A stretch of DNA of 64,000 bases from a virus. Position 1 is the stretch's first letter. Each line of letters opens with the position of its first letter. Made by a program: the position numbers and the translations under genes. The DNA lies in the IMG/VR virus record IMGVR_UViG_3300049893_001613, positions 1 to 64,000 of that record; one strand, given 5' to 3'. Below are positions 1 through 64,000 of the stretch, in pieces. The notes under the pieces are model-generated. The model saw only the letters and a list, made by a program, of their open reading frames with translations. It did not search any database and was not told the DNA's origin.

Positions 1-1
1 G

Positions 2-1072
2 AATAATATAGTATCCGGTTTGATCAGGTTTCAAACGCATCAATCGTCCGTGAGTCTGTTGAAAGTCTGTTTCACTACCATCAAAAGATTCTTTGATAAT
101 AACGTTAACACCAATAAGGTTAGCCCCGCGGTTTAACTTCTTACAAACTGACATCGTATTTATCTCACCTGAGTTGAGGCGATCAAGTCCTGAAAAGTCA
201 TCAGCGTTTTTACCATGAAATGGATTTGGAAGCTTGTCACATTGTTTAGTTAAAGCACTGAAAATCAGTATCTTATTACCTTCTTTCTGATGAATTAACT
301 CCACCAGATTCTTTACCAAAGATACGGAAGATTCCAGATTATTCAAAATACTTTTGCGTTTTGACGCCATTATTTTAAATTTCCAGTCAGCAGCCTGCCA
401 GTCTTTCTGTCCTTCCGGACTAACACCAATCAAACTGTATTTCTTCTCGAGTGCTGTTTTGACAATTACAGCTTTCTGAAACTCTTTGTCAAAGTACTTA
501 TACTGATCGTTCTCAGAGACTAAGAACATTCCCCCATCCTTTTTCTTTTGTTGAATAGTCTTTGCCTTACTTAACGGATAGTGTATGAATATGAACTCAC
601 TTTTGTTCAACATACCCTTATCCTGTAATTGCTGAGTACTAACAGAAAAACAAACAGGTGCTATTTTCTCAATCAACTCTGACTTCTCATCTGTAATGAA
701 TCCGGTTAAACCGAGTAGATTATCAAAGGTATTATTGTAAAAGAATTTTGCATATTCATCTGCAATAAAATCAAGCTCATCTGCAATGACAAAATCAAAA
801 TGCTTACCTTCCCACTTATAAGCAGTCTGATAACATTCTGATTGTATTTTATCCCATGGGTAATCAAACTTCTCAAATTCTTTCTTCCAGTTCTCGTCAC
901 GTAACAATTCTGAATTAGTCAGTAACAGTACAGAAGATGGATTGACCTTTTTTAAAAGATCTATCGCAACCTTGCTCTTACCACCTCCTGTACCGAGTAC
1001 GACTGTATTCTTTCGTTCTGAATTAAGCCAGGATTCTTCAGCCTGAAGTTGTACTTCCGCTCTTAAATCCAT
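2..1072 (-). CDS. Superfamily 2 helicase (UvsW/Rad25-like), runs off the window edge
   Basis: Not in ORF track. ATG at 1072 overlaps the upstream stop (TAATG); reads MDLRAEVQ...VVLGTGGGKSKVA (Walker A) and ADELD (Walker B). Confidence 0.85.
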   Translation of the reverse strand, partial: MDLRAEVQLQAEESWLNSERKNTVVLGTGGGKSKVAIDLLKKVNPSSVLLLTNSELLRDENWKKEFEKFDYPWDKIQSECYQTAYKWEGKHFDFVIADELDFIADEYAKFFYNNTFDNLLGLTGFITDEKSELIEKIAPVCFSVSTQQLQDKGMLNKSEFIFIHYPLSKAKTIQQKKKDGGMFLVSENDQYKYFDKEFQKAVIVKTALEKKYSLIGVSPEGQKDWQAADWKFKIMASKRKSILNNLESSVSLVKNLVELIHQKEGNKILIFSALTKQCDKLPNPFHGKNADDFSGLDRLNSGEINTMSVCKKLNRGANLIGVNVIIKESFDGSETDFQQTHGRLMRLKPDQTGYYII

Positions 1073-1671
1073 TACTTCTTTTTCTTAGCTGCTTTCTTAG
1101 CAGTCTTCTTTGCGGTCTTACCCGGAGTTTTTGCCATTTTCTTAATTGGTTTAATTTTCATAGCAGTAGCAACGATTTCGTATTCGCCTTCTCCTACTAT
1201 ATATTTTGCTCCTTTTGGAATTACCATTTCAAACAGGAGTTCTTCCGGATGATGAACAGTTATATCACCATCCTTGTAAGCTTTATCTGTATACGCGTGC
1301 AAGCCTTCATTAACGTCAAGCTGATTTTCAGTCTGGTCACTATCTCCGGTGAGATAAATACCAAGCTCTTTAACTTTCATTAATTTGTTCTTAGGCCACG
1401 CTTTATGCTGGTATGGAGTTTCCAGTTTACCGCCTTCTTTAACCAGAAAACGTTTCCAGCAGGTTATGTCTTTTGTCGCTGTTTTTACTACTTTGTTTTT
1501 AAGATATTCAACTACTTCTTCAGCGTCAACTTCATACAGATTCTCCATCTCTTCTTCAAGAGCAGAGATTTGAGAATGAAGATCGTCTATCTTAGCGTCT
1601 ATCTTAGCATGCTTCTTGTTGTTCTTATTGACGATTTTACTTACGTCAATTTCATCAGTTGTTAAACACAT
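1072..1671 (-). CDS. Hypothetical phage protein with Lys/Ala-rich histone H1-like C-terminal tail
   Basis: 199-aa ORF coupled to pol and helicase; ends KTAKKTAKKAAKKKK. Confidence 0.75.
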   Translation of the reverse strand: MCLTTDEIDVSKIVNKNNKKHAKIDAKIDDLHSQISALEEEMENLYEVDAEEVVEYLKNKVVKTATKDITCWKRFLVKEGGKLETPYQHKAWPKNKLMKVKELGIYLTGDSDQTENQLDVNEGLHAYTDKAYKDGDITVHHPEELLFEMVIPKGAKYIVGEGEYEIVATAMKIKPIKKMAKTPGKTAKKTAKKAAKKKK

Positions 1672-3908
1672 TATTTCTTCCAGTGTTGGGCTATGCGCAT
1701 ATCAACTCCCATCTTCAATTCCTTGATCAGGTAATTGTTTGCTGCTCGCTCCATTAAGTTTTTAATTTTAGGAGCCAGGATTTCCGCCTGCTCGGTTGGT
1801 ACATCACAAACATATTCGTCATGTACAGTTAATAAGAATCTTACATCAACCTTGTATAATCTTCTCCACAAGTCTATCATTGCAATAGCTTCTTTCATTA
1901 AATCTGAGTTCGTGCCTTGGATTGGACTGTTACGCGCTGCAAATTCTATCTCTGCTAAGGCTGATTTATCAAGAGGCCATCCATAATGATTATGATTCAA
2001 GACAGCATCAAACCATCTTCTTGAACCAGTACGGTTGTTATGGACTACATAGCCTTTTGTAGTTGCTTCCCGGGCTTTACCATCCAGGAATTCAATTACT
2101 TTAGGGATCTCGGCTTTGATTGTATCAATCATTACTTGACCCTCATCGAGAGTGATTTTAGCTGTGGCTGCTACTTTACCCGATGCTATACCATAAGCAA
2201 CAGGAAACAAACCACCACTGTTCTTGAATTTATCTCTCTCTTTCTCCTTCTCAGGAGTAGATTTGTTCATCTCGTATGTTTCAGAGAGTTCTTTCCATTT
2301 AGGATCACCAGTCTTTGAATACCTGTATGCGTAGATATTTCTCCAGCACTTGGTACCCAGATATGAGTGAGAATCAGGAATGGACAGAATCTTCATCATG
2401 TTCAAGTCATTTGATAATGATGTCATTACCATACCTTCACAATTAGAATAATCCAGGGTGAACATAGTTCGTCCTTCATCAGCAATAAAGCAACCACGGT
2501 ACTCCTGGGGTTTAGGTACCTGTTGCATATTAGGATTCTTCTTTACTTTACCCTTAGATCCTGATGTGAACCGGCCCGTGCCGGCACCCGCCTGATCAAG
2601 CCTTGTGTACACCCTGCCATCAGGCTGTACATACTGCTCAATCCACTTCTCACCAAATGAAGTTACATTATGAATAAGCTTTTTATACTTATCAAAGTTC
2701 TCCAGTAACGGCATGAATTCAGAGCTGGGGTTATTCACAAACCAGTTGGTGCGTGCTTCTTTTCCAACCCCTGGTTTCATGGAGTGTGTCTTCTGATCCT
2801 TGGATTGTGGCATAGGACAACCCACTCTCTTTAATACTTCTAATACTTGTTTCTGGGAACCCCAGTTAATCATCCCAGTATCCGTTTCTTCCGGTTCTTG
2901 CATTATAGTAGAAAGTTTCTGTAGTTGCTCCAGCGTCAGCTGATAACTCTTCAGATGTGTCTTTCCCCTTTCCTGCAGATTCTCCAGCTGTAGCTGTAGT
3001 TTTCCCAGACGGATATTGTTTCTTTCTTCTCGTTTTACTTTGCTTTCCAGTTTCTTCTTCAGTACCGGGTTTATCTGACTTGCGTCTACTCCGTACTGGT
3101 CCTTTATCAGATTGTCGAGGCTTTGGCATATCTCTTGTGCTTTGGTTTCTCTGTCCTTTGCAATCTCACGCCACTTTTCCGTATCGTGTTTAATACCGGT
3201 TGTTTCGGCTTCGGCAATTGGGAGTATGATTCTCGAATTGATGGACTCGTTCTGGAAAAGTTGATTGTAAGTTGCTGCTTGTCGTCTCTGTTCGTAATAA
3301 ACAGATTTAAGTCGAATAGTGTCAGCTGCATTGTATAGAATATGATAGTCTTCAAAATAGGTACAGGTTGCAAACTCTGACCGTATGTCTTTATCCATCC
3401 ATATTGGGATGGCATGGTACCCTAGTCGTCTGTTAATCACAGACACCAGGTCAAACCTGAATCCTTCCTGACCAGCTAATAACCTTTTGTCATTAACCAT
3501 AGTACATACGTACCGGCCTGGGTTAAATCCAGTAACATGACCCCACATTGCTTCATGGTCCGCATTATGAGATACGAACAGGCAGTGTCTAAGTACGTCT
3601 GGTGTGAATATCTCAGAATTATCTACTGAAGTATTATCAATTACCAGAACTTCCTCTTCTCCCGGGTCATCATTAAGACAGAAAGCACTTAGAAGTAAAT
3701 TTTCTTTTTTAGGAAAATCACCACGGTTTTCTATGTCATATCCTATTACAAACCAGTTGGGATTGTACTCAGTATCCCATAAAGAGTTTTTCGTATTCTT
3801 GATCTGTAAGATCGTGGATAGACTTATCTCGCCCGGTCTCACCAGCTGTATCATTGGATTTTGATTCAGTTGGTGGTCGCTTCTCCTGCTTAGAAACCAT
3901 ACTTTCAT
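1671..3908 (-). CDS. polA: DNA polymerase family A with 3'-5' exonuclease domain
   Basis: Exo motifs GYDIE, HNADHE, YNAAD; GTGRFTS, NMQQVP; motif A LDYSNCE; motif B RDKFK...AYG; NSPIQG; motif C VHDE. Start uncertain. Confidence 0.95.
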   Translation of the reverse strand: MKVWFLSRRSDHQLNQNPMIQLVRPGEISLSTILQIKNTKNSLWDTEYNPNWFVIGYDIENRGDFPKKENLLLSAFCLNDDPGEEEVLVIDNTSVDNSEIFTPDVLRHCLFVSHNADHEAMWGHVTGFNPGRYVCTMVNDKRLLAGQEGFRFDLVSVINRRLGYHAIPIWMDKDIRSEFATCTYFEDYHILYNAADTIRLKSVYYEQRRQAATYNQLFQNESINSRIILPIAEAETTGIKHDTEKWREIAKDRETKAQEICQSLDNLIKDQYGVDASQINPVLKKKLESKVKREERNNIRLGKLQLQLENLQERGKTHLKSYQLTLEQLQKLSTIMQEPEETDTGMINWGSQKQVLEVLKRVGCPMPQSKDQKTHSMKPGVGKEARTNWFVNNPSSEFMPLLENFDKYKKLIHNVTSFGEKWIEQYVQPDGRVYTRLDQAGAGTGRFTSGSKGKVKKNPNMQQVPKPQEYRGCFIADEGRTMFTLDYSNCEGMVMTSLSNDLNMMKILSIPDSHSYLGTKCWRNIYAYRYSKTGDPKWKELSETYEMNKSTPEKEKERDKFKNSGGLFPVAYGIASGKVAATAKITLDEGQVMIDTIKAEIPKVIEFLDGKAREATTKGYVVHNNRTGSRRWFDAVLNHNHYGWPLDKSALAEIEFAARNSPIQGTNSDLMKEAIAMIDLWRRLYKVDVRFLLTVHDEYVCDVPTEQAEILAPKIKNLMERAANNYLIKELKMGVDMRIAQHWKK

Positions 3909-4001
3909 ATCTGGTGGCTAAAATTGCCATTTCGGTTTTAAATTTTGTTGAATTGAATTTGTCTTTATTCATAAAATTAAGTTAATACTTTTTAAAAAAT
4001 A

Positions 4002-4034
4002 AACCCAAATAGACAGGTCTTCTCTATTTGGGTT
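4002..4034 (-). terminator. Intrinsic terminator
   Basis: 12-bp inverted repeat AACCCAAATAGA/TCTATTTGGGTT followed on the minus strand by a U-rich run. Confidence 0.75.
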
Positions 4035-4044
4035 CGTTGGTGAC

Positions 4045-4611
4045 TTAAGCGTGCTCTAAAGTCTTCTCTGCAGTTGCAGTTTGTGTAACTGGTGCAAAGA
4101 AACTAGCAAGGTCAAGCTTAGGTGCAGCAACAGCAGGCTTACGCTTGATGTTAGTTACACGCAATACTTTTTCTTGCTCACGAGATTCTACGTAATCAAT
4201 GGTAACCTCTACCTTCTCACCTTTCATAGGTAAGTCAGCAGCACGGCCTTCACGTTGCCAGATGTTAGCCGTCAAGAACAGACCATTAGTCTCTTCAATA
4301 GGTACTTCTTGCTTGTCTGCGAAGACTTGCTTTAATTGTGGCAATTTGTCAGCAGCTACTGCTTTCAAATTTGCAATGTAGCGTGGATTTTGTCCATCAG
4401 CATCAGCTACGAGGTTGCCCTCTGTTACATTGCTTAGCACTTCGAGTTCATATTTGCCTGGGGCACTGATGATACTGTAAGCTGCCAAAAGAACGGTTTT
4501 AAACATGATCTTTTCCATTTGTATTTGTTTTAAAAGTTTGTAAAATTTTATCCTTCTCTCTGCATTTACACGGACTTGAGACCGTATGAGTGACCTTGAC
4601 TCATGTTGCAT
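4045..4611 (-). CDS. Hypothetical protein, possibly OB-fold/ssDNA-binding; start probably at MEKIMFK
   Basis: Beta-rich protein with flexible tail next to the polymerase; function inferred from position only. Confidence 0.55.
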   Translation of the reverse strand: MQHESRSLIRSQVRVNAERRIKFYKLLKQIQMEKIMFKTVLLAAYSIISAPGKYELEVLSNVTEGNLVADADGQNPRYIANLKAVAADKLPQLKQVFADKQEVPIEETNGLFLTANIWQREGRAADLPMKGEKVEVTIDYVESREQEKVLRVTNIKRKPAVAAPKLDLASFFAPVTQTATAEKTLEHA

Positions 4612-4644
4612 TAAAGGAGAGCTGCTTTCACAGCTCTTCTCATA

Positions 4645-5871
4645 TTAATCTTTTCGTTTTAAATCTAACGCTAAATCGCGCTGAGCTTTCATACTCATTG
4701 TTTCAGCAAATACAGCTGCAGCATTGTACTGACCACTGTTCTGTCCACCCATTATCTGAGGAGAGACATTACCCTGGTATTTACCAAATGCGTCAGCCCA
4801 GTATTGCTGGGTTTTAACATAAGCATCAAGCTTTTGTTCAAGAGCTCCGTTAGCCTGAATAGTAGTACGTTTCTTATATGCATCAGCATCAGCTAATGTC
4901 TTTATCTTACGTGCTTCTAATTCAGCAGCTTCCGCCTGTATCTTTTGCTGCAGCTTATCCTGCTCGGCTACCCGAACTTTAGTTTCAGCTGCAACAACCT
5001 GGCGTGTTTGCTCCTGCTTTTGCTGATACTCAATTTCAACCAGGGCTTGTTCACCCTTGGCTTTAGCTGTTAAACTTTGTTGCTGAGCAGTCATTAGTTC
5101 CTGTCTTGATACAGCTGATTTAGTAGCAGCATCAATAATCTGACCTAATTTCTTATCAACAACCGGTGCATAATCAGTATCAATGATTGATGCATCAGCT
5201 ACACTGATAGAATACTCCTGGATAGCTGAAGTTTTACGTTCAGGGGCTCCCTGTTTATTCCTCTTCACTGAAGTCAGATAGAGTCTTTTCTTCTCTTTCT
5301 CAATTGAGTCATAGACTATCTTCTCTTCAGTCTGGGATATGTAAACACCATTCCTTAACTGGTCTAAGAAGTCCTGAGACATCTGAGCTCTGCCTCCACC
5401 ATAATGCTTGTCAGAACTCATAGATTGAGCTGATGACTGAAGACATTCTTTAGTAAACGTAGCCAACCTCTTTGTTACTAATGACTGAGGAGTCCTGTGA
5501 GTATTATGTATCAATATCATATCCTTCTCATCTGAAGGTAATACGAATTGAGCTATACCCTTTACATCAGCGGTAGTTCCATCATTAAACATGATGTTAA
5601 TTGTACCCACCTGGATACCATTATCACGCATAGTTAAATCAGGTTCTTTCTCAGTGTACATTACAGAGATTTGATTGGGCCATTCTGTTTCCTTAGCAAA
5701 AAAGCCAGCATAGAATATACCCGGAGTGAATTCAACGAATTGTTTACCACCTGCCTGCTCGACTACCGTTCTGTTACCAGCATCATTCCAGGAGAATGGA
5801 TTCATAATTGAAAATAAGATGAGTGCAAAGATTGCAACTACACCAAGGACAATTAATTTAATGTTCTTCAT
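4645..5871 (-). CDS. SPFH/band 7 (prohibitin-like) membrane protein
   Basis: N-terminal TM helix, SPFH-like core, Ala/Glu/Gln coiled coil (AEAAELEARKIKTLADADAY), EQKLDAYV...WADA tail. Confidence 0.85.
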   Translation of the reverse strand: MKNIKLIVLGVVAIFALILFSIMNPFSWNDAGNRTVVEQAGGKQFVEFTPGIFYAGFFAKETEWPNQISVMYTEKEPDLTMRDNGIQVGTINIMFNDGTTADVKGIAQFVLPSDEKDMILIHNTHRTPQSLVTKRLATFTKECLQSSAQSMSSDKHYGGGRAQMSQDFLDQLRNGVYISQTEEKIVYDSIEKEKKRLYLTSVKRNKQGAPERKTSAIQEYSISVADASIIDTDYAPVVDKKLGQIIDAATKSAVSRQELMTAQQQSLTAKAKGEQALVEIEYQQKQEQTRQVVAAETKVRVAEQDKLQQKIQAEAAELEARKIKTLADADAYKKRTTIQANGALEQKLDAYVKTQQYWADAFGKYQGNVSPQIMGGQNSGQYNAAAVFAETMSMKAQRDLALDLKRKD

Positions 5872-5998
5872 GTTCAGTTTTTGTTTTGTTTAAAGTTTCA
5901 TTTTTTCTGTTGAAGTGGTCTTTTAACAGTACCACTGCAACGTAGGATACGATACCAAATACTGATATGAATCCTAACGCGAGTGCTAATCTAATCAT
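5858..5998 (-). CDS. Small membrane protein (46 aa) upstream of SPFH gene
   Basis: Not in track; MIRLALALGFISVFGIVSYVAVVLLKDH...; overlaps the SPFH start. Confidence 0.65.
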   Translation of the reverse strand: MIRLALALGFISVFGIVSYVAVVLLKDHFNRKNETLNKTKTEHEEH

Positions 5999-6007
5999 TG
6001 TGTTTTG

Positions 6008-6337
6008 TTATAAACGTTGTTTACCTACAGTTAAATGAAGATTGGACTTCATATGATTTAACTGAGACTGGTATGCCTGTAATACATAATTTACTCCATG
6101 TTGAGAGTTGTCTACACTCTTCTTCATTTCTTTAATACGTGCATCCTTCTTCCACACTTGTGGATCTCTGGGCTGTACAAGAACTAAAGGAACGACTGGC
6201 ACATTACGTGGAGTACCATCGACTCTCTCAGCATGAAAGTCGCGGTGTTTATCGGGTGTGGTGCCGAAAGCTCGGCCGTAGCGCAGATCCCCTTCATATG
6301 GAGAACCTGCAGGGGTTGGGTCATACAATCGTGACAT
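6008..6337 (-). CDS. Hypothetical protein
   Basis: 109-aa ORF in co-oriented run with A/T-rich leader. Confidence 0.65.
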   Translation of the reverse strand: MSRLYDPTPAGSPYEGDLRYGRAFGTTPDKHRDFHAERVDGTPRNVPVVPLVLVQPRDPQVWKKDARIKEMKKSVDNSQHGVNYVLQAYQSQLNHMKSNLHLTVGKQRL

Positions 6338-6363
6338 ATATATTACAGTTAAAAGTTGCTGAG

Positions 6364-6969
6364 TTATGTGGCTCGTTTAAGCCAGTTAGTTTTAAAAATT
6401 TTCTGCGTTGAATCACGCTCGATAAGCTTTGCATAGTATTGAATACGGGCTAGCTTTAATAAATTGATATTGAGTGTATCAAATGAAGGATCAATCCATT
6501 CACGAGTGTGTTTGTTGAGGGACATGTTATACGTTCGGTTCATCAGTTTAATGACTGAACGTCTGGACAAATGTATTCTTGTATCAAACAAGTAATCTGC
6601 CACTTCTTGATTTGTGAGTTTGTCAAAGCCTTCCCTTACCCATATAGTAAGGTAATAGTCTAAGACATAAAATTCGGTAATAACAGAATCTTTACCTGTA
6701 ACCGGTTGATTCCATTTTAAATTGTGCTTACGCACGTACTTCCAGCCTTGCCAGTCATTGTTATACTTGCTGGTTATTCCAGCATAAGTTTCAAGACCTT
6801 TATCATCTTTATGATTTACATAGTAACCTTCGTATTCACGTACACGGTTATAACTGGTACGAAAATCTGCATAGGTAATTGTCTCCATTACAGGAGTCAT
6901 TAACGGCATTTCCTGAGCACTTTGAATGCTAATAAACAGGGATAGAATAAGTAACCATAGTTTTTTCAT
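6364..6969 (-). CDS. Glycoside hydrolase family 108 lysozyme with signal peptide
   Basis: EGYYVNHKDDKGLETYAGIT matches the GH108 EGGY..D.GGET.YGI motif; C-terminal F..NWLKR; hydrophobic N-terminus. Confidence 0.85.
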   Translation of the reverse strand: MKKLWLLILSLFISIQSAQEMPLMTPVMETITYADFRTSYNRVREYEGYYVNHKDDKGLETYAGITSKYNNDWQGWKYVRKHNLKWNQPVTGKDSVITEFYVLDYYLTIWVREGFDKLTNQEVADYLFDTRIHLSRRSVIKLMNRTYNMSLNKHTREWIDPSFDTLNINLLKLARIQYYAKLIERDSTQKIFKTNWLKRAT

Positions 6970-7328
6970 GATTGTTTATTTGGTGGAACAAAATAATTGA
7001 TAAGCCAAACGTGTGATAGTCCCAGTGCGAATAGGGACGCTATAACCTCATTGTTCATTGGTGTGCTGCATGGTGATCAGACCATACATGAACCTAATAG
7101 CTGCAACAGCATACCCGTTCAAAGGCGAAATGAAGCTGTTATATCCACCGCTATGGTATCTCCACGGGATGGCTTACAATTTCTAAGCTATAATCTTCTG
7201 GTAGCTCTTCCAGGGTTGATAACATCATAAGATGTTGTTCTCTCTCATGCTCTAACCACAGTAGCATAAGTTGTTCTTCAGTTAATTCCTCGTCAGGCAT
7301 GTTAGAATTATTAAAGTTGAGAATAGAA

Positions 7329-7400
7329 ATCAGAAGACCCTTTTTTTTTGCGTTTTTAGATTACGAGTCTATTGCATTTAAGGTTGCTGTAGGTCTTCTT
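7329..7400 (-). ncRNA. Y-RNA-like hairpin unit D (distal)
   Basis: AGAAGACCU/GGGUCUUCU closing stem, ACAGCAA after the 5' arm, internal UAGA-CUCGUAA-UCUA hairpin. Confidence 0.7.
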
Positions 7401-7539
7401 ATCAGAGAACTGTTTTTTGCTTACGCGTCCTGGGCCACTAGACGATCCCCGTGTGTGTTGTTATAGCACGGGGAGGAGGATTCGAACACTCCGTTTCGCG
7501 ATCCTGAATCGATGCATAGTAATTGCTGTAAGTTCTCTT
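7401..7539 (-). ncRNA. Y-RNA-like unit C with circularly permuted tRNA domain (YrlA-like topology)
   Basis: AGAGAACU/AGUUCUCU stem, ACAGCAA; inside: T arm (UUCGAAU), closed acceptor stem UCCCCGUG/CACGGGGA, then D arm GUCUAGUGGCCCAGGAC. Confidence 0.8.
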
Positions 7540-7602
7540 ATCAGAGTCCACGTTCTTTTTCACCTAATTGAAGTAGTTTTTAAGATTGCTGTTGGGACTC
7601 TT
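7540..7602 (-). ncRNA. Y-RNA-like hairpin unit B
   Basis: AGAGUCC/GGACUCU stem, ACAGCAA, CUGAUAAG junctions on both sides. Confidence 0.7.
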
Positions 7603-7668
7603 ATCAGGTCGGGGATCTTGTTTTTCATATTTGGCTTGAAAAGTTGTAAGAGTTGCTGGCCCGTCCTT
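7603..7668 (-). ncRNA. Y-RNA-like hairpin unit A (proximal)
   Basis: AGGACGGG/CCCGACCU stem with one mismatch, CCAGCAA variant, internal UUUUCA/UGAAAA helix. Confidence 0.6.
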
Positions 7669-7670
7669 AT

Positions 7671-7704
7671 AAAAGAAGAGGGGACAAGTTGTAAACCCCC
7701 CTTC
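7671..7704 (-). terminator. Terminator-like hairpin between DUF2828 gene and RNA array
   Basis: GAAGGGGGG/CCCCUCUUC (G-U pair possible only on the minus strand) followed by UUUU. Confidence 0.6.
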
Positions 7705-7733
7705 TTCGTTACTGAAATCCTACGTTTGTTCAA

Positions 7734-9410
7734 TTAGATTTCAATAGTATTCATTATCTCCTGGTTCATAGCAGCTTCGAATAACTCCACATCTGTTTGT
7801 GGTACTTTATCCTGGCCTTGAACTCCAGTAAGAAATGCAATGGTTGAACCATCATATCCGCTAAAATAGTAGACATTCTTGGTTTCACCATATGTTTCGA
7901 ATTTCTCCCCGGTACCACGACCGTAGTAGTTACTCTGTAAATTCCATAAGATAATTTTGAAGTTACTTATGTAATCTTTAGAGAACCCGGCACTGCGTAA
8001 TGTACTGTAAGCTGTCTCCACATTAGTTTTACCTAATGATGTTGGATTAAACTCACTGTCACTGATACACAGTATACCAGTAGGGAATTGTTCTTCAGGT
8101 ACACCCGTTGATTTGATTCTTGCAAATAACCGGATAACTGATTGGAAATCTGTTCCTCCAATATAACTTGAGCGGTCATTAGTCCACTTTTCCCACGGTG
8201 TTGAACCTTTCCACTGATGCATTTTAGCATCACTGTTAAATTCAATCCATGATGAAGCAAAATAACCATCAGGTAACATTTCAGAAAAGAATAATGCGAG
8301 AGCTTTACCAATCTCATAACATGATTGCTTGGTACCAATAGCTGTTGAACTCATTGAAGCTGATGTATCACGCACAACAATTAATGATGTACCTGTTACT
8401 GCATTCTTCTTTGCTGTTTCTACCAGGCCCTTGAACTGTGCATTGATTGTATCAATCTGATACTTCTTGCTGGGTTTAGTAGCAAACAATTCATGTACAT
8501 AACCGGTGAATTTAGCAATAGGTTTAGAGGCTATCCACTCTTCATATTTCTTCTCTAATCCATTGTTAGCCAGGAACTTACCTGATACTAACTGACTTAA
8601 AGCACGTCCATGTACAGTAGAGAAATCAATCTCAAGTAATTTCTTCTTTGAGATTAACTGCTGCCATACGTGAGCTGTACCACTTGATTTCAACTGGCGG
8701 TATTGCTTGTAAGTCGAAGAGGTTTGTTTGTTTCCAAACAACTGAGAACATAACCACTTGGCAATAACATTATCAGCCTGGGCTTCTAACGTTCTGCATT
8801 TACTGTTAGCACGTAACTGTGGTAAATATTTACGTACTAAGTGAGTTGTTTTAGGATTCTCCAATCCAGCAAGTATTACCTTTGAGAATTCATCCCAGTG
8901 TAATTGTCTGCCTTCCCATCCATTGTACTGCAGATCATATGACAGCATTTGGATAACATCTTTCCATGATCCTACGGATATGAATAATTCAATGTTCTTC
9001 CAGAATGTCTGTGGGTGATTAACAGCCAGCCATACCATGCGGGTAATACCTTCATGTCTTAAGCCAGCACCACGTTGTACAGTAGTAGTCTTACTTCCAT
9101 TAAAGAATGACACGACCCTTGTGATAAGGCGTATAAACAATATGAAAGCAACAGTCATCCGGGGATTTATCGCCCATAATGTGGACGTGTCCGTAGCGAT
9201 ATCAGAATAATTCCTTGGTTGTTTGTACAATCCAAGTTTAGAGAACTGATCAACAAAAGCATTTCCGGTTGTACTGAACTTCTCGGCACCATTACCACTA
9301 AGGGTACGTGCTGCATTCTTTAGTCCTGCATTAACAAAAGCATTAGGGGTAACAACAGATGTCGCTGAGTTTCCATTTTCAAATAGAGATTTTTGTTTGC
9401 GGTCAAACAT
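7734..9410 (-). CDS. DUF2828-family protein (Ro60/TROVE-like helical domain plus C-terminal vWA)
   Basis: NGAEKFSTTGNAFVDQF, RGAGLR, GSWKD, vWA MIDAS DTSASMS, GGTDFQSV, ISDSEFN, IILWNL, FSGY; ~560 aa like Ro60/Rsr. Confidence 0.85.
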   Translation of the reverse strand: MFDRKQKSLFENGNSATSVVTPNAFVNAGLKNAARTLSGNGAEKFSTTGNAFVDQFSKLGLYKQPRNYSDIATDTSTLWAINPRMTVAFILFIRLITRVVSFFNGSKTTTVQRGAGLRHEGITRMVWLAVNHPQTFWKNIELFISVGSWKDVIQMLSYDLQYNGWEGRQLHWDEFSKVILAGLENPKTTHLVRKYLPQLRANSKCRTLEAQADNVIAKWLCSQLFGNKQTSSTYKQYRQLKSSGTAHVWQQLISKKKLLEIDFSTVHGRALSQLVSGKFLANNGLEKKYEEWIASKPIAKFTGYVHELFATKPSKKYQIDTINAQFKGLVETAKKNAVTGTSLIVVRDTSASMSSTAIGTKQSCYEIGKALALFFSEMLPDGYFASSWIEFNSDAKMHQWKGSTPWEKWTNDRSSYIGGTDFQSVIRLFARIKSTGVPEEQFPTGILCISDSEFNPTSLGKTNVETAYSTLRSAGFSKDYISNFKIILWNLQSNYYGRGTGEKFETYGETKNVYYFSGYDGSTIAFLTGVQGQDKVPQTDVELFEAAMNQEIMNTIEI

Positions 9411-9421
9411 CTTATTAGGGT

Positions 9422-9679
9422 TTAGTTTGTTATTTTTACTTCTTGATCATCGTATGTCAACTCATATGTAGAGTTGAGTGTTTTGAAGACAATCTTATTG
9501 CCTTCTTCTTTTACTATCTCGGTGACGTTAGATGTGTACAATCCTGCAATTATACATGACTCTCCTACTATAGGAGGATTAAGAACTAAGCCTTGTTTAG
9601 CATAGCCTTCATATATACCATTGGGATGTTTACCTTCAAACTTATCATCAGACAGCTTTCTTAGTGTTGCTGTTTTCAT
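9422..9679 (-). CDS. Hypothetical protein
   Basis: 85 aa; ends with the FKTLNSTYEL motif common in small phage proteins. Confidence 0.7.
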   Translation of the reverse strand: MKTATLRKLSDDKFEGKHPNGIYEGYAKQGLVLNPPIVGESCIIAGLYTSNVTEIVKEEGNKIVFKTLNSTYELTYDDQEVKITN

Positions 9680-9685
9680 AGAGTT

Positions 9686-9720
9686 TAAATAAGAAAGGGG
9701 AGCGATGACTCTCCCCTTTC
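9686..9720 (-). terminator. Intrinsic terminator
   Basis: GAAAGGGGAG/CTCCCCTTTC 10-bp stem, then UUAUUU on the minus strand. Confidence 0.65.
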
Positions 9721-9859
9721 AAGAAAGGAGGCGTAGGCATTACGTAGTCTACGTTCGCAAGCGAACACGGCTTGTTCATTGAAAAACAAGTAAAAGTGTT
9801 AAAGAGATGCAACAATAGCCGAACTGGGCCAGGCCCAATGACGACCACAACCAAATACT

Positions 9860-10156
9860 TCAGACATGTTTCCCTCGTGTTGGGCTACTATGTATGTGTG
9901 GTTGTTGTAAATGAACTTCATTCCGTGGCGCATTGAGTACAACGGCCGTTTGGTTGTTTTTTCCATTAATAGTTATTTTGAAAAACGTTTTTGGTGCCCA
10001 TTTCTGAGTCTCTAATTTCTTTTTGAGACCCATACATTTAGAATAGGGCTGATTCCACATATGTGTTTCCACATGGTGATAGAAATCTCTGTCACCATCA
10101 TACTCCCAGCGTTGTAAATCCCACTGGCTGCCTTGAGGATGTGACTGTTGTGTCAT
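9860..10156 (-). CDS. Hypothetical protein
   Basis: Tightly packed minus-strand ORF. Confidence 0.65.
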   Translation of the reverse strand: MTQQSHPQGSQWDLQRWEYDGDRDFYHHVETHMWNQPYSKCMGLKKKLETQKWAPKTFFKITINGKNNQTAVVLNAPRNEVHLQQPHIHSSPTRGKHV

Positions 10157-10158
10157 GA

Positions 10159-10422
10159 TTAGAATTCTGTTAACTGAGCATCGGGTATTACCTCCCAGTT
10201 AAGAACATCACGCCTGTCTTGAGGATAAGCAGCGATTAACTGTCTGTTACCAGAACCTGGAGGATCAGGACTAATGAACAGACCACGACCATTAGCATGG
10301 AGCATTACAATCCAACCTTCTTTAAGTTGTTTAGATCCTAATTGCTCAACATTATCCGGTATCTTTACTCGGACCTGAAGGGCTTTATCATTACCCTCTT
10401 TCATTACTTCTTCTAGTGTCAT
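10159..10422 (-). CDS. Hypothetical protein
   Basis: Start/stop overlap with neighbour (ATGA). Confidence 0.7.
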   Translation of the reverse strand: MTLEEVMKEGNDKALQVRVKIPDNVEQLGSKQLKEGWIVMLHANGRGLFISPDPPGSGNRQLIAAYPQDRRDVLNWEVIPDAQLTEF

Positions 10423-10664
10423 TGGTTTACTAATTCAAATTCAACATCTACAGTTTCTTCAATAGGATCTGGCTCCGGTAACTCTATAAAGAGTGATACG
10501 TGTGCATGTACAGTTGATGGAAAACCTTTTAGTATCCACCATTTGTCAATACCATTTAAAGCAAGACCAATGGATATAGAAGATACCGGTTCATAGATTT
10601 CATTCTTGATAACTTTGCAATTAGCCGTTGCACATGCAACAGTTTCAATACATAGTAATTTCAT
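10419..10664 (-). CDS. Hypothetical protein
   Basis: Tightly packed minus-strand ORF. Confidence 0.65.
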   Translation of the reverse strand: MKLLCIETVACATANCKVIKNEIYEPVSSISIGLALNGIDKWWILKGFPSTVHAHVSLFIELPEPDPIEETVDVEFELVNQ

Positions 10665-10671
10665 AGCTTTA

Positions 10672-11355
10672 TTAATTTATTTTACGTTTTTGTTCAAACC
10701 ATCTCCTTGTATCACTTGCAGTTAACCTAATTTCAATTGGGTATTGCATTCTATAATCATCCAATATATCAATAACTTCTTCTCTTGTATACATCTTCTC
10801 TTCAACCTTATGAAGTGTAATGTGATTAGAAGAGTTGAGTTTGATATAATTTATCCATCTAATATCCTGTCTTGTAACACCACCATTAGAACCTGATCTT
10901 GTTCCTTTAAATCCATTAGGTTGTGGATCACACTCAACCAACACCTTATCTCCATCTTTCAACTTACCATCTACAACCATTTGTAATTGTTCTGGTGAGA
11001 AGTGTTCTGGTAGTGCTAGGATTTTAGAATAACCATGACTAATTCCAAATACAATAGTTCTGAATACATGATTATAGTACCAACATTCTTCACCTTTTGT
11101 TACCTCTGTTTCTGAAATGATGATTGGTTTATAATAAGTAATTGGTAATATAGCCTTACTAATATTAAATTGTTCAATACTTGGAATATTAGGTGCTCCA
11201 GGAACAATATTAAACTTACCATTACCTTCTTGAGCAAGTATACCACCAATATTTTTAACCAATACCAACTTACCTTCTGCTACCATAACATCAGGATAAA
11301 TGTCATCAAGTTTTGATATTCTATGTTGTTTTGTATGTTCTACTTTGATTTGCAT
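10672..11355 (-). CDS. Hypothetical protein
   Basis: Long ORF; start set at MQIKV after an A-rich leader; C-terminal MYTREEV motif. Confidence 0.7.
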   Translation of the reverse strand: MQIKVEHTKQHRISKLDDIYPDVMVAEGKLVLVKNIGGILAQEGNGKFNIVPGAPNIPSIEQFNISKAILPITYYKPIIISETEVTKGEECWYYNHVFRTIVFGISHGYSKILALPEHFSPEQLQMVVDGKLKDGDKVLVECDPQPNGFKGTRSGSNGGVTRQDIRWINYIKLNSSNHITLHKVEEKMYTREEVIDILDDYRMQYPIEIRLTASDTRRWFEQKRKIN

Positions 11356-11740
11356 AACTTTGTTGTTTATAAGACAACCACTCTGCATTCAGGACTTTCC
11401 TGCTCAGCCTTGTGAACTGAGTTATGATGCATTTATTGTCGCTGGTTTGTACGAGGCACGTGAATACCCCCGTACAACATCCAGCCTAGGTACATTCTGT
11501 ACCACTATCACATTTACTGTCTTAAACATGAAAAAGCCACCCAACTTAGGTGATAGCAACCCATTTACAATAGATCGAGCGTCCTCGATCTCTTCCAGGT
11601 CACAGGAAGCATCCTTACGGATTGTAGGTGTGGCATCTCACCACTTTGCACTTATAAATCATACCCATCTAAATATGACCTTTAACCCTATGGTGTGTCT
11701 GGGCTAAGTGTGAATGTTCATAAACTTAGTTTAAGTAGTG

Positions 11741-11839
11741 TTATACTCTGTACAGGAATATGTATCCAATAAAGGATATAAACCATAATCCCAGTATTAT
11801 AATCAGAGTCCAAACCATAAATTTTTCAGGTTGTTTCAT
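11741..11839 (-). CDS. Small membrane peptide (32 aa)
   Basis: Not in track; MKQPEKFMVWTLIIILGLWFISFIGYIFLYRV. Confidence 0.5.
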   Translation of the reverse strand: MKQPEKFMVWTLIIILGLWFISFIGYIFLYRV

Positions 11840-11908
11840 AATGACATAAGCAACAGCCTATCTTCCACATGGGCTACATTGGTTGAATCGGCTGTTGCGT
11901 TAAGATTG

Positions 11909-12247
11909 TTAGTTATCTTGATTTAAAGAGTTAATAAAGCCTCTCATTGCAAGAGTGCGTTTGAGTTCTATTCCTCTTTCAGGCTCAGCTATCTGTTCAA
12001 TAAAGCCAAGGTATTCACCGGCTTTAAATGAGATAAACACCAGTTCCTCAGGTGTTTGTGCCTGCTTTGAGATTGCCTGAAACAGTTCTACCTGGTCTTT
12101 GGCAATAGGATTACCAGGTGTTAAACATTCAATTACGTATTCCATGAGCTCATCAGCCCTTTCTTTGGTGATGTTCAATGGTTCGAAATAATTCTCAGTC
12201 TTTTCCAAGGCTTCCTTGTTGACTGTAATCTGGAAAGGTGCGTCCAT
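11909..12247 (-). CDS. Hypothetical protein
   Basis: 112-aa ORF with A-rich leader. Confidence 0.7.
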   Translation of the reverse strand: MDAPFQITVNKEALEKTENYFEPLNITKERADELMEYVIECLTPGNPIAKDQVELFQAISKQAQTPEELVFISFKAGEYLGFIEQIAEPERGIELKRTLAMRGFINSLNQDN

Positions 12248-12446
12248 TTGTTAATGCGGTTGATTGAGTTGTTAGTTTATTGTTAATTTGAGTGTAAAGC
12301 GTGATTGGGTAATTGAGCTGTAATTTGGGTGTTATTTGATGAACAGCTTAATAGATTGATAAACTATTTGAGTATTGGAGAATAGTGTGATTGAAGGAGA
12401 ATAGCCAGTGTGTGGTCTGGCTATCTCCCTCTATCTGCAACTGACA

Positions 12447-12704
12447 TTAACCATTATCTTTTGCTCTTTCAGGATCAACATACTTGGCAAATACGTCCAT
12501 AGTTCTGACCTTGTTCAAAAGGTTTTCAACTCCGCCATTGTGTTTGATTACATCTTTCATGAGCATGATATGACAAGCTCCAAGTAATTGAGCATAGTTA
12601 TTCTCAGTTGGATCAGCATTATACAGGTTTATCTTCTCCTGTAATTGTTCAACAAGGAATTCCTCCGGGAATATTGTTGCAATACGCATCATTAATTCTT
12701 CCAT
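12447..12704 (-). CDS. Hypothetical protein
   Basis: 85-aa ORF followed by a hairpin at ~12393-12431. Confidence 0.7.
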   Translation of the reverse strand: MEELMMRIATIFPEEFLVEQLQEKINLYNADPTENNYAQLLGACHIMLMKDVIKHNGGVENLLNKVRTMDVFAKYVDPERAKDNG

Positions 12705-12763
12705 ATTGTTATAGTTTAGTTGAGACTATAGAATGGCTGGACTATTGGTTGAGAGCGAAAGGG

Positions 12764-12787
12764 AAGAGAAAGGGCTTTCGCCCTCTC
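12764..12787 (-). terminator. Intrinsic terminator
   Basis: GAGAGGGC-GAAA-GCCCUUUC then a pyrimidine run, right after the stop at 12789. Confidence 0.65.
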
Positions 12788-12788
12788 A

Positions 12789-13082
12789 CTAAGCTGTGTG
12801 CTCAATGGTTTTCTCTTCAGTAGCTGGTGTTGCAGGTTCGTTGGCGAACACAACAGTCACGTCATAGAAGCCGTTCAAACGGTTCTGCACTTCACCGAGT
12901 TTCACTCCAATCTCGCCTGTGGCAAGCATTTGCAGTTTAGCCTCGTTTTCAGCGTCTGTGCCGTTCTCGATTTCGAGCATTCCTACCTTCTCGCTTACTT
13001 TGAAGCCCTGTTTCCACACGGGTTCAGAACAGCGAATGTAGCGTTTTCCACCGCTACTAAGTTTTGACAATGAATAATCCAT
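12789..13082 (-). CDS. Hypothetical early protein
   Basis: 97 aa, biased codon usage, own terminator. Confidence 0.75.
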   Translation of the reverse strand: MDYSLSKLSSGGKRYIRCSEPVWKQGFKVSEKVGMLEIENGTDAENEAKLQMLATGEIGVKLGEVQNRLNGFYDVTVVFANEPATPATEEKTIEHTA

Positions 13083-13192
13083 AACATTTTAATTTAAGTA
13101 CAAAAATAAGAGAAAGTTATAATGAGCGTTATGAACGAGTATATAAGCGTGATGATAGAATATCAAACTTGGAAAGAATAGAAAGAGAGCTG

Positions 13193-13453
13193 TTAACTCT
13201 CTCCAATAACACTTGCAATGTCTTCAATAGTATGCTCAAACCCGAACACACGACCTGCAGAGTAGAAATCAAGATGAACACTGTTTTCCTGCTTTGTGAA
13301 TGCCATGCAGTAAGACCTGTAAGGACCTGAAGTAATAACAATTGTTTTCTTCATTCCAATACCTTTATCCTGATTCAACTTGATGGCTGATTGTACACGT
13401 TGTTCAAACACACCATCATAATCCTGTTCAACAATAACATTTGGTTGCTCCAT
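13193..13453 (-). CDS. Hypothetical early protein
   Basis: Start set at MEQPNV within the 13193..13543 ORF. Confidence 0.65.
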   Translation of the reverse strand: MEQPNVIVEQDYDGVFEQRVQSAIKLNQDKGIGMKKTIVITSGPYRSYCMAFTKQENSVHLDFYSAGRVFGFEHTIEDIASVIGES

Positions 13454-13546
13454 AACTTTGGGTTTAATGTCCAATACCAAGAGAGTGTTATAATGAACGA
13501 GAGAGCGAAGAGTTGTAATCTGCTCATGCAGACCACAACCCAATGA

Positions 13547-13648
13547 CTAATAGATGCTCATGTGCAAATCCATTGCTCGTGACACAATGAACAAACACAC
13601 GAAGACACCAATAACAATTGTCCAGGCGATAAAATTTTGCTTTCTCAT
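13547..13648 (-). CDS. Small membrane peptide (33 aa), first minus-strand gene
   Basis: Not in track; MRKQNFIAWTIVIGVFVCLFIVSRAMDLHMSIY after an A-rich leader. Confidence 0.55.
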   Translation of the reverse strand: MRKQNFIAWTIVIGVFVCLFIVSRAMDLHMSIY

Positions 13649-13792
13649 GTTTTTTGGGATTTAGGTTAAACATTGACGGGGGTGTTCGACTCCCACCAAA
13701 ACCAGGGGGAGGTTTTTGATAGCGGGTCCCACCCTCTATTCTCATGTCTATTTTTCTGATACCCAAAGCGTTACAATTTTTAACGATTTCTC

Positions 13793-13823
13793 TTGCATCA
13801 TTCAACCCTTTTTCTCACCTTTG
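13793..13823 (+). promoter_or_regulatory. Bacteroidota sigma-A-type promoter (-33/-7)
   Basis: TTGC...CACCTTTG, close to the TTTG/TAnnTTTG consensus, at the start of the plus-strand arm. Confidence 0.55.
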
Positions 13824-14120
13824 CACCTGACACTGCCTGACAAGCAGACGGGTTAGATGGAGCGAAGGAAATAGCTAAAAAACCCCAGAAGTCGGTTTGT
13901 ATGAAGTACCCCTCGAGGAGAAAAAGAGATTCACCGATAGTGTCGAAACTGGTCACTATATAAAAACAGGACCTGGCCGCTAGTTGATTCAATAGCAAAT
14001 AGGGAAGAGCCGGGTAGCTTAAATGCGTAAAGGGACAACCAGCCTGTTTGAAAGTACTGACTTATCCTTGCCCGTGATGTAAAAGTCATGCTTAGGGGTT
14101 CCCCTTATCTGATCGAAACT

Positions 14121-14297
14121 ATGAAAACGCTAGTAACTAAAGAAACCAAGCAGGAAAACATACAGTGTACAGCCTGCTTCTCCTGGTTCAAACCGGGACA
14201 AACAATACGATTTAAACGCCCTCACTACAGACTTAAGGTTTACAGAAGTTTAGATGGGTGCCAGTGCCCTAAGTGTGGCCATTTGATAAAACAATGA
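14121..14297 (+). CDS. Small zinc-ribbon protein
   Basis: CTAC and CPKC pairs; start set at MKTLV. Confidence 0.6.
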   Translation: MKTLVTKETKQENIQCTACFSWFKPGQTIRFKRPHYRLKVYRSLDGCQCPKCGHLIKQ

Positions 14298-14311
14298 GGA
14301 GGATATGAAGG

Positions 14312-14767
14312 ATGAAAACAAATATAGAAATCACTAAGTTCAGGTTTCCTGTATTTAAGTCTTACATATCCGTAGTAGTCTCAAACAACATTCCCAATGC
14401 CATTGATTTCATGGAGGATAAGATGCCCCATAAGATCCATGACCCGGATACAAAGAAGTTTACCCGGGCTTACATGTATGCCTATGAGGATGAACTGAAC
14501 AAAAGGAAGTACTTGCTATTCCTCAGACCTTCAGCCAAGCCTGGGGAGATAGCCCACGAAGTTAAACACCTGATTAACATCATGTTCAAGTGGCATGGAT
14601 ACCGGTTAAGCATCGATAACGATGAGCTGGAGTGCTACTACCTGGAAGATATCGTGGACCGCGTGCATTCTGCTATCCTCCGCTACAAGAAAAAATACAG
14701 TAAGCCCAAAAAAATAATCAGTAAAAAGCTTGACATTCCGGAAGAAACACCTATATTTGCACCATGA
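14312..14767 (+). CDS. Putative zincin-like metallopeptidase
   Basis: IAHEVKH (HExxH) with downstream NDELECY. Confidence 0.7.
   Translation: MKTNIEITKFRFPVFKSYISVVVSNNIPNAIDFMEDKMPHKIHDPDTKKFTRAYMYAYEDELNKRKYLLFLRPSAKPGEIAHEVKHLINIMFKWHGYRLSIDNDELECYYLEDIVDRVHSAILRYKKKYSKPKKIISKKLDIPEETPIFAP
14730..14759 (+). promoter_or_regulatory. Sigma-A-type promoter of tRNA block 1
   Basis: TTGA-N18-TATATTTG; predicted start near 14764. Confidence 0.75.
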
Positions 14768-14853
14768 TAACATTAACACTATCCCCCTTATCGCAGCAGC
14801 GCTATCTCAGTCATACTGGGAAAGAGGGGAGTACTGTGTTTAAAGATAATTAA
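14764..14853 (+). CDS. Leader peptide 1 (29 aa) of putative tRNA attenuator
   Basis: MITLTLSPLSQQRYLSHTGKEGSTVFKDN; codons 6-17 use only L,S,P,Q,R,Y,H, the amino acids of the nine downstream tRNAs. Confidence 0.8.
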   Translation: MITLTLSPLSQQRYLSHTGKEGSTVFKDN

Positions 14854-14889
14854 AGCCTTGTCAGGTTAATTTTTAAGTTAAACGTAAAG

Positions 14890-14915
14890 ACCCCTCCTAA
14901 ACCGAGGGGTTTTTT
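14890..14915 (+). terminator. Attenuator terminator 1
   Basis: ACCCCTC/GAGGGGT plus T run just before tRNA-Pro; 5' arm can pair alternatively with GAGGGG at 14824-14829. Confidence 0.85.
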
Positions 14916-14920
14916 ATTTT

Positions 14921-14993
14921 CTGGGTATATATCAATTGGTAGATTTCGTGCTTTGGGAGCATGAGGCTGGAGGTTCAAGTCCTTCTATCCAGA
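14921..14993 (+). tRNA. tRNA-Pro(TGG)
   Basis: Cloverleaf; loop TTTGGGA; T loop TTCAAGT. Confidence 0.9.
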
Positions 14994-14995
14994 CT

Positions 14996-15067
14996 GTCAA
15001 CATGGTGTAATGGTTAGCACCTAAGATTTTGGCTCTTAGAGTTAGGGTTCGAGTCCCTGTGTTGATA
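14996..15067 (+). tRNA. tRNA-Gln(TTG)
   Basis: Cloverleaf; loop TTTTGGC; TTCGAGT. Confidence 0.9.
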
Positions 15068-15069
15068 CT

Positions 15070-15143
15070 GTGTCTGTAGCTTAATGGCAGAGTCAAGGGT
15101 TGTGGTCCCTTTCGTGACGGTTCGACTCCGTTCAGACACCCCA
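15070..15143 (+). tRNA. tRNA-His(GTG)
   Basis: Cloverleaf; loop TTGTGGT; C73 plus encoded CCA. Confidence 0.9.
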
Positions 15144-15144
15144 T

Positions 15145-15216
15145 CTTCCTTTCGTTTAACTGGAAGGACGCAGCGCTACGAACGCTGTAATCCGGGTTCG
15201 AATCCTGGAGGGAAGA
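15145..15216 (+). tRNA. tRNA-Arg(ACG)
   Basis: Cloverleaf; loop CTACGAA. Confidence 0.92.
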
Positions 15217-15223
15217 CTTTAAT

Positions 15224-15299
15224 GCCCTTGTGGTCAAATTGGAAAAGGCGCCTGACTTAGGATCAGGAGATTTTGCAGGTTCGAAGCCTGCCAGGGGTA
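15224..15299 (+). tRNA. tRNA-Leu(TAG), short variable region
   Basis: Cloverleaf; loop CTTAGGA. Confidence 0.9.
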
Positions 15300-15303
15300 C
15301 AAT

Positions 15304-15376
15304 GCCGTCATGATGGAATGGAATACGTGTCAGACTTAAAATCTGAATTTTGCTGGTTCGAGTCCAGCTGGCGGTA
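15304..15376 (+). tRNA. tRNA-Leu(TAA), short variable region
   Basis: Cloverleaf; loop CTTAAAA. Confidence 0.9.
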
Positions 15377-15382
15377 CAATAC

Positions 15383-15467
15383 GGATGGAGTCCGGCATGG
15401 ACGAGGAAACGGTCTTGAAAACCGCTGGCCCTAACACGGTTCGTGAGTTCGATTCTCACTCCCTCCG
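15383..15467 (+). tRNA. tRNA-Ser(TGA)
   Basis: Loop CTTGAAA, long variable arm, G73. Confidence 0.9.
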
Positions 15468-15473
15468 CTAAAC

Positions 15474-15558
15474 AGAGAGTTAACCTACCAGGGTAGGCAA
15501 GCACTGCTAACGCTTTGGCTCGGGGTATCCGGGTGTGGGTCGCGACCACAGCTCTCTG
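15474..15558 (+). tRNA. tRNA-Ser(GCT), atypical T loop
   Basis: Acceptor AGAGAGT/GCTCTCT, loop CTGCTAA, long variable arm, G73; T loop GTCGCGA. Confidence 0.75.
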
Positions 15559-15563
15559 CATAT

Positions 15564-15635
15564 GCTTCAACACCCAGGGCAGGTGGGACGGTCTGTAAAA
15601 CCGAACCCCATGTAGTTCGAGTCTACTCTGAGGCA
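15564..15635 (+). tRNA. tRNA-Tyr(GTA), atypical
   Basis: CGGT-CTGTAAA-ACCG; GTAG-TTCGAGT-CTAC; short variable region. Confidence 0.75.
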
Positions 15636-15658
15636 CAAAAAATAAAGTTGTAAAAAGA

Positions 15659-15690
15659 TTTGGAAGTTTCAACTATCCTCCTCATCTTTG
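15659..15690 (+). promoter_or_regulatory. Sigma-A-type promoter of tRNA blocks 2/3
   Basis: TTTG-N20-CATCTTTG. Confidence 0.65.
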
Positions 15691-15697
15691 TATCCCT

Positions 15698-15775
15698 ATG
15701 AAGAAAGTATTAAAATCTGAAGAACAAGAGGCAGAAGAGCAATATGCTCCTGTCATCTATTTGGTTAGGATCTAA
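15698..15775 (+). CDS. Glu-rich leader peptide (25 aa) overlapping tRNA-Glu
   Basis: MKKVLKSEEQEAEEQYAPVIYLVRI; 5 Glu in 7 codons just before tRNA-Glu; stop lies inside the tRNA. Confidence 0.65.
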   Translation: MKKVLKSEEQEAEEQYAPVIYLVRI

Positions 15776-15818
15776 CACTTTCAATGTTAAAAAACGAGTT
15801 CGAATCTCGTCAGGAGTA
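15746..15818 (+). tRNA. tRNA-Glu(TTC)
   Basis: Cloverleaf; loop CTTTCAA; TTCGAAT. Confidence 0.9.
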
Positions 15819-15831
15819 CTAAAATTTAAAA

Positions 15832-15915
15832 ATGATGAAAAATTGGTTTAATATAGCGAATACGGTCATTACCATGAGAGATTGTGGCAAGGCTGTGTTA
15901 TATTGGGACCTGTAA
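15832..15915 (+). CDS. Leader peptide 3 (27 aa) of putative tRNA attenuator
   Basis: MMKNWFNIANTVITMRDCGKAVLYWDL after an A-rich leader; first 22 codons use exactly the 13 amino acids of the downstream tRNAs. Confidence 0.85.
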   Translation: MMKNWFNIANTVITMRDCGKAVLYWDL

Positions 15916-15941
15916 GATAGTTTGTATTATGTTTTCTGCAA

Positions 15942-15967
15942 AGGTCCCGTCACAAGCGGGACTTTTT
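15942..15967 (+). terminator. Attenuator terminator 3
   Basis: GTCCCG/CGGGAC plus TTTTT just before tRNA-Ala; AGGTCCC can pair alternatively with GGGACCT at 15905-15911. Confidence 0.85.
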
Positions 15968-15972
15968 CATTT

Positions 15973-16044
15973 GGGGCTAGAGACCAAGGCTGGCTGTTGT
16001 CCTTTGCAAGGATGACGTGGTGGGTTCGATTTCCACTTGCTCCA
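15973..16044 (+). tRNA. tRNA-Ala(TGC)
   Basis: GGGGCTA acceptor with G3:U70; loop TTTGCAA. Confidence 0.85.
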
Positions 16045-16048
16045 CTAT

Positions 16049-16121
16049 AGTTCTGAGGTCAAACGGTTAAGATGTATCACTGTCTATGATTACGGAGCGG
16101 GTTCAACTCCCGTCAGAACTG
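16049..16121 (+). tRNA. tRNA-Asp(GTC)
   Basis: Loop CTGTCTA; G73. Confidence 0.85.
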
Positions 16122-16130
16122 CAAACAAAA

Positions 16131-16203
16131 GGACTGGTAGCTCAGCGGCAGTAGCAAGCGGTTGTTAACCACTAGGTCGTAGGTTCGATCCCTACCTGGT
16201 CCT
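16131..16203 (+). tRNA. tRNA-Asn(GTT)
   Basis: Loop TTGTTAA; TTCGATC. Confidence 0.88.
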
Positions 16204-16208
16204 CACAT

Positions 16209-16330
16209 GGAGAATTCCCAGAGCACGGTGTGAAAAGCCGGAACGCTGGGGGATATAAATCCTTCCCTGTTAAGGGAAGTAACAGCAAGGGTTAAGAGAA
16301 ATCTTCTCCCGCTTTTTAAATTCTCCGCCA
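16209..16330 (+). ncRNA. Unclassified structured RNA with acceptor-like stem and GCCA end
   Basis: GGAGAATT/AATTCTCC-GCCA enclosing three hairpins; no T loop. Confidence 0.6.
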
Positions 16331-16401
16331 CACGTCCCGGGCTAGGGTAGCCAAGCGGTCTCCAAAACCGCAGGACAAGGTTCGATTCCTTGGGAGCGTG
16401 C
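16331..16401 (+). tRNA. tRNA-Trp(CCA)
   Basis: GCGGT-CTCCAAA-ACCGC; TTCGATT; irregular acceptor stem. Confidence 0.82.
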
Positions 16402-16405
16402 TTAT

Positions 16406-16478
16406 TCCGGTGAAGCTCATGTGGAAGAGCTACAGTTTTGTAAACTGAGGGCTGTCGGTTCGAACCCGTCCTCCGGAT
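16406..16478 (+). tRNA. tRNA-Thr(TGT)
   Basis: Loop TTTGTAA; TTCGAAC. Confidence 0.88.
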
Positions 16479-16514
16479 CATGTTAAGATTAAGACATAGG
16501 TCATTCTAAAATAA

Positions 16515-16585
16515 GCTCTTGTAGTTTAATGGAAAAACCTTTGTCTTCTAAACAAAAGATTCCGGTTCGAATCCGGGCAGGAGTT
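16515..16585 (+). tRNA. tRNA-Arg(TCT)
   Basis: TTTGT-CTTCTAA-ACAAA; TTCGAAT. Confidence 0.9.
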
Positions 16586-16588
16586 CAT

Positions 16589-16660
16589 CGACCCTTGGCG
16601 CAATGGTGGCGCAACTGGCTCATAACCAGCAGGACACTGGATCAGTACCAGTAGGGTCAA
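16589..16660 (+). tRNA. tRNA(CAT), Met/fMet/Ile2 identity unresolved
   Basis: Loop CTCATAA; C1xA72 mismatch; atypical T loop ATCAGTA. Confidence 0.8.
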
Positions 16661-16681
16661 CTAATTTAAAACCAATGTACA

Positions 16682-16795
16682 ATGGATGAGCAAGAATACG
16701 AATGGGCTAATGTTGAAAGGCCGGTAAAAGAAGAAGCTGAGGAACCAAAAACCTGCAGCTTAGAAGATGGTGAATGTTTAAGTTGTGGATCATGA
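16682..16795 (+). CDS. 37-aa acidic peptide ending CxxCGS
   Basis: MDEQEYEWANVERPVKEEAEEPKTCSLEDGECLSCGS; fills the gap between two tRNAs. Confidence 0.7.
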   Translation: MDEQEYEWANVERPVKEEAEEPKTCSLEDGECLSCGS

Positions 16796-16827
16796 TAACA
16801 GATAAGAAAGACTACGATAAGCTTAAT

Positions 16828-16899
16828 GCTGTCGTAGCTCCAATGTAGAGCTTCCGGCTTTTAACCGGAAGGTTGTGGGTTCAAGTCCCACCGGCAGTA
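16828..16899 (+). tRNA. tRNA-Lys(TTT)
   Basis: TCCGG-CTTTTAA-CCGGA. Confidence 0.92.
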
Positions 16900-16904
16900 C
16901 AGAT

Positions 16905-16978
16905 GTTGAAGTAATTCAAGTGGTACAGAACCCTCCCTGATAAGGAGGTATGTGGTGGTTCAAATCCATCCTTCAACA
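16905..16978 (+). tRNA. tRNA-Ile(GAT)
   Basis: CCTCC-CTGATAA-GGAGG. Confidence 0.92.
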
Positions 16979-16983
16979 CACAT

Positions 16984-17056
16984 CGGGGTGAGAATTGGTA
17001 TTCCATCGGGTCTCATAAGCCTGACTTCGTGGGTTCGTTTCCCACCGCCCCAACCA
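16984..17056 (+). tRNA. tRNA(CAT), initiator-like
   Basis: C1xA72, loop CTCATAA, encoded CCA. Confidence 0.82.
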
Positions 17057-17057
17057 T

Positions 17058-17130
17058 GGAGACATAACATAGATGGTCTATGTATCCGCCTGAAGAGCGG
17101 AAGATCCTGGATCGTTACCAGGTGGCTCCA
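17058..17130 (+). tRNA. tRNA-Phe(GAA)
   Basis: TCCGC-CTGAAGA-GCGGA; atypical T loop ATCGTTA. Confidence 0.82.
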
Positions 17131-17135
17131 CATAT

Positions 17136-17193
17136 CTCACCCTAAGAGGCTTTGCAGACTGGTACCGGAAAGCAGTAGTGTCGGGTGAGTCCA
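17136..17193 (+). ncRNA. 58-nt mini RNA with 7-bp acceptor stem and UCCA end
   Basis: CTCACCC/GGGTGAG-T-CCA; spaced like a tRNA gene; no D or T arm. Confidence 0.5.
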
Positions 17194-17194
17194 T

Positions 17195-17266
17195 GCTCCT
17201 TTAGTTCACCGGAAGAACGCTTGGTTTACATCCAAGATGCAGGTGGTTCAATTCCATCAGGGAGTA
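17195..17266 (+). tRNA. tRNA-Val(TAC)
   Basis: CTTGG-TTTACAT-CCAAG. Confidence 0.92.
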
Positions 17267-17307
17267 CAGGTAGTTTTGGAGGTTCTCGTGTAAAAAACCT
17301 TCTTCAT

Positions 17308-17383
17308 GCAGTAATAGCTCCCAATGTAGAGCGGTGGTCTTCCAAACCTCAGGCTGTGAGTTCAAGTCTCACTTACTGCACCA
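17308..17383 (+). tRNA. tRNA-Gly(TCC)
   Basis: Loop CTTCCAA; encoded CCA. Confidence 0.9.
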
Positions 17384-17384
17384 T

Positions 17385-17451
17385 GACCATGACGGCCGTA
17401 GAACTCTGTCTGCAAAACAGAGAAACGTGGGTTGAACTCCCACCTTGGTCT
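17385..17451 (+). tRNA. tRNA-Cys(GCA), reduced D arm
   Basis: TCTGT-CTGCAAA-ACAGA; U73; T loop TTGAACT. Confidence 0.75.
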
Positions 17452-17478
17452 CACTGCAAAAATAAATTTTGCATTTTA

Positions 17479-17511
17479 TTTGGAAGTAAACACAATTTAT
17501 GTTTACCTTTA
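17479..17511 (+). promoter_or_regulatory. Sigma-A-type promoter after the tRNA cluster
   Basis: TTTG...TACCTTTA; shares TTTGGAAGT with the 15659 promoter. Confidence 0.5.
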
Positions 17512-17526
17512 CGGGTAGATTAAATT

Positions 17527-17838
17527 ATGGATACTCAAGAGCAACTCCCACCCAATTCTTTCCAGAGCCAAATCTCGGCTCTGGACGGAATTATCCTTAC
17601 TTCAGGATCTACAGCATCCACATCAGTTAACACATGGCATACTCAAGGCATAACCTATTATGACACTACAGGTCAGGTACTGAGAGTAACTAACGGTTCC
17701 CCTCAGTGGATCGATTACACGCAGACAGACTGGGTAAAGCAAGCCAATTACGTGTTGCCTTATTATCAGGACGCTCCGTTAATGGAACCGGCCGACCGCG
17801 GTATTTTCGGTTTAATGCAATTAGTGAAGGATGAATGA
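17527..17838 (+). CDS. Hypothetical protein
   Basis: 103-aa ORF after promoter. Confidence 0.6.
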   Translation: MDTQEQLPPNSFQSQISALDGIILTSGSTASTSVNTWHTQGITYYDTTGQVLRVTNGSPQWIDYTQTDWVKQANYVLPYYQDAPLMEPADRGIFGLMQLVKDE

Positions 17839-17934
17839 GTGCATTAGTAGCCATAACAATAAGCTGGCTCATAGCTCTTGGACTCACAATTTTAAGATAC
17901 AGGATAAACATAGCAAAACATAAACAAACTACCA

Positions 17935-18972
17935 ATGGGAAAATGGTCTTTTCTGAAAGAATACGCAAAACAACAACTAAAATACAATCCGGACCTAACT
18001 ATCACCGACCTGGCAAAACGAGCTCAACAGGAGTTCCAGTCTCAACTGACTCAAAGAAACGTAGAACAGGTCCGTAAAATAATCTCTCGTGAAGTCTGTA
18101 AACAAGACTCACCTTTTGTGCCTGATTCAAGGTTTGATGAACTTGAAGATCTGGCAACAAGCTTGTCTTCCATGATCTACAAGCCCGAACCTATACAGGC
18201 AGTAAGACAAAACAAGTTTGACAAACCAGGTATGTACATTGTCTTGGGATGTGTACATGTTCCCGGCCATAATGTCAGGATGATCAATAGTATCACCAAG
18301 CTTATCGAGGATAAGAAGAATGAAATTCAGGGACTGATGTTAATAGGAGATTTCCTCGACATGAATACTCTGTCAGGTCATAACCGTGGTCAGTTCACTG
18401 CAGTACCAGGACTCACTCTTACACAGGAATACGAAGCCGGTAACAAAGTGCTTGATCAGCTCACAGCTCCACTGTCTCACCGTGTAGTAGATAAAGTCTA
18501 CATCTACGGTAATCATGAAGACAGATGGAACCGTCACATGAGTGACATGCAGAATGCCAAGACTCCCCTGCCCTCCCCCGCGGAGGCCCTTCGTCTGAAG
18601 GAAAGAGGTTTCCACACGTTTACAAACTGGACTTCTGATTACGTAAAACTGGGTAAGCATCTTGAGCTCATCCATGGTCAATACTATAACACCCACTGTG
18701 CTAAACAACACATAGATAAACTGCGTGGTTCAGTACTGTTTGCTCACACTCACCGCATCCAGATGTACGTTGAAGGCAAGACTGCCGGATTCAACATAGG
18801 ATGGTGTGGTGATGTTGACACTCCATTCTTCAACTACGCTGAGCGTGGTACCAAATCACAGTGGCAGAATGGATTTGCTGTTGTGCATGTAGATGAAGAC
18901 GGAGATTACTTCGTCAATCAAATATTCTTTCACAACAATAAATTCTACTTTAATGGAAAATGCTATTCTTAA
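17935..18972 (+). CDS. Calcineurin-like metallophosphoesterase with N-terminal helical domain
   Basis: GCVH (first Asp replaced by Cys), GDFLD, GNHE, HG, AHTH motifs. Confidence 0.9.
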   Translation: MGKWSFLKEYAKQQLKYNPDLTITDLAKRAQQEFQSQLTQRNVEQVRKIISREVCKQDSPFVPDSRFDELEDLATSLSSMIYKPEPIQAVRQNKFDKPGMYIVLGCVHVPGHNVRMINSITKLIEDKKNEIQGLMLIGDFLDMNTLSGHNRGQFTAVPGLTLTQEYEAGNKVLDQLTAPLSHRVVDKVYIYGNHEDRWNRHMSDMQNAKTPLPSPAEALRLKERGFHTFTNWTSDYVKLGKHLELIHGQYYNTHCAKQHIDKLRGSVLFAHTHRIQMYVEGKTAGFNIGWCGDVDTPFFNYAERGTKSQWQNGFAVVHVDEDGDYFVNQIFFHNNKFYFNGKCYS

Positions 18973-19195
18973 AATCTCTGTGTCCATCGCATTGGGCATA
19001 GCTCTCGCTACACTGACTTCAGATTATGTAGCCCAGCTTGTAACTCCTTTTGCGGCTTACATGGCACTTTACTTTATTCTCTCATTTAAACTCGTAGACA
19101 TATATGAAACTAAGCGATCCAAGAAAAACAAAGATAAAGGATCTGAAAACAAAAATTGCCAATGCTCAACTCCAGATACAGGAGTACGTGAGTAG
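18953..19195 (+). CDS. Small membrane protein
   Basis: Two hydrophobic segments from MENAILK. Confidence 0.5.
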   Translation: MENAILKISVSIALGIALATLTSDYVAQLVTPFAAYMALYFILSFKLVDIYETKRSKKNKDKGSENKNCQCSTPDTGVRE

Positions 19196-19457
19196 TGTCG
19201 ATGTAACAAAAGAAATGGAACTTCCTGAGGAAGAGCGTAAAGCTAATCAGGAGAAATTTCGTGATGAGCTTGCACTAAGGCGAGCTGACATCACCGCTAT
19301 GAAGGAAGAGCTCAAACAAACAAGACTTAACAAATACAGTTCTTCTTTCTTTGAGTTCACACCAAACAAAGGAATGAACCGTAGACAAGCGCGTGAATTC
19401 CGTAAATCAAGAAGACGTAATGGAAAACATAACAGTAATCAGAAGAGGAACGTTTGA
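19104..19457 (+). CDS. Hypothetical coiled-coil protein
   Basis: 117 aa; MNRRQAR basic tail. Confidence 0.65.
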   Translation: MKLSDPRKTKIKDLKTKIANAQLQIQEYVSSVDVTKEMELPEEERKANQEKFRDELALRRADITAMKEELKQTRLNKYSSSFFEFTPNKGMNRRQAREFRKSRRRNGKHNSNQKRNV

Positions 19458-19650
19458 AACTAATGGTGAGCGGCACACAAGTGTAACTCTGTCAGACGGT
19501 ACAACCCTGAGGATATCCAGTATGAACCCGGCTGATATACATGAGAAAGAAGTAGATCTGGAAATCAGTGAAGCCATCTCTCTCAAGACAGCACATTACA
19601 AAAACCTTGAACGCGAAATAGAAAACAAACGTAATCTTCCAAATGAATAA
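19393..19650 (+). CDS. Hypothetical protein
   Basis: Packed plus-strand ORF; start likely MENIT. Confidence 0.6.
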   Translation: MNSVNQEDVMENITVIRRGTFETNGERHTSVTLSDGTTLRISSMNPADIHEKEVDLEISEAISLKTAHYKNLEREIENKRNLPNE

Positions 19651-20110
19651 GAATTCCATATTCGAACTCCTTCTTCAACTACCGGTTGTAACAGAAGTCA
19701 GCATTACTTGTTTCAGCAAGAATCATATTCTCCTGCCGATGAAAGATGCTGTGCATAACTTACAACTCACTTACTACTGGTGGAAAGAAGCTGATACCGA
19801 ATTAAAGAAATACATTGATACTCCGGAGTTAATAGAAAACCCTGATGATCGCCAGTATATAAGCAGAGCTCCTACACTGATAGGAACTAAAGAACAACTG
19901 GATTACATCATTGATCATCTGAAGAATCTAAGTGACGACACACAAAAGTACCTGGAAGAATACCCCCTCCCTATGGGAGTAAAATACAAAGTTGAACAAG
20001 GTTACAATAACGTAATGGAAGCTATGTTCAATGCAGACATCTCAACTAAATATTATGAAGAATACAACAGACAGCAATCTGAATCAAGAAGCGGAACAAG
20101 TACAGTTTGA
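19643..20110 (+). CDS. Hypothetical protein
   Basis: 155-aa packed ORF. Confidence 0.7.
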   Translation: MNKNSIFELLLQLPVVTEVSITCFSKNHILLPMKDAVHNLQLTYYWWKEADTELKKYIDTPELIENPDDRQYISRAPTLIGTKEQLDYIIDHLKNLSDDTQKYLEEYPLPMGVKYKVEQGYNNVMEAMFNADISTKYYEEYNRQQSESRSGTSTV

Positions 20111-20672
20111 AGAAAACGATTCCGAGATAGCCGTTATGCTTAAATCAGTTATTAAAGCATATGAGGAAGCTTGGAACAGGAACAACGAGAAGAGTGAGAT
20201 CCGATTTTCCCTCACTATAACTACTCATAAAATATCTACACCAGAAGGTAATAAAGACTGTGCTTATCTCCGATTAGACAGATCTATCCGAGACAAAGGA
20301 TATAAAGAACAAGAGATAGAGAAAGACGGTGAAAAGGTTATTGATGATGGATGGACTAATCGTCTACTTCATCAGGAAGCTTACTTCTTCCGTAACATGC
20401 AAGAGCGTGTGGACCCGCGTGCCGTGTGGAAAGATCAGTTATACGTTAACTGCTTTGCACGTCTTATAGGTGCCGGTCTCGAGTATGCTGAATTACTACA
20501 ACGCTTAAAGCAAGTAGACAAAGCAAAAGAGATGGCTGGTATCAGTGATGAGGAAAAGCGCCTCAATGACCTTGGTCTTGTAAAAGCCGACTCAATGCCT
20601 GCAGAATTAAACGCAGAAGACAAGAAGTATAAAGAATGGCTTGCAGCTGAAAGAGCTAAAGAAGGATTATGA
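20031..20672 (+). CDS. Hypothetical protein
   Basis: 213-aa packed ORF. Confidence 0.7.
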   Translation: MQTSQLNIMKNTTDSNLNQEAEQVQFEENDSEIAVMLKSVIKAYEEAWNRNNEKSEIRFSLTITTHKISTPEGNKDCAYLRLDRSIRDKGYKEQEIEKDGEKVIDDGWTNRLLHQEAYFFRNMQERVDPRAVWKDQLYVNCFARLIGAGLEYAELLQRLKQVDKAKEMAGISDEEKRLNDLGLVKADSMPAELNAEDKKYKEWLAAERAKEGL

Positions 20673-20790
20673 TAGCTGTAATTGTAATTACAATAAGAGA
20701 CATTGTAGCTTTAACATTTATATCCTTGATTATTCTACTCTTTCTGGGTATATGGTTAAAAGAACAGATCACTAAAATTAAACACAAAAT

Positions 20791-21012
20791 ATGGAAACAG
20801 TAAGAGCAAAATTAAGTTGCACATCAGCAGTAAAAGGACCCTATGGAACCCAGGTTAGTTTCTGGGCACTATACAGTAACAATCCTGAAGATAATTCGTT
20901 TGCACAGGCAACACCATCAGCACAACTAAACATGATGGTGAATAACCCAAGCGCAGAAGAATTCTTTGAACCTGGTAAAACTTATTTCTTAGACTTTAAG
21001 AAAGTTGAGTAA
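20791..21012 (+). CDS. Conserved small phage protein
   Basis: VRAK...EDNSFAQATPS...FEPGKTYFLDF, a motif recurring in phages. Confidence 0.75.
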   Translation: METVRAKLSCTSAVKGPYGTQVSFWALYSNNPEDNSFAQATPSAQLNMMVNNPSAEEFFEPGKTYFLDFKKVE

Positions 21013-21341
21013 TGACTGAACAATTAATTCAACCTAAATCCCTGGGAGCGTACATAAGGTGCCTCTCAGGGCTCTTTATAACTAAAGACAACCCCAACGG
21101 TTTGTCTCCTAAGGAGCTTACGGTACTCGCGTGCTTGCTCGCCTTGGTTGGGGACGCATCTAAAGAACTTGATGCAGACGTGAGACTTGAAGCTTCAAAC
21201 CAACTGAACCAGAGCTATCAGGTAACTACAAACTATATCAATAAGTTTCGTAAGAAGGGAGCAGTAACAAAAGACAACCGGTTACATCCGGTGTTGTTTA
21301 AGAAGCGAATAGTAATAGAATATGGAGAAGACATTTTGTAA
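21012..21341 (+). CDS. Putative winged-helix DNA-binding protein
   Basis: LSPKELTVL...NYINKFRKKGAV pattern. Confidence 0.65.
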   Translation: MTEQLIQPKSLGAYIRCLSGLFITKDNPNGLSPKELTVLACLLALVGDASKELDADVRLEASNQLNQSYQVTTNYINKFRKKGAVTKDNRLHPVLFKKRIVIEYGEDIL

Positions 21342-21639
21342 TCTTGTAATACTAAAAGAAGTTGCAACTGAACTTGGTCTCGACTTTAAAACAGTCAAGA
21401 ACATGGTGGACTCCCAGAGCGAGTACACCAAGGTTGTAATGGAATCAGATAGTTTCGATTCTATCCGGTGGCCATATCTTGGAGTTTTCAAATCAAAGCC
21501 TAAAGAAGTTCAGATGATCAACCACTTAAAAGGTATGACACCTGAGCAGGCAGCAGAATTCAAGAAGCTTGTACGGACAGGTAAGATTAAACTAAATCAT
21601 TGGGAAGATAAACTAAAAAAACATGGATCTGGAACATAA
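21322..21639 (+). CDS. HU/IHF-like DNA-binding protein
   Basis: ILKEVATELGL...SIRWPYLGVFK resembles the HU fold signature. Confidence 0.65.
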   Translation: MEKTFCNLVILKEVATELGLDFKTVKNMVDSQSEYTKVVMESDSFDSIRWPYLGVFKSKPKEVQMINHLKGMTPEQAAEFKKLVRTGKIKLNHWEDKLKKHGSGT

Positions 21640-21937
21640 CTTTAACTTCAACGATCCTGTTGAAGTAACTACAATCTTCAGGATGCCTGAGATCAGTGGT
21701 AAACCAAAAGAATACAGCAGCAAGATTTGCTTTGGCTGGGAAGACATTAAACTGGTAGAAGAGCACGCGTATGCAGATGACTGGGAGACCTACAAGGGTC
21801 CTAAGTACTGGATAACCCTGCATCATGAACCACAAGGCCGGTTGGTACTTGGTAATTACATGAGTATGGCCGAGCACTGGAGACACTTCCGTAACCGCTA
21901 CCCTTTATTCAGAGACGCACCAACAGACGAAGACTAA
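21623..21937 (+). CDS. Hypothetical protein
   Basis: 104-aa packed ORF. Confidence 0.65.
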   Translation: MDLEHNFNFNDPVEVTTIFRMPEISGKPKEYSSKICFGWEDIKLVEEHAYADDWETYKGPKYWITLHHEPQGRLVLGNYMSMAEHWRHFRNRYPLFRDAPTDED

Positions 21938-21938
21938 T

Positions 21939-22562
21939 ATGGAATGGCTTAAACTAGACGAAAACGGAGAGATACAGTTTGTATCTGAAGAGTGCAAGCT
22001 TGTGCCTGAAGTACAGGCTCTCCTTACTCTCAACTACAATAAACAGCCCAGAGATCATGATGGCCGGAAGAAGTTTCGTGCCAAGAATGAACTTAAATAC
22101 CTGTATCTGGCTTACTCACTTAAATCCCCGTACAGGGACTACAGTGAAAAAGAACGTATAGAAGAAGCGAAGCTGGACTGCAACCTGGATGGTAGCTGGA
22201 CCCCCTCCCCTGAATTAATTGCTTTAATTGAAAAGTACAAAAGAGGCACCCCAGGTAAGATAAATCGTTTATTAACAACTGTGACAAAATTCATTGATAA
22301 ATTTGAAACGCATTTGAACACCGTTGACCTTAATGAACGCACTGCTACCGGTGGACTTATACATTCTCCCAAAGCTATCATTGACACTCTTGAACGTTTA
22401 CCACGACTGGCTGAAACTCTGCAAGAATTAGAGAACCAGGCTAAGCTTGGAATTATCAGCAAGGTAACGTCTAAAGGAGATCATGAAGTAGGATGGATGG
22501 CAATGCAGGGTACTGGTGGTAAACCTACACATGTCAGTACAACAAGCGAAGACGATGACTAA
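21939..22562 (+). CDS. Conserved protein upstream of TerL (candidate small terminase)
   Basis: Coupled to TerL; ELKYLY...SPY motif; function from position. Confidence 0.55.
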   Translation: MEWLKLDENGEIQFVSEECKLVPEVQALLTLNYNKQPRDHDGRKKFRAKNELKYLYLAYSLKSPYRDYSEKERIEEAKLDCNLDGSWTPSPELIALIEKYKRGTPGKINRLLTTVTKFIDKFETHLNTVDLNERTATGGLIHSPKAIIDTLERLPRLAETLQELENQAKLGIISKVTSKGDHEVGWMAMQGTGGKPTHVSTTSEDDD

Positions 22563-24697
22563 TGGAAATTATAAAGGACATACCACATAAATTAAGAGGA
22601 GCGTTTAACAAAGACCTCCTCTTAAATACATACTTTGAGCACACAGAACTATTCAGTCCTGCAGCTAAAGACTACCTCACCCAGGGTAAATACTGTGGTG
22701 AGGTTTTCAATTCTAAGAAGTACAACATCTACTGGAGCCGGGAACGTGAGCGATGCATTCACGGATTTGAAAATCCTCAGACTAAACTATGGATCCCGGG
22801 TAAGCTCTACTTCTTTCTTAATTACAAACAGATGAGAATCATCCACCCTGATGACGTGGGTAAAAAAAGAGGTAGACGTATCACCACGTTCCCAAGGTTC
22901 TGGCCTATTCACTACTTCTTTGCCATGGATTACATGACAGCCGTAGAAGAAGGTCTTAACATGGCTGTACTTAAACCCCGTGATACAGGTTTCTCAGAAT
23001 TACTCTCATCTTTTGGTACTCACGAGTATACCTTCCAGACAGAAAACCCTGTGTTCTTCTTTGTAGCGATTGAACGTTACCTGAACAAAGACGGAGTGCT
23101 CTCTAAAGCCTGGGACCAACTGGACTTCCTTAACCTCCACACTGAGCGTGCTTTCAAACACCTTCGTCAGTATAAAGACCAGGACTTACACAAACAGGCA
23201 AGTCACTTTGATCCTGAATTGGGTGGTAAGGTTAAAACCGGTGGTGAAATCCAGGGAGCCGTAGTTGATCACCCGCGTAAGCTCCGTGGTGCCCGTGGTT
23301 ATGTAAACTTTGAAGAAGGTGGTTCATTCCCTAACCTTGAGGATAGCTGGATGACTGCAAAAGACTTGGCTGAACAGGGGGGTGTGAAATTTGCACACAT
23401 GCTGGTGTGGGGAACCGGTGGTGAACAGGGCCCGGGTATTGCCGGCCTTGAAAAGATCTTCCTTAATCCTGACTTATTTGATTGTCTTGGATTCGAGAAC
23501 TGCTGGGAGACAGATATAACTCTTCCAAACGACCATGGTTTCTTCTTCCCGGCATGGGCCTGCAAGACCAAATTTATGGACAAGTGGGGTAACACTAACT
23601 TTGAAGCCGCTCGTCTGGCACTAGAGGAAGAACGCTACAAACTCTCAAAAGGATCCCAAGCCTTAAAAGACAAACGTGTATCTGAACAACCTTTCACTCC
23701 TTCAGAAGCTTTAATGCGTCTGCAGGATAACCCGTTCCCGGTAGAGAAACTTCAAAAGCAATTACGACTTATAGATTCTTCTCCGGAGATCAAAGGTATG
23801 ATCAAACATGGTGACCTTGAGATAGAAGACGGTAAAGTAAGATTCAAGCTTAAGCACGATGCTGAGCCCGTGGACAAGTATCCTCACAAGACAACTGATG
23901 TCCTGGAAGGAGCAATCTCTATATTCGAATCACCTCTTCGCGATGAGTTTGAGAAAGTACCTGACAATCTGTACTACATTGTAGCAGACTGTTTTGCTGT
24001 GGACACTGAACAGGCGACTGACTGGACTTCCCTTGGTGCCTTCTTTGTGTACAAGAGAAGTAATACCCTCTTCCCAACTGAAGACGACATCCTTGTAGCC
24101 TGGTATGCCGGCCGGCCTCCTCGCGTACAGGACTTCCACCGAAGAGTCTTCATGGCTGCCCGCTACTACAACGCTATTGTCCAGACCGAGATCAAAGGTG
24201 GAGGACAGGAATTACTGAACTACGCTAAAAACCATGGTTTCGTAGAATATTGCGGAGAAAGACCAACAGTCTTCAACCAGGATAAAGACTACAAGAAAGT
24301 ATCCGGACGGCAGTTCTTTGTGAGGATTGAAGAGAATACAAAACCAGAAAGAATTCAGAAGCTGGTAGACTGGCTGTTAAAGGAAAGAAACTTGAAGATA
24401 GAAGGGAATGAAACTCAATATGTTCTTAACCTTGAGCGTATATACGACCGGGCACTACTCGAGGAGTTGATTAAGTTCAATCCAAATGGTAACTTTGACC
24501 GGATCTCGTGTCTGCTGGTCCTTATGACGATCCAGCAGGAGGCGGAATTACAAACTATCGTTGAACAGGCTAAACAAAATAAAGATCATATTTTTTCCAG
24601 ACCGCTCTTTTCAGATAACCCTAATCACCGCAAGAACATGCTTTCTGCGAAGGAAATGATGAGAGTAGATGGTAGAAACAATGACTTAATTATCTAA
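22562..24697 (+). CDS. terL: Terminase large subunit
   Basis: LKPRDTGFS Walker A, FEEGG Walker B, WGTGG, nuclease region with GNFDRIS; crAss-like size. Confidence 0.93.
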   Translation: MEIIKDIPHKLRGAFNKDLLLNTYFEHTELFSPAAKDYLTQGKYCGEVFNSKKYNIYWSRERERCIHGFENPQTKLWIPGKLYFFLNYKQMRIIHPDDVGKKRGRRITTFPRFWPIHYFFAMDYMTAVEEGLNMAVLKPRDTGFSELLSSFGTHEYTFQTENPVFFFVAIERYLNKDGVLSKAWDQLDFLNLHTERAFKHLRQYKDQDLHKQASHFDPELGGKVKTGGEIQGAVVDHPRKLRGARGYVNFEEGGSFPNLEDSWMTAKDLAEQGGVKFAHMLVWGTGGEQGPGIAGLEKIFLNPDLFDCLGFENCWETDITLPNDHGFFFPAWACKTKFMDKWGNTNFEAARLALEEERYKLSKGSQALKDKRVSEQPFTPSEALMRLQDNPFPVEKLQKQLRLIDSSPEIKGMIKHGDLEIEDGKVRFKLKHDAEPVDKYPHKTTDVLEGAISIFESPLRDEFEKVPDNLYYIVADCFAVDTEQATDWTSLGAFFVYKRSNTLFPTEDDILVAWYAGRPPRVQDFHRRVFMAARYYNAIVQTEIKGGGQELLNYAKNHGFVEYCGERPTVFNQDKDYKKVSGRQFFVRIEENTKPERIQKLVDWLLKERNLKIEGNETQYVLNLERIYDRALLEELIKFNPNGNFDRISCLLVLMTIQQEAELQTIVEQAKQNKDHIFSRPLFSDNPNHRKNMLSAKEMMRVDGRNNDLII

Positions 24698-25038
24698 TGA
24701 CGAAGAAAGAGCGAGCCGATTACATGAAAAAGTATAGGCAGACAAAGATTAAGAGACAGAGAGAACACGAAAAAATAGTCAAACTAGCTAAGCGACAATA
24801 CGTTACAGACTATCTTTTAGCTCATCCTTGTGTGGATTGTGGAGAAAAGGATATTATTGTACTCGAATTTGACCATGTAAGAGGAGACAAAAAATATAAT
24901 GTGAGTAACCTAATAATGCAAAGTTACGGCTTGAACACGTTAATTACAGAAATTGAAAAGTGTGAAGTTAGATGTGCTAACTGCCATCGAAGAATTACTC
25001 ATAAACGAAGACTAACAAATGACATTAGTAAAAAGTAA
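24697..25038 (+). CDS. HNH endonuclease
   Basis: CVDCG...LEFDH...EIEKCEVRCANCH. Confidence 0.9.
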   Translation: MTKKERADYMKKYRQTKIKRQREHEKIVKLAKRQYVTDYLLAHPCVDCGEKDIIVLEFDHVRGDKKYNVSNLIMQSYGLNTLITEIEKCEVRCANCHRRITHKRRLTNDISKK

Positions 25039-27409
25039 AACAACCAGAGTACCGAAGCTTAGGGTATCTGAAAAAATAAAGAGAGCTAATGACTTTGAAC
25101 ACACTAAAAGTGTCATGGATCACTATATCTCGGCCTGTACGTTCGTTGATGAAATCGTCAATCCTACTGTCAGAGATGTACGTATCTTCTACGATGCATA
25201 CAATAACCGCCTTCCTGACGATTACTTCAGATATGTTACTAACCCTCTGAATTCTTCAAATCAGGAATATACCAACTGGCCGGCCCGCTTAAGAGCCTAC
25301 AGTATCATCCGTCCAAACGTAGACCTGTTAGAAGGAGAATACGAAAAGCGTCCCTTTGCTTTTACAGTAAAGGTTCATAACGCGGACGCAGTAAATACTT
25401 ACCAGGAACAGGAGTATCAACAGATCCTTCAAATCCTGCAACAACAGTTCATCAATGCTCTGAATGAGCAGGGTATGGACACCGGTGTACCAACTCAGGA
25501 AACAGAGATGCCTGAGGGAATCAAAAAGAAATTATCATCAAACTACAGAGACCAGCGTGCTGTAATGGCAGAAGCTGCTCTGGATATCATTATTGACCAG
25601 CAACAGCTGGAGGAAACATTCAAGCGCTTATTCCGTGACTGGCTTATTGCCGGTGAGTGCTTCACTTACAAAGGTGTACGTGGAGGAGGAGTAGTACACG
25701 AACGTGTATCACCTCTCGATATCGACTACGACAAATCACCTGATACAGAATACATCGAGGACGGACAGTGGGCTACAAGACGTATGTACATGACGCCAGC
25801 CGATGTAACCGATTTGTTCCACAAGGAACTTGACGAAGATGAGCTGGACCTTATCGAAGATGAGAACGGCCACATGACTCTTCGTGCTGTAGGTACCGGT
25901 ATGCAGGCCGCTATCCGGGACGACAAAGATCTTCGCAGATCTAAAGTTATTGTGTACCACGTAGTATGGAAATACCTTGTTAAGATTGGAATCCTGAGCT
26001 TCCCTAACCAGTTTGGTGAGATGGAAGAGATGGAAGTTCCGGAAACTTACAAACCAAATAAAGAAGCTGGAGAAAGTGTAGAATGGTACTGGGTTAATGA
26101 AGTGTGGGAAGGATATCGTATCTCTTCAAACATTTACATGGGAATCCAGCCGGTTCCAAGCCAGAGAAGTACCGTGAACAACTTATCCTCATGTAAGCTA
26201 CCTTACAATGGAAAACGCTTCTCAGATACGCACTCACAGAACGTATCAGTAGTGGAGATGGGAATGCCTTACGAGACATTGCACCGTATCCTCCACTTCA
26301 ACTTAGAAAAGACAATAGCAAAATCCAAAGGCAAGATTGCCCTGATAGACCAGAACGTAATCCCCAAGAAATATGGTTGGGATGAAGACAAGTTCTTCTA
26401 CTGGGCTGAAGCTACGGGTTTTGGTTTGATAGACCGAACACAACCTGGGGTTGACAAAAGCTTTAACCAGTACTCCGTATTGGACCTTGGTCTGTACCAG
26501 CACATTTCATCACTCATTGAGATTATGACTTATGTCAAACAGGAATGGGATGAATTACTTGGTATCACAAGACAGCGTAAGGGAGATGTTAAAGCGTCAG
26601 ACTCCGTAAGGGGTACCCAGGCGGCTATCAGCCAGTCTGCAGTTATTTCAGAAAAAGTATTCTCACGCTTTGAAGAATTCGTTCGTTCAGAACTTGAAGG
26701 ATTACTTGATGTATCCAAGCTCGCATGGATAGACGGCTTCCAGGCTATGCACCAGGGAGACGACATGAGATCTGCTATTCTGCAGATTGATCCGGCACAA
26801 TACATAGAAGCTGACTTTGGGGTTTATATCTCCCGTTCAGCCCGTGATCTGCAGAACCTGGAAATGGTTCGTCAGCAAGTACAGTCATTTGCTCAAAATG
26901 GGGCAGCTCCGTCAACTATCATTGATGTTGTACAGGCCCGTTCATTATCCAAGCTTAGAAACCTATTAAAGGAAGCTGAGCAAAAGTCTATGGAAGCTAA
27001 TCAGCAGATGCAGATGTCTGAAGCTGAAGCGCAGGAAAGGCTGGAAATGATTAAAGGTTCATTCCTTGAATTACAGGGTTACCTGAAAGAACGTCAGATC
27101 CATGTACAGTACGACCGTGAAGAAGATCTTGAGTTGCTGAAGCAATCAGGAGTTGATCAAAATCCGGATGAAACCGTAATTGATCCTTCAGGAGCTCAGA
27201 AAGTAATGCTGGATGATCAGAATAAGAAACGTGAAATAGCACTAAAGGAACGAAGTGAAGCAATAAAAGCAAGCCAAAAGAACCGGGAACTCGATTTGAA
27301 AGAAAAAGAGTTAACAGTACGCGAGCGTATAGCTGACAAAGCTAATGCGACTGCTATCAAGAATAAGGTTGTTGGTGAACGTAACAAAGCAAAATCAAAA
27401 TCTAAATAA
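25019..27409 (+). CDS. Portal protein
   Basis: ~800 aa after TerL; YSIIRPNVDLLEGE, WVNEVWEG, KLPYNG, LGITRQRKG as in crAss-like portals. Confidence 0.92.
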   Translation: MTLVKSKTTRVPKLRVSEKIKRANDFEHTKSVMDHYISACTFVDEIVNPTVRDVRIFYDAYNNRLPDDYFRYVTNPLNSSNQEYTNWPARLRAYSIIRPNVDLLEGEYEKRPFAFTVKVHNADAVNTYQEQEYQQILQILQQQFINALNEQGMDTGVPTQETEMPEGIKKKLSSNYRDQRAVMAEAALDIIIDQQQLEETFKRLFRDWLIAGECFTYKGVRGGGVVHERVSPLDIDYDKSPDTEYIEDGQWATRRMYMTPADVTDLFHKELDEDELDLIEDENGHMTLRAVGTGMQAAIRDDKDLRRSKVIVYHVVWKYLVKIGILSFPNQFGEMEEMEVPETYKPNKEAGESVEWYWVNEVWEGYRISSNIYMGIQPVPSQRSTVNNLSSCKLPYNGKRFSDTHSQNVSVVEMGMPYETLHRILHFNLEKTIAKSKGKIALIDQNVIPKKYGWDEDKFFYWAEATGFGLIDRTQPGVDKSFNQYSVLDLGLYQHISSLIEIMTYVKQEWDELLGITRQRKGDVKASDSVRGTQAAISQSAVISEKVFSRFEEFVRSELEGLLDVSKLAWIDGFQAMHQGDDMRSAILQIDPAQYIEADFGVYISRSARDLQNLEMVRQQVQSFAQNGAAPSTIIDVVQARSLSKLRNLLKEAEQKSMEANQQMQMSEAEAQERLEMIKGSFLELQGYLKERQIHVQYDREEDLELLKQSGVDQNPDETVIDPSGAQKVMLDDQNKKREIALKERSEAIKASQKNRELDLKEKELTVRERIADKANATAIKNKVVGERNKAKSKSK

Positions 27410-27411
27410 AA

Positions 27412-27624
27412 ATGAGTAGAGAGTCAACAACCGACTTCGCGTACATCGTTATGGGAGTAGCAACAGCTACTAGCATAGGTAGCTTCCTTTTCCAGGCAGT
27501 AGGTGCTGTAATCCTTGGTATCCTTGGAGCCTTGGGTGGATATCTGTTTAACAGGTTCCTCCGGCACAAGATAGAATCGTTTCTTAAAAAATCTAAAGAG
27601 AAAAACAATGAAAAAGCTGAATAG
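27412..27624 (+). CDS. Small membrane protein (holin-like)
   Basis: Two TM segments with a basic C-terminus. Confidence 0.55.
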   Translation: MSRESTTDFAYIVMGVATATSIGSFLFQAVGAVILGILGALGGYLFNRFLRHKIESFLKKSKEKNNEKAE

Positions 27625-27696
27625 ATTCTATGTTACCTGGTAACATTACCAATGTAAAAATCTATTCCTATATTTGACGCACTAAACAACTAAACT

Positions 27697-28824
27697 ATGG
27701 CTAAGAAAGACAAACCTCTGAGTTTCTCAGACTTTGAAGCTGACAACAGCTTGATCGACAACGAGGAAGAAGAAATTGTTCCTCCTGTTGACGAAGAGGA
27801 AGAAGAAGACCAGGATGAACCACCTGTAGAAAAAAAGGTACAGAAGAAACCGGTTAAGAAAGTGGCTGCAAAGGCACCTCCGGTTGAAGAAGAAGAGGAA
27901 GAAGAGGAAGAGGTTGTACCTCCAGCTCCTGAAGAGGAGGAAGAGGAAGATGATCAACCAGATCCTGAAGCATCTCTTAAATTCTTCGAAGAAGTAGACA
28001 AAATCACAGGGCAGGCTGTTGATGTGGATTACGGGGATATTGACCCTTTAACCCCTCAAGGTGTAGCTCTAAGAGAAAAAGCGGTACGCGAAGCAGCTCT
28101 TGATAGCTGGCTTGAAGAAATCGAAGAAAGATTTCCACAGGTATACAGAGCACTTGTACATGCTAATAACGGGGGAAACGTTGCAGAACTGTTCACCCAG
28201 ACGACTTCCAGGGATTACTCTAAAGTAGTTCTGAAAGAAGGAGATGACACAGTAGCTAAGGAAATCCTCAGGGACTATTACAAAAGCAAAGGTGTCAAAA
28301 ATGAAGACAAACTCCGTAAGTTAATAGAGACGGACGAGGATTCAGAAAACGGATTGATTGCCGAAGCCCAGTCAGCACTGGAAGAACTCCAGGCTGAACA
28401 GGAAGAACAAAAAGTAGCAATCATCGAGGAACAGCGTAAAAAAGCTGACGAACAGAAGAAAAAGGATCAGATCCTTATCACTGCAATCGATGATGTACTT
28501 GAATCCAGACAACTGCACAGCTTCAAGATCCCAGACAGGGTGGAAGCAAACCAGTTCCGGAAGTTCCTGATGGACAACGTGAGACGGACAGGGGAAGGTA
28601 AGTATGAACTTGCTACTCCGCTTGATCAGTCAAACCTGGAAACAATCTTACAATACCAGTACTTCCAGTTTAAAAAGGGAGACCTGAGTAAGATAATCCA
28701 GCAGAAGGCAGTAACCGAACAGGCTAAAAAGCTGAAGCTCAAACTAAGAAGTGAGCAGGACAAAACAAAGAAAAACACAGAAGAGGAAGGCCGTACAGGT
28801 AAACTCTCTCTAAGAGACTTTTAA
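27697..28824 (+). CDS. Acidic putative scaffolding protein
   Basis: Glu/Asp/Pro-rich N-terminus, between portal and MCP; TATATTTG at 27669-27676 upstream. Confidence 0.75.
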   Translation: MAKKDKPLSFSDFEADNSLIDNEEEEIVPPVDEEEEEDQDEPPVEKKVQKKPVKKVAAKAPPVEEEEEEEEEVVPPAPEEEEEEDDQPDPEASLKFFEEVDKITGQAVDVDYGDIDPLTPQGVALREKAVREAALDSWLEEIEERFPQVYRALVHANNGGNVAELFTQTTSRDYSKVVLKEGDDTVAKEILRDYYKSKGVKNEDKLRKLIETDEDSENGLIAEAQSALEELQAEQEEQKVAIIEEQRKKADEQKKKDQILITAIDDVLESRQLHSFKIPDRVEANQFRKFLMDNVRRTGEGKYELATPLDQSNLETILQYQYFQFKKGDLSKIIQQKAVTEQAKKLKLKLRSEQDKTKKNTEEEGRTGKLSLRDF

Positions 28825-28851
28825 TAAACAAAAAATAAATTCTAAAATACA

Positions 28852-30402
28852 ATGGCAGGTAATCGCGGTAACAAATTTAGATTTCAGGTACAACAGGACA
28901 TTTTTGACGCCAAGTCAATGATAGATGAAAACAACTTCTATGCACAACGTCATGGCGAGCCTGCTGAATTAACCATGAAATTAACCTGGCTATTAGGTGA
29001 CTCGACTAAGTCGTTCCCTCTAGCTATGGCAACAATGGGAGACATTGTCTCTGCAGATGGTGGTTTTAAGAAAACCAACAACAAAGTAAAGGAATTGGAT
29101 GACATCCAGTTCACATGGCCGGTAATGAGCCGGCTTAACAAGGCATCAGTAGTAGCTGCTACGCCTTCATCAACAGTTGATGTTGGTAAAGGATTAGTGC
29201 CGTTCACGTTGACATTCACTGACAACTGGATCAAGCGTAACTATATGATTGAATCTCCTCTTGGAATTCAAGCATACGTTCTTGGAGATCCTGTTAAAGT
29301 TGGAGAGCAGTTCCAGTACACTCTTGTACTTAACGCTGTATCTGACTCAACAGTATGTCCTGCGTCTGAACTACAGGCTGGTACACTATGGTGTGACCTT
29401 AACACCTTCAACGCTGAATCTGAATCTCGTGGTACAGAATTCAAGCGTGTAGCTCCTGGTAAATACAAGAACCAGATGGGTATCATCCGTATGTCACATC
29501 AGTGGGCTGGTAACTCAGCAAACCGTGTGATGTCGATCACCATCGAGCACGAAGGTAAATCAATGAAATTATGGATGGACTTCGAACAATATCAGTTCGA
29601 GCGTGCATGGCTTGAGGAAGTAGAACACATGTTCTGGTACTCTCGCTACAACCGTAGAAGCAATGGTGAAATCCCATTGAGAGATTTAATCACCGGAAAG
29701 GCAATTCCTACTGGTGCAGGATTACTAGAGCAGATTAACAACTACTCTACCTACACTCGTCTGACTTATTCTTTCCTACAGAATGTGATAGCAAACGCAT
29801 TATTTGGTCAATCTGACACTGATGGTATGAGCATTACGCTTTACACCGGACGTGGAGGTATGCGTGAATTTGACCGTGCAATGAAGGAATCAGGAACAAT
29901 CCAGAACTTACTGGCTCAAGGTGGTGGTAACATCGCTGACAAGTTTGTGAAAGGTGATGGAAACTATGACCTTGTGTCAACCGGATTCTTCAACGCGATG
30001 TACCATATTGATGGTTACTACATCAAAGTAAAACACAATCCAATCTTCGACTACGGTCGTAGAGCGGTGAAGTCACCTTTACACCCTGAAACTGGATTCC
30101 CTCTGGAGTCTTACAGAATGGTGTTCATCGATGACGGTATGTTTGACGGAGAACCTAACCTTCAGTTTGTTGCTGAAAAAGGACGTAGAATGTTACACGG
30201 TGTTGTAACAGGTCTTACTCCAGTACCGAAACAGTACAAAATCATCCAAGGTATCCAAAACCTGTCCAGTGGTGACTTAGCACTCTTGTCTTCTGACATA
30301 GACGCGGCTTCTTACCATAGGCTGGCAACTGGTGGAGTAAACCTGAGACGTGGTAACACATCTCTGCACCTTGAGATTTCACCTTCGGTAGCTGGATTTT
30401 AA
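28852..30402 (+). CDS. Major capsid protein
   Basis: 516 aa, biased codons, GAGLLEQI and TGRGGMREF motifs, HPETGFPLESYR; followed by terminator. Confidence 0.9.
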   Translation: MAGNRGNKFRFQVQQDIFDAKSMIDENNFYAQRHGEPAELTMKLTWLLGDSTKSFPLAMATMGDIVSADGGFKKTNNKVKELDDIQFTWPVMSRLNKASVVAATPSSTVDVGKGLVPFTLTFTDNWIKRNYMIESPLGIQAYVLGDPVKVGEQFQYTLVLNAVSDSTVCPASELQAGTLWCDLNTFNAESESRGTEFKRVAPGKYKNQMGIIRMSHQWAGNSANRVMSITIEHEGKSMKLWMDFEQYQFERAWLEEVEHMFWYSRYNRRSNGEIPLRDLITGKAIPTGAGLLEQINNYSTYTRLTYSFLQNVIANALFGQSDTDGMSITLYTGRGGMREFDRAMKESGTIQNLLAQGGGNIADKFVKGDGNYDLVSTGFFNAMYHIDGYYIKVKHNPIFDYGRRAVKSPLHPETGFPLESYRMVFIDDGMFDGEPNLQFVAEKGRRMLHGVVTGLTPVPKQYKIIQGIQNLSSGDLALLSSDIDAASYHRLATGGVNLRRGNTSLHLEISPSVAGF

Positions 30403-30441
30403 TTAGGGGCTTTTAGTTTCATAGTTTAGTTTAGTTGGATT

Positions 30442-30470
30442 GGCTTGGGGAAACCCGAGCCTTTCTTTTT
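30442..30470 (+). terminator. Intrinsic terminator after MCP
   Basis: GGCTTGGG-GAAA-CCCGAGCC-TTTCTTTTT. Confidence 0.85.
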
Positions 30471-30504
30471 GTAAACATTTATTTAGCTTAATAATAACTA
30501 TCTA

Positions 30505-30536
30505 TTGACTTTACAATTAAATTTGTGGTATATTTG
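30505..30536 (+). promoter_or_regulatory. Sigma-A-type promoter
   Basis: TTGA-N20-TATATTTG. Confidence 0.7.
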
Positions 30537-30569
30537 TACCTCAAATTTACTCAATACTAAACTCGAACT

Positions 30570-31562
30570 ATGAGCAAAATTATCGAAATCCACAGGTACT
30601 TTAATCTAGTGGAAATGCAACAAAGCGATCCTGAGGTAAAAGCCTGGCTAGGTCAGTCGTACCGCGGAATTGGACCTTATTTCAAGGACAAAGCAACCGC
30701 AACCGGACTAAGCTTTGAAGAACAAAGATTCCTCCTTCCTGAGCTACTTGGGATTGAGCACACAGACAAAGACTTCCGCAGGACCGTAAATAAGTTCTTT
30801 GATGAACTGGTTACTTCGGTGCCTAAAGAAGGGTTGAAACTACAGATCGGTTTAGAAGATGATAGCCGGCCGCTGGCAAGCGATAACATGCCAATCAACA
30901 TTATGGATTACATCCGGTTCCGTCACTTACGTGGCCACAGGGATGTAGCTATGAATGAGTCAGAAGCTGCTAAAACCTTTGGTAAGCGTTTCTACATTGT
31001 TGACCCTGAAGCTGTATCAAGCAGCGCTACAAGCCTGAACACCCTGGAAGACAAAACCATCGTGGTGTACATGAAGTTCAAGGACGACCGTATCAAAACG
31101 GACCAGATCCTCACTATGCTTGGTGTGAACATCAAGAATATGAGACCTGAGGAGAAAGTACTTAAACTGAAGGAATTGTCTCAGAAGAACAACAAATTGA
31201 ACGACTACGAACAGAAAGAAGCTTTCGAACGCTTCCTGGCTGTAGCTGAAGACAAGGATCTCGAGTACAAATACCTGATCCAGGAAATGATAGGTACCCA
31301 ATACCTGAAGCGTGTAGGAAATAACATCCTTTACACAGAATCTGGTAAGAAAGTAGGGGATAATCTGGATGACGCTGTTCTTTACTTCAAGAACCCTAAA
31401 AACTCACGTGAGCTCAATCTGATGAAGGCTGAGTACAACACGAAGGTTAAGAAAGGGGATGCCTACCTGCCTAAAGCAGATCCGGAAGAAGTGTCTGAAC
31501 CAGCCATGGATGAAGTCCAGGAAGTATCAAAACCAAACGCAACTAAAAAGAAAACTGAATAA
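30570..31562 (+). CDS. Conserved crAss-like protein downstream of MCP
   Basis: Synteny; PINIMDYIRF and DAVLYFKNPKN motifs. Confidence 0.7.
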   Translation: MSKIIEIHRYFNLVEMQQSDPEVKAWLGQSYRGIGPYFKDKATATGLSFEEQRFLLPELLGIEHTDKDFRRTVNKFFDELVTSVPKEGLKLQIGLEDDSRPLASDNMPINIMDYIRFRHLRGHRDVAMNESEAAKTFGKRFYIVDPEAVSSSATSLNTLEDKTIVVYMKFKDDRIKTDQILTMLGVNIKNMRPEEKVLKLKELSQKNNKLNDYEQKEAFERFLAVAEDKDLEYKYLIQEMIGTQYLKRVGNNILYTESGKKVGDNLDDAVLYFKNPKNSRELNLMKAEYNTKVKKGDAYLPKADPEEVSEPAMDEVQEVSKPNATKKKTE

Positions 31563-31586
31563 GAGAAGCCAATCGACAACTAAACT

Positions 31587-31865
31587 ATGAAACTAGACAA
31601 TTATTTTGCTACCTTTAGGAACGTATTGCTCCAGGAGGTTCAACAAGATAAAACTGAAGGGGGTATATACATACCCTCTTCTGATTTTATAAAGCAAGAA
31701 GATAAACTCTATCTGGTGATAAAAGCCGGCAAAGACTGTATTGAAGTTAAACCTGGGGATAAAGTTCGGTTAATGGCCGGTATCCGTATGGAAAACATCA
31801 CACTGGACAAGCAGGAATACCATCAGGTCATGGAACCACAGATTATAGGATATTTCCGCGATTAA
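31587..31865 (+). CDS. groES: GroES-like co-chaperonin
   Basis: KTEGGIYIP mobile loop, VKPGDKV, 92 aa. Confidence 0.85.
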   Translation: MKLDNYFATFRNVLLQEVQQDKTEGGIYIPSSDFIKQEDKLYLVIKAGKDCIEVKPGDKVRLMAGIRMENITLDKQEYHQVMEPQIIGYFRD

Positions 31866-31868
31866 GAA

Positions 31869-32960
31869 ATGACAGTATTCGAAATGCACTTACAGGTCAA
31901 CCAGCGTTTGCAGGAAGTGGCCAGCTACAAGAGGGATAAATTCTTCCCTCAGGAAATAGACGTTGCCCTTAACAAAGCTGTTGACCGATTCCTACAACAG
32001 GGGATCAACATGGATTTCGAAGATGCTCAGATAAACCTGGCACACGTAAGCGGACTGATTAAGAAAAACAAGGCCCTGGATATCTACAAGCCCTCTACAA
32101 CCGATCCACTCTATGAGGAACAGCTGAATAACGTTTATTCAGTTATTCCTCCGGATCTGTACTGGCTGATAAACTCCCGTGTAGAAATCATCAGGGATCC
32201 TTACAACTGTGATACAGCACCGACCCTGGCAACTACTAACCTTCCTGAATGGAAAGCAGTAGTACCTTTCCCGGCCGCTAACGGATCGGCTCCTTACTTT
32301 CCAGCAATTACTGTAACCAGTACTATACTTGGAACATTGTACACCGCTCCAGCAGCTATTTCAGCTGGTTTCCAGAGTGCAAACAGCCAGTATATCCTGA
32401 TCTATGATATCCTGGAAGAACTGTATCCTCACGCCACTTTAAAGGTGTATTGGGAACGTTACAGAGATACTTACTATCCAAATAGCTTTATTTTCGTAAG
32501 TTCCTCAAATGCCGGTACAATCCGGATCCAGGGCACAGGGTTAACGACTTCATCTGTAGCTATGACTCAAACTACGTATACAACGTACAACAGAGCTTTA
32601 ATCAGTGCAATGCCAAGTAAAGAAGTCAAGTTGGCTTCTGTAAAAACTCAGGAAGAAGATACTCTGTATTCTTCACTGCAGCAAAACAGCTTCTACAATA
32701 CTCGACAAGCTGAAGTCATAATGGACCAGACTTTCGATTATTTCGTATTTTACAGAGACGAAAGCTTCATAATAACTAGAGCGTACATGGACTACATTAG
32801 GAAGCCTCGTACAATTAGTTTACTTTTGAAGCAAGATTGTGAGTTGGCTCCAAGCGTACACCATAAAATAGTGGACCTGGCGGTAGAAATACTGAGACTT
32901 GATACAAAAGATCAGGCATACCCGCAAACAGTCCAAGATACTCAATTAAGAACCTTTTAA
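31869..32960 (+). CDS. Structural ring/head-tail connector protein
   Basis: EIDVALNKA...YIRKP...CEL..VHHKIVDLAV, crAss-like connector pattern. Confidence 0.7.
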   Translation: MTVFEMHLQVNQRLQEVASYKRDKFFPQEIDVALNKAVDRFLQQGINMDFEDAQINLAHVSGLIKKNKALDIYKPSTTDPLYEEQLNNVYSVIPPDLYWLINSRVEIIRDPYNCDTAPTLATTNLPEWKAVVPFPAANGSAPYFPAITVTSTILGTLYTAPAAISAGFQSANSQYILIYDILEELYPHATLKVYWERYRDTYYPNSFIFVSSSNAGTIRIQGTGLTTSSVAMTQTTYTTYNRALISAMPSKEVKLASVKTQEEDTLYSSLQQNSFYNTRQAEVIMDQTFDYFVFYRDESFIITRAYMDYIRKPRTISLLLKQDCELAPSVHHKIVDLAVEILRLDTKDQAYPQTVQDTQLRTF

Positions 32961-32976
32961 CTCGTAATAAACCAAC

Positions 32977-34188
32977 ATGAGCCGTTATTCAAAAAACCTT
33001 TCAGGTGTAAGTACAAAAGTCATGGTAGGAACAGCAACCTACACAGATGACACAACCTTTGCTGCATTCGTTGCGAACGCACCAGATGGTGAAATGGGTG
33101 TCTTCTTAGACACCGGAGCAGTAAGAACTGCTGCATTAACCTCAGCTGTAAACAAATTCTTCATTGCCCAGAAGCGTGACGGATTCGTAAACAAAACTCC
33201 TATCTTAGACTTCAACGACATCGTTCGTAAAGTTCAGGTAGACTACGTAGCACCTGTGAAGCAAATATCCTACATTGGATACATTGGCTCAGGATCATTA
33301 GATCTTGGATTCAACTTCGCTTCTGCTACATCAACAAACACATTAACTTACGGTATCACTTGCCGTGAGACAACTCCGGGTAACCAACCATTCCCGGTAC
33401 AAGAAGGATACGCTACAGTAAACAGCTCAACAGCTGACGAATATACTGTACTTGCGTCTATCGTATCTCAGCTGAATGGTGACTTTGATTATCAAAGAAC
33501 AATGCCAGATCGTTTCGTAAAAGCAGAAATCGTTTCTAACGGTGCTCTTACTGAACTAACTGCAAACCCAACCTTAACCAACGGTTCAGTTACAGTAACA
33601 TTTTCTGCTAACCAAACTATTGCAACAGGTACATTACTTTCCTTTCAAGGAATAATTTACAAAGTAGCAGTGGGAGTTACAGCAGGTACAAGTTTAACGC
33701 TTGACCGCCCTTACCAGGGAGCTACTGAAACTATTGACGTGTCAGCTACTGTTGACCTTGCAGCTTCTATGGCATACACTTCAGGAACCAACAAATTTGG
33801 TGTTAAGTTAACCGCACTTGAGTACGAAACTCACTTCAAAGTAATTGGAGCTGCAGGTAACTCACTTGATACAGTAACTTTGTCAACAGCATGGAAACTT
33901 GGCTCAGGAGCTGGTACTCAAATTGCAGAACTTGAAGCAACAGAAGGCGCAATCTTCGATGGTGTTGGTGGAACATTAAACGCTCCATTCAAAGCAGACT
34001 ACGGTCAGCCTGAATTGATTGCAAGTACTTCAGGTACATATCATCAGATCTTCTTAGATCTTGCAGTGAAGAACGTTCCAAGCGCTGACCCTGTTCACGC
34101 AGAACAAAAACAAATGCAAAGAATTCTAATTGCTGCACCAAGCTCAGGTACACTTGAATCTACTTTAGGTACAGTATTCGGGGTATAA
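32977..34188 (+). CDS. Abundant structural protein (auxiliary capsid-like)
   Basis: MCP-like codon bias, Thr/Ala-rich, followed by a strong terminator. Confidence 0.65.
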   Translation: MSRYSKNLSGVSTKVMVGTATYTDDTTFAAFVANAPDGEMGVFLDTGAVRTAALTSAVNKFFIAQKRDGFVNKTPILDFNDIVRKVQVDYVAPVKQISYIGYIGSGSLDLGFNFASATSTNTLTYGITCRETTPGNQPFPVQEGYATVNSSTADEYTVLASIVSQLNGDFDYQRTMPDRFVKAEIVSNGALTELTANPTLTNGSVTVTFSANQTIATGTLLSFQGIIYKVAVGVTAGTSLTLDRPYQGATETIDVSATVDLAASMAYTSGTNKFGVKLTALEYETHFKVIGAAGNSLDTVTLSTAWKLGSGAGTQIAELEATEGAIFDGVGGTLNAPFKADYGQPELIASTSGTYHQIFLDLAVKNVPSADPVHAEQKQMQRILIAAPSSGTLESTLGTVFGV

Positions 34189-34206
34189 TTTTATTCTGAC
34201 ATAATA

Positions 34207-34251
34207 AAACCCTTGTAGTAGAGCACAATGCTATTACAAGGGTTTATTTTT
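34207..34251 (+). terminator. Intrinsic terminator
   Basis: AAACCCTTGTAGTAG/CTATTACAAGGGTTT plus T run. Confidence 0.8.
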
Positions 34252-34264
34252 AAATGACACTGAA

Positions 34265-34975
34265 ATGGCACTTACTGCAGATTTAGTTAGACAAACAATT
34301 ACCGCCCCGGGAACAACTAGTATCTGGGACGATGAAACAATATACAATACTGGAGGTAATCCTGCTCGTAACGAAGTAGCTCTTTACCTAACAGCTTATA
34401 AAGTTGATGAGGATCTAGTTGAGACTGCATTAGATGTCACAGCGTTTGATCCTGAAGTAGTTACAAGCTTCACAACAACCAATGACATTGACGGCTGGCA
34501 CAAGTACTATTTTGTAATAGTAGACAACTGGGACGCCCTTGTTACTTACAACAAATACGATGTAGTTTGGGATACAACTGAAAACGCGTTCTTCCAATAC
34601 ATCAATGATACTCCGGCCGATACTAACCCGGTTTCTGACGCTAATTACTGGGAGTCTGTAGCAGATCCATGTGCTTTGATCGCGAACGTAGGCACCGCTA
34701 CAGAATCCGGTAATCTTATTTACCAGGTGATTAACAAGATCGTATCTTTTCAGACTTCTATCTGTTACATTAAAGCAGCTTCAAAACACGCTAAACAAAA
34801 CTGTGCAGGAGCTGATTGCGGTTGTGGTTCTAAAATAGGGAGAATCTTTCATAAACTGAGAGATCTCTTCAACAGCTTACCTCTTAATGAATCTCAGGGC
34901 CAGTTCCTGGAAGGGGAAAGAAACGCAAGGTTAGCCGAGAAATGGTGTGACGATTGCGAACATTTACAAGAATAA
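34265..34975 (+). CDS. Tail hub-like structural protein
   Basis: Synteny; Cys-rich helical C-terminus. Confidence 0.55.
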   Translation: MALTADLVRQTITAPGTTSIWDDETIYNTGGNPARNEVALYLTAYKVDEDLVETALDVTAFDPEVVTSFTTTNDIDGWHKYYFVIVDNWDALVTYNKYDVVWDTTENAFFQYINDTPADTNPVSDANYWESVADPCALIANVGTATESGNLIYQVINKIVSFQTSICYIKAASKHAKQNCAGADCGCGSKIGRIFHKLRDLFNSLPLNESQGQFLEGERNARLAEKWCDDCEHLQE

Positions 34976-34988
34976 CCTTTAAGTAAAC

Positions 34989-36593
34989 ATGATTGATGTA
35001 AGAAAAGACAGTATCATCTACCAATCACAAGTTTACTACACGGACCTGATTAACGAGCTCGTAGAAAAAAGGAAAGTTGGTAAAGCGAATGAGAAGAGTT
35101 GGGAGAAAGCAGATACCATTTCTGGTTATCTCGATGCTCTTAACTACATAGATGTATTAGAAGATGACGATGACATCACGAATGTAAATTACATTCTTGA
35201 GTGTCTTATTATTCTTTGTGAGCTTAACCAATATCCGGTATCAGCTCCAATAGAATTCCAAGCTCCTCCAGCAGTATTAGTTGGTGTACAGGGAGAACCT
35301 GGTACAAGCGTTACTGGTCCTCAGGGCCCAGCAGGTCTCGCCACAGACTTCCAGGTAAGTTTAGTAACAACACCTACTGTAGTTGATTCTTTTGACCTTG
35401 TAGATGCCAAAGGAGCTCGCTGGGATTACGTTATCCTTAGTGATGATGGTTATCAGCGTGCAGGTAGTGTAATAGGTACCTGGCTTGATGACGGTTCAGA
35501 CCTGGCTTGGTTTGACACCTCCACAGGTGACATTGCAGGAGATACAGACCCTCTGTCATTCTCCGTAGAATTCCTAATTGATGAAATAAGATTAGTAGCT
35601 ACTCCAGCTTCAGGAACATGGACAGTAATAGGTACCCGATACTTCATACCAAATAACGGTAATGGTTCAGGTCCTATAGGAGATGTTCTTGCAAATGGTA
35701 AAGTATACATTGGTAATGCTTCCAACGTAGCAACTGCACAAACAATCTCAGGTGATATTACAATCACTAATGTTGGAGTTGCTACCATTGCTAACAGTGC
35801 TGTCACAAATGTGAAAGTAGATGCAGCTGCAGGAATAGAATTAACCAAGCTTGAAGCTCTCGTAGGAGGATATGTTACAGTAACAGACATCTCAGGATTT
35901 ATCTCTGAAAGTATTGTTACTACAGCAGAATTAGAATCACTATCTGGAATAGCCGGTAATGTACAAGACGAACTTGATTTAAAGATTACAGATCCTACTA
36001 CAACAGTAGGTGATATCATTATCCGCGATGCTGGTAATAACCTTACCAGATTAGGAATAGGTACTGCGGGACAGGTTCTTACAGTTGCTGGAGGTGCCCC
36101 TTCATGGGCAGCAGTTCCAGGTGGTATAACCGGGTTGACAACTCACTACTTACCAAAAGCTACTTCCGCTACTACAATAGGAAACAGCTTACTTGTTGAA
36201 ACAGGTTCAGCAATTTCTACTACTGGTACACTTGAAGCTCAGTCTGGTATGCGTACAGCATCTACCGGACCTTACTTAAGAACAAAAGTAATCGATATAG
36301 ATGAGTGGGATATGGATAGTATCCTATATAACCCTCACTCAGTCTCTCATGGGTTGGATTATACTAAGATCCGCTCCATCTCAGTAATCGTAAGAGCTGA
36401 TTCAAACGTACCAAACGTACCTCATTATGACCTAACCTATGCTGACACAAGCGGTGTGGCCCAAGGTAGATTTACGTATGGAAGTACTTCAGTATTCTTA
36501 TACCGTACTACAGGAGGTACTTTTGATAGTACAGACTTTAATGATAATACCTCTTACAACAGAGGTTGGATAACAATAGTTTACGAGGCATAA
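34989..36593 (+). CDS. Tail fibre/hub protein
   Basis: Short collagen-like GxY stretch; fibre repeats IGNASNVATAQTISGDITI and RLGIGTAGQVL. Confidence 0.75.
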   Translation: MIDVRKDSIIYQSQVYYTDLINELVEKRKVGKANEKSWEKADTISGYLDALNYIDVLEDDDDITNVNYILECLIILCELNQYPVSAPIEFQAPPAVLVGVQGEPGTSVTGPQGPAGLATDFQVSLVTTPTVVDSFDLVDAKGARWDYVILSDDGYQRAGSVIGTWLDDGSDLAWFDTSTGDIAGDTDPLSFSVEFLIDEIRLVATPASGTWTVIGTRYFIPNNGNGSGPIGDVLANGKVYIGNASNVATAQTISGDITITNVGVATIANSAVTNVKVDAAAGIELTKLEALVGGYVTVTDISGFISESIVTTAELESLSGIAGNVQDELDLKITDPTTTVGDIIIRDAGNNLTRLGIGTAGQVLTVAGGAPSWAAVPGGITGLTTHYLPKATSATTIGNSLLVETGSAISTTGTLEAQSGMRTASTGPYLRTKVIDIDEWDMDSILYNPHSVSHGLDYTKIRSISVIVRADSNVPNVPHYDLTYADTSGVAQGRFTYGSTSVFLYRTTGGTFDSTDFNDNTSYNRGWITIVYEA

Positions 36594-38986
36594 TGGCAAA
36601 CGATATAGTAATTAGAGGTGGTATAAAAGTAGTCAGTAACCTTGCCTTAGGTACAGGAGATGATTTACTTACAAGAAACTCAACTACAAAAGAAGTTGGG
36701 TACGTACCTGCTATCGATGATAGTAACTTCTTAACCACTGCTTTACCAAGTACATATGTAATTGTAGGTAATGCTTCAAATATAGCTACAGCAGTCCAGA
36801 TGACCGGTGATGTTACAATCACTGACTTAGGAGTAACTTCTATTGCAGCTAATGTTATTACAAACAACAACATTAACTCAGCGGCTGCGATTCAATATTC
36901 AAAACTGAATCTCACAGCTGGTATTCTTAACAGTGATATATCAAACGCTGCAGCTATTACAAGAACAAAGCTTGCAGACGGTAACCCTGATGTGTTGTTA
37001 ATCAACAACAGTTTAGGTGAGATATCAGAAGCTACTGCTATTACACCTAATATGGTGTTAGTATCTGATCCAGACGGTATTCCAGTGGCAAGTGGGGTGT
37101 CTTCAACTGTAATAGAATTTCTTGATATTAGTTCGTCACTACAAACTACTTTGGATGACAAACTTCAATTTGATTCAGCAATAACTCCCGCAGAAGGAGA
37201 TATTATAGTATACAGTTCAGGAGCATGGACCGCATTAAACGTTGGAGCAGAAGGTGAAGTTCTTGCTATTACATCCGGTGTACCAGCTTGGACTACAGGT
37301 ACTTCAAATGGTCTTCCTTCTGGAGGAACTGCAGCCCAGATCTTAACTAAGATAGATGGAGTAGACTACAATACTCAATGGGTGGATTTAACTCTGTCTC
37401 TGATAACAGATGTAACAGCCAGCGCTGCAGAAGTAAATCTTCTTGATGGGGCTACTTTCACAGCAGCTGAATTAAATTTCATTACCGGAGCTTCATCAAA
37501 TCTACAAGCTCAGTTAAATAACAAACTAGCAGCTACGTTGCCACACAACGCTATGTTTGTTGGTAATACTTCAAATGTGCCAGCAGCATTATCTGGAGGT
37601 ACAAACGGACAGGTACTACAGATTGTTGGTGGAACTCCTGTGTGGCAGACAATTACTGGTACTGGTACTGTAACATCTATCGATGTATCCGGTGGTACAA
37701 CAGGTCTTTCCTTTACTGGTGGCCCTATATCTACTTCTGGTACTATAACACTAAGCGGTACATTAGATGCTGATAATGGTGGTACAGGACAGTCATCTTA
37801 CACAATTGGTGACATCTTATATGCAAGTACAACAACCGCATTAAGTAAACTTGGAATTGGAACCGCAGGTCAAGTACTACAAATGTCCGGTGGTCTTCCT
37901 ACATGGCAGACAATCACTACAATTACTGACGGTGACAAAGGAGATGTTACAATTTCTGGAACCGGTACCGTGTATACAGTAGATGTTGATATTGCTAAGG
38001 CATGGACCGGAGCACAATCATGGAGAGATAACAACTGGAGCTTACTGGATAACTCAGATACTTCTAAGATCTTAAACTTCCAGTTATCTTCAATCACAAC
38101 GGCTACAACCCGTACACTAACAATTCCAGACCAGAATGGTACTATTGCAGTACTTACTGACCTGAGACAAAACATTGTCTACACTTCAAAAACAGCTCAT
38201 GGATTTGTAGTAGAAGACGCAGTAAAAGTAGGAACTACAGCAACAGATTGGAGTTTAGTTGATGGTACTGTAGATACTCAGGAAGACTTCCGTGGTATAG
38301 TTGTAGAAGTAATAGATGCTGACAACTTTGTAGTAGCCCTACCAGGATCCCGGGTAACTGGCTTATCCGGATTAACCCCTGGAGCTACTTACTACGCTCA
38401 GTCTGATGGTAGTTTAAACACTTCTGTAACACTTGTAAAAGTGTTATATGCAGATACTGCTACAACCGGTTACATGTTCGCTGGCGGGGGTTCGGGGGCT
38501 GGAGGCCACACAATCCAGTGGGACGATTATAGCTTCGCAGCAAGAACAAATTTAAACTTTGTAGGAAATTATGTAGAAGTTACGGATGATGCTGGTAATG
38601 ATCAAACAGATGTAGAAATTATAGCCAGAGGTCAAGTAGGTGCTAACTTTGATGGTCAGGGTTCAGTAGTTCTTGTTAATAGCAGAACTTACTTTAGAAC
38701 ACCAAGAGCTGGTTCAATTTCAGCCTGGTCAATTGTCGCTGAAGGAACGTCTCCTACATGTACAATAGATATTTGGAAAGTAGCTACGGGTACAACGCTA
38801 CCTACAGTAGCAAATACAATAATGGGTACTAAACCAGCCCTTGCAACAGGTAACGCACTTCGTTCAACAACCTTCACAGGTTGGAGCACAACAACATTTG
38901 CAGCTAATGATATCTGGTGTATAAACATCGATGCCTGTTCAGCAGCAACCAAAATAAGCTTTTATTTAGAAGTAACATTTGATTAA
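36593..38986 (+). CDS. Long tail fibre protein
   Basis: Gly/Thr-rich fibre repeats (GTVTSIDVSGGTTG, GGTGQSSY..GDILYA); start set at MANDIV. Confidence 0.8.
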   Translation: MANDIVIRGGIKVVSNLALGTGDDLLTRNSTTKEVGYVPAIDDSNFLTTALPSTYVIVGNASNIATAVQMTGDVTITDLGVTSIAANVITNNNINSAAAIQYSKLNLTAGILNSDISNAAAITRTKLADGNPDVLLINNSLGEISEATAITPNMVLVSDPDGIPVASGVSSTVIEFLDISSSLQTTLDDKLQFDSAITPAEGDIIVYSSGAWTALNVGAEGEVLAITSGVPAWTTGTSNGLPSGGTAAQILTKIDGVDYNTQWVDLTLSLITDVTASAAEVNLLDGATFTAAELNFITGASSNLQAQLNNKLAATLPHNAMFVGNTSNVPAALSGGTNGQVLQIVGGTPVWQTITGTGTVTSIDVSGGTTGLSFTGGPISTSGTITLSGTLDADNGGTGQSSYTIGDILYASTTTALSKLGIGTAGQVLQMSGGLPTWQTITTITDGDKGDVTISGTGTVYTVDVDIAKAWTGAQSWRDNNWSLLDNSDTSKILNFQLSSITTATTRTLTIPDQNGTIAVLTDLRQNIVYTSKTAHGFVVEDAVKVGTTATDWSLVDGTVDTQEDFRGIVVEVIDADNFVVALPGSRVTGLSGLTPGATYYAQSDGSLNTSVTLVKVLYADTATTGYMFAGGGSGAGGHTIQWDDYSFAARTNLNFVGNYVEVTDDAGNDQTDVEIIARGQVGANFDGQGSVVLVNSRTYFRTPRAGSISAWSIVAEGTSPTCTIDIWKVATGTTLPTVANTIMGTKPALATGNALRSTTFTGWSTTTFAANDIWCINIDACSAATKISFYLEVTFD

Positions 38987-38991
38987 CAACT

Positions 38992-39138
38992 ATGAAACCA
39001 CTATTTTGCCCAGTTTGTCACAAACCGGTTGAAGTACCTGAGTTCGTGAAAGAAAACCAACATTCTATTAAAACAGAAAAAGGAGTTAAAGTAGAGTGTC
39101 CTCATTGTAAACGAGGAAAAGTAAAGTATGCACCATGA
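38992..39138 (+). CDS. 48-aa zinc-ribbon protein
   Basis: Not in track; CPVC...CPHC; ATGA-coupled to the next gene. Confidence 0.65.
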   Translation: MKPLFCPVCHKPVEVPEFVKENQHSIKTEKGVKVECPHCKRGKVKYAP

Positions 39139-39719
39139 TAGTACAATTCGAAATATTAGATACTGAAGCTAACAGAATACTGGCAGTATTACCTTCTATT
39201 GGGTTTGTTTATGATGCTGCTTCTGCAGTATCAGAAACTCAACAGAAGTGGGATTTCTTCGTGCAAAAAACACTTGATGGTTGGGATAGCGAGGTATTCA
39301 ATTACGAAAGGTCTTTAGCTATTGCTGATGAGCCTAATGACACAGCAGCAGAACAAGCAACCAGATACGTGATGGTGAAAGATACTATTAGACACGATCA
39401 TGAAAAAGACTGGGTTGCTAATGAAGAATTAAAGATAGGACAAGTAAGACTTTCAGCTGGTAAACGGTATATAGTAGTACAAGATCACACAACACAAGTT
39501 GGGTGGGAGCCTGCTAATGTACCAGCTTTGTTTGTTGAGAAACCACTTCCAAATGATGGTGAATTATATCCTGACTGGATACAACCAACAGGAGCACACG
39601 ATGCATATAAGATAGGGGACAAAGTACACTATGTACCAACAGATAAGAACTACGAGAGTTTAATAAATGCAAACGTATGGAGTCCGGAGGTTTACCCTGC
39701 TGGATGGAAAGAAATTTAA
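39135..39719 (+). CDS. Protein with two CBM5/12-like carbohydrate-binding modules
   Basis: Y.VVQDHTTQ.GWEPANVPALF and WIQPTGAHDAYKIGDKV...WSPEVYPAGW. Confidence 0.75.
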   Translation: MIVQFEILDTEANRILAVLPSIGFVYDAASAVSETQQKWDFFVQKTLDGWDSEVFNYERSLAIADEPNDTAAEQATRYVMVKDTIRHDHEKDWVANEELKIGQVRLSAGKRYIVVQDHTTQVGWEPANVPALFVEKPLPNDGELYPDWIQPTGAHDAYKIGDKVHYVPTDKNYESLINANVWSPEVYPAGWKEI

Positions 39720-39722
39720 ACT

Positions 39723-40901
39723 ATGGCAGCAAGATATTGGGTAGGTGGAGGATCATCAGCAAACTGGAATGCAACTGGTAATACAAACTGGTCTGCAACT
39801 TCAGGAGGTGCTGGAAATGCGTCTGTACCAGGCGCTAGTGATGATGTTTACTTTGATGGGGCTGGTGCTAGTGGAAATACAGCTAGCACGGTGAGCGTTG
39901 GACTTACAATAAACACGCTAACATTTACAGCAGGTTATACAGTGAATGTCACTTGTAATGGGTCAATTCAAATTCAAGGAACCGTATTTACAGACAACTC
40001 AGCACACGGGTGGTCTGGCACTGGAAATATTCAATTTCTTGGTAGTATAACTGTAACTAGTAATGGAAAAATAATGCCATTACCGATTTTCTTGTCTACT
40101 CCAACTGGTACCCACACTATAACATTAGTTGGAGATTGGACATTAACTGGAAATTTTGCCATTGGTTCATTAGGAACTAAAATACTAAATAAAACTACCA
40201 CTGAAGTTTTGTACTTAGGTAACGGTCTAAACGGAACAGGGGGAGCAAGTGGTACGTTAGATATAGTACTAACGGGCGGGACTTGGAACGGAAGTGGTGC
40301 AATACTAGGGTGTAATTTAACATTACAAGGAAACATAACAGCATCTTCAACAATAGGTTTTGGCGGAGGTAAAACATTACTTTATTCTTCTGGAACTATT
40401 ACTACTACAGGTTCTACTATGACCCTGACTAGTTGTACTATAAACACACCAGGAATTACCTGGAATACATTACAAGTAGCTTCTCCAAACCAAACCTTTA
40501 CTCTATCCGCTTTATTACAAGCGACTAGATTTCAAAATAATGGAGATGGAGCCGCAGGTGTTATCTTTACTGGAACCTATGGGTTTACTGTTGCTACTTT
40601 TTCCTGGACTGTTCCTTCAGCAGCGACTATAAGTTTTAAAGAGAGTCTGACATACACAGTAACAACGTCTCTATCTTGTTTTTCAAGCAGAGTAGGAAGT
40701 ATTATAGTTTTTACGTCTGCTCATGCTTCAACCAAAGCAATTATAACTCTACAGAACGGAGCGTCATGTAATTGTCTTGCATCTTTTACAAGAATAGACG
40801 CGAGTGGAGGCAGGCCGATAAGAACATTTTTTGGAACAATAACAGATTGTGTTAACATCGAAAGATGTGATGATTTATTCACAGTAGCATCAGCAGCGTA
40901 A
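39723..40901 (+). CDS. Beta-solenoid virion/adhesin-like protein, paralog 1
   Basis: RYWVGG...NWSATSGGAG.ASVP..SDDVYFD start; Thr/Gly-rich beta repeats. Confidence 0.7.
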   Translation: MAARYWVGGGSSANWNATGNTNWSATSGGAGNASVPGASDDVYFDGAGASGNTASTVSVGLTINTLTFTAGYTVNVTCNGSIQIQGTVFTDNSAHGWSGTGNIQFLGSITVTSNGKIMPLPIFLSTPTGTHTITLVGDWTLTGNFAIGSLGTKILNKTTTEVLYLGNGLNGTGGASGTLDIVLTGGTWNGSGAILGCNLTLQGNITASSTIGFGGGKTLLYSSGTITTTGSTMTLTSCTINTPGITWNTLQVASPNQTFTLSALLQATRFQNNGDGAAGVIFTGTYGFTVATFSWTVPSAATISFKESLTYTVTTSLSCFSSRVGSIIVFTSAHASTKAIITLQNGASCNCLASFTRIDASGGRPIRTFFGTITDCVNIERCDDLFTVASAA

Positions 40902-40904
40902 GAT

Positions 40905-42044
40905 ATGGCCATAAATAGATTTACAAACGCAGCAGGAGGTAACACTTGGGGAACAGCGGGTAACTGGTCACAAGGAACTGTACCTACAGCTAATGATGGT
41001 CATGTAACTACATTTGACGCCACATCCCCCAACTGTACTGTAAACGCAAGCAACAGAGTTTGTAATAATATTGATTTCACTGGTTATACTAACACTATAA
41101 CTATGACATTTATAATTACTGTATCTGGTAATATTACTTTCAGTTCAGGAATGATTGTAGCTGGTAGTGCTGTAATGCAAGTAAATGCTACATCAACAAT
41201 GTCTGGTACTGGATGGACTAACGGTTTTACTGTTTCAGCAACTTGTACAATTACATTATCATCAAATGTTACGATAACGGGAACATTTACAGTTAATTTA
41301 AACGTAACAGCAACGGTAAACTGGACAACATCAGAGATACTAAGAATAGGTGGATTAACTCAATCTGGGTTAAATGCTGTACTTGGAGGCACAGCAGAAG
41401 TTAGATTAACAGGAGGAACATGGGTATGCTCTACATCTGGCGGTGTAATTGGTAGTAGAACTTTTGGTTTTGATGGCGCTGTTACAATTAACGGAACTTG
41501 TAATTTACCAAACGGATTTACTGGTACATTAAAATGGTATAGTGGCACATTACTTGTTTCAGGTTCAACAGTTCAAATTTCAGATTCTTGTACTATAGAT
41601 TTTGCTGGCGGTATTCTCGGTGGAGTAACTTTTTCGGGAAGCTCTAAAACATTTACCATTAATTCATTACTTACTTGTGCCACAATAACTTTTGGAGGCA
41701 CAACATCAAACATTATTGCAGGTACAGCAGGGTTTACTTGTGATACATTAAATTGTACTCAAGTAACAACACATACTGTTACACTAAAAGAGGCTATAAC
41801 CTATACCATAACAACTGCATTTAATTGCTATACATCAAGAGTTGGAGCAAGTGTTTTATTCACCTCTGCTCACGCATCAACAAAAGCAATTTTAACTTTA
41901 GTAAATCCATCATCATGCAATGTGCTGGCAAATTTTACCCGTATAGACGCAAGTGGGGGTAGGACTATTAACACCTTCAACGGAACATTGACCGATTGTA
42001 CGAACGTAAGGAGTTTTCATGACAGACAAACAGCCAACATATGA
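40905..42044 (+). CDS. Beta-solenoid virion/adhesin-like protein, paralog 2
   Basis: C-terminal FTSAHASTKA...FTRIDASGGR shared with paralog 1. Confidence 0.7.
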   Translation: MAINRFTNAAGGNTWGTAGNWSQGTVPTANDGHVTTFDATSPNCTVNASNRVCNNIDFTGYTNTITMTFIITVSGNITFSSGMIVAGSAVMQVNATSTMSGTGWTNGFTVSATCTITLSSNVTITGTFTVNLNVTATVNWTTSEILRIGGLTQSGLNAVLGGTAEVRLTGGTWVCSTSGGVIGSRTFGFDGAVTINGTCNLPNGFTGTLKWYSGTLLVSGSTVQISDSCTIDFAGGILGGVTFSGSSKTFTINSLLTCATITFGGTTSNIIAGTAGFTCDTLNCTQVTTHTVTLKEAITYTITTAFNCYTSRVGASVLFTSAHASTKAILTLVNPSSCNVLANFTRIDASGGRTINTFNGTLTDCTNVRSFHDRQTANI

Positions 42045-42406
42045 TACTTTGGTTAATTTACATACTACTTGACGCTGGGTTTAACTGGTGGTTAATTGAA
42101 AAGAAGAAGACGGAACCAGATTACCTCTGGTTAACAATTGGCCGGTGGTTCTTCATGATCCTTACCGGTATCAGTGTACCCATTGAGGATGAAGCAGGAT
42201 TAGGTCTTTGGGTATTATATACTTCTACAAGCTTCTGGATTTTCTTTGACCTGTTAATTAACTGGTTCCGGAAAAAACCAGTCTTCTATCGCGGAGAAAA
42301 CAGTAAGATTGACCAGTTTGGTAACAAGTTCCCAATTCCTTACTTTATACTCAAACTGGCAGCTTTGGGAGGGATGGCTGTAGCAATAATAAATTTACTC
42401 AAATAA
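42041..42406 (+). CDS. Multi-pass membrane protein
   Basis: Four hydrophobic segments. Confidence 0.7.
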   Translation: MILWLIYILLDAGFNWWLIEKKKTEPDYLWLTIGRWFFMILTGISVPIEDEAGLGLWVLYTSTSFWIFFDLLINWFRKKPVFYRGENSKIDQFGNKFPIPYFILKLAALGGMAVAIINLLK

Positions 42407-42456
42407 TTGCAAGATTCGGTAATAAGCTCTATATTGCGGGCTAATTTCAATAAACT

Positions 42457-42720
42457 ATGGAAAACACTATTAAATTAAGACCTCTACAGTTAGAACAACT
42501 AAGTAAGATCAGAGCTCAAAGAACACAACTGACAAAGACCCTCCAGGAAGCCGACCAGAGAGAAAAGGACTTATTGGCCTTATTCTTTGAAGAAGCTGGA
42601 ATTAAAGGAAATATAGGTGGTGTAGCCTTAAACGGTGACACCCTGAGTTTTACAGTACAGGTTCCGGAAGCAAAGCCAGTAAAAAAGTTAAAAGAGAAGA
42701 AAATTAAAGAGGTTGTCTAA
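42457..42720 (+). CDS. Hypothetical coiled-coil protein
   Basis: 87-aa ORF. Confidence 0.65.
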   Translation: MENTIKLRPLQLEQLSKIRAQRTQLTKTLQEADQREKDLLALFFEEAGIKGNIGGVALNGDTLSFTVQVPEAKPVKKLKEKKIKEVV

Positions 42721-43262
42721 TGTTCACGTTTACAAGAACCAACAATACTGTAAAAGTAGGAATAGACGTGGCGGGAAGTACAGATGATGTGATCTTCCTG
42801 TCACCAGCTTCCCTTGTTGGTACTCGTAACGGACAGATTTACATTAACCAGGGGAAAGAAGAACCTTTTTATCCAGTAGCAGGAGCTTTCATTGTATCAC
42901 CTTTGAGTGTGAATGGGAGACCGGCTGATGATGCGGTTACTGTAGCAGAATGGTTAATAGACACTTACTTCTACGGACCAGATTACCCAATTAGTGGGGG
43001 ATCTAGTTGGCCAGTAGACTACGCGACAAGTGGGTTACAAACCTCTCAATTAAGTGAAATACAAAGTATTGACACCAGATTAGAGACTCTGAACGATAAG
43101 ACAGCAAGTAATCTGGTAACTGAAGCCCACGACTCAAAAGAGTTCGTATACTATGGAAATGGTGATATTGATTATATCAGCTATAAACTAGGGGTAACAG
43201 AGGTAGCCCGAATAACATTTAATTATACAGGTGATGACCTGACTTCAATGGTAAAAACATAA
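42720..43262 (+). CDS. Putative structural protein
   Basis: 180 aa in tail module. Confidence 0.55.
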   Translation: MFTFTRTNNTVKVGIDVAGSTDDVIFLSPASLVGTRNGQIYINQGKEEPFYPVAGAFIVSPLSVNGRPADDAVTVAEWLIDTYFYGPDYPISGGSSWPVDYATSGLQTSQLSEIQSIDTRLETLNDKTASNLVTEAHDSKEFVYYGNGDIDYISYKLGVTEVARITFNYTGDDLTSMVKT

Positions 43263-43266
43263 TACT

Positions 43267-43527
43267 ATGTGGACAAGATTTAAAGCATGGATAAAAGACT
43301 TATTTGCGTCTAAAAAGACTGCCAGGTACGTAGTTGTAGCTTGTAAAAGTATGCCTAGTTTACTGGGTATGAGAACTATTGGTAAACCAGCTGTTAATAA
43401 ACCATCAATCTTTATAGGATCTAAAAATCAATATAGAACAATAAAACCAATTCAGATAATCTCACAGAATGGAGATTTAGAAATCTATACTGAACATCTT
43501 TTTTTAACAGTACAAAAAATCAAATAA
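43267..43527 (+). CDS. Hypothetical protein
   Basis: 86-aa ORF. Confidence 0.55.
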   Translation: MWTRFKAWIKDLFASKKTARYVVVACKSMPSLLGMRTIGKPAVNKPSIFIGSKNQYRTIKPIQIISQNGDLEIYTEHLFLTVQKIK

Positions 43528-43531
43528 TACA

Positions 43532-43972
43532 ATGAGTAAAGGTAATACTTTCGAGAATGATCTTCTCCAACTAATTTTCAACAATGTTGACATCGCTGAT
43601 ATAGGTGATGCTGGTGGTCTGCAAAATTCAGCGACTGCAGGTAGTTTATACGTAGCGCTACATACAGGTGATCCTGGTGAAGCTGGTACAGCTGCAACTT
43701 CAGAAGCTGCTTATGGCTCCTATGCCAGGGTAGCTGTTGCCAGATCTGGCGCAGGCTGGACCGTTGCAACAAACACAGCAACTAACTTTGCCTTGATTCA
43801 GTTTCCTGAATGTAGTTCAGGATCAGAAACTATCACACACGTTTCTATAACAACAGCTTCAAGTGGTGCCAGTAAGATCTTATACAGTGGAGCACTTACA
43901 GCTCCACGTGCTATCAGTGCTGGTATCCAACCACAGTTCGCTGCTTCAGCACTTACTGTAACAGAAGACTAA
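43532..43972 (+). CDS. Virion structural protein (tail-associated)
   Basis: MSKGNTFENDLL...LYVALHTGDPGEAG...YARVAVAR...LTVTED, a widespread phage family. Confidence 0.75.
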   Translation: MSKGNTFENDLLQLIFNNVDIADIGDAGGLQNSATAGSLYVALHTGDPGEAGTAATSEAAYGSYARVAVARSGAGWTVATNTATNFALIQFPECSSGSETITHVSITTASSGASKILYSGALTAPRAISAGIQPQFAASALTVTED

Positions 43973-43988
43973 ACTAACTAAATAAACT

Positions 43989-44180
43989 ATGTATAAATGC
44001 TCAAAATGTCATTTAGCAGTTATTGTCTTACCCGGCCAGGAGCCGATAAGAGCATGTAACTGTACTAAAGAAGATGGGACAAAAGCGACAATAATTGTAG
44101 ATATAAACTCTACTTTAGAAGGAACAAGCACAGCTGGAGTAGGAACTACCATCAGACAACCTAAAGTAACACTTGGATAA
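43989..44180 (+). CDS. Small Cys-rich protein
   Basis: CSKC...CNC. Confidence 0.6.
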   Translation: MYKCSKCHLAVIVLPGQEPIRACNCTKEDGTKATIIVDINSTLEGTSTAGVGTTIRQPKVTLG

Positions 44181-45043
44181 TGGCTGGATTTAAAACCATA
44201 GGTGAAGTAGTAGATACGGAATTAAACGGGAGTGTAAGAGATTACATCTGGCGTAAGACTCCGTCACAAGCTACTACTTCCGGTATCTGGTTTGACCTGT
44301 CAATGTCACCTGGGATGCCTGTACCTAAGTACTGGTTTGATGCAGCTCCTTTAACAGCCCGCGTAATAACACAAGCTGCTGATGGAGGTTTCTATCACGG
44401 CCCTAATGTCAGTCCTTCTGAGAAGTACTTACGTAAGATAACTACTCAAGCTAGCGCTGCAACAGCTTTGCCAATGAATGCTATCCTGTGCGATTATCTG
44501 CTTTATTATCCTACCATAGATGATGGTACAACAGATGAACAGGTGATGGATAACACTACCACGTTATCTAGGTATACAGACGGACAAGGAGTTAGAATAA
44601 TAGCTGTGACTACAGGAGCTAGAACAGGTGGACAAACTTTTACTGTTAAATATACGAACTCAGCCGGAGTTTCTGGTAGGATTTCACAAGTTGTTACACA
44701 AAATACAGCAACTACTTTGGGTAGTATAACAACAAGTAACACAACAGCCACTGGAGGAGCTGATCCGTTCATTCCTCTTCAGGATGGTGATAGTGGTGTA
44801 AGATACATCGAATCAGTAACAATGACAGGTGTAGACACCGGTATCTTTAGTTTGATACTTGTTAAACCATTAGTACAGACTTGCTTCAGAGCATTAGATG
44901 TACAATACGAAAAAGACTTATTAATACCAACAACAGATTTGGTAAAAATACAAGACAACGCCTTTTTAAACTTTTTAGTACTACCTTTAGGAACATTGGC
45001 TGCTACTGTTTTAAGAGGAGATTTAAAAGTAATATGGAATTAA
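44180..45043 (+). CDS. Putative tail-associated protein
   Basis: RYTDGQGV, PLQDGDSG; paralogous to the next gene. Confidence 0.65.
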   Translation: MAGFKTIGEVVDTELNGSVRDYIWRKTPSQATTSGIWFDLSMSPGMPVPKYWFDAAPLTARVITQAADGGFYHGPNVSPSEKYLRKITTQASAATALPMNAILCDYLLYYPTIDDGTTDEQVMDNTTTLSRYTDGQGVRIIAVTTGARTGGQTFTVKYTNSAGVSGRISQVVTQNTATTLGSITTSNTTATGGADPFIPLQDGDSGVRYIESVTMTGVDTGIFSLILVKPLVQTCFRALDVQYEKDLLIPTTDLVKIQDNAFLNFLVLPLGTLAATVLRGDLKVIWN

Positions 45044-45055
45044 AATAAAAACACA

Positions 45056-46231
45056 ATGCCAGGATTTGCAAGTAATGATCAGATAATAGAAGCCCTTAGT
45101 TTAGGGCAAAAGTTCGATGCCACATTTGGTAAGAACTTTAACCCGACAGCCGCAGCAGTAGCCAACGAATGGCATACTCTTTTTAGAGGCGCTGGTAACC
45201 CACCAGCAGATGCTATTTTCAATGCGGGCACTAACTTAACGTTTCAACCTGTAGAAGACGACACAGCTTCAGCTGGAGCACTTCAACATGGCGGAGACGT
45301 TCAACCAACATATTACAAGTACTTATTAAGTGGTCACGCTGTTACAGCGGCAGCTACCGTAGTACCAGCCACACTAGCCTTGTTAGATGTTATTGGTTTT
45401 TACAGAGTAACATCTGTGACAACTACTACAGCGCAAGCCACAACAAACACAATATCTACTAGAACGGCTACATTTACTGCTGATGCCAGTACAGATGTGA
45501 TAACATACACATCAACAACAAGTATTCCCAGTAATTTATTAACGGGGACAAGATGTAGAACGTCCACCACAACAACACTACCGGGAGGATTAGCTGCCGC
45601 TACAGATTATTATCTGATTCGGGTTAGCGATACTACTGCTAAATTAGCAACCTCTTATGCCAACGCAATTGCAGGAACAGCTATTAACATCACAGATGCT
45701 GGTACAGGTACACACACCTTAAACTGGCTTTTGCCAAGATACACTAATGGAGCAGGGGTTCAAGCTATTATTTTTAACTCGAACGCTACTGCTTTGGGTG
45801 GAGCAACTCCTAACATGAGTTTAGGTTATACTAACTCAGCTCAAGCAACATCAAGAGCAACACCAACGGTATTGCCTATTGGAAAAACAGCAGCATCAAA
45901 TTCGCATATAATTTATACGGGGGCTACTGGTACAGGGAAGTACAATTACATGATGCCTTTACAGGCCGGTGATTCTGGTATTGCTGAGATAAACACTATT
46001 CAAAATTCAGTATCTTATGTCTCTGGTGAATACACAGTGGCTCTTGTAAAAGAGTTAGCTAGATTCCCTCTTAGCACACTTGGCTTAGCTTCAGAAAGAA
46101 ACTTTATCTTTGAGTATCCGTCTATGCCTAGAATCTATGATGGAGCGGCTTTGTACTTTGCATTAGGTTCTGGTGTTGCTACACCCGCATCATCAGCAAT
46201 AAGTGGAATGCTAACAACAGTTTGGAGATAA
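45056..46231 (+). CDS. Putative tail-associated protein with inserted domain
   Basis: RYTNGAGV, PLQAGDSG; insert LPGGLAAATDYY...KLATS.ANA.AGT.INIT.AGTGTHT. Confidence 0.65.
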   Translation: MPGFASNDQIIEALSLGQKFDATFGKNFNPTAAAVANEWHTLFRGAGNPPADAIFNAGTNLTFQPVEDDTASAGALQHGGDVQPTYYKYLLSGHAVTAAATVVPATLALLDVIGFYRVTSVTTTTAQATTNTISTRTATFTADASTDVITYTSTTSIPSNLLTGTRCRTSTTTTLPGGLAAATDYYLIRVSDTTAKLATSYANAIAGTAINITDAGTGTHTLNWLLPRYTNGAGVQAIIFNSNATALGGATPNMSLGYTNSAQATSRATPTVLPIGKTAASNSHIIYTGATGTGKYNYMMPLQAGDSGIAEINTIQNSVSYVSGEYTVALVKELARFPLSTLGLASERNFIFEYPSMPRIYDGAALYFALGSGVATPASSAISGMLTTVWR

Positions 46232-47103
46232 TGCTACTCACTAACTATCTTACGATTTATCAACTTTTAGGTCATCAACATAGTGGCCAGACAGCACCTA
46301 TGGTGTATAGGAAACCAGAGGTGATGCGGAACTTCTTTTCAGGGGATAGTTATGATGCAACAGTAGTAGCTCAAAGAAAAAGAGATAGTTTCTCTACAGG
46401 CACAAATCCTCCTTACTCTTACGTGCTAGGGGCAAAAGGCGGGCTGCTAAGTTCAACAACTACTATAAATGGAGAGGGGGAACTCACACCAGGCTCTCTC
46501 GCTATGGGTAGAGCTATTGCTTCAAGCTTAACAGGAAGCGGAGAAATAACAACACCTAATTTATCGCTTGTTGTTTCTATGGCATCTGCTATAACAGCTC
46601 TGGGGATTATCTCCGGAGCTTCAATGGTAGGTTCTATTTCGATGGCAGCTACTATAGCAGGGTCAGGAAGTATAACTTCTTCACTCAGCTTGATTTCAAG
46701 TATTGTAGCTGATCTGATTGGAAGTGGAACTGTGACCGGTAACTTAAAAGGCACTGCAAGCATGGAAGCTGATATCTTTGTAAACCAGTCAGAAGCCACA
46801 ACACAAGAACTGGCAGCTGCAGTATGGAATGCGTTAGCAGCTCAGTTTAATGCTCCAGGTACGATGGGAGAAGCTATGGGGGCCGCAGGATCTGCAGGAG
46901 ATCCCTGGATTACTAACTTACCAGGTGGTTATGGGGCTGGTTCAGCAGGTTACATTTTAGGTAACTTATTAGCAAGTATTCCTGATTCTGTGTGGGATGA
47001 ATTAAAAACAGCTCATACTACTACTGATAGCTATGGTAAAATAGTACAGGATACAGAAACACAAATAAAGAAATTGAAGACATTACTACTAGCTTTGTCA
47101 TAA
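46222..47103 (+). CDS. Putative tail-associated protein
   Basis: Ala/Ser/Gly repeats; LAAAVWNA...PGTMG. Confidence 0.65.
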   Translation: MEIMLLTNYLTIYQLLGHQHSGQTAPMVYRKPEVMRNFFSGDSYDATVVAQRKRDSFSTGTNPPYSYVLGAKGGLLSSTTTINGEGELTPGSLAMGRAIASSLTGSGEITTPNLSLVVSMASAITALGIISGASMVGSISMAATIAGSGSITSSLSLISSIVADLIGSGTVTGNLKGTASMEADIFVNQSEATTQELAAAVWNALAAQFNAPGTMGEAMGAAGSAGDPWITNLPGGYGAGSAGYILGNLLASIPDSVWDELKTAHTTTDSYGKIVQDTETQIKKLKTLLLALS

Positions 47104-47104
47104 C

Positions 47105-47764
47105 ATGAACATCTCATTAAACCAAATAGCTGATCTTTTAGCTGACCGTGTCGGCCAGCCCTTTAACAACCCTCTCAAAGAGGAGTTAAAAGTAATCATT
47201 AATTACAAGCGTGCTGACTGGATACAAAAAGTAATCGACAAGCATCCTGAACAAAGAAGATTTTTCCTGCGTGACTTTTCAGTGGAACTGGAACGGGTGG
47301 ACAAAGCGGAATGTCCAGTAGAGGTGGACTGTACAGTACTGAGGACAGTAGATACAGTTCCACTCCCCGTCAGAACCAGTTATGGTTTGTTTGACTACGT
47401 GGGAGATCCGGATAAATCAGATGCTTACTCATATACTACTCCAGACCAGTTAACCTGGGTATTGAAGTATGGATCTAAGTACACCAAGGACAGACCTAAG
47501 TATTTCTATGTAAACGAATACGTATACGTCTACAATGAAGATAGCCTCGAGTTCCTGAACATACGTGGTATCTGGCCTGATCAGCGTCTGTTAAACAGAT
47601 TCTTATGTGACGATAAACCATGTTACACTGATGATGACCAATACGATATTCCTGAAGACATCTTAAATACCATGATGGCTGATATTCTGAGAAATGAGCT
47701 GAAACTACTCATAGCTCCGGAGACAGGTGAAGTAACTGTAGATAAACCAGAAACTAAACAATAA
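47105..47764 (+). CDS. Tail ring protein
   Basis: crAss-like synteny; YFYVNEYVYV...IRGIW.D...DDQYDIP. Confidence 0.65.
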   Translation: MNISLNQIADLLADRVGQPFNNPLKEELKVIINYKRADWIQKVIDKHPEQRRFFLRDFSVELERVDKAECPVEVDCTVLRTVDTVPLPVRTSYGLFDYVGDPDKSDAYSYTTPDQLTWVLKYGSKYTKDRPKYFYVNEYVYVYNEDSLEFLNIRGIWPDQRLLNRFLCDDKPCYTDDDQYDIPEDILNTMMADILRNELKLLIAPETGEVTVDKPETKQ

Positions 47765-48339
47765 TGGAAGCCGAACTAACTAAACAAGGAAAGAAGATTG
47801 TGACTCCCAAAGCTCATTCTACCAGGGAGATGTACAACTACTATAAGTTAAAGAATCCTCAGTCCAAGGAACCATACTGGATGTTCAAAGAAGTAATTGC
47901 ACGCTTTAATAAGAAAGCATCAGACGCAGTCATCTTTGGTCAGGTACTAAACTTTGGAAACAGAATAGGAAACCTACTGATTAAAAAGATCAGAAGAAAC
48001 TACGAGAAACCTGAGGTGGATTGGGGAGAGAGTAAAAGAATGAAAGCCGAGATTATTAAGGCTGGATTAGAACCAAGGAAAGCTGGGGAAACTACTGGGC
48101 ACGCGTGGCTCGTATATTTTTCAGATCCTTGGTACCTGCGATGGGCTTGGAGCAAGAAGCGTATCTGTAAGGTGAAAAACCAAACAGTTTACAAGTTTGT
48201 TCCAACCGGTAACAGAAGTAAAACAGCTGGTGACAACTCACCATCTAAATTAGGTAACCGTGGTAAACTGGTACTGGCTAACAAGCTAAATCCAAGCTTA
48301 CACATGGTGTACGAAAATCACATGAGTAAACAAGATTAA
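47764..48339 (+). CDS. crAss-type IHF-like protein
   Basis: FKEVIARFN...GNLLIKK...VDWGES...Y.RW.W, next to ring genes. Confidence 0.7.
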   Translation: MEAELTKQGKKIVTPKAHSTREMYNYYKLKNPQSKEPYWMFKEVIARFNKKASDAVIFGQVLNFGNRIGNLLIKKIRRNYEKPEVDWGESKRMKAEIIKAGLEPRKAGETTGHAWLVYFSDPWYLRWAWSKKRICKVKNQTVYKFVPTGNRSKTAGDNSPSKLGNRGKLVLANKLNPSLHMVYENHMSKQD

Positions 48340-48340
48340 T

Positions 48341-48889
48341 ATGTCAAGCGCAAACAACAAGTGGTTGATAGTAAAACCAGGAGTGGTACTCACACCAACA
48401 ATTGAACCGGTGATTGTAGCACTCGATGCTTACTTTGAAAAGCATAAACTAAAAGCATATGTAACCTCAGGATTAAGAGACGCTAATGCTCAGCTAGCAG
48501 TAGTACGTCAGTACCTTACAAAGAAAGGTCTTGACAAGACTTATCCTGCAGCAATGAAATGTAAAGCTGAAGACAAATTACCAAATGGTGATTATGTATG
48601 GCAGATGGCCTGGTCTAACCTCCTCAATGTAGGAGTGATTATCAACCCTCCTTACCGTGCTATCTGTCTGATGAACTACATCAACAAAGCTGGAAAGAAC
48701 CGGAAAGACTCTTACATTAATCAAACTCCACACGCTGCAGGTAAAGCATTCAACGTAGGAGGAGGATCTAATGGAATCATGGATGAACTGGCTGTTCTTA
48801 CTGAAGCTTTAAAGGATAAGAAAATACCAGGATTGAAATCATTCCTGGCTGAAAGAGAAAACAACGCATTACACATAGACTGTCAATAA
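48341..48889 (+). CDS. Putative M15-like peptidase (endolysin candidate)
   Basis: VTSGLRD, PHAAGKAFN, LHIDCQ resemble the M15 SxxR / HxxGxAxD / HxD layout. Confidence 0.6.
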   Translation: MSSANNKWLIVKPGVVLTPTIEPVIVALDAYFEKHKLKAYVTSGLRDANAQLAVVRQYLTKKGLDKTYPAAMKCKAEDKLPNGDYVWQMAWSNLLNVGVIINPPYRAICLMNYINKAGKNRKDSYINQTPHAAGKAFNVGGGSNGIMDELAVLTEALKDKKIPGLKSFLAERENNALHIDCQ

Positions 48890-48890
48890 C

Positions 48891-49748
48891 ATGCCAAACT
48901 TAGCACTAGTATCTGCAAAAGAAATTATGCCACGGGTAATCAGGGCCCTTGGTTATAAACTTCCATCAGTGTATCATGATGATATACTCGAGTGGATACC
49001 TGAAGCTATGGGTTATTTACAAGTAACCAGATCCCTGGAGAAAGTATCCACTGGTGACATTAACTGCCCTGATGAGTTGTACGTTACCAACCACTGTGTT
49101 AAACTACCATGTGGGTTCGTTGCTGCAGAAGCAATAGAAGACATGAATGGAAGGAGACTTCCTGAAGGTGGAGACGTAACGGATATCAAAGCACAGAGCT
49201 CTATCCGCCATCTTGGAGTTGGCGCCAGCGGTGAACCGCGTGTTACGGCATTCCAGGTTAATCCTTACCAGCATCAGACAAGTGATGGTTTACCAGCAGA
49301 TGAGCCGTCAGCTTCTTTCCCTTTCTTAGGTGAAGATGTTGAACCATCGGCTAATGGAGGAGCTCGTACTTCTCACTACTACAAGATCGTGGGCAACTAT
49401 ATTCAGACAAGCTTTGAAGAAGGTTATATACGCCTCCACTACTGGTCTGTACCGGTGTGCCCAGATGGTTACCCGATGATCCCGGACAATGAAAACTACA
49501 AGCAAGCCATAGAATGGCATATCATCAGAAGACTTATTGGAAGTGGTTTCCAGCATCCTGTATTTGATTACAAGTTTGCAGACGCTCAGTTCGAACTATA
49601 TGCTTCACGTGGTATGGCTGAGGTATCCTTCTGGAGTCCTGATCAGGCGGCTAAGCTACAAAGATCATTTGTAAGACTTATTCCTCCTTATCACTTCCAG
49701 GAAGACTTCTTTGTTAACAGCGAACAATCAGAAAGACTATACAAGTAA
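48891..49748 (+). CDS. Tail tubular/ring protein
   Basis: YIQTSFEEG...DGYPMIPD...AIEWHI typical of crAss ring proteins. Confidence 0.75.
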   Translation: MPNLALVSAKEIMPRVIRALGYKLPSVYHDDILEWIPEAMGYLQVTRSLEKVSTGDINCPDELYVTNHCVKLPCGFVAAEAIEDMNGRRLPEGGDVTDIKAQSSIRHLGVGASGEPRVTAFQVNPYQHQTSDGLPADEPSASFPFLGEDVEPSANGGARTSHYYKIVGNYIQTSFEEGYIRLHYWSVPVCPDGYPMIPDNENYKQAIEWHIIRRLIGSGFQHPVFDYKFADAQFELYASRGMAEVSFWSPDQAAKLQRSFVRLIPPYHFQEDFFVNSEQSERLYK

Positions 49749-50107
49749 TGCAAGAGTTTCTAACCACATATGCCCCAATCCTGGGATACGTACTTTGTAT
49801 AGTATCACTGTTTCAGCTCGCTCTTATCTTCTTCTTTGAAAGGAAGAACATAATGACTGACCTGCGTGGTAAAGACAGGATCTGGCAGTTCCTTGAACTC
49901 TCCGGTATTGTCTGGTTAGTACTGTTTCCTTGTACTATTGTCAGCTCCTTGTTTGGACTGCATGTGCCAACAGAAGCCTGGGTAACCCTGGATGCTGTCT
50001 ACTTCATGAACCTTGGAGGTAAGATGGGTCATAAGTGGATTGATGCAAAAACTCCACAACAGAATAAGAACATCAAAAAAGAAGAAAGTACAGATGAAGG
50101 ACTTTAA
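49748..50107 (+). CDS. Holin-like membrane protein
   Basis: Two to three TM segments, charged C-terminus. Confidence 0.55.
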   Translation: MQEFLTTYAPILGYVLCIVSLFQLALIFFFERKNIMTDLRGKDRIWQFLELSGIVWLVLFPCTIVSSLFGLHVPTEAWVTLDAVYFMNLGGKMGHKWIDAKTPQQNKNIKKEESTDEGL

Positions 50108-50441
50108 ACAACAGATTGTGGCCCTCCTCCTGGTCCTTATTATTGGGGGTGTCGCTGGTGCATATTACATGTCTATTAAAACAGATGATAAGCTCAAAGA
50201 ACAGGAGGCCAAACATAAACAAGAATTAAAGAACAGGGTGGAACTTGCTCTTAAGATAATTGAGGAGAGAGACAGTGTAATAACTGCTCTCAACTCAGTT
50301 ACACACAAAGATTCTTTACGTATCATCAGCATGGAAAAGCGTATTGAAGCTGATGGTGTGAGAATCAAAAAGTTAATAACAGATATCAATAAATTAAGTC
50401 CGGATGAAAAGGTTGATTGGCTTATTAATCGTTATAAGTAG
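50094..50441 (+). CDS. Spanin-like protein (N-terminal TM plus coiled coil)
   Basis: MKDFKQQIVALLLVLIIGGVAG then coiled coil; overlaps next gene. Confidence 0.5.
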   Translation: MKDFKQQIVALLLVLIIGGVAGAYYMSIKTDDKLKEQEAKHKQELKNRVELALKIIEERDSVITALNSVTHKDSLRIISMEKRIEADGVRIKKLITDINKLSPDEKVDWLINRYK

Positions 50442-50769
50442 TCTTACAGCAACAGCTCAGAGACCAGTACCTGATTCTATCCTTACTAAAATCATTGAGG
50501 ATCTTATCAGGTACGATCATGCTAAGTATGCTCTAAATGTTAAAGATTCTATAATCACTGTCTACAAACACAAAGACAGTGTCAATCAGGTAAAGATTGA
50601 GCAATACAAACTGAATGCCGCCCAGTATGAACAGGTAGTAACAAATCTGAAACAAATCAGTGAGATTGACGAAAAGACAATCAATCGTCTCGAACGTCAA
50701 TTAAAGATGGTAAGAATCAGAGAGAAAATAATCATTGTAATCGGCATAGCCGCAATAATTTTGATCTAA
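50404..50769 (+). CDS. Spanin-like protein (signal peptide, coiled coil, C-terminal TM)
   Basis: MKRLIGLLIVISSLTATA; ends IIIVIGIAAIILI. Confidence 0.5.
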   Translation: MKRLIGLLIVISSLTATAQRPVPDSILTKIIEDLIRYDHAKYALNVKDSIITVYKHKDSVNQVKIEQYKLNAAQYEQVVTNLKQISEIDEKTINRLERQLKMVRIREKIIIVIGIAAIILI

Positions 50770-53700
50770 TGAAATTCGATAAAGGATTATACACAGACAG
50801 CCTGGAAGTCAACCAGCCTCAGGGAACTTACAGATTCGCTAAGAATATAGTGGACTCTAACTTACTTGGGATTATTGAAAACGAAGACGGATTCAGAGAA
50901 TTAACTGATGTACTTCCTTATACCCTTATTGGTGTAATACCAATTGAAGATGGTGCTGTAGTATTCACTACTGATGACACTGATTCAGAAATAGGTACTA
51001 TTACCCGTTCTGGTGGTACTCTGACTTATCAAACCATATACACAGATCAAGCTCTTAACTTCTCGACTTCTGCTCCTATTAAAGGGGAGTACAGAAAAGA
51101 ACTTACCGGAGACAGAGTAGTAACCTGGATTGACGATAATAACCCTCCACGTATTCTTAATATTGATGAAGCTGCTCAGGTTGACAACGTAAATGATTTA
51201 GAAGTATTTGGAGCTATTGCCAACCCGGAATTAACTACACCTGTAACTAATGATTCAGGAGGTGCTTTAAAAGTAGGTACGTACATCCCAATCACCCGTT
51301 ACAAAACTGTAGACGGATCAGTTACAAACTGGTTTGTTCATGACCACGTTTTTTCTATAAGTAATGACCCTAAAAGTGGTACATTCGCTAGCTACGCTGG
51401 TTCTATCCCGGACACTATTACAAACAAATCCATCTCTTTTATTCTTGAAGGTTGTGATACAACATTTGGGACAATTGAAGTGGGGTACGTCTATTCCAGT
51501 AACAATGTAGTTACGATCTATTCAGTGACAACTGCAACAGTTGACACTAACGTTCCTATTACTCTAACTGGTAATGAGACAGCTACATCTGTAAGTTTAG
51601 ATGCTTTCCTGACGCCAAGCGCTATTTACACAAATGCCAAAGCTATTACACAGATGGCTGGTAGATTATACTTAGGAAACTTGACCAGTTCATCGTTACC
51701 GGTAAGTGATTTGCAGGTAGCAGCAATGGATATAAAAATTGATTATACACGTTCACTTGTAGACGTTATCCAGAACACAAACAACCACAGAGATAACCTA
51801 CCACCAACTTTTACCCCTGGTGAAGTGTACGCATTTTACCTTGGAGTTGAATTACGTGAAGGTGGATGGTTATACTACCATATTCCCGGAAGACCCGCTG
51901 TTTCAAACGAAACTCAACAGATAACAGATGAGGGAATGACTTATAAACGCTTCCAAATAGATGACACCACAGATGCAGTAGGCGCATACTCAACAATGGG
52001 GTTCTGGGAAAATTCGAATGAAACTTACCCAGATGAAGCTGCTTATGTTGGAGCTATTGCCGGGGATCTAAGAGGGCAGAATGTACGTCACCACAGATTT
52101 CCAACTACTGCAAAGTTAATGACTTTCTATACTGGTGATGCAACAGTAGGTCTTTCTAAATTACCACAGCTTGGTATCAGTGTTTCTAATGTAGATATCC
52201 CGGATTCAGTAAAACCGTTTATCAGTCGCTGGAAGATCTTTTTTGCCAAGAAGAATCCTAACGATTCATTATTTATGGGCCCAGACCTATTACACTTAGC
52301 TGCTTACACTAACGAAGATTCAACTGTAAAGTGGTCAAGTGGTGGTAACTGGGAAGTTTGGAACGGTAATGGAAGTGGTTACACTAAACAGTACACACTA
52401 CGTACTGATTCAATGAGAATTCATAGCCCAGATTTATTCATTAGTAATTCTGGTATATCGCCTACATACGCACGCTTTAATTACAGTCTAAGAAGAAGTA
52501 ATGTTAACGAAATCTGGGATGGTTTTGGAACAAATGGTGGAACGCTTACAGTAGATGCTTATGCCAGCTCCTCAAATGATTGGGGGACTGTGACAAGTGC
52601 TGTTATAGATTACACCAACACAACTTACACCAGTCGTATTTCTAGTACTAATTTTAAGAAACGCCTGGATAACTTCGCGTACTTGCCTGAGAATGCAAAC
52701 AGTGGTAAATGGTACACAAGTTTTAATGAGAGATCTTTCATTGCTGATATAAACAATAGTAATGGATTTTCTACTTTAGATAAACTTAGAAGAGTCTACA
52801 CTAACGTATTAACTGGAGTCACACCAAGTGGTGGATTCTTTACTGGTACAGATGCCACACCAGCAAACAATGGTAATGGCAGAGAAGAAACAATGTACGT
52901 GGAGTACTACAGATACTTGACTGATGTACATTCTTCTTTTTTGAAACAAGATCTATGCCCTGTAGAAGGATACGCAGACAAAGATGAAACCACATTAACA
53001 GGATCAGGAGGAGATAGCTACATCTGCTTTATCAGTTACATGACTGCAGCGTTACGTAACTCCCCGACAGGAGGCCCTTCAAGTGGAGCCGCGTCATTAC
53101 ACTTAAGTGAGTGTCTACGTATATGGAGAGGTTACATTGGGTATTCTAAGTACAACTTAAACTATCGTTACCAGGACACTGGAGATATTTACACCTACTT
53201 CCACGCTAAAACAGATGTACGGGAATTATTTACCCCGACTATTACAACTGATTTACGTCCTTCATCAACACAAAACTATATACCATTAATCAGTACTAAT
53301 GCAAGCAATAACAAGATAAGCTACAGTACTGATTTTAACATCGATAACATTTTTGCTGCGGGTGTAATTTATGCGTCTGACTTACCAGCATTTTCTACTG
53401 GAGGTGAAGTACAGCCAAATACTATTATTTACTCAGCGGCTCAGAATGAAGAATCGTTAGAATTCAGCTGGAGAACTTTCCGTTCTGAAGATAAGTACGT
53501 TCTTAACAAAAATAAAGGGGATATCAAAAATCTGCAAGGATTTAGAAATCGTGAGTTGCTGATACATACAACAGATGCTTTATTCAGGACCAGAACAGAT
53601 GCCCAGGCAGCTACTGACAGTGAATCAATCTATCTGAAGTCAGCAAACATCTTTGATTTACCACCAGAAGAATTAATACCAACTCCAGAAGGGTATGCAG

Positions 53701-54620
53701 GAACTCAGCACAAGTTTGGTTGTATCCTTACAAAGATGGGGTACTTCTTCCCTGATGACAAACGTGGTAAGGTGTTTCTGTATGATGGTCAGTTACAGGA
53801 AATCTCATCTAATGGAATGCGTATATTCTTCAGAGATTTCATGAATCTTAAAGAAGATCCGTTTGGGCCTGATGACAACCCGTTCACTAATATAGGTTAC
53901 ACAGCTGGGTATGATGAACGTAATAACAGAATCCTTTTAACTAAAAAGAGTTCAAATGACCAGTCCTGGACAATAAGTTACAACCCTATTAAAAAGGTTT
54001 GGGTATCTTATCATACGTACACACCATCATACTACTTCTCAACTAATGAGAACAGCTTGTATGCATACACATCGAATAGGTTCTTCCTGGTTAACGGAGA
54101 TCCTACAAATACACATAAAGGACAGTACTTTACAAACTTGTCTACAGTGTCTTCATTTATCGATGTAGTATACACTACTGGAGATAAGGATGTAGTGTTT
54201 ACCGGAACTAACTGGATAACTGAATCCTACCCATTAACTGTAGTATCCGGGCAACCAAGTTCTACTTTGAACTACGCTAATACTTTCACTCATCTGACAG
54301 CAAGATCTACAGACCACTGTTCAGGTAGAATACAGTTATTAGTTGCAGATGACTTTAATGACCTGTACTCTGATAAAATCAGGAACAAAAACAGGACATG
54401 GTACTACAACAATATCCGTGATGTTAAAATCACAGACGGTTTTGTAAAAGGGTTTTATGACGATTTCGAGATAGATACTACAAAGCTTAATACAAACATG
54501 GAGTGGTACGACCAGCGTAAATTCACTGATAAATTCGTAATTTGCCGCTACGAATACGATAATACCGTAAATAACAGGCTTCTATTTAGTTCAGCAGACA
54601 TCGAAGCCAGACCAATATAA
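50769..54620 (+). CDS. Tail stabilisation/muzzle protein (P22 gp10-like)
   Basis: 1283 aa; KGLYTD...YRFAKN start, WIDDNNPPR.LNI, RLYLGNL, VRHHRFP, WTISYN....WVSYH. Confidence 0.85.
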   Translation: MKFDKGLYTDSLEVNQPQGTYRFAKNIVDSNLLGIIENEDGFRELTDVLPYTLIGVIPIEDGAVVFTTDDTDSEIGTITRSGGTLTYQTIYTDQALNFSTSAPIKGEYRKELTGDRVVTWIDDNNPPRILNIDEAAQVDNVNDLEVFGAIANPELTTPVTNDSGGALKVGTYIPITRYKTVDGSVTNWFVHDHVFSISNDPKSGTFASYAGSIPDTITNKSISFILEGCDTTFGTIEVGYVYSSNNVVTIYSVTTATVDTNVPITLTGNETATSVSLDAFLTPSAIYTNAKAITQMAGRLYLGNLTSSSLPVSDLQVAAMDIKIDYTRSLVDVIQNTNNHRDNLPPTFTPGEVYAFYLGVELREGGWLYYHIPGRPAVSNETQQITDEGMTYKRFQIDDTTDAVGAYSTMGFWENSNETYPDEAAYVGAIAGDLRGQNVRHHRFPTTAKLMTFYTGDATVGLSKLPQLGISVSNVDIPDSVKPFISRWKIFFAKKNPNDSLFMGPDLLHLAAYTNEDSTVKWSSGGNWEVWNGNGSGYTKQYTLRTDSMRIHSPDLFISNSGISPTYARFNYSLRRSNVNEIWDGFGTNGGTLTVDAYASSSNDWGTVTSAVIDYTNTTYTSRISSTNFKKRLDNFAYLPENANSGKWYTSFNERSFIADINNSNGFSTLDKLRRVYTNVLTGVTPSGGFFTGTDATPANNGNGREETMYVEYYRYLTDVHSSFLKQDLCPVEGYADKDETTLTGSGGDSYICFISYMTAALRNSPTGGPSSGAASLHLSECLRIWRGYIGYSKYNLNYRYQDTGDIYTYFHAKTDVRELFTPTITTDLRPSSTQNYIPLISTNASNNKISYSTDFNIDNIFAAGVIYASDLPAFSTGGEVQPNTIIYSAAQNEESLEFSWRTFRSEDKYVLNKNKGDIKNLQGFRNRELLIHTTDALFRTRTDAQAATDSESIYLKSANIFDLPPEELIPTPEGYAGTQHKFGCILTKMGYFFPDDKRGKVFLYDGQLQEISSNGMRIFFRDFMNLKEDPFGPDDNPFTNIGYTAGYDERNNRILLTKKSSNDQSWTISYNPIKKVWVSYHTYTPSYYFSTNENSLYAYTSNRFFLVNGDPTNTHKGQYFTNLSTVSSFIDVVYTTGDKDVVFTGTNWITESYPLTVVSGQPSSTLNYANTFTHLTARSTDHCSGRIQLLVADDFNDLYSDKIRNKNRTWYYNNIRDVKITDGFVKGFYDDFEIDTTKLNTNMEWYDQRKFTDKFVICRYEYDNTVNNRLLFSSADIEARPI

Positions 54621-54621
54621 C

Positions 54622-56328
54622 ATGAAGAAGAAAAAGAAAAAATTAGTTGTAGGAGGAAACCTGGCACAATACGGGCAACCGGTAGCTCAGGGTATTGGTA
54701 TGCTTGGTAGTATGTCTGGAAATCCAGTCTTTAGCAGTGCTTCAATGGGACTACTGGCGGGGGCTAAATTCGGTCCTATGGGTATGATCGCTGGCGCTGG
54801 TATAGGAGCCCTAAAAGGTTCTCAGGCTAAGCATGAAGCTGAACTAGAAGCAAAAAGAATAAAAGAAGCTCAAGAAGAGATGTACAGGTTTGACAGTGCT
54901 AACCAGGCAATTATAAATTCTGGCGGTGGTTTAAAACACGGAGGTAAACTTCTGGCAAAATCCTTGAATCCTATAAAAGGTGGTGGGTTAGTTCCTATTT
55001 CTGAAGACGCAGTAGAAGTTAAAGGTAACAACCCGAATGTTACTGATGGTGTGGAATTAGAATCAGCACATGTTGACCATGGTGAAGTAATCAGTTCACT
55101 ACCCGACCTTGGCAAATTTGTATTCTCTAAAGAACTTGGTTACGCTAAAAAAGCTAAAGCTCTGGAGAAAATGAAAGACGACCGTCCAAGATTTAAAGCA
55201 GTCAATCAGAAAGTGGACCAGGAACTACTGGCCCTGGCAAATGAACAAGAGAGTATGAAAACAGGTAAAAATAAAACATCACTGGCTGAAGGAGGTTACA
55301 TCCTTAGAAAGAAACTGGATCCAGATCGCAAACAACCAGCAAAAGGAGCTAAGCCTATAGAAATTAAAGGCCCTACACCTCTTGGTGATGAATCAAAGTA
55401 CTTCCTTAATAAACCTAAGAAGAAACTGGTGTGGGGTGGAGAGACTGATCCTTTTGATTTTCAAAAGACAGCTGAACAAGCGTCAATGAACAGAATCCCG
55501 GGTGTTAACGCCCAAGCAGATCCATTTGCTATAGATAAAAATGAATTACTTGGTCTTACCGCTAAATGGGATCAGCAGGAAGCTGCTGACTACAAGGGTG
55601 AAACTATTACCCCTGAAATGCCGACTGAAAAAGCTCAAACCATGCCAAAGAAATTTAATTGGGGGAAAGCGCTTCAAAACGGTGTAACCGGTTTAGCCAC
55701 ATTCGGTCCTAACTTGTTTACCAATAACGCTATTAAAAAGCTCAAAGGACCTCCGCAGAGCGCGATGGAGAGAGCTGTAACCCTTAAGAAGGTAAATCCT
55801 AATGCCCAGCTTGCAAGCGCTAGAAACGCCTTTAATGACGCCAACGAGGTTGTACGAAAAGGTGTAGGTAACTTCAGTAACTTAGCATCAGGAACAGGAT
55901 CTTTACTTGCAAAAAGACTGGAAGCTGAAAATCAGATCTTTGGGCGAGTTAATGACCAGAACATTGGTATTCAGAACCAGGAAGCCGGCTTGAATGTAGG
56001 TGTAAATCTGCGTAACACAGAGCGGTTAAACAGATTTAGTGAAAACAAGACAGAATTTGAAAACAAAAAGATCCAACTGAAATCTGAAAACGTAGCCAAT
56101 GTAGCTAAAAAAAGCTTACAGATAGGTCAGGAGAAAGAACGAATGGCGCTGGATAAATTAAAAGCCAAAATTATAGCCGGCCAGTATGGTGATTCAGGAG
56201 TTCTTGCTCGGTTAGGGGAGAAATTCAAAATGGAAGATCCGGAAGCTTACGAAGAACTGAAGTCACAAGGATTCTTTAGACTTGGTGGTCTTATGAGTAA
56301 TAAGCTCTCTAAAAAGAAAAAGAAGTAA
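54622..56328 (+). CDS. Ejected cargo protein
   Basis: Gly-rich hydrophobic N-terminal segment, repeated xxGG motifs, VDHGEVI...VFS; follows muzzle. Confidence 0.65.
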   Translation: MKKKKKKLVVGGNLAQYGQPVAQGIGMLGSMSGNPVFSSASMGLLAGAKFGPMGMIAGAGIGALKGSQAKHEAELEAKRIKEAQEEMYRFDSANQAIINSGGGLKHGGKLLAKSLNPIKGGGLVPISEDAVEVKGNNPNVTDGVELESAHVDHGEVISSLPDLGKFVFSKELGYAKKAKALEKMKDDRPRFKAVNQKVDQELLALANEQESMKTGKNKTSLAEGGYILRKKLDPDRKQPAKGAKPIEIKGPTPLGDESKYFLNKPKKKLVWGGETDPFDFQKTAEQASMNRIPGVNAQADPFAIDKNELLGLTAKWDQQEAADYKGETITPEMPTEKAQTMPKKFNWGKALQNGVTGLATFGPNLFTNNAIKKLKGPPQSAMERAVTLKKVNPNAQLASARNAFNDANEVVRKGVGNFSNLASGTGSLLAKRLEAENQIFGRVNDQNIGIQNQEAGLNVGVNLRNTERLNRFSENKTEFENKKIQLKSENVANVAKKSLQIGQEKERMALDKLKAKIIAGQYGDSGVLARLGEKFKMEDPEAYEELKSQGFFRLGGLMSNKLSKKKKK

Positions 56329-56407
56329 AAACTTTGTTTTAAGAAGGAAACTTCTTACCTTTCGACCTAAAATGTGGTTAAACACGTTTTAGGTTTAGAA
56401 GGTTAAA

Positions 56408-56773
56408 ATGGAGAATCCTCGCGTAGAAACAGAAAGTAACACCCAATACATTTATCTGTTATTGGACCCACGTAATAACCAACCTGTTTATGTTGGTAAA
56501 GCAAAGTGTGTTATTAGCAGATTAGGTTTACACCTTTGTGTAAAAGCAAAGCACAACCCGGCTTTTTATGCCTTTATTGAGGAATTAAAGCGATCCTTGC
56601 TTATTCCTAAAATTCAAATTTTAGAAACAACTGATGATGATCACGCTACAGAAAGAGAAACTTTCTGGATTGGTCATTATTTTTCATTGTACCCAAATTT
56701 ATACAACCGATCTCTCAGACCAAAAAGTATGCTTAAAACTAAGCAATACGTCAAAACTTTAAAAAGAAATTAA
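56408..56773 (+). CDS. GIY-YIG endonuclease
   Basis: YIYLLLDPR...YVGK...R...H...ERETFWI...LYN. Confidence 0.85.
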   Translation: MENPRVETESNTQYIYLLLDPRNNQPVYVGKAKCVISRLGLHLCVKAKHNPAFYAFIEELKRSLLIPKIQILETTDDDHATERETFWIGHYFSLYPNLYNRSLRPKSMLKTKQYVKTLKRN

Positions 56774-56775
56774 CA

Positions 56776-58776
56776 ATGGGTTTATATTCAGATCTCTCCT
56801 TAAATTCAGGAGAATACATTCCACAGTACGCTGGGGCTCCTCTGGCCGAAATGCAGAAAACAGCTGATACTCTTGCCGGACGCCACTACCAAAACATTGC
56901 TCAAGCCAATCAGCTTGAGATCATGGCCAACCAGCTTAAGTCTAAACTCCTACCAGGAGCGAAAGGATACGTTGACCAACATATCAACTCTATCAATGAA
57001 GCATTAGCAGAAATGGCTAAAAGTGGTGGTGAAAACGCTACAGCTCGGGTACAAGCCCTGGCCAGAACTTTACAGGGAGACCAAGGTATTCTCAATGGTC
57101 TTCAGAGAGCTCAGGAATACGCTAAACAGACTGAGGCTATCGATGCCTTAAAACTAAAAGGGGAGATACCTTTATTTGATGAAGCAAGGCGTAAACAGCT
57201 GGAAGCAGCCAGTGCAACCGATGAGCTGTACAACTCACCATATTCTATGGAAGTTGAACCATACAAGAGCCCAACTCCAGAAATGGATGAAGTATGGAAT
57301 GTAATTAAACCCGATTCATATGAAGGTGCTATTCATGCTGCAATGAACACTACAGCTAAAAACCTTCTTGGTAAGAACATAGAAGGGATGGACCCTGACC
57401 TGCCTTTATTCTTTGAAAGTATCACAACTTCAGGAATCAGTGGCCAGAAAATTAAAGACATGCTCGACAACGCGTGGAGCACTTACCAGAATTCAGAATC
57501 CTTTAAACAACAAACCGGTAAACTGGTAGGCAAATCTCCAGCCCAGGTTAAACAGGAATTCTATAAGCGTGGTTTAATGGGTGTGTACAGTAACCTTCAA
57601 AGAACCTACAATGCAACTCCAGCAGCTGCTTTAAACGGAGGAAGTGGTAGCACCGCAGAACCCGCAGCTATCAATGTTCCAATGGATGCTACTGTAAGAA
57701 CTAACTTCGATAAGAATACATCCGTAATTCCAGGAGTAGTTGACAAAGCGCTACTAAATTCAGAACGTAAGGTAATTGAAGGTCAGCTGAACTCCATGGC
57801 TATGACGGATAAAATAGCACCACTAGACGCAAAAGCTTTAAAAGAAAAAGCTAAACTGGAAAAACGGTTAGGTGAGATTAATGCTGAAGAAAAAAGAACA
57901 CAAGCTGACGTAGACGCAGAACAACTAGCTACGTTTAAAACAGCTGTAGAAGTATTAGGCACTCAACCAATAAGCTCTTCTATTTATCTTGGTAAACCCG
58001 GACCACAGAAAACAACTGAAAGCATGACTGATGCTGAATGGAAAGCATTTATGCAAACTCCTGAAGGGCAGACAGCTTTAAATCAATACAATCAACAGTA
58101 CCAGTCATTACGTTACAATAATGCTTTTGCTACTGTACCACTTACAAGTGATGCTTCTCAGACGAATGAACAGTTTCTGCAGAAGACAGCTCACTTCAGA
58201 AAGATTATGCCGGTTGACGGATCTGAAGAACCGACAACAATAATGAATGAAAACAACGAACCAGCTAGTGACGAACTAGCCGTAGTAAATGAAGCTATCT
58301 CAACTGGACAGTTTGAATACATTGGTATGGCTACTCCAAGAAACTTGTTCGCTAAGAAAGCTAATGACAAGTCATTTACCCGAGCTATCCGTGTTCGTAT
58401 AAAAGATCCTAACAAAGCGGGAGCAACTAAAGATTACTTCTTAAGCCAGCCTGCTGGTATGACAACTCCAATCGACACAAACGAGAACGTGCTCTGGGAA
58501 AGAGCTACTTCTAAGCCTGGAGCTTTTGTTCCGGCTGGTGGAGGATATGAAATACAAACAATGCCTACTGTACAACAACGCGAGAAGTTGTATCCAAAGT
58601 ACGGAACTTCAGTAGAAGTTGACGGACAGTACAAAACAATTGATCAGGCAAAATTCGTAAACAACCCTGAAACAGTATTACTGAAAACCAAAGACGGTAA
58701 AGTAATACCTTTTGCTAATTACTCGATGGCTGCTAAATATCTTGCAGACCAAGGAGTAGAACTTAACATAGAATAA
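56776..58776 (+). CDS. Ejected cargo protein
   Basis: YIPQY...PL N-terminus, helical; precedes giant gene. Confidence 0.65.
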   Translation: MGLYSDLSLNSGEYIPQYAGAPLAEMQKTADTLAGRHYQNIAQANQLEIMANQLKSKLLPGAKGYVDQHINSINEALAEMAKSGGENATARVQALARTLQGDQGILNGLQRAQEYAKQTEAIDALKLKGEIPLFDEARRKQLEAASATDELYNSPYSMEVEPYKSPTPEMDEVWNVIKPDSYEGAIHAAMNTTAKNLLGKNIEGMDPDLPLFFESITTSGISGQKIKDMLDNAWSTYQNSESFKQQTGKLVGKSPAQVKQEFYKRGLMGVYSNLQRTYNATPAAALNGGSGSTAEPAAINVPMDATVRTNFDKNTSVIPGVVDKALLNSERKVIEGQLNSMAMTDKIAPLDAKALKEKAKLEKRLGEINAEEKRTQADVDAEQLATFKTAVEVLGTQPISSSIYLGKPGPQKTTESMTDAEWKAFMQTPEGQTALNQYNQQYQSLRYNNAFATVPLTSDASQTNEQFLQKTAHFRKIMPVDGSEEPTTIMNENNEPASDELAVVNEAISTGQFEYIGMATPRNLFAKKANDKSFTRAIRVRIKDPNKAGATKDYFLSQPAGMTTPIDTNENVLWERATSKPGAFVPAGGGYEIQTMPTVQQREKLYPKYGTSVEVDGQYKTIDQAKFVNNPETVLLKTKDGKVIPFANYSMAAKYLADQGVELNIE

Positions 58777-58779
58777 TCA

Positions 58780-61700
58780 ATGGCTAAAAAAACACCATTA
58801 ACAGACTTAGGATTTGATCAACTAGGTAAAGTAAAACCACTTGCTCCTCTGGGTACAACTCCAGACCCACTTGGTTTTGACACCCAGGTTAACTCACCTT
58901 CTCCTTATGAAGGTCCAACCCCTAGTGAACAATACACTCCAGGATACATAGCTGAAACAAGCTTAAAAGATCATATTGCTGCTAATCAAGATGGTTGGGA
59001 TCAGTTCGCTAACTTCTTTGAACAAACTGGTGTAGGTGCCTTAGCCGGTACTATAGAAACAGCTTCATACATGGCTGACTTCGAACAACACTGGAATTGG
59101 TTAAAAGGTGAAGAAACAGAGTACAAAAACTGGTTAGGTGAAGGGATGAAGAAAATTGTTGAAGAGAACAAAGAACTCTTCCCAATCTATCTTTCTGAAA
59201 AGAATGAAGGGTTTGAACCTTCATCAGCAGAGTGGTGGGCTCATCATGGTGGTTCCGGATTAGGAACTGTACTGGGTCTGTTGGTTCCTGGTTTAGGAGT
59301 AGCAAAACTTGGTAAGCTTGCTGGTATGGGTAAAACAGGACAAGCTATCTCAGCTACTGTAGCATCACGTACAGCCGAGTCTACAATGGAGGCTAATCAA
59401 GTCTTCGAGGAAAGCTACAAAACATTACTTGACAGAGGAATAGATACAGAGACAGCTAAGCAATTAGCTGGAAAAGCTGCTACAACCACTTGGAATACTA
59501 ACTGGTTATTTGCTCTTCAGGATTTTGCTCAATTCAATACTATCCTTAAAGGAGCAAAAGTTTCTGCTAAAGGAGCAAAAGGATTAGGTATTAAACAATT
59601 CCTTGGACAATCCGCCTGGGAAGGTGCTGAAGAAGCAGGACAATACACTGTACAACAAGAAGCTAAACGTCTCGCTCTCGAGTCAGACGCGGACTACTTT
59701 GGAGCTGGTTTCAATAAGAGATTAGCAGATTATGTAGATGATGATGAATTCTTAACATCAACATTACTTGGTGCTGCAGGTGGAGGTTTATTCCATGTAG
59801 CTGGTAAAGCAGCTGAAGCGGTTACAGAAGTGCAACAAGGTGACTACATTCCAAGGATTAAAGAAAAGATATTTAATACTGTAAAGCGTGGACTACAAAA
59901 AGTACGCGCTAATACAGTTGATGACACAGGTACATCTCAGACCATCTCTAACGTAGAGCTGGCCAACATGTACGTGGACCGGTTAAACAAAGGTAAGTTA
60001 AACAACTATACTGAAGAGTTAGAAGAACTGAAGAAAAAAACTGAAACAGACTCTGATGTAAAAAGAACAATAGATGAGCACATCGAGGACGTGGAGTTCT
60101 TGAAAACTGAAGAAGCTCGTTTGAAGAATTCTCCTATACCCGCAGAGTTTCACAAACATATTCTGACTACAACTCTTGAACAAAGACAGAAGTCAAGATT
60201 ACAGAAGCAACTGTCTAACGAATTACAGGCTCTTGAACAAGATCTGTTAAGAGAAGACCAGTTAACTCCTGAACTACAACAGCTTAAAAAGCTGCAGATA
60301 AGTGCTGCTGGTTACGCAAAGCTGGCCCAGACTAATCCTAAATTTGTACCGGTTGCTGAGCAAATGACTAAAGCATTTGAACAGGCTAAGCAGGATTTCA
60401 AAGCAGGTAACGTACTTGGTGCTATTGCTGATCTTGATAAAGTATTATTAACTAACCGCGATGCTGCACTCTTCGAAAAAGCATTCCAGTTAATTTCTAC
60501 TCAAGAACAACAAAAGGATCTCAAGGATGAGCTTGCTAAAGTAACAACTCCTGAGGGCCTTGCACAGATAGCTAAGGAACGTGCTGAAAAGAAAATCAAT
60601 GCTGAATCTCAAGCTGTACTTAATAACCCAAAAGCAACTAAAGAAGAAATTCTTCAAGCTGCAGCAAACACTACTGATGAAGCATTAAAAGTTGAGTTAG
60701 CTAAGAAACATCAGGCTCTTGTAGATGCTGATAAGGCAGCTAACGAAGCCAAGACTAAAGCTCTTGTAGATGAGGGAGCTCCTGAAGCACCTGAAGAGAG
60801 ACTTCCTGATGAAATACCATTTGACTTCGATCCAAACTTCGAAGTAGTTCCTGAAGTAGAGGACGCTCCACTTCCGGATGAAATTCCTTTTGCTGGTGGA
60901 TTAAGTCCTGAACAAGCCCAGAAATGGGGAGGACTAAGCCCAGAACAGGTGACTACAATGCTGAGTCAACTTAATACTGAACAACAGGAAGCAAAACCTG
61001 TACCTACTGATCAGCAGGGAGAGAAAGATATTAAAGCAAGTGAGGCTAGACGTGATCAGTCAACAGTTGGTACCATCTCTATGGACCATCTTGGAGATGA
61101 AGCCCAAACACCGCAGAAGTACCACCATGTTAATGGACAGGTTGGTACTGCAGAAGACGTGTTTGCAGTCGAACCAATGACTGGACAATTACTTGTTAAC
61201 ACTCCGGTTATTCAACCAGGAATGACTGTAACATTGAAAGTAGAAAACGAATTCCCATGGACACAACGTGCTGGGTTTGTTCCTAACAGTGTTGATAACT
61301 ACACTATCAATGTGTACATGGAAGGTGTATCTCAGCCATTAACACAACTTCGTAACGTTGATAATAAGAAATTAAATGAACCAGCTAAAGTTGAAGAACA
61401 AGATAATAACAGAGCTCTACGTAACAGAATTATTGCTGCGGGAGGAACTCTGCAAACAACCATTACTGGTAAGAACCTTGGCTCTATTCGCGTCTCTGAT
61501 CGTAAGAATTCAGTTGAAATATTTCAGTCTGATTTCGTAGAAACTCCTGAAGGTTGGTCATTCCAGAACACCGGGCATAACCCAGCATTTGGATTTATAG
61601 ACTTCAACGGTTTAATTGAAGTGCCTAACCTGCGTAGTATGGCTGGAATGTCGTCAGCTACGGCAGACCGTATTGAAGCAGCTGTACTCGAGCTGTCAAA

Positions 61701-63999
61701 GAACACAGCTCAATTGTCCAAGATGAGAGGTAAGATTATTACCTTCCGTACAGGACCAGATGGTACTATGAGAATCATAGGGCTCGAGCCAAACAAGCTT
61801 AATGAAAACGAAGTTAACTGGTTAATACAGAATCTACCAGGATTGATCAGTTCTAAGAACTACACTGATCTTGACAGTGTTGTATACATGCCTAAGCACG
61901 CCCCTGGAGTGTACTCAGCTAATAAAGGACTTCCTGATGTGCTTACATTAGATCGTAGAAGAATACACCTGGTTAATACAACAAAAACTAAGGCTGATGT
62001 TCTATTACCACTAACTGGTGAAGCGGGTAAGAAGATCTGGGTTATACTGGATTCCCCACAACTTAAACCAATGTTATCCGGACAACCTTTTGGATTCAGA
62101 ATCATGACTCCTGATGGTAACAAAACTGCAGTGATGCTTAATCACCCAGCAGGTCCAAAGATTGCTGAGCAGTTCAAGAAATTACTGAGCAATCAGTTCA
62201 AAAACATTAACAAGAAAAACTTAAACTCAGAGATAGTTTATACGGACCCTACAGATCCAAATGCGACACCGTCTAATTCATACTACGAGTACCTGGTTAA
62301 GACGGGTTCTCTATATACTAATCTACCGGGCTCTAAAACACTTGGAAACGGTAAAGATTCTTCTTATTCATTTAACCAGGTAAGTCTATACTTAGATCCT
62401 AACCCGGCTGATGAAGTAGCAAAAGTAGACCACTCAGGTGAGACTACTATTATACATGATGTTAAGCCAGCTCCAATACCTACTCCAACAGAAACTCCTA
62501 CCCCTAAAAAAAGAGGAAGTGCTTTGGATGAAATTTATGGAGAAGGTAAATTACGTGCTGTAGTAGGTAATCATAAATTTGAAACAATCACTGAAAAAGA
62601 ATTACAGTGGTTTAAAGAGACTTATGGTGAGGAATTCCTTACTATTGCTAAAAACATTGACAAGATCGTTACTGAAGGTGGAGTAGAAGCATTTGGTATG
62701 TACTACAATGCCATGGTAACCCTTGCTGAGAAAGGTGAGACCGGTTCATTAGCTCACGAAGCTATGCACTTAGTACTTGATCCTATGACAGGTGTTGTAA
62801 GTGCAAAAGAAAGAGAAGACATTCTTAATGCTGCAGCTAAAGCTTACGGTATTGAAAGAAGTTATGACACTCTACAACCTAAGTTACGTGTTACAGATTC
62901 TTATGCTGGTCCTATTGCTCCGCTGGCAACAGAAGAAGCTGGTGAAACAAAAGCCCCTAAGGACTACATTGACTACTTTAAAAAGCGTTATAACTTAGCT
63001 AAAACTAAGTATGGTGGTCCAAGAACAGCTAAACAAAAAGAAAAGCACAAGGATAGACTTGACACATTCGCTTCAAGACTTAGAAGTGGTTATGTAAACA
63101 GAAAGTTTATTAACCAGCGAGCTGAAGCGCCAAAGTTTGCCGAGATTGATAAAGCTGGGGAAATTATTCCTATTACTCTTAGATTCCTTGAAAACATCAA
63201 GAAGAATAAGAACCACAGTACTTCTCTCGAAAGACCATTTAGCTTCAAAGACGCAACTCCAAAAGAAAATGAAGTTCTGAAAGAATTCTATGATGCTTTA
63301 AAAGCTGAAATTGAATTAAAATTCAAAAGCGAAAACAAACCTGTACCTAAGAATATCTCTAATGACAGGTTGGTTGATAAACTTGACGAGTGGTTACAAA
63401 AGAATTACAGTATACAAGCATATCCTGTACCAACTACACATCAACCTTACGGTTTGTACTCAATAATTAGTGGGCATCCTAAAGTAGAAGGTGGAGAAGT
63501 ATTCATTTCTGATGGATTACACTTCCCCCAACTTAATACTGGTCACGCTAAACAGCTAACCGACAAAACCTATTCTAACACATTAGGGTGGTACATTAAT
63601 GCAAAGATCAATGATTCTACTTTCCTGTATGAATTCCAATCAGATATTCTACCTGAAATAGCAGAAGGGAACTTTACATTTGTAAGAAGAGTGCAAACTC
63701 CAGAGGACCAGGAAACCGGTGAGATCGAATTCATATCATCTCTTCCAAGCAAATTATCTTACGACCATTTGAAGTTTACCAGAACAGCATCAGAAGCTGA
63801 AGTAAAAAACAAAATAGCTGATGTTGTAGAAGACTACGTAGATACTTGGATGGAAAGTACTGCTGATGATCTATTACATGCAGAAAAACACATGCGTGGT
63901 GATAGTAGTGCTTCACGCCAGCCTACACCCGATGCAGAAATAGACAGATTAATTGAAAACGCTAACAAACCATCTCTTGCTTTAACAGCTGCTTACATT
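58780..63999 (+). CDS. Giant virion cargo protein with zincin motif (virion RNA polymerase locus), runs off the window edge
   Basis: Not in track. Starts MAKKTPL at 58780; in-frame AHEAMH at 62752-62769; EGAEEAGQY motif. RNAP catalytic motifs not seen in this window. Confidence 0.75.
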   Translation, partial: MAKKTPLTDLGFDQLGKVKPLAPLGTTPDPLGFDTQVNSPSPYEGPTPSEQYTPGYIAETSLKDHIAANQDGWDQFANFFEQTGVGALAGTIETASYMADFEQHWNWLKGEETEYKNWLGEGMKKIVEENKELFPIYLSEKNEGFEPSSAEWWAHHGGSGLGTVLGLLVPGLGVAKLGKLAGMGKTGQAISATVASRTAESTMEANQVFEESYKTLLDRGIDTETAKQLAGKAATTTWNTNWLFALQDFAQFNTILKGAKVSAKGAKGLGIKQFLGQSAWEGAEEAGQYTVQQEAKRLALESDADYFGAGFNKRLADYVDDDEFLTSTLLGAAGGGLFHVAGKAAEAVTEVQQGDYIPRIKEKIFNTVKRGLQKVRANTVDDTGTSQTISNVELANMYVDRLNKGKLNNYTEELEELKKKTETDSDVKRTIDEHIEDVEFLKTEEARLKNSPIPAEFHKHILTTTLEQRQKSRLQKQLSNELQALEQDLLREDQLTPELQQLKKLQISAAGYAKLAQTNPKFVPVAEQMTKAFEQAKQDFKAGNVLGAIADLDKVLLTNRDAALFEKAFQLISTQEQQKDLKDELAKVTTPEGLAQIAKERAEKKINAESQAVLNNPKATKEEILQAAANTTDEALKVELAKKHQALVDADKAANEAKTKALVDEGAPEAPEERLPDEIPFDFDPNFEVVPEVEDAPLPDEIPFAGGLSPEQAQKWGGLSPEQVTTMLSQLNTEQQEAKPVPTDQQGEKDIKASEARRDQSTVGTISMDHLGDEAQTPQKYHHVNGQVGTAEDVFAVEPMTGQLLVNTPVIQPGMTVTLKVENEFPWTQRAGFVPNSVDNYTINVYMEGVSQPLTQLRNVDNKKLNEPAKVEEQDNNRALRNRIIAAGGTLQTTITGKNLGSIRVSDRKNSVEIFQSDFVETPEGWSFQNTGHNPAFGFIDFNGLIEVPNLRSMAGMSSATADRIEAAVLELSKNTAQLSKMRGKIITFRTGPDGTMRIIGLEPNKLNENEVNWLIQNLPGLISSKNYTDLDSVVYMPKHAPGVYSANKGLPDVLTLDRRRIHLVNTTKTKADVLLPLTGEAGKKIWVILDSPQLKPMLSGQPFGFRIMTPDGNKTAVMLNHPAGPKIAEQFKKLLSNQFKNINKKNLNSEIVYTDPTDPNATPSNSYYEYLVKTGSLYTNLPGSKTLGNGKDSSYSFNQVSLYLDPNPADEVAKVDHSGETTIIHDVKPAPIPTPTETPTPKKRGSALDEIYGEGKLRAVVGNHKFETITEKELQWFKETYGEEFLTIAKNIDKIVTEGGVEAFGMYYNAMVTLAEKGETGSLAHEAMHLVLDPMTGVVSAKEREDILNAAAKAYGIERSYDTLQPKLRVTDSYAGPIAPLATEEAGETKAPKDYIDYFKKRYNLAKTKYGGPRTAKQKEKHKDRLDTFASRLRSGYVNRKFINQRAEAPKFAEIDKAGEIIPITLRFLENIKKNKNHSTSLERPFSFKDATPKENEVLKEFYDALKAEIELKFKSENKPVPKNISNDRLVDKLDEWLQKNYSIQAYPVPTTHQPYGLYSIISGHPKVEGGEVFISDGLHFPQLNTGHAKQLTDKTYSNTLGWYINAKINDSTFLYEFQSDILPEIAEGNFTFVRRVQTPEDQETGEIEFISSLPSKLSYDHLKFTRTASEAEVKNKIADVVEDYVDTWMESTADDLLHAEKHMRGDSSASRQPTPDAEIDRLIENANKPSLALTAAYI

Positions 64000-64000
64000 G

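What the first reader, a model, noticed from the sequence alone, without database searches (positions are those of the whole stretch)
15659..15818. Glu-rich leader ORF translates into tRNA-Glu itself, with no terminator
Seen: promoter, then ORF 15698-15775 with GAA GAA CAA GAG GCA GAA GAG ending 6 nt before the tRNA-Glu 5' end. The last 10 codons run through the acceptor 5' strand and D arm, and the stop falls in the anticodon stem. I see no terminator hairpin. Inference: a different switch in which normal translation unfolds the pre-tRNA and blocks maturation, while stalling on Glu codons lets it fold. This would keep Glu control separate while transcription continues to leader 3.
Basis: partly seen in the sequence, partly recalled or inferred. 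Interest (0 to 1): 0.75.

Follow-up and report, generated by a model that had tools for sequence, protein, structure and literature searches.

The report
Glutamate-codon mini-gene locking phage tRNA-Glu
In a crAss-like phage, a 25-codon mini-gene packed with glutamate codons runs straight into the phage's own glutamate tRNA gene, and its RNA can fold over the start of that tRNA. It therefore probably releases the tRNA only when ribosomes stall for lack of it, a form of tRNA control I found in no published paper.

Summary
ORF 15698-15775 has five Glu codons within seven. That run ends 6 nt before tRNA-Glu(UUC) at 15746-15818. The frame then reads tRNA bases 1-27 and stops at bases 28-30. There is no terminator.

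It is unlikely to be chance:
- It is the most Glu-dense of 423 small ORFs in the genome.
- It is the only such case among 553 phage tRNAs examined.
- It supplies the one amino acid missing from two neighbouring leader-plus-terminator units. Their codons match the 9 tRNAs before it and the 14 after it.

A Bacteroidetes-type promoter ends 7 nt before the ATG, so the mRNA is nearly leaderless.

The Glu tract (15727-15741) is predicted to pair with tRNA bases 1-13 (p about 0.01). A ribosome stalled on the first Glu codons would free the acceptor stem.

My reading is a translation-gated lock on pre-tRNA-Glu folding.

There is no RNA data and no usable relative, so the mechanism is inferred. This scan has noted similar anti-tRNA leaders, and codon-matched attenuators, on other phage DNA. 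I found no published account.

The parts
15659..15662 (+). -33 element (TTTG) of promoter P2
   Evidence: Fits the Bacteroidetes consensus of -33 TTTG and -7 TAnnTTTG (PMC7366714). The word AAAGATTTGG-N19-ATCTTTGTA occurs in more than 117 IMG/VR loci. In six phage contigs it lies 11-46 nt before a tRNA-Glu.
15683..15690 (+). -7 element (CATCTTTG) of promoter P2. The transcription start is inferred at about 15694-15697.
   Evidence: It lies 20 nt from the -33 element, the same spacing as in L005. It has one mismatch to TAnnTTTG. No start site has been mapped.
15698..15775 (+). Leader ORF L2, 25 codons. The ATG is 7 nt after the -7 box, so the mRNA is nearly leaderless.
   Evidence: As a 5'UTR its start context scores poorly (-5.15, bottom 2% of the phage's genes), which is expected if those bases are promoter DNA.
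15719..15739 (+). Glu-codon tract: GAA GAA CAA GAG GCA GAA GAG
   Evidence: It is one of only three places in the 64 kb window, over six frames, with at least 5 Glu codons in 7. The other two lie inside one Glu-rich gene.
15727..15741 (+). 5' arm of the predicted anti-acceptor hairpin, inside the Glu tract
   Evidence: A 13-bp bulged hairpin of -12.8 kcal/mol.
15745..15758 (+). 3' arm of the anti-acceptor hairpin, made of tRNA-Glu positions -1 to 13
15746..15818 (+). tRNA-Glu(UUC). It has a G1-U72 pair and no encoded CCA.
   Evidence: ARAGORN. Rfam RF00005, 57.8 bits.
14764..14853 (+). Context: leader L1. Its core LSPLSQQRYLSH uses only the amino acids of the 9 tRNAs of block 1.
   Evidence: The iid probability is 4e-6.
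14886..14914 (+). Context: terminator T1, directly before tRNA-Pro
15832..15915 (+). Context: leader L3. Its first 22 codons use exactly the 13 amino acids of the 14 tRNAs of block 3, and none is Glu.
   Evidence: The iid probability is 5e-7. Its start context is like that of real genes.
15941..15967 (+). Context: terminator T3, before tRNA-Ala
   Evidence: A hairpin plus a T run, read.

Best explanation
L2 is a nearly leaderless sensor mini-gene for Glu codons. It is transcribed from its own host-type promoter P2 together with the phage tRNA-Glu. The RNA of its Glu-codon tract is complementary to the first 13 bases of the tRNA.

When no ribosome sits on the tract, the tract pairs with those bases as soon as they are made. 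The acceptor and D stems then cannot form, and RNase P has no substrate. This holds whether the ORF is untranslated or the ribosome has already passed and terminated inside the tRNA.

When charged tRNA-Glu is scarce, the leading ribosome stalls at the first GAA codons (15719-15724). It covers the tract and leaves 11-14 free leader bases. The cloverleaf folds and the tRNA matures.

Ribosomes that read on into the tRNA add a second, cruder block. L2 thus supplies the Glu channel of an array-wide system of codon-matched leaders.

Shown: the sequence anatomy, the statistics, the promoter family, and the in-silico two-state fold. Inferred: the transcription start, translation of the ORF, stalling, and the effect on RNase P.
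For: 1. Glu density. It occurs in 0.03% of shuffled spacers. The iid probability is 1.3e-4. It is unique among 423 small ORFs of the genome and among 553 distinct phage tRNA upstream regions. Fifteen other phage tRNAs with the same 5' half have no Glu-rich upstream ORF.

2. Context. The 24 tRNAs cover all 20 amino acids. The L1 core uses only block-1 amino acids. The first 22 codons of L3 use exactly the 13 block-3 amino acids. Arg is CGC in L1 and AGA in L3, matching tRNA-Arg(ACG) and tRNA-Arg(UCU). Glu is the only amino acid that neither leader samples, and tRNA-Glu is the only tRNA between L2 and L3.

3. Promoter. P2 fits the Bacteroidetes -33/-7 consensus. It belongs to a promoter word found in more than 117 phage loci. 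In six contigs that word sits directly before a tRNA-Glu with no ORF, so L2 is an insert between a standard promoter and its tRNA.

4. Fold. The minimum-energy fold is -26.9 kcal/mol, with 12 of the first 13 tRNA bases paired to the leader. The best fold with the acceptor stem is -19.1. Masking a 28-nt footprint with the A site on Glu codons 1-4 restores 6-7 acceptor pairs. Masking the footprint at the stop codon lets the lock re-form. Shuffled leaders give p = 0.0125, and natural leaders of other tRNAs mostly score 0 to -4.5. Codon-order permutations give p = 0.013-0.021.

5. Relatives. A roughly 90%-identical relative has a 3-nt, in-frame deletion in the GAA GAA run. Another contig keeps the region with 2 substitutions and no gaps.

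6. Precedent for the logic. Mycobacterial leaderless polycysteine sORFs work by stalled ribosomes blocking a duplex that hides a downstream site (10.1101/834739).
Against: - I have no evidence of transcription, translation or processing.
- The start codon lacks the A-rich context of this phage's genes. The leaderless reading rests on a predicted promoter with one mismatch. Only about 3.7% of B. thetaiotaomicron mRNAs have 5'UTRs under 10 nt.
- Support for the hairpin is modest. Nucleotide shuffles give p about 0.05. The actual codon choice ranks only 168-280 of 1024 synonymous versions.
- GAR codons are by nature complementary to the CUCCUG of this acceptor strand, so the pairing may be a by-product.
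- Nearest-neighbour folding ignores tRNA tertiary structure. It also misfolds two other tRNAs of the array without any leader involvement.
- The ORF also holds Lys, Leu, Ser, Gln, Val, Ala and Tyr codons.
- A 3-nt loss in a GAA GAA repeat is what slippage would give anyway.
- I could fetch no relative, so there is no test by covariation or conservation.
Confidence: 0.45

Rival explanations
1. L2 senses Glu, and the only effector is the ribosome itself. Ongoing translation through tRNA bases 1-30 keeps the 5' half unfolded. Stalling upstream lets the tRNA fold.
For: The frame does run 27 nt into the tRNA before its stop codon at bases 28-30. All the statistics and context that favour a Glu sensor apply equally here. 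The model needs no assumption about a modestly supported hairpin.
Against: A ribosome leaves after terminating, so run-through only delays folding unless traffic is dense. The overlapping tail is dictated by the tRNA sequence, and the stop is simply the first one in that frame. This model does not explain why the 20 nt before the tRNA are complementary to it.
Confidence: 0.15
2. Chance. The spacer is a purine-rich promoter-proximal leader of a tRNA gene. The open frame and its Glu codons have no sensing role.
For: Frames that read into tRNAs are frequent. The start context is poor. No conservation or expression data exist. Other phages drive tRNA-Glu from the same promoter with no ORF. No analogue turned up among the 553 tRNAs examined.
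Against: The Glu density is extreme by every control. It sits in frame with an ATG placed 7 nt after the -7 box. It abuts the cognate tRNA. It fills exactly the gap left by two neighbouring leaders whose codon matching has probabilities of 4e-6 and 5e-7.
Confidence: 0.2
3. An RNA-only element. The leader hairpin over the tRNA 5' end is a processing or timing signal that works without translation. It could be a cleavage site, or a lock opened by another factor.
For: The pairing itself. In the 85%-identical contig of run X3, similarity to the window starts at 15726, the start of the 5' arm. Flanking structure is known to inhibit RNase P on the secG-leuU transcript (PMC2241853).
Against: It does not explain the in-frame ATG, the period-3 GAR pattern, or the match to the codon-partition logic of L1 and L3.
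Confidence: 0.12
4. L2 senses Glu, but its output is something other than tRNA-Glu maturation. It might control stability of the P2 transcript or ribosome loading for the downstream leader L3.
For: P2 also feeds L3, T3 and block 3. L3 starts only 13 nt after the tRNA-Glu 3' end.
Against: I saw no complementarity between the freed tRNA 3' strand and the L3/T3 region. A folded tRNA separates the two ORFs.
Confidence: 0.08

Closest known systems
Leader-peptide transcription attenuators of amino-acid operons (trpL, hisL, pheL; pheL reviewed in PMC3082878)
   Same: A very short ORF enriched in codons of one amino acid. Ribosome position on it chooses between two RNA folds. The result is homeostatic feedback through charged tRNA.
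   Different: There is no terminator and no antiterminator. The regulated product is a tRNA, not biosynthetic enzymes. The productive helix is the tRNA acceptor stem. The ORF overlaps the regulated gene.
Leaderless polycysteine short ORFs of mycobacteria (10.1101/834739)
   Same: A leaderless short ORF whose stalled ribosomes block an RNA duplex that would otherwise hide a downstream functional site. No terminator is involved.
   Different: There the hidden site is a ribosome-binding site of a protein gene. Here it is the 5' strand of a tRNA, so the output is RNA maturation and not translation.
Codon-matched leader-plus-terminator units before phage tRNA blocks. Examples are L1/T1 and L3/T3 in this window and L131, L088, L060 and L005 in other phages. 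This scan has noted them on other DNA, and I found no paper describing them.
   Same: The same array, the same promoter type and the same sensing principle. L2 supplies the twentieth amino acid.
   Different: L2 senses a single amino acid, has no terminator, abuts and overlaps its tRNA, and must act after transcription.
mRNA-tRNA co-transcripts matured by RNase P (E. coli secG-leuU, PMC2241853)
   Same: An ORF and a tRNA share one transcript. RNase P separates them, and neighbouring structure modulates the cleavage.
   Different: secG ends before leuU and encodes a real protein. No codon sensing is known there.

Membership tests
Ribosome-mediated transcription attenuator (trpL/hisL type) | Short ORF enriched in codons of the regulated amino acid | tested here: met
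   5 Glu codons in 7.
Ribosome-mediated transcription attenuator (trpL/hisL type) | Intrinsic terminator between the leader ORF and the regulated gene | tested here: not met
   No hairpin with a T run lies between 15698 and 15940. The ORF overlaps the tRNA.
Ribosome-mediated transcription attenuator (trpL/hisL type) | Antiterminator fold that competes with the terminator | tested here: not met
   There is no terminator to compete with. The competing helices are leader:tRNA 5' strand against the acceptor stem.
Structure-unmasking sensory short ORF (mycobacterial Cys LL-sORF, ermCL type) | Leaderless or short-leader sensory ORF | tested here: inconclusive
   The ATG lies 7 nt after a predicted -7 box. 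The transcription start has not been mapped.
Structure-unmasking sensory short ORF (mycobacterial Cys LL-sORF, ermCL type) | A stalled ribosome prevents a duplex that sequesters a downstream functional site | tested here: inconclusive
   Met in silico (p about 0.01). There is no experimental or covariation support.
Structure-unmasking sensory short ORF (mycobacterial Cys LL-sORF, ermCL type) | The sequestered site is a ribosome-binding site | tested here: not met
   The sequestered site is tRNA bases 1-13.
Codon-matched leader system of phage tRNA arrays | Leader codons correspond to the tRNAs immediately downstream | tested here: met
   L2 matches tRNA-Glu. L1 and L3 match their blocks, including the split of the Arg codons.
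Codon-matched leader system of phage tRNA arrays | Switchable terminator after the leader | tested here: not met
   Present for L1 and L3. Absent for L2.
Anti-tRNA leader / ribosome-unlocked tRNA maturation (class noted by this scan only) | Leader RNA pairs with the tRNA 5' end, and the sensing codons lie in or next to that arm | tested here: met
   15727-15741 pairs with 15745-15758. The 5' arm holds the GAG of codon 11 (less its first base) and the whole of codons 13 and 14; GAA GAA lies 3 nt upstream.
Anti-tRNA leader / ribosome-unlocked tRNA maturation (class noted by this scan only) | Pairing and ORF conserved or co-varying in relatives | not testable with these tools
   The relatives exist only as Logan contigs.

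The most novel reading that the evidence does not exclude
tRNA-Glu maturation is gated by translation of a cognate-codon mini-gene that overlaps the tRNA. The precursor is born locked by its own leader, and only a ribosome starved for Glu-tRNA unlocks it. Together with the two flanking attenuators, this gives the phage a sensor of tRNA-pool depletion for all 20 amino acids, plausibly a counter to host tRNA-cleaving defences.
Probability: 0.45. Interest if true: 0.9.

Novelty: new variant of a known kind. Interest (0 to 1): 0.72.

Why it matters
No mechanism is published by which a cell or a virus measures the decoding capacity for one codon family and answers by releasing the matching tRNA. 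If L2 works as proposed, it shows three things:
- Ribosome-stalling logic can act on RNA maturation as well as on transcription or translation.
- A tRNA precursor can be made inactive by design.
- Phages can top up single tRNAs on demand.

It would also explain how a phage can carry a full tRNA set without paying for it all the time. The element is about 160 nt long, self-contained, and testable in vitro.

Tried and rejected
**Relatives**
- The closest IMG/VR relatives, found through the flanking proteins (61% identity for the downstream phosphoesterase, 55-62% for the upstream 151-aa protein), have no tRNA array at this place.
- Exact-word scans with the tRNA-Glu 3' half found only unrelated tRNAs, both in IMG/VR and in JGI metagenomes.
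The single read-laying table was cut off, so only the 3-nt deletion at 15718 and a 151-nt contig with 2 changes could be read.
- The scan's own index holds no look-alike window.

**Expression.** No RNA holder was listed for this stretch.

**Ideas dropped**
- A sigma-70 promoter: none was found in the scan.
- An Rfam family in the spacer: none.
- A stable fold of the leader on its own: z = +0.89.
- The anti-acceptor hairpin plus the U-rich D loop acting as a terminator. The ribosome logic would be inverted.
- Rho loading. The downstream RNA is a tRNA.
- L2 as a truncated copy of the Glu-rich ORF at 16682-16795. That ORF is a conserved small cysteine protein, and its Glu residues lie in a variable linker.
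- A general rule of leaders in every phage array. L006 has ordinary genes between its tRNAs.

Full report
**What the window is.** The window is the first 64 kb of a complete 96,443-bp IMG/VR virus record from freshwater sediment. Its terminase, portal and major head proteins match crAss-type families. Its genes have A-rich upstream regions with no Shine-Dalgarno sequence. Both features point to a Bacteroidota host.

The + strand from 14921 to 17450 carries a tRNA array. ARAGORN finds 20 tRNAs at default settings. Rfam adds tRNA-Asp. A relaxed ARAGORN run adds Tyr, Ala and Cys. That makes 24 tRNAs covering all 20 amino acids.

**The observation.**
- The ATG is at 15698.
- Five Glu codons lie within 15719-15739.
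- Six bases separate the last Glu codon from G1 of tRNA-Glu(UUC) at 15746.
- Nine further sense codons read tRNA bases 1-27.
- TAA falls on bases 28-30, in the anticodon stem.
- No terminator-like site precedes the hairpin at 15941-15967.

**Is it more than chance?**
- The overlap alone is not unusual. Nearly every tRNA of the array is crossed by a sense-strand ORF of at least 20 codons. In 22-27% of shuffled spacers an ATG frame runs into the tRNA.
- The Glu density is unusual. It occurs in 0.03% of shuffles. Only two other places in the 64 kb window reach it, over all six frames, and both lie inside one Glu-rich gene.
- Under the phage's own amino-acid frequencies the probability is 1.3e-4.
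- It is the only one of 423 small ATG ORFs in the genome with 5 Glu in 7 residues.
- Fifteen other phage tRNAs with the same 5' half have no Glu-rich ORF upstream.

**The context.** The array falls into three blocks:

| Leader | What follows it | tRNAs downstream | Match |
|---|---|---|---|
| L1 (14764-14853) | terminator 14886-14914 | Pro, Gln, His, Arg(ACG), Leu x2, Ser x2, Tyr | core LSPLSQQRYLSH uses only these seven amino acids (p 4e-6) |
| L2 (15698-15775) | no terminator | Glu | five Glu codons in seven |
| L3 (15832-15915) | terminator 15941-15967 | Ala, Asp, Asn, Trp, Thr, Arg(UCU), Met, Lys, Ile, Met/Ile2, Phe, Val, Gly, Cys | first 22 codons use exactly these 13 amino acids (p 5e-7) |

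Arg is CGC in L1 and AGA in L3, matching the two Arg tRNAs. Glu is the one amino acid that neither the L1 core nor the first 22 codons of L3 contains, and tRNA-Glu is the one tRNA between L2 and L3.

I had begun to see this pattern.

The same design occurs in unrelated phage contigs. In L131 the leader core TQHTQQFPTTPCFT precedes tRNAs Pro, Cys, Phe, Thr, Gln and His. L088, L060 and L005 each have a leader plus terminator before partly matching blocks.

The second Glu-rich ORF in the array (16682-16795) is not a leader. It belongs to a conserved family of small cysteine proteins.

**The promoter.**
- The element that starts at 15659 is a -33 TTTG, then 20 nt, then CATCTTTG. That is one mismatch from the Bacteroidetes -7 consensus TAnnTTTG (PMC7366714).
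- Its flanks recur at the end of the array (17458-17513) and nowhere else on this strand.
- The word AAAGATTTGG-N19-ATCTTTGTA occurs in more than 117 IMG/VR loci.
- In six phage contigs it lies 11-46 nt before a tRNA-Glu with an A-rich leader that contains no ORF.
- L2 therefore looks like an insert between a standard promoter and its tRNA.
- The ATG lies 7 nt after the -7 box, so the mRNA should have a leader of only about 1-4 nt.
- This explains why the bases before the ATG score badly as a 5'UTR. It remains a prediction.

**The mechanism.**
- The Glu tract at 15727-15741 can pair with 15745-15758, which is tRNA positions -1 to 13. The result is a 13-bp bulged hairpin of -12.8 kcal/mol.
- For the transcript 15695-15830 the minimum-energy fold (-26.9) has this hairpin and no acceptor stem. 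The best fold with the acceptor stem is -19.1.
- Masking a 28-nt ribosome footprint with the A site on any of the first four Glu codons restores 6-7 acceptor pairs.
- On the last Glu codon the footprint itself covers the tRNA start.
- With the ribosome at the stop codon the hairpin re-forms.
- Controls: shuffled leaders give p = 0.0125, and natural leaders of other tRNAs here and in other phages mostly give 0 to -4.5 kcal/mol. Codon-order permutations give p = 0.013-0.021 and nucleotide shuffles p about 0.05. The codon choice is not optimised among synonymous versions, ranking 168-280 of 1024.
- The lock is therefore plausible but not proven. Part of it follows from GAR codons being complementary to the CUCCUG of this acceptor strand.

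**The model.** A ribosome stalled at GAA GAA for want of Glu-tRNA covers the lock and leaves 11-14 free leader bases for RNase P, so the tRNA is released. With ample Glu-tRNA the ribosome reads on and terminates inside the tRNA. The lock then forms behind it.

It adds a defined RNA device and answers the footprint objection. A stop codon placed before 15746 would tell the two apart.

**Relatives and expression.**
- Only one look at relatives was possible. An 85-kb contig about 90% identical has a 3-nt in-frame loss in the GAA GAA run.
- A 151-nt contig covers 15671-15821 with two changes and no gaps.
- In an 85%-identical contig, similarity begins at 15726, the start of the lock's 5' arm.
- These results are compatible with constraint, but they are weak evidence.

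**What is known.**
- I found no paper on leader peptides controlling tRNA genes or tRNA maturation.
- The nearest published logic is the mycobacterial leaderless polycysteine sORFs, where stalled ribosomes block a duplex hiding a ribosome-binding site.
- Classical attenuators are also close, but L2 lacks their defining terminator.
- secG-leuU shows that flanking structure can inhibit RNase P.
- This scan has already noted the same kinds of element on other phage DNA: codon-matched attenuators, 'ribosome-unlocked' anti-tRNA leaders, and Lys mini-gene switches. Those are unchecked AI notes. I reached the hairpin reading before seeing them, and they do not count as evidence here.

**Verdict.** About 0.7 of my odds fall on readings in which it senses Glu codons. 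The lock-and-stall mechanism is my best reading, at about 0.45. It is a new variant of ribosome-stalling control with a new kind of output.

Noticed in passing
window 16682-16795 (+): A 37-aa ORF inside the tRNA array belongs to a conserved family of small proteins (36-55 aa). W8, A9, N10, C25, D29, C32, C35 and G36 are invariant, giving the pattern WAN ... C-x6-C-x2-CG. Its start context is like that of real genes. Its function is unknown.
   Followed up: partly
window 16205-16331 (+): A strongly structured RNA of about 120 nt lies between tRNA-Asn and tRNA-Trp. It has an 8-bp closing stem (GGAGAAUU/AAUUCUCC) and four internal hairpins, with a fold z-score of -3.8. It matches no Rfam family and ARAGORN does not call it a tRNA.
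   Followed up: partly
window 15564-15636, 15972-16045, 17380-17450 (+): tRNA-Tyr(GUA), tRNA-Ala(UGC) and tRNA-Cys(GCA) are found only at relaxed ARAGORN thresholds. Default ARAGORN and the Rfam gathering score both miss them. The Tyr tRNA has a short variable arm, and the Cys tRNA has a reduced D arm.
   Followed up: partly
L131 9101-8507 (-); L088 5275-7308 (+); L060 3078-2559 (-); L005 4244-3004 (-) and 4671-4540 (-): Other uncultured phages have leader-plus-terminator units whose codons match the tRNAs behind them. The cleanest is L131, where the core TQHTQQFPTTPCFT precedes exactly tRNAs Pro, Cys, Phe, Thr, Gln and His. L005 carries two paralogous leaders in tandem.
   Followed up: partly
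loci L045-L160 (IMG/VR): The promoter word AAAGATTTGG-N18-21-ATCTTTGTA is very common in phage contigs. It often lies directly before tRNA genes.
   Followed up: partly
window 17132-17194 (+): A 63-nt spacer between tRNA-Phe and tRNA-Val folds into one long hairpin of -21.6 kcal/mol (z = -2.1). It is not a tRNA, and its role is unknown.
   Followed up: no
window 14764-14767 (+): The ATG of leader L1 overlaps the TGA stop of the upstream 151-aa gene in the word ATGA. It also lies 4 nt after a perfect -7 box, TATATTTG. L1 could therefore be translated either by coupling to the upstream gene or from a leaderless transcript.
   Followed up: no

What the first reader, a model, noticed from the sequence alone, without database searches (positions are those of the whole stretch)
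15832..15972. Attenuator 3: 22 codons sampling 13 amino acids, with the antiterminator in the last codons
Seen: the first 22 codons lack P, Q, H, L, S, Y and E, and contain each of A, D, N, W, T, R(AGA), M, K, I (both ATA and ATT), F, V, G and C. GGGACCT (15905-15911, Trp-Asp-Leu before the stop) is complementary to AGGTCCC (15942-15948), the 5' arm of the terminator GTCCCG/CGGGAC-TTTTT. Inference: a ribosome reaching the stop masks the antiterminator and transcription ends; any earlier stall allows read-through into 14 tRNAs. The ATA codon hints that one CAT tRNA may serve as lysidine Ile2.
Basis: partly seen in the sequence, partly recalled or inferred. Interest (0 to 1): 0.88.

Follow-up and report, generated by a model that had tools for sequence, protein, structure and literature searches.

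The report
Leader-peptide attenuator gating phage tRNA genes
A crAss-like phage places a 27-codon test gene and a switchable transcription stop in front of 14 of its tRNA genes, and the test gene uses exactly the 13 amino acids those tRNAs carry, so the phage probably makes this tRNA block only when ribosomes read those codons slowly; I found no published account of such control of tRNA genes.

Summary
ORF 15832-15915 spends its first 22 codons on exactly the 13 amino acids (Arg as AGA) whose 14 tRNAs follow at 15972-17450. GGGACCT (15905-15911) is complementary to AGGTCCC (15942-15948), the 5' arm of an 8-bp terminator followed by TTTTT.

This is not chance. Of 127,870 22-codon windows in the six frames, only this ORF has the property.

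Seven other IMG/VR phage records carry the same ORF (six distinct sequences, 27-28 codons). They fall into two groups whose terminases are only 26-28% identical.
- The last codons always pair with the terminator's 5' arm, although the arm sequences differ (compensatory changes).
- The leader folds into a conserved hairpin that sequesters this segment (92% paired; slid controls 41-52%).
- Leader composition tracks tRNA content. The record without Ile and Val tRNAs has no Ile or Val codons, and the record without tRNA-Val has no Val codon.

Best reading (about 0.7): a ribosome-mediated transcription attenuator of the trpL/ilvL type, but 13-valent and controlling tRNA genes. Nothing is experimental. 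No RNA data were available, and the Ile2 (lysidine) hint is unresolved.

This scan's earlier notes report similar attenuators in other phage genomes. Four literature searches found no published description.

The parts
15746..15819 (+). tRNA-Glu(ttc). The transcript that carries leader 3 comes through it, from the promoter-like site ahead of the Glu-rich leader 2 at 15698.
   Evidence: A -33 TTTG / -7 TAnnTTTG-like motif sits ahead of leader 2 in all genomes. No such motif lies between tRNA-Glu and leader 3.
15820..15831 (+). A-rich, unpaired translation-initiation region of leader 3, without a Shine-Dalgarno sequence.
   Evidence: A is at -3 in 5 of 6 leaders. A at -6, -12 and -13 is seen in the 120-kb group and for the second ATG of the window. 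This fits Bacteroidota initiation (PMC6847099). The start is unpaired in the consensus fold.
15832..15915 (+). Leader ORF 3: 27 codons plus TAA. Codons 1-20 are the sensing codons.
   Evidence: This is the only frame open in all six leaders.
15845..15857 (+). Segment 1, the 5' strand of the leader hairpin (Trp-Phe-Asn-Ile codons).
15898..15911 (+). Segment 2, the 3' strand of the leader hairpin. Its core GGGACCT (15905-15911) is the antiterminator strand, 2-8 nt before the stop.
15942..15950 (+). Segment 3, the 5' arm of the terminator. It pairs either with segment 2 or with segment 4.
15956..15972 (+). Segment 4, the 3' arm of the terminator (15956-15963), with the U-tract TTTTTCATTT overlapping its end and running to 15972.
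   Evidence: The hairpin plus T-run is kept in all homologues.
15972..17450 (+). The regulated block of 14 tRNA genes: Ala, Asp, Asn, Trp, Thr, Arg(tct), Met(cat), Lys, Ile(gat), Met(cat), Phe, Val, Gly, Cys.

Best explanation
Leader 3 is a ribosome-mediated (leader-peptide) transcription attenuator that controls a block of 14 phage tRNA genes.

Host RNA polymerase arrives through tRNA-Glu and transcribes the leader. A ribosome starts at the A-rich, Shine-Dalgarno-less AUG.

- If all 13 kinds of aminoacyl-tRNA are plentiful, the ribosome reaches the stop codon. It then covers segment 2 (GGGACCT), so segments 3:4 fold into the terminator and transcription ends at about 15963-15970, just before tRNA-Ala.
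- If the ribosome lingers on any of codons about 5 to 20, it holds the leader hairpin (1:2) open while leaving segment 2 bare. Segment 2 pairs with segment 3, the terminator cannot form, and the 14 tRNAs are transcribed.
- Without any ribosome, the 1:2 hairpin keeps segment 2 occupied and the terminator forms.

The sensed quantity is decoding speed at codons of exactly the amino acids whose tRNAs lie downstream. The circuit is therefore a negative feedback that tops up these tRNAs when the pool (host plus phage) runs short.

Shown by sequence and comparison: the ORF, the three alternative pairings with covariation, and the match and co-variation of codon set and tRNA set.

Inferred: that the ORF is translated, that the hairpin terminates, that transcription and translation are coupled in the (probably Bacteroidota) host, and what the physiological trigger is.
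For: 1. Codon set equals tRNA set: exact in the window and unique among 127,870 windows.

2. Conservation. Homologous 27-28-codon ORFs at the same place are found in L006, L026/L027, L169, L170, L171 and L176. The flanking proteins are only 30-75% identical. The 120-125-kb records have a terminase only 26-28% identical to the window's. Only this frame is open in all six distinct leaders.

3. Antiterminator/terminator covariation:
- window: GGGACCT / AGGTCCC
- L006: GGAGCC / GGCTCC
- L026: GGGAACC / GGTTCC
- L169: TGGAGCC / GGCTCC
- L170: TTGGAAC / GTTCCAA
- L171: TGGAGCC / GGCTCCA
The 3' arm changes in step. Cognate duplexes are -10 to -15.3 kcal/mol, each within the best 0.5% of shuffles and best or tied in its row. 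Nascent-RNA folds that end before the 3' arm form 2:3 in the three genomes folded this way (window, L006, L026).

4. The leader hairpin (1:2) is conserved. Segment 2 pairs with the GGUUU of the Trp-Phe codons in all six. Over 32 pairs, 92% of cells are paired against 41-52% in slid controls. Seven pairs have changes on both sides, and 0 of 500 shuffles reach the covariation score.

5. Geometry. Segment 2 lies 2-12 nt before the stop in every genome. With a +14-nt ribosome edge, the last codon that leaves segment 2 free is codon 20 or 21. Amino acids outside the set occur only after it, in 122 of 123 sensing codons.

6. Co-variation of content. Every amino acid with a tRNA in the block is present in the sensing codons (73 of 73). 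The L170 block lacks Ile, Val, Lys and Met tRNAs, and its leader has no Ile, Val or internal Met codon, repeating Asn, Ala and Thr instead. The L171 record has no tRNA-Val anywhere, and its leader has no Val codon (Fisher p = 1.3e-4, genomes not independent).

7. Codon-level split of Arg. Leader 3 uses only AGA/AGG (tRNA-Arg tct is downstream). The core of leader 1 uses CGC in the five genomes that have the Pro-Gln-His-Arg block leader (tRNA-Arg acg is downstream).

8. The T-run abuts tRNA-Ala, so no promoter fits between them. The block must be transcribed through the terminator.

9. Context. Leaders 1 and 2 follow the same logic for the other two blocks. Their promoters are Bacteroidota-type (PMC7366714).
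Against: - There is no experimental or transcript evidence. No RNA run holds this DNA, and the one read-laying run gave only DNA contigs.
- The host is unknown. Whether its ribosomes follow RNA polymerase closely enough is not known.
- Most amino acids appear only once to three times, so sensitivity to any single tRNA should be lower than in classical leaders with codon runs.
- Exceptions to the match: two Lys codons in the L170 leader although its block has no tRNA-Lys; one Ser codon (TCA) at codon 12 of the L171 leader; no internal Met codon in L026.
- Several sensing codons end in C (GGC, ACC, GTC, GCC). The phage tRNAs of those boxes have U34, so the match at codon level needs four-way wobble.
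- AATTGGTTTAAT and GATTGTGG are invariant even at synonymous sites. Part of the conservation is therefore RNA-structural, and a dN/dS test of translation is not informative.
- In equilibrium folds of the complete leader the terminator wins for most stall positions. The antiterminator is favoured only in the kinetic, nascent-RNA view.
- The U-tract of L006 is weak.
- Gating is not obligatory: L006 has lost leader 1, and arrays in L019, L039 and L010-L016 have no such leaders.
Confidence: 0.7

Rival explanations
1. The ORF encodes a conserved small protein with its own function. The hairpin plus T-run is an ordinary, partly leaky terminator or a processing signal ahead of tRNA-Ala. The amino-acid match is a by-product.
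For: NWFN and DCGK are position-conserved in all leaders, as in a functional micropeptide. The terminator is canonical.
Against: - A functional peptide gives no reason for using all of, and only, the amino acids of the downstream tRNAs.
- It gives no reason for losing Ile and Val codons when those tRNAs are lost.
- It does not explain why the last codons co-vary with the terminator arm.
- The position-conserved residues are the single-copy ones (W, D, C, K), which a coverage constraint alone would freeze.
- No PHROG or Pfam family matches.
Confidence: 0.08
2. The element is a purely RNA-level switch or structured 5' leader of the tRNA precursor. The long hairpin and terminator would be read by a protein, by RNase P/RNase E, or by the polymerase. 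It is not translated, and the open frame is incidental.
For: There is strong, covarying RNA structure over the whole leader. The paired strands are invariant at the nucleotide level. There is no Shine-Dalgarno sequence.
Against: - The frame is open in all six leaders, while the other two frames carry 1-4 stops each.
- The start is unpaired and A-rich, as Bacteroidota initiation regions are.
- The amino-acid statistics have no explanation at the RNA level.
- The stop codon keeps a fixed distance to segment 2.
Confidence: 0.1
3. The leader is translated, but translation acts after transcription. A ribosome on the leader would change folding, processing or decay of the precursor (as leaders 2 and 4 may do by running into tRNA-Glu and tRNA-Lys) rather than termination.
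For: In the same cassette, two other short ORFs run into their tRNA with no terminator. So translation-dependent control of tRNA maturation may exist here.
Against: Leader 3 ends 57 nt before tRNA-Ala and is followed by a canonical hairpin plus U-tract. The hairpin's 5' arm has a covarying alternative partner. That is the signature of termination control.
Confidence: 0.08
4. A chance ORF lies next to an ordinary terminator.
For: Short ORFs are frequent in AT-rich spacers.
Against:: the property is unique in the window, it recurs in seven other records, and it co-varies with tRNA content.
Confidence: 0.02

Closest known systems
Multivalent leader-peptide attenuators of enterobacterial amino-acid operons (ilvGMEDA leader for Ile/Leu/Val; thrL for Thr/Ile) and trpL (from established knowledge)
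   Same: A short translated leader. Four segments form 1:2, 2:3 (antiterminator) and 3:4 (intrinsic terminator). The stop codon is placed so that a terminating ribosome blocks segment 2. The regulatory codons are cognate to what the operon supplies.
   Different: The regulated genes are tRNA genes, not biosynthetic enzymes. Valency is 13 amino acids with mostly single codons, instead of 1-3 amino acids in runs. The setting is a phage of a probable Bacteroidota host, with no Shine-Dalgarno sequence. There is no sequence or covariance-model similarity: no Rfam leader family hits the region 15832-15972 at E <= 1, and no Pfam leader family matches.
pheM leader of the pheST operon (phenylalanyl-tRNA synthetase) in E. 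coli (from established knowledge)
   Same: A leader-peptide attenuator that controls a component of the translation apparatus in response to the supply of charged tRNA.
   Different: It controls a protein enzyme, senses one amino acid, and is bacterial and chromosomal.
T-box riboswitches (from established knowledge)
   Same: They couple the state of a tRNA to a terminator/antiterminator choice upstream of translation-related genes.
   Different: A T-box binds one uncharged tRNA directly through a specifier codon and the T-box bulge, without a ribosome. Here there is a translated ORF, no T-box motif, no Rfam T-box hit, and 13 specificities.
Phage tRNA clusters described so far (T4, mycobacteriophage and crAss-like arrays)
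   Same: Arrays of tRNA genes carried by large phages. They are thought to compensate for codon usage or for host tRNA loss.
   Different: I found no description of leader-peptide control of such arrays in four full-text searches.

Membership tests
Ribosome-mediated (leader-peptide) transcription attenuator | Short ORF with a usable start, conserved as an ORF | tested here: met
   An ATG ORF of 27-28 codons in six distinct leaders (seven homologous records). It is the only open frame. The start region is A-rich and unpaired. Translation itself has not been shown.
Ribosome-mediated (leader-peptide) transcription attenuator | Regulatory codons cognate to the regulated product | tested here: met
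   13 of 13 amino acids in the window. Across six leaders, 73 of 73 amino acids with a tRNA in the block are present. Arg appears as AGA/AGG only. Ile and Val are lost together with their tRNAs.
Ribosome-mediated (leader-peptide) transcription attenuator | Intrinsic terminator between the leader and the regulated genes | tested here: met
   An 8-bp GC-rich stem (-12.9 kcal/mol) plus TTTTT abuts tRNA-Ala. Homologous hairpins of -10.3 and -14.5 kcal/mol were computed for L026 and L006. A T-run follows the hairpin in all homologues. Termination activity was not measured.
Ribosome-mediated (leader-peptide) transcription attenuator | Antiterminator that shares a strand with the terminator | tested here: met
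   There is a 7-nt perfect complement in the window. The pairing is kept through compensatory changes in five other arm sequences.
Ribosome-mediated (leader-peptide) transcription attenuator | Anti-antiterminator (1:2) pairing that a stalled ribosome disrupts | tested here: met
   A conserved leader hairpin: 32 pairs, 92% of cells paired, 7 pairs with changes on both sides.
Ribosome-mediated (leader-peptide) transcription attenuator | Stop codon placed so that a terminating ribosome masks segment 2 | tested here: met
   Segment 2 ends 2-6 nt before the stop in all six leaders.
Ribosome-mediated (leader-peptide) transcription attenuator | Read-through responds to the supply of charged tRNA | not testable with these tools
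   This needs reporter or 3'-end assays. No RNA run was available.
Rfam leader families (His_leader, Trp_leader, Thr_leader, Leu_leader and others) | Match to the family covariance model | tested here: not met
   No match over 15832-15972 at E <= 1. Only leader 1 gives a sub-threshold His_leader match (25 bits against a gathering score of 49).
T-box riboswitch | T-box covariance model, specifier loop and T-box sequence | tested here: not met
   No Rfam T-box hit at gathering or E-value thresholds.

The most novel reading that the evidence does not exclude
The three (perhaps four) leaders and the 24 tRNAs form one portable cassette that monitors decoding of all 20 amino acids. It re-supplies whichever group of tRNAs runs short, for instance after host tRNA shut-off or cleavage by anticodon nucleases. 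Leader 3 would be a 13-valent sensor, the highest valency known for an attenuator. The cassette is shared by phage lineages whose terminases are only 26-28% identical, which suggests that it spreads as a unit.
Probability: 0.35. Interest if true: 0.92.

Novelty: new variant of a known kind. Interest (0 to 1): 0.85.

Why it matters
Why large phages carry tRNA genes, and how they use them, is an open question. Here the regulated product (a tRNA) would be the very molecule that the sensor (a translating ribosome) consumes. That gives a direct feedback on the tRNA pool, something not described for any tRNA operon.

It would give phages an on-demand answer to tRNA depletion, including tRNA-targeting host defences.

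It would show that leader-peptide attenuation can be made 13-valent and can work in a host phylum without Shine-Dalgarno-led initiation.

It also offers a simple sequence rule (leader amino-acid set equals downstream tRNA set) by which such units can be found in metagenomes and tested with reporters.

Tried and rejected
About 30 long Logan contigs with terminases 70-81% identical therefore could not be read. This limited the comparative sample.
- The upstream 151-aa protein has no relative in IMG/VR.
- Relatives found through the phosphoesterase (L002-L004) and several found through the terminase carry no tRNA array at this place.
- A 32-nt tRNA-Leu pattern found nothing in metagenome contigs.
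- The first leader pattern gave one chance hit inside a gene (L008).
- A tRNA-Glu pattern found arrays of unrelated phages without this leader (L010-L016).
Filtering and the stricter scan gave four true new records in all.
- No RNA holder was listed. The runs laid were DNA contigs only, and most differences of the roughly 90%-identical 85-kb soil contig were not listed, so its leader could not be reconstructed.
- Alignment A3 of the stop-to-terminator stretch was out of register for the helices. It was not used for pair counts; duplex energies and the arm table were used instead.
- Equilibrium folding with a masked ribosome footprint does not by itself predict the switch.
- PHROGs and Pfam give nothing for the leader peptides.
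- The identity of the two CAT tRNAs (initiator, elongator or Ile2) could not be settled. Both have C1.A72. A weak tRNA-like gene with anticodon TAT in L169 (24 bits) is not clearly homologous.
- A sigma-70-like site at 15903-15930 (9 of 12) was considered as an internal promoter and rejected. Its spacing is not kept in the relatives, the host promoters look Bacteroidota-type, and it would not explain the 2:3 covariation.

Full report
**What the window is.** The window is the first 64 kb of a 96,443-bp IMG/VR virus record. Its terminase, portal and major head protein match crAss-like families. The nearest named phages are crAss-like, at about 30% terminase identity. The tRNA array lies on the + strand at 14921-17450, at the switch from leftward to rightward genes. 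With relaxed ARAGORN thresholds and Rfam it holds 24 tRNAs covering all 20 amino acids:
- Block 1: Pro, Gln, His, Arg(acg), Leu(tag), Leu(taa), Ser(tga), Ser(gct), Tyr.
- Block 2: Glu.
- Block 3: Ala, Asp, Asn, Trp, Thr, Arg(tct), Met(cat), Lys, Ile(gat), Met(cat), Phe, Val, Gly, Cys.

**The observation.**
- ORF 15832-15915 has 27 codons. Codons 1-22 use exactly the 13 amino acids of block 3, with Arg as AGA, and none of the seven served by blocks 1 and 2.
- GGGACCT (15905-15911) is the exact complement of AGGTCCC (15942-15948).
- The terminator is an 8-bp stem (15943-15950 with 15956-15963, -12.9 kcal/mol), followed by TTTTT at 15963-15967. It abuts tRNA-Ala.
- Among 127,870 22-codon windows in six frames, only this ORF uses all 13 and only these 13. 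Among 891 ORFs, none has a comparable N-terminal run.

**Relatives.** The nearest phages (terminase 72-77% identical) were found in IMG/VR and JGI contigs. Several lack the array. L006 and L026 (L027 is identical) have it. L038 has a six-tRNA version. Motif scans of IMG/VR added four records of 120-125 kb: L169, L170, L171 and L176. Their terminases are only 26-28% identical to the window's. The cassette therefore occurs in two distantly related phage groups.

In all of them an ATG ORF of 27-28 codons sits at the same place. It begins M-K-(R/K)-N-W-F-N, contains D-C-G-(K/R), and has a variable middle such as IANTVITMR, RAITMFAT, IIITTFAR, IIFTMFATR, NAAAFTTT or IMFTSFTTR. Only this frame is open in all six distinct sequences.

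**Structure.** The terminator arms differ between genomes, and the last codons of the leader change with them:

| Genome | Segment 2 (last codons) | Terminator 5' arm |
|---|---|---|
| window | GGGACCT | AGGTCCC |
| L006 | GGAGCC | GGCTCC |
| L026 | GGGAACC | GGTTCC |
| L169 | TGGAGCC | GGCTCC |
| L170 | TTGGAAC | GTTCCAA |
| L171 | TGGAGCC | GGCTCCA |

The 3' arm follows in each case. For example, from the window to L006 two adjacent pairs change on both sides (G-C to A-T, and A-T to G-C) in both the 2:3 and the 3:4 helices. Cognate duplexes are -10 to -15.3 kcal/mol, within the best 0.5% of shuffled tails, and best or tied within each row of the cross-genome matrix.

For the window, L006 and L026, I folded the RNA that exists just before the 3' arm is made; it forms 2:3 in all three.

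The leader alone folds into one long hairpin in all six. In it, segment 2 pairs with the GGUUU of the Trp-Phe codons. RNAalifold gives 32 pairs. On that structure 92% of cells are paired, against 41-52% when the partner is slid. Seven pairs have changes on both sides, and 0 of 500 shuffles reach the covariation score. The start codon and the 13 nt after it are unpaired.

The design is thus the classical 1:2 / 2:3 / 3:4 arrangement.

**Geometry.** Segment 2 begins at codon 25 or 26 and ends 2-6 nt before the stop. If a paused ribosome covers about 14 nt beyond the first base of its A-site codon, the last pause that leaves segment 2 free is at codon 20 or 21. Residues outside the 13-letter set (Leu, Tyr, Ser, Gln) occur only after that point. 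The single exception among 123 sensing codons is a Ser TCA at codon 12 in L171. The Leu-Tyr codons near the end are part of the 3' strand of the hairpin. In the window, all 13 amino acids are already present by codon 20.

**Content follows content.**
- In the four distinct leaders whose blocks hold all 13 specificities (window, L006, L026, L169), all 13 amino acids are present in the sensing codons. L176 has the same peptide as L169 and also a full block.
- L170's block holds only Ala, Gly, Asp, Asn, Trp, Thr, Arg(tct), Phe and Cys. An Rfam scan of the whole record shows no further tRNAs. Its leader has no Ile, Val or internal Met codon. It repeats Asn (x4), Ala (x3) and Thr (x3) instead. It does keep two Lys codons.
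- The L171 record has no tRNA-Val anywhere. Its only tRNA outside the array is a Met(cat). Its leader has no Val codon.
- Overall, 73 of 73 amino acids with a tRNA in the block are represented. Of 5 without one, 3 are absent (Fisher p = 1.3e-4; the genomes are related, so this is indicative only).

The same logic holds for leader 1.
- Its core uses Leu, Ser, Pro, Gln, Arg (always CGC), Tyr and His in the window, L026, L169 and L171.
- In L170, which lacks Ser tRNAs, Ser codons are fewer.
- In L038 the block is Pro, His, Leu, Asn, Leu, Tyr, and the core is H-L-L-N-P-N-Y-L-L-P.
- Arg is split by codon between the leaders exactly as the two Arg tRNAs are split between the blocks.

**Transcription and translation context.** Leaders 1 and 2 are each preceded by a -33 TTTG/TTGAC and a -7 TAnnTTTG motif that ends 4-7 nt before the ATG, in nearly all genomes. 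This is the promoter type of the primary sigma factor of Bacteroidota (PMC7366714). It fits the crAss-like affiliation and implies transcription by host polymerase.

Leader 3 has no such motif. In the window, L006, L026 and L171 its ATG lies 13-16 nt behind tRNA-Glu, so it is fed from the promoter of leader 2. None of the leaders has a Shine-Dalgarno sequence. Their starts are A-rich, with A at -3 in 5 of 6, as in Bacteroidota initiation regions (PMC6847099).

**Mechanism and its weak points.** The best reading is a ribosome-mediated attenuator, described under Best explanation. What it most plausibly senses is a shortage of decoding-competent tRNA rather than amino-acid starvation. Making more tRNA does not help a starved cell, and bacterial tRNA operons respond in the opposite direction. 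The link to tRNA-targeting defences is speculation.

Weak points:
- There are no RNA data.
- The host and its transcription-translation coupling are unknown.
- Most amino acids have only one to three codons.
- C-ending codons in boxes served by U34 tRNAs need four-way wobble.
- There are a few exceptions to the match.
- The antiterminator wins only in a kinetic view.

**Novelty.** Four full-text searches returned no description of leader-peptide control of tRNA genes or of phage tRNA arrays. Earlier notes of this scan describe the same kind of element in many other phage genomes, including a 156-kb crAss-like phage, and describe the whole cassette on this genome. These are unchecked AI notes and are not counted as evidence here. 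The mechanism is a known kind. The target (tRNA genes), the 13-fold valency, and the phage and Bacteroidota setting are new.

**The Ile2 remark.** ATA occurs in the leaders of the window, L026, L169 and L171. It does not occur in L006 or L170. Both CAT tRNAs of the window have a C1.A72 first pair, which does not point to Ile2. I could not test TilS identity elements, so this remains open.

Noticed in passing
window 16792-16848: A fourth short ORF (MITDKKDYDKLNAVVAPM) starts 36 nt before tRNA-Lys(ttt) and stops at position 19 of the tRNA. The same Lys-rich ORF running into tRNA-Lys is present in L026 and L169, with variants in L006 and L171. It has the same design as the Glu-rich leader 2 that runs into tRNA-Glu, and no terminator.
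   Followed up: partly
window 15698-15775: The Glu-rich leader 2 runs into tRNA-Glu and stops in its anticodon stem. It is kept in all six genomes (4-5 Glu codons each), behind a Bacteroidota-type promoter that ends 4-7 nt before the ATG, so the mRNA is leaderless or nearly so.
   Followed up: partly
window 14764-14914: Leader 1 has its own 1:2:3:4 segments (CCCCCT / GAGGGG / CCCCTC / GAGGGG plus T-run). It gives a sub-threshold Rfam His_leader match (25 bits). L006 has lost the ORF but keeps the hairpin and T-run before tRNA-Pro.
   Followed up: partly
window 16205-16331: A 127-nt non-tRNA insert lies between tRNA-Asn and tRNA-Trp. It folds into a closed multi-branch structure (-44.9 kcal/mol, z = -3.8). 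It is absent at this place in L006 and has no Rfam match.
   Followed up: partly
window 16682-16795: An acidic 37-codon ORF with a Cys-rich end lies between tRNA-Met and tRNA-Lys. L019 has a different Glu-rich 53-codon ORF directly before its tRNA-Pro.
   Followed up: no
window 16589-16661 and 16984-17056: Both CAT-anticodon tRNAs have a mismatched C1.A72 first pair. The first has an unusual T loop. The second encodes its CCA end.
   Followed up: partly
L169 2225-2313: A weak tRNA-like gene (24 bits) with anticodon TAT, which would read ATA directly, lies just after tRNA-Arg(tct), where the other genomes carry a CAT tRNA.
   Followed up: no
window 17308-17383 and 17380-17450: tRNA-Gly and tRNA-Cys are called as overlapping by 4 nt.
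   Followed up: no
L039 1501-2768: In the phage of L038, tRNA-Arg(tct), tRNA-Met and tRNA-Thr lie elsewhere in the genome, directly behind protein genes and without any leader. Gating is therefore not universal within one genome.
   Followed up: partly
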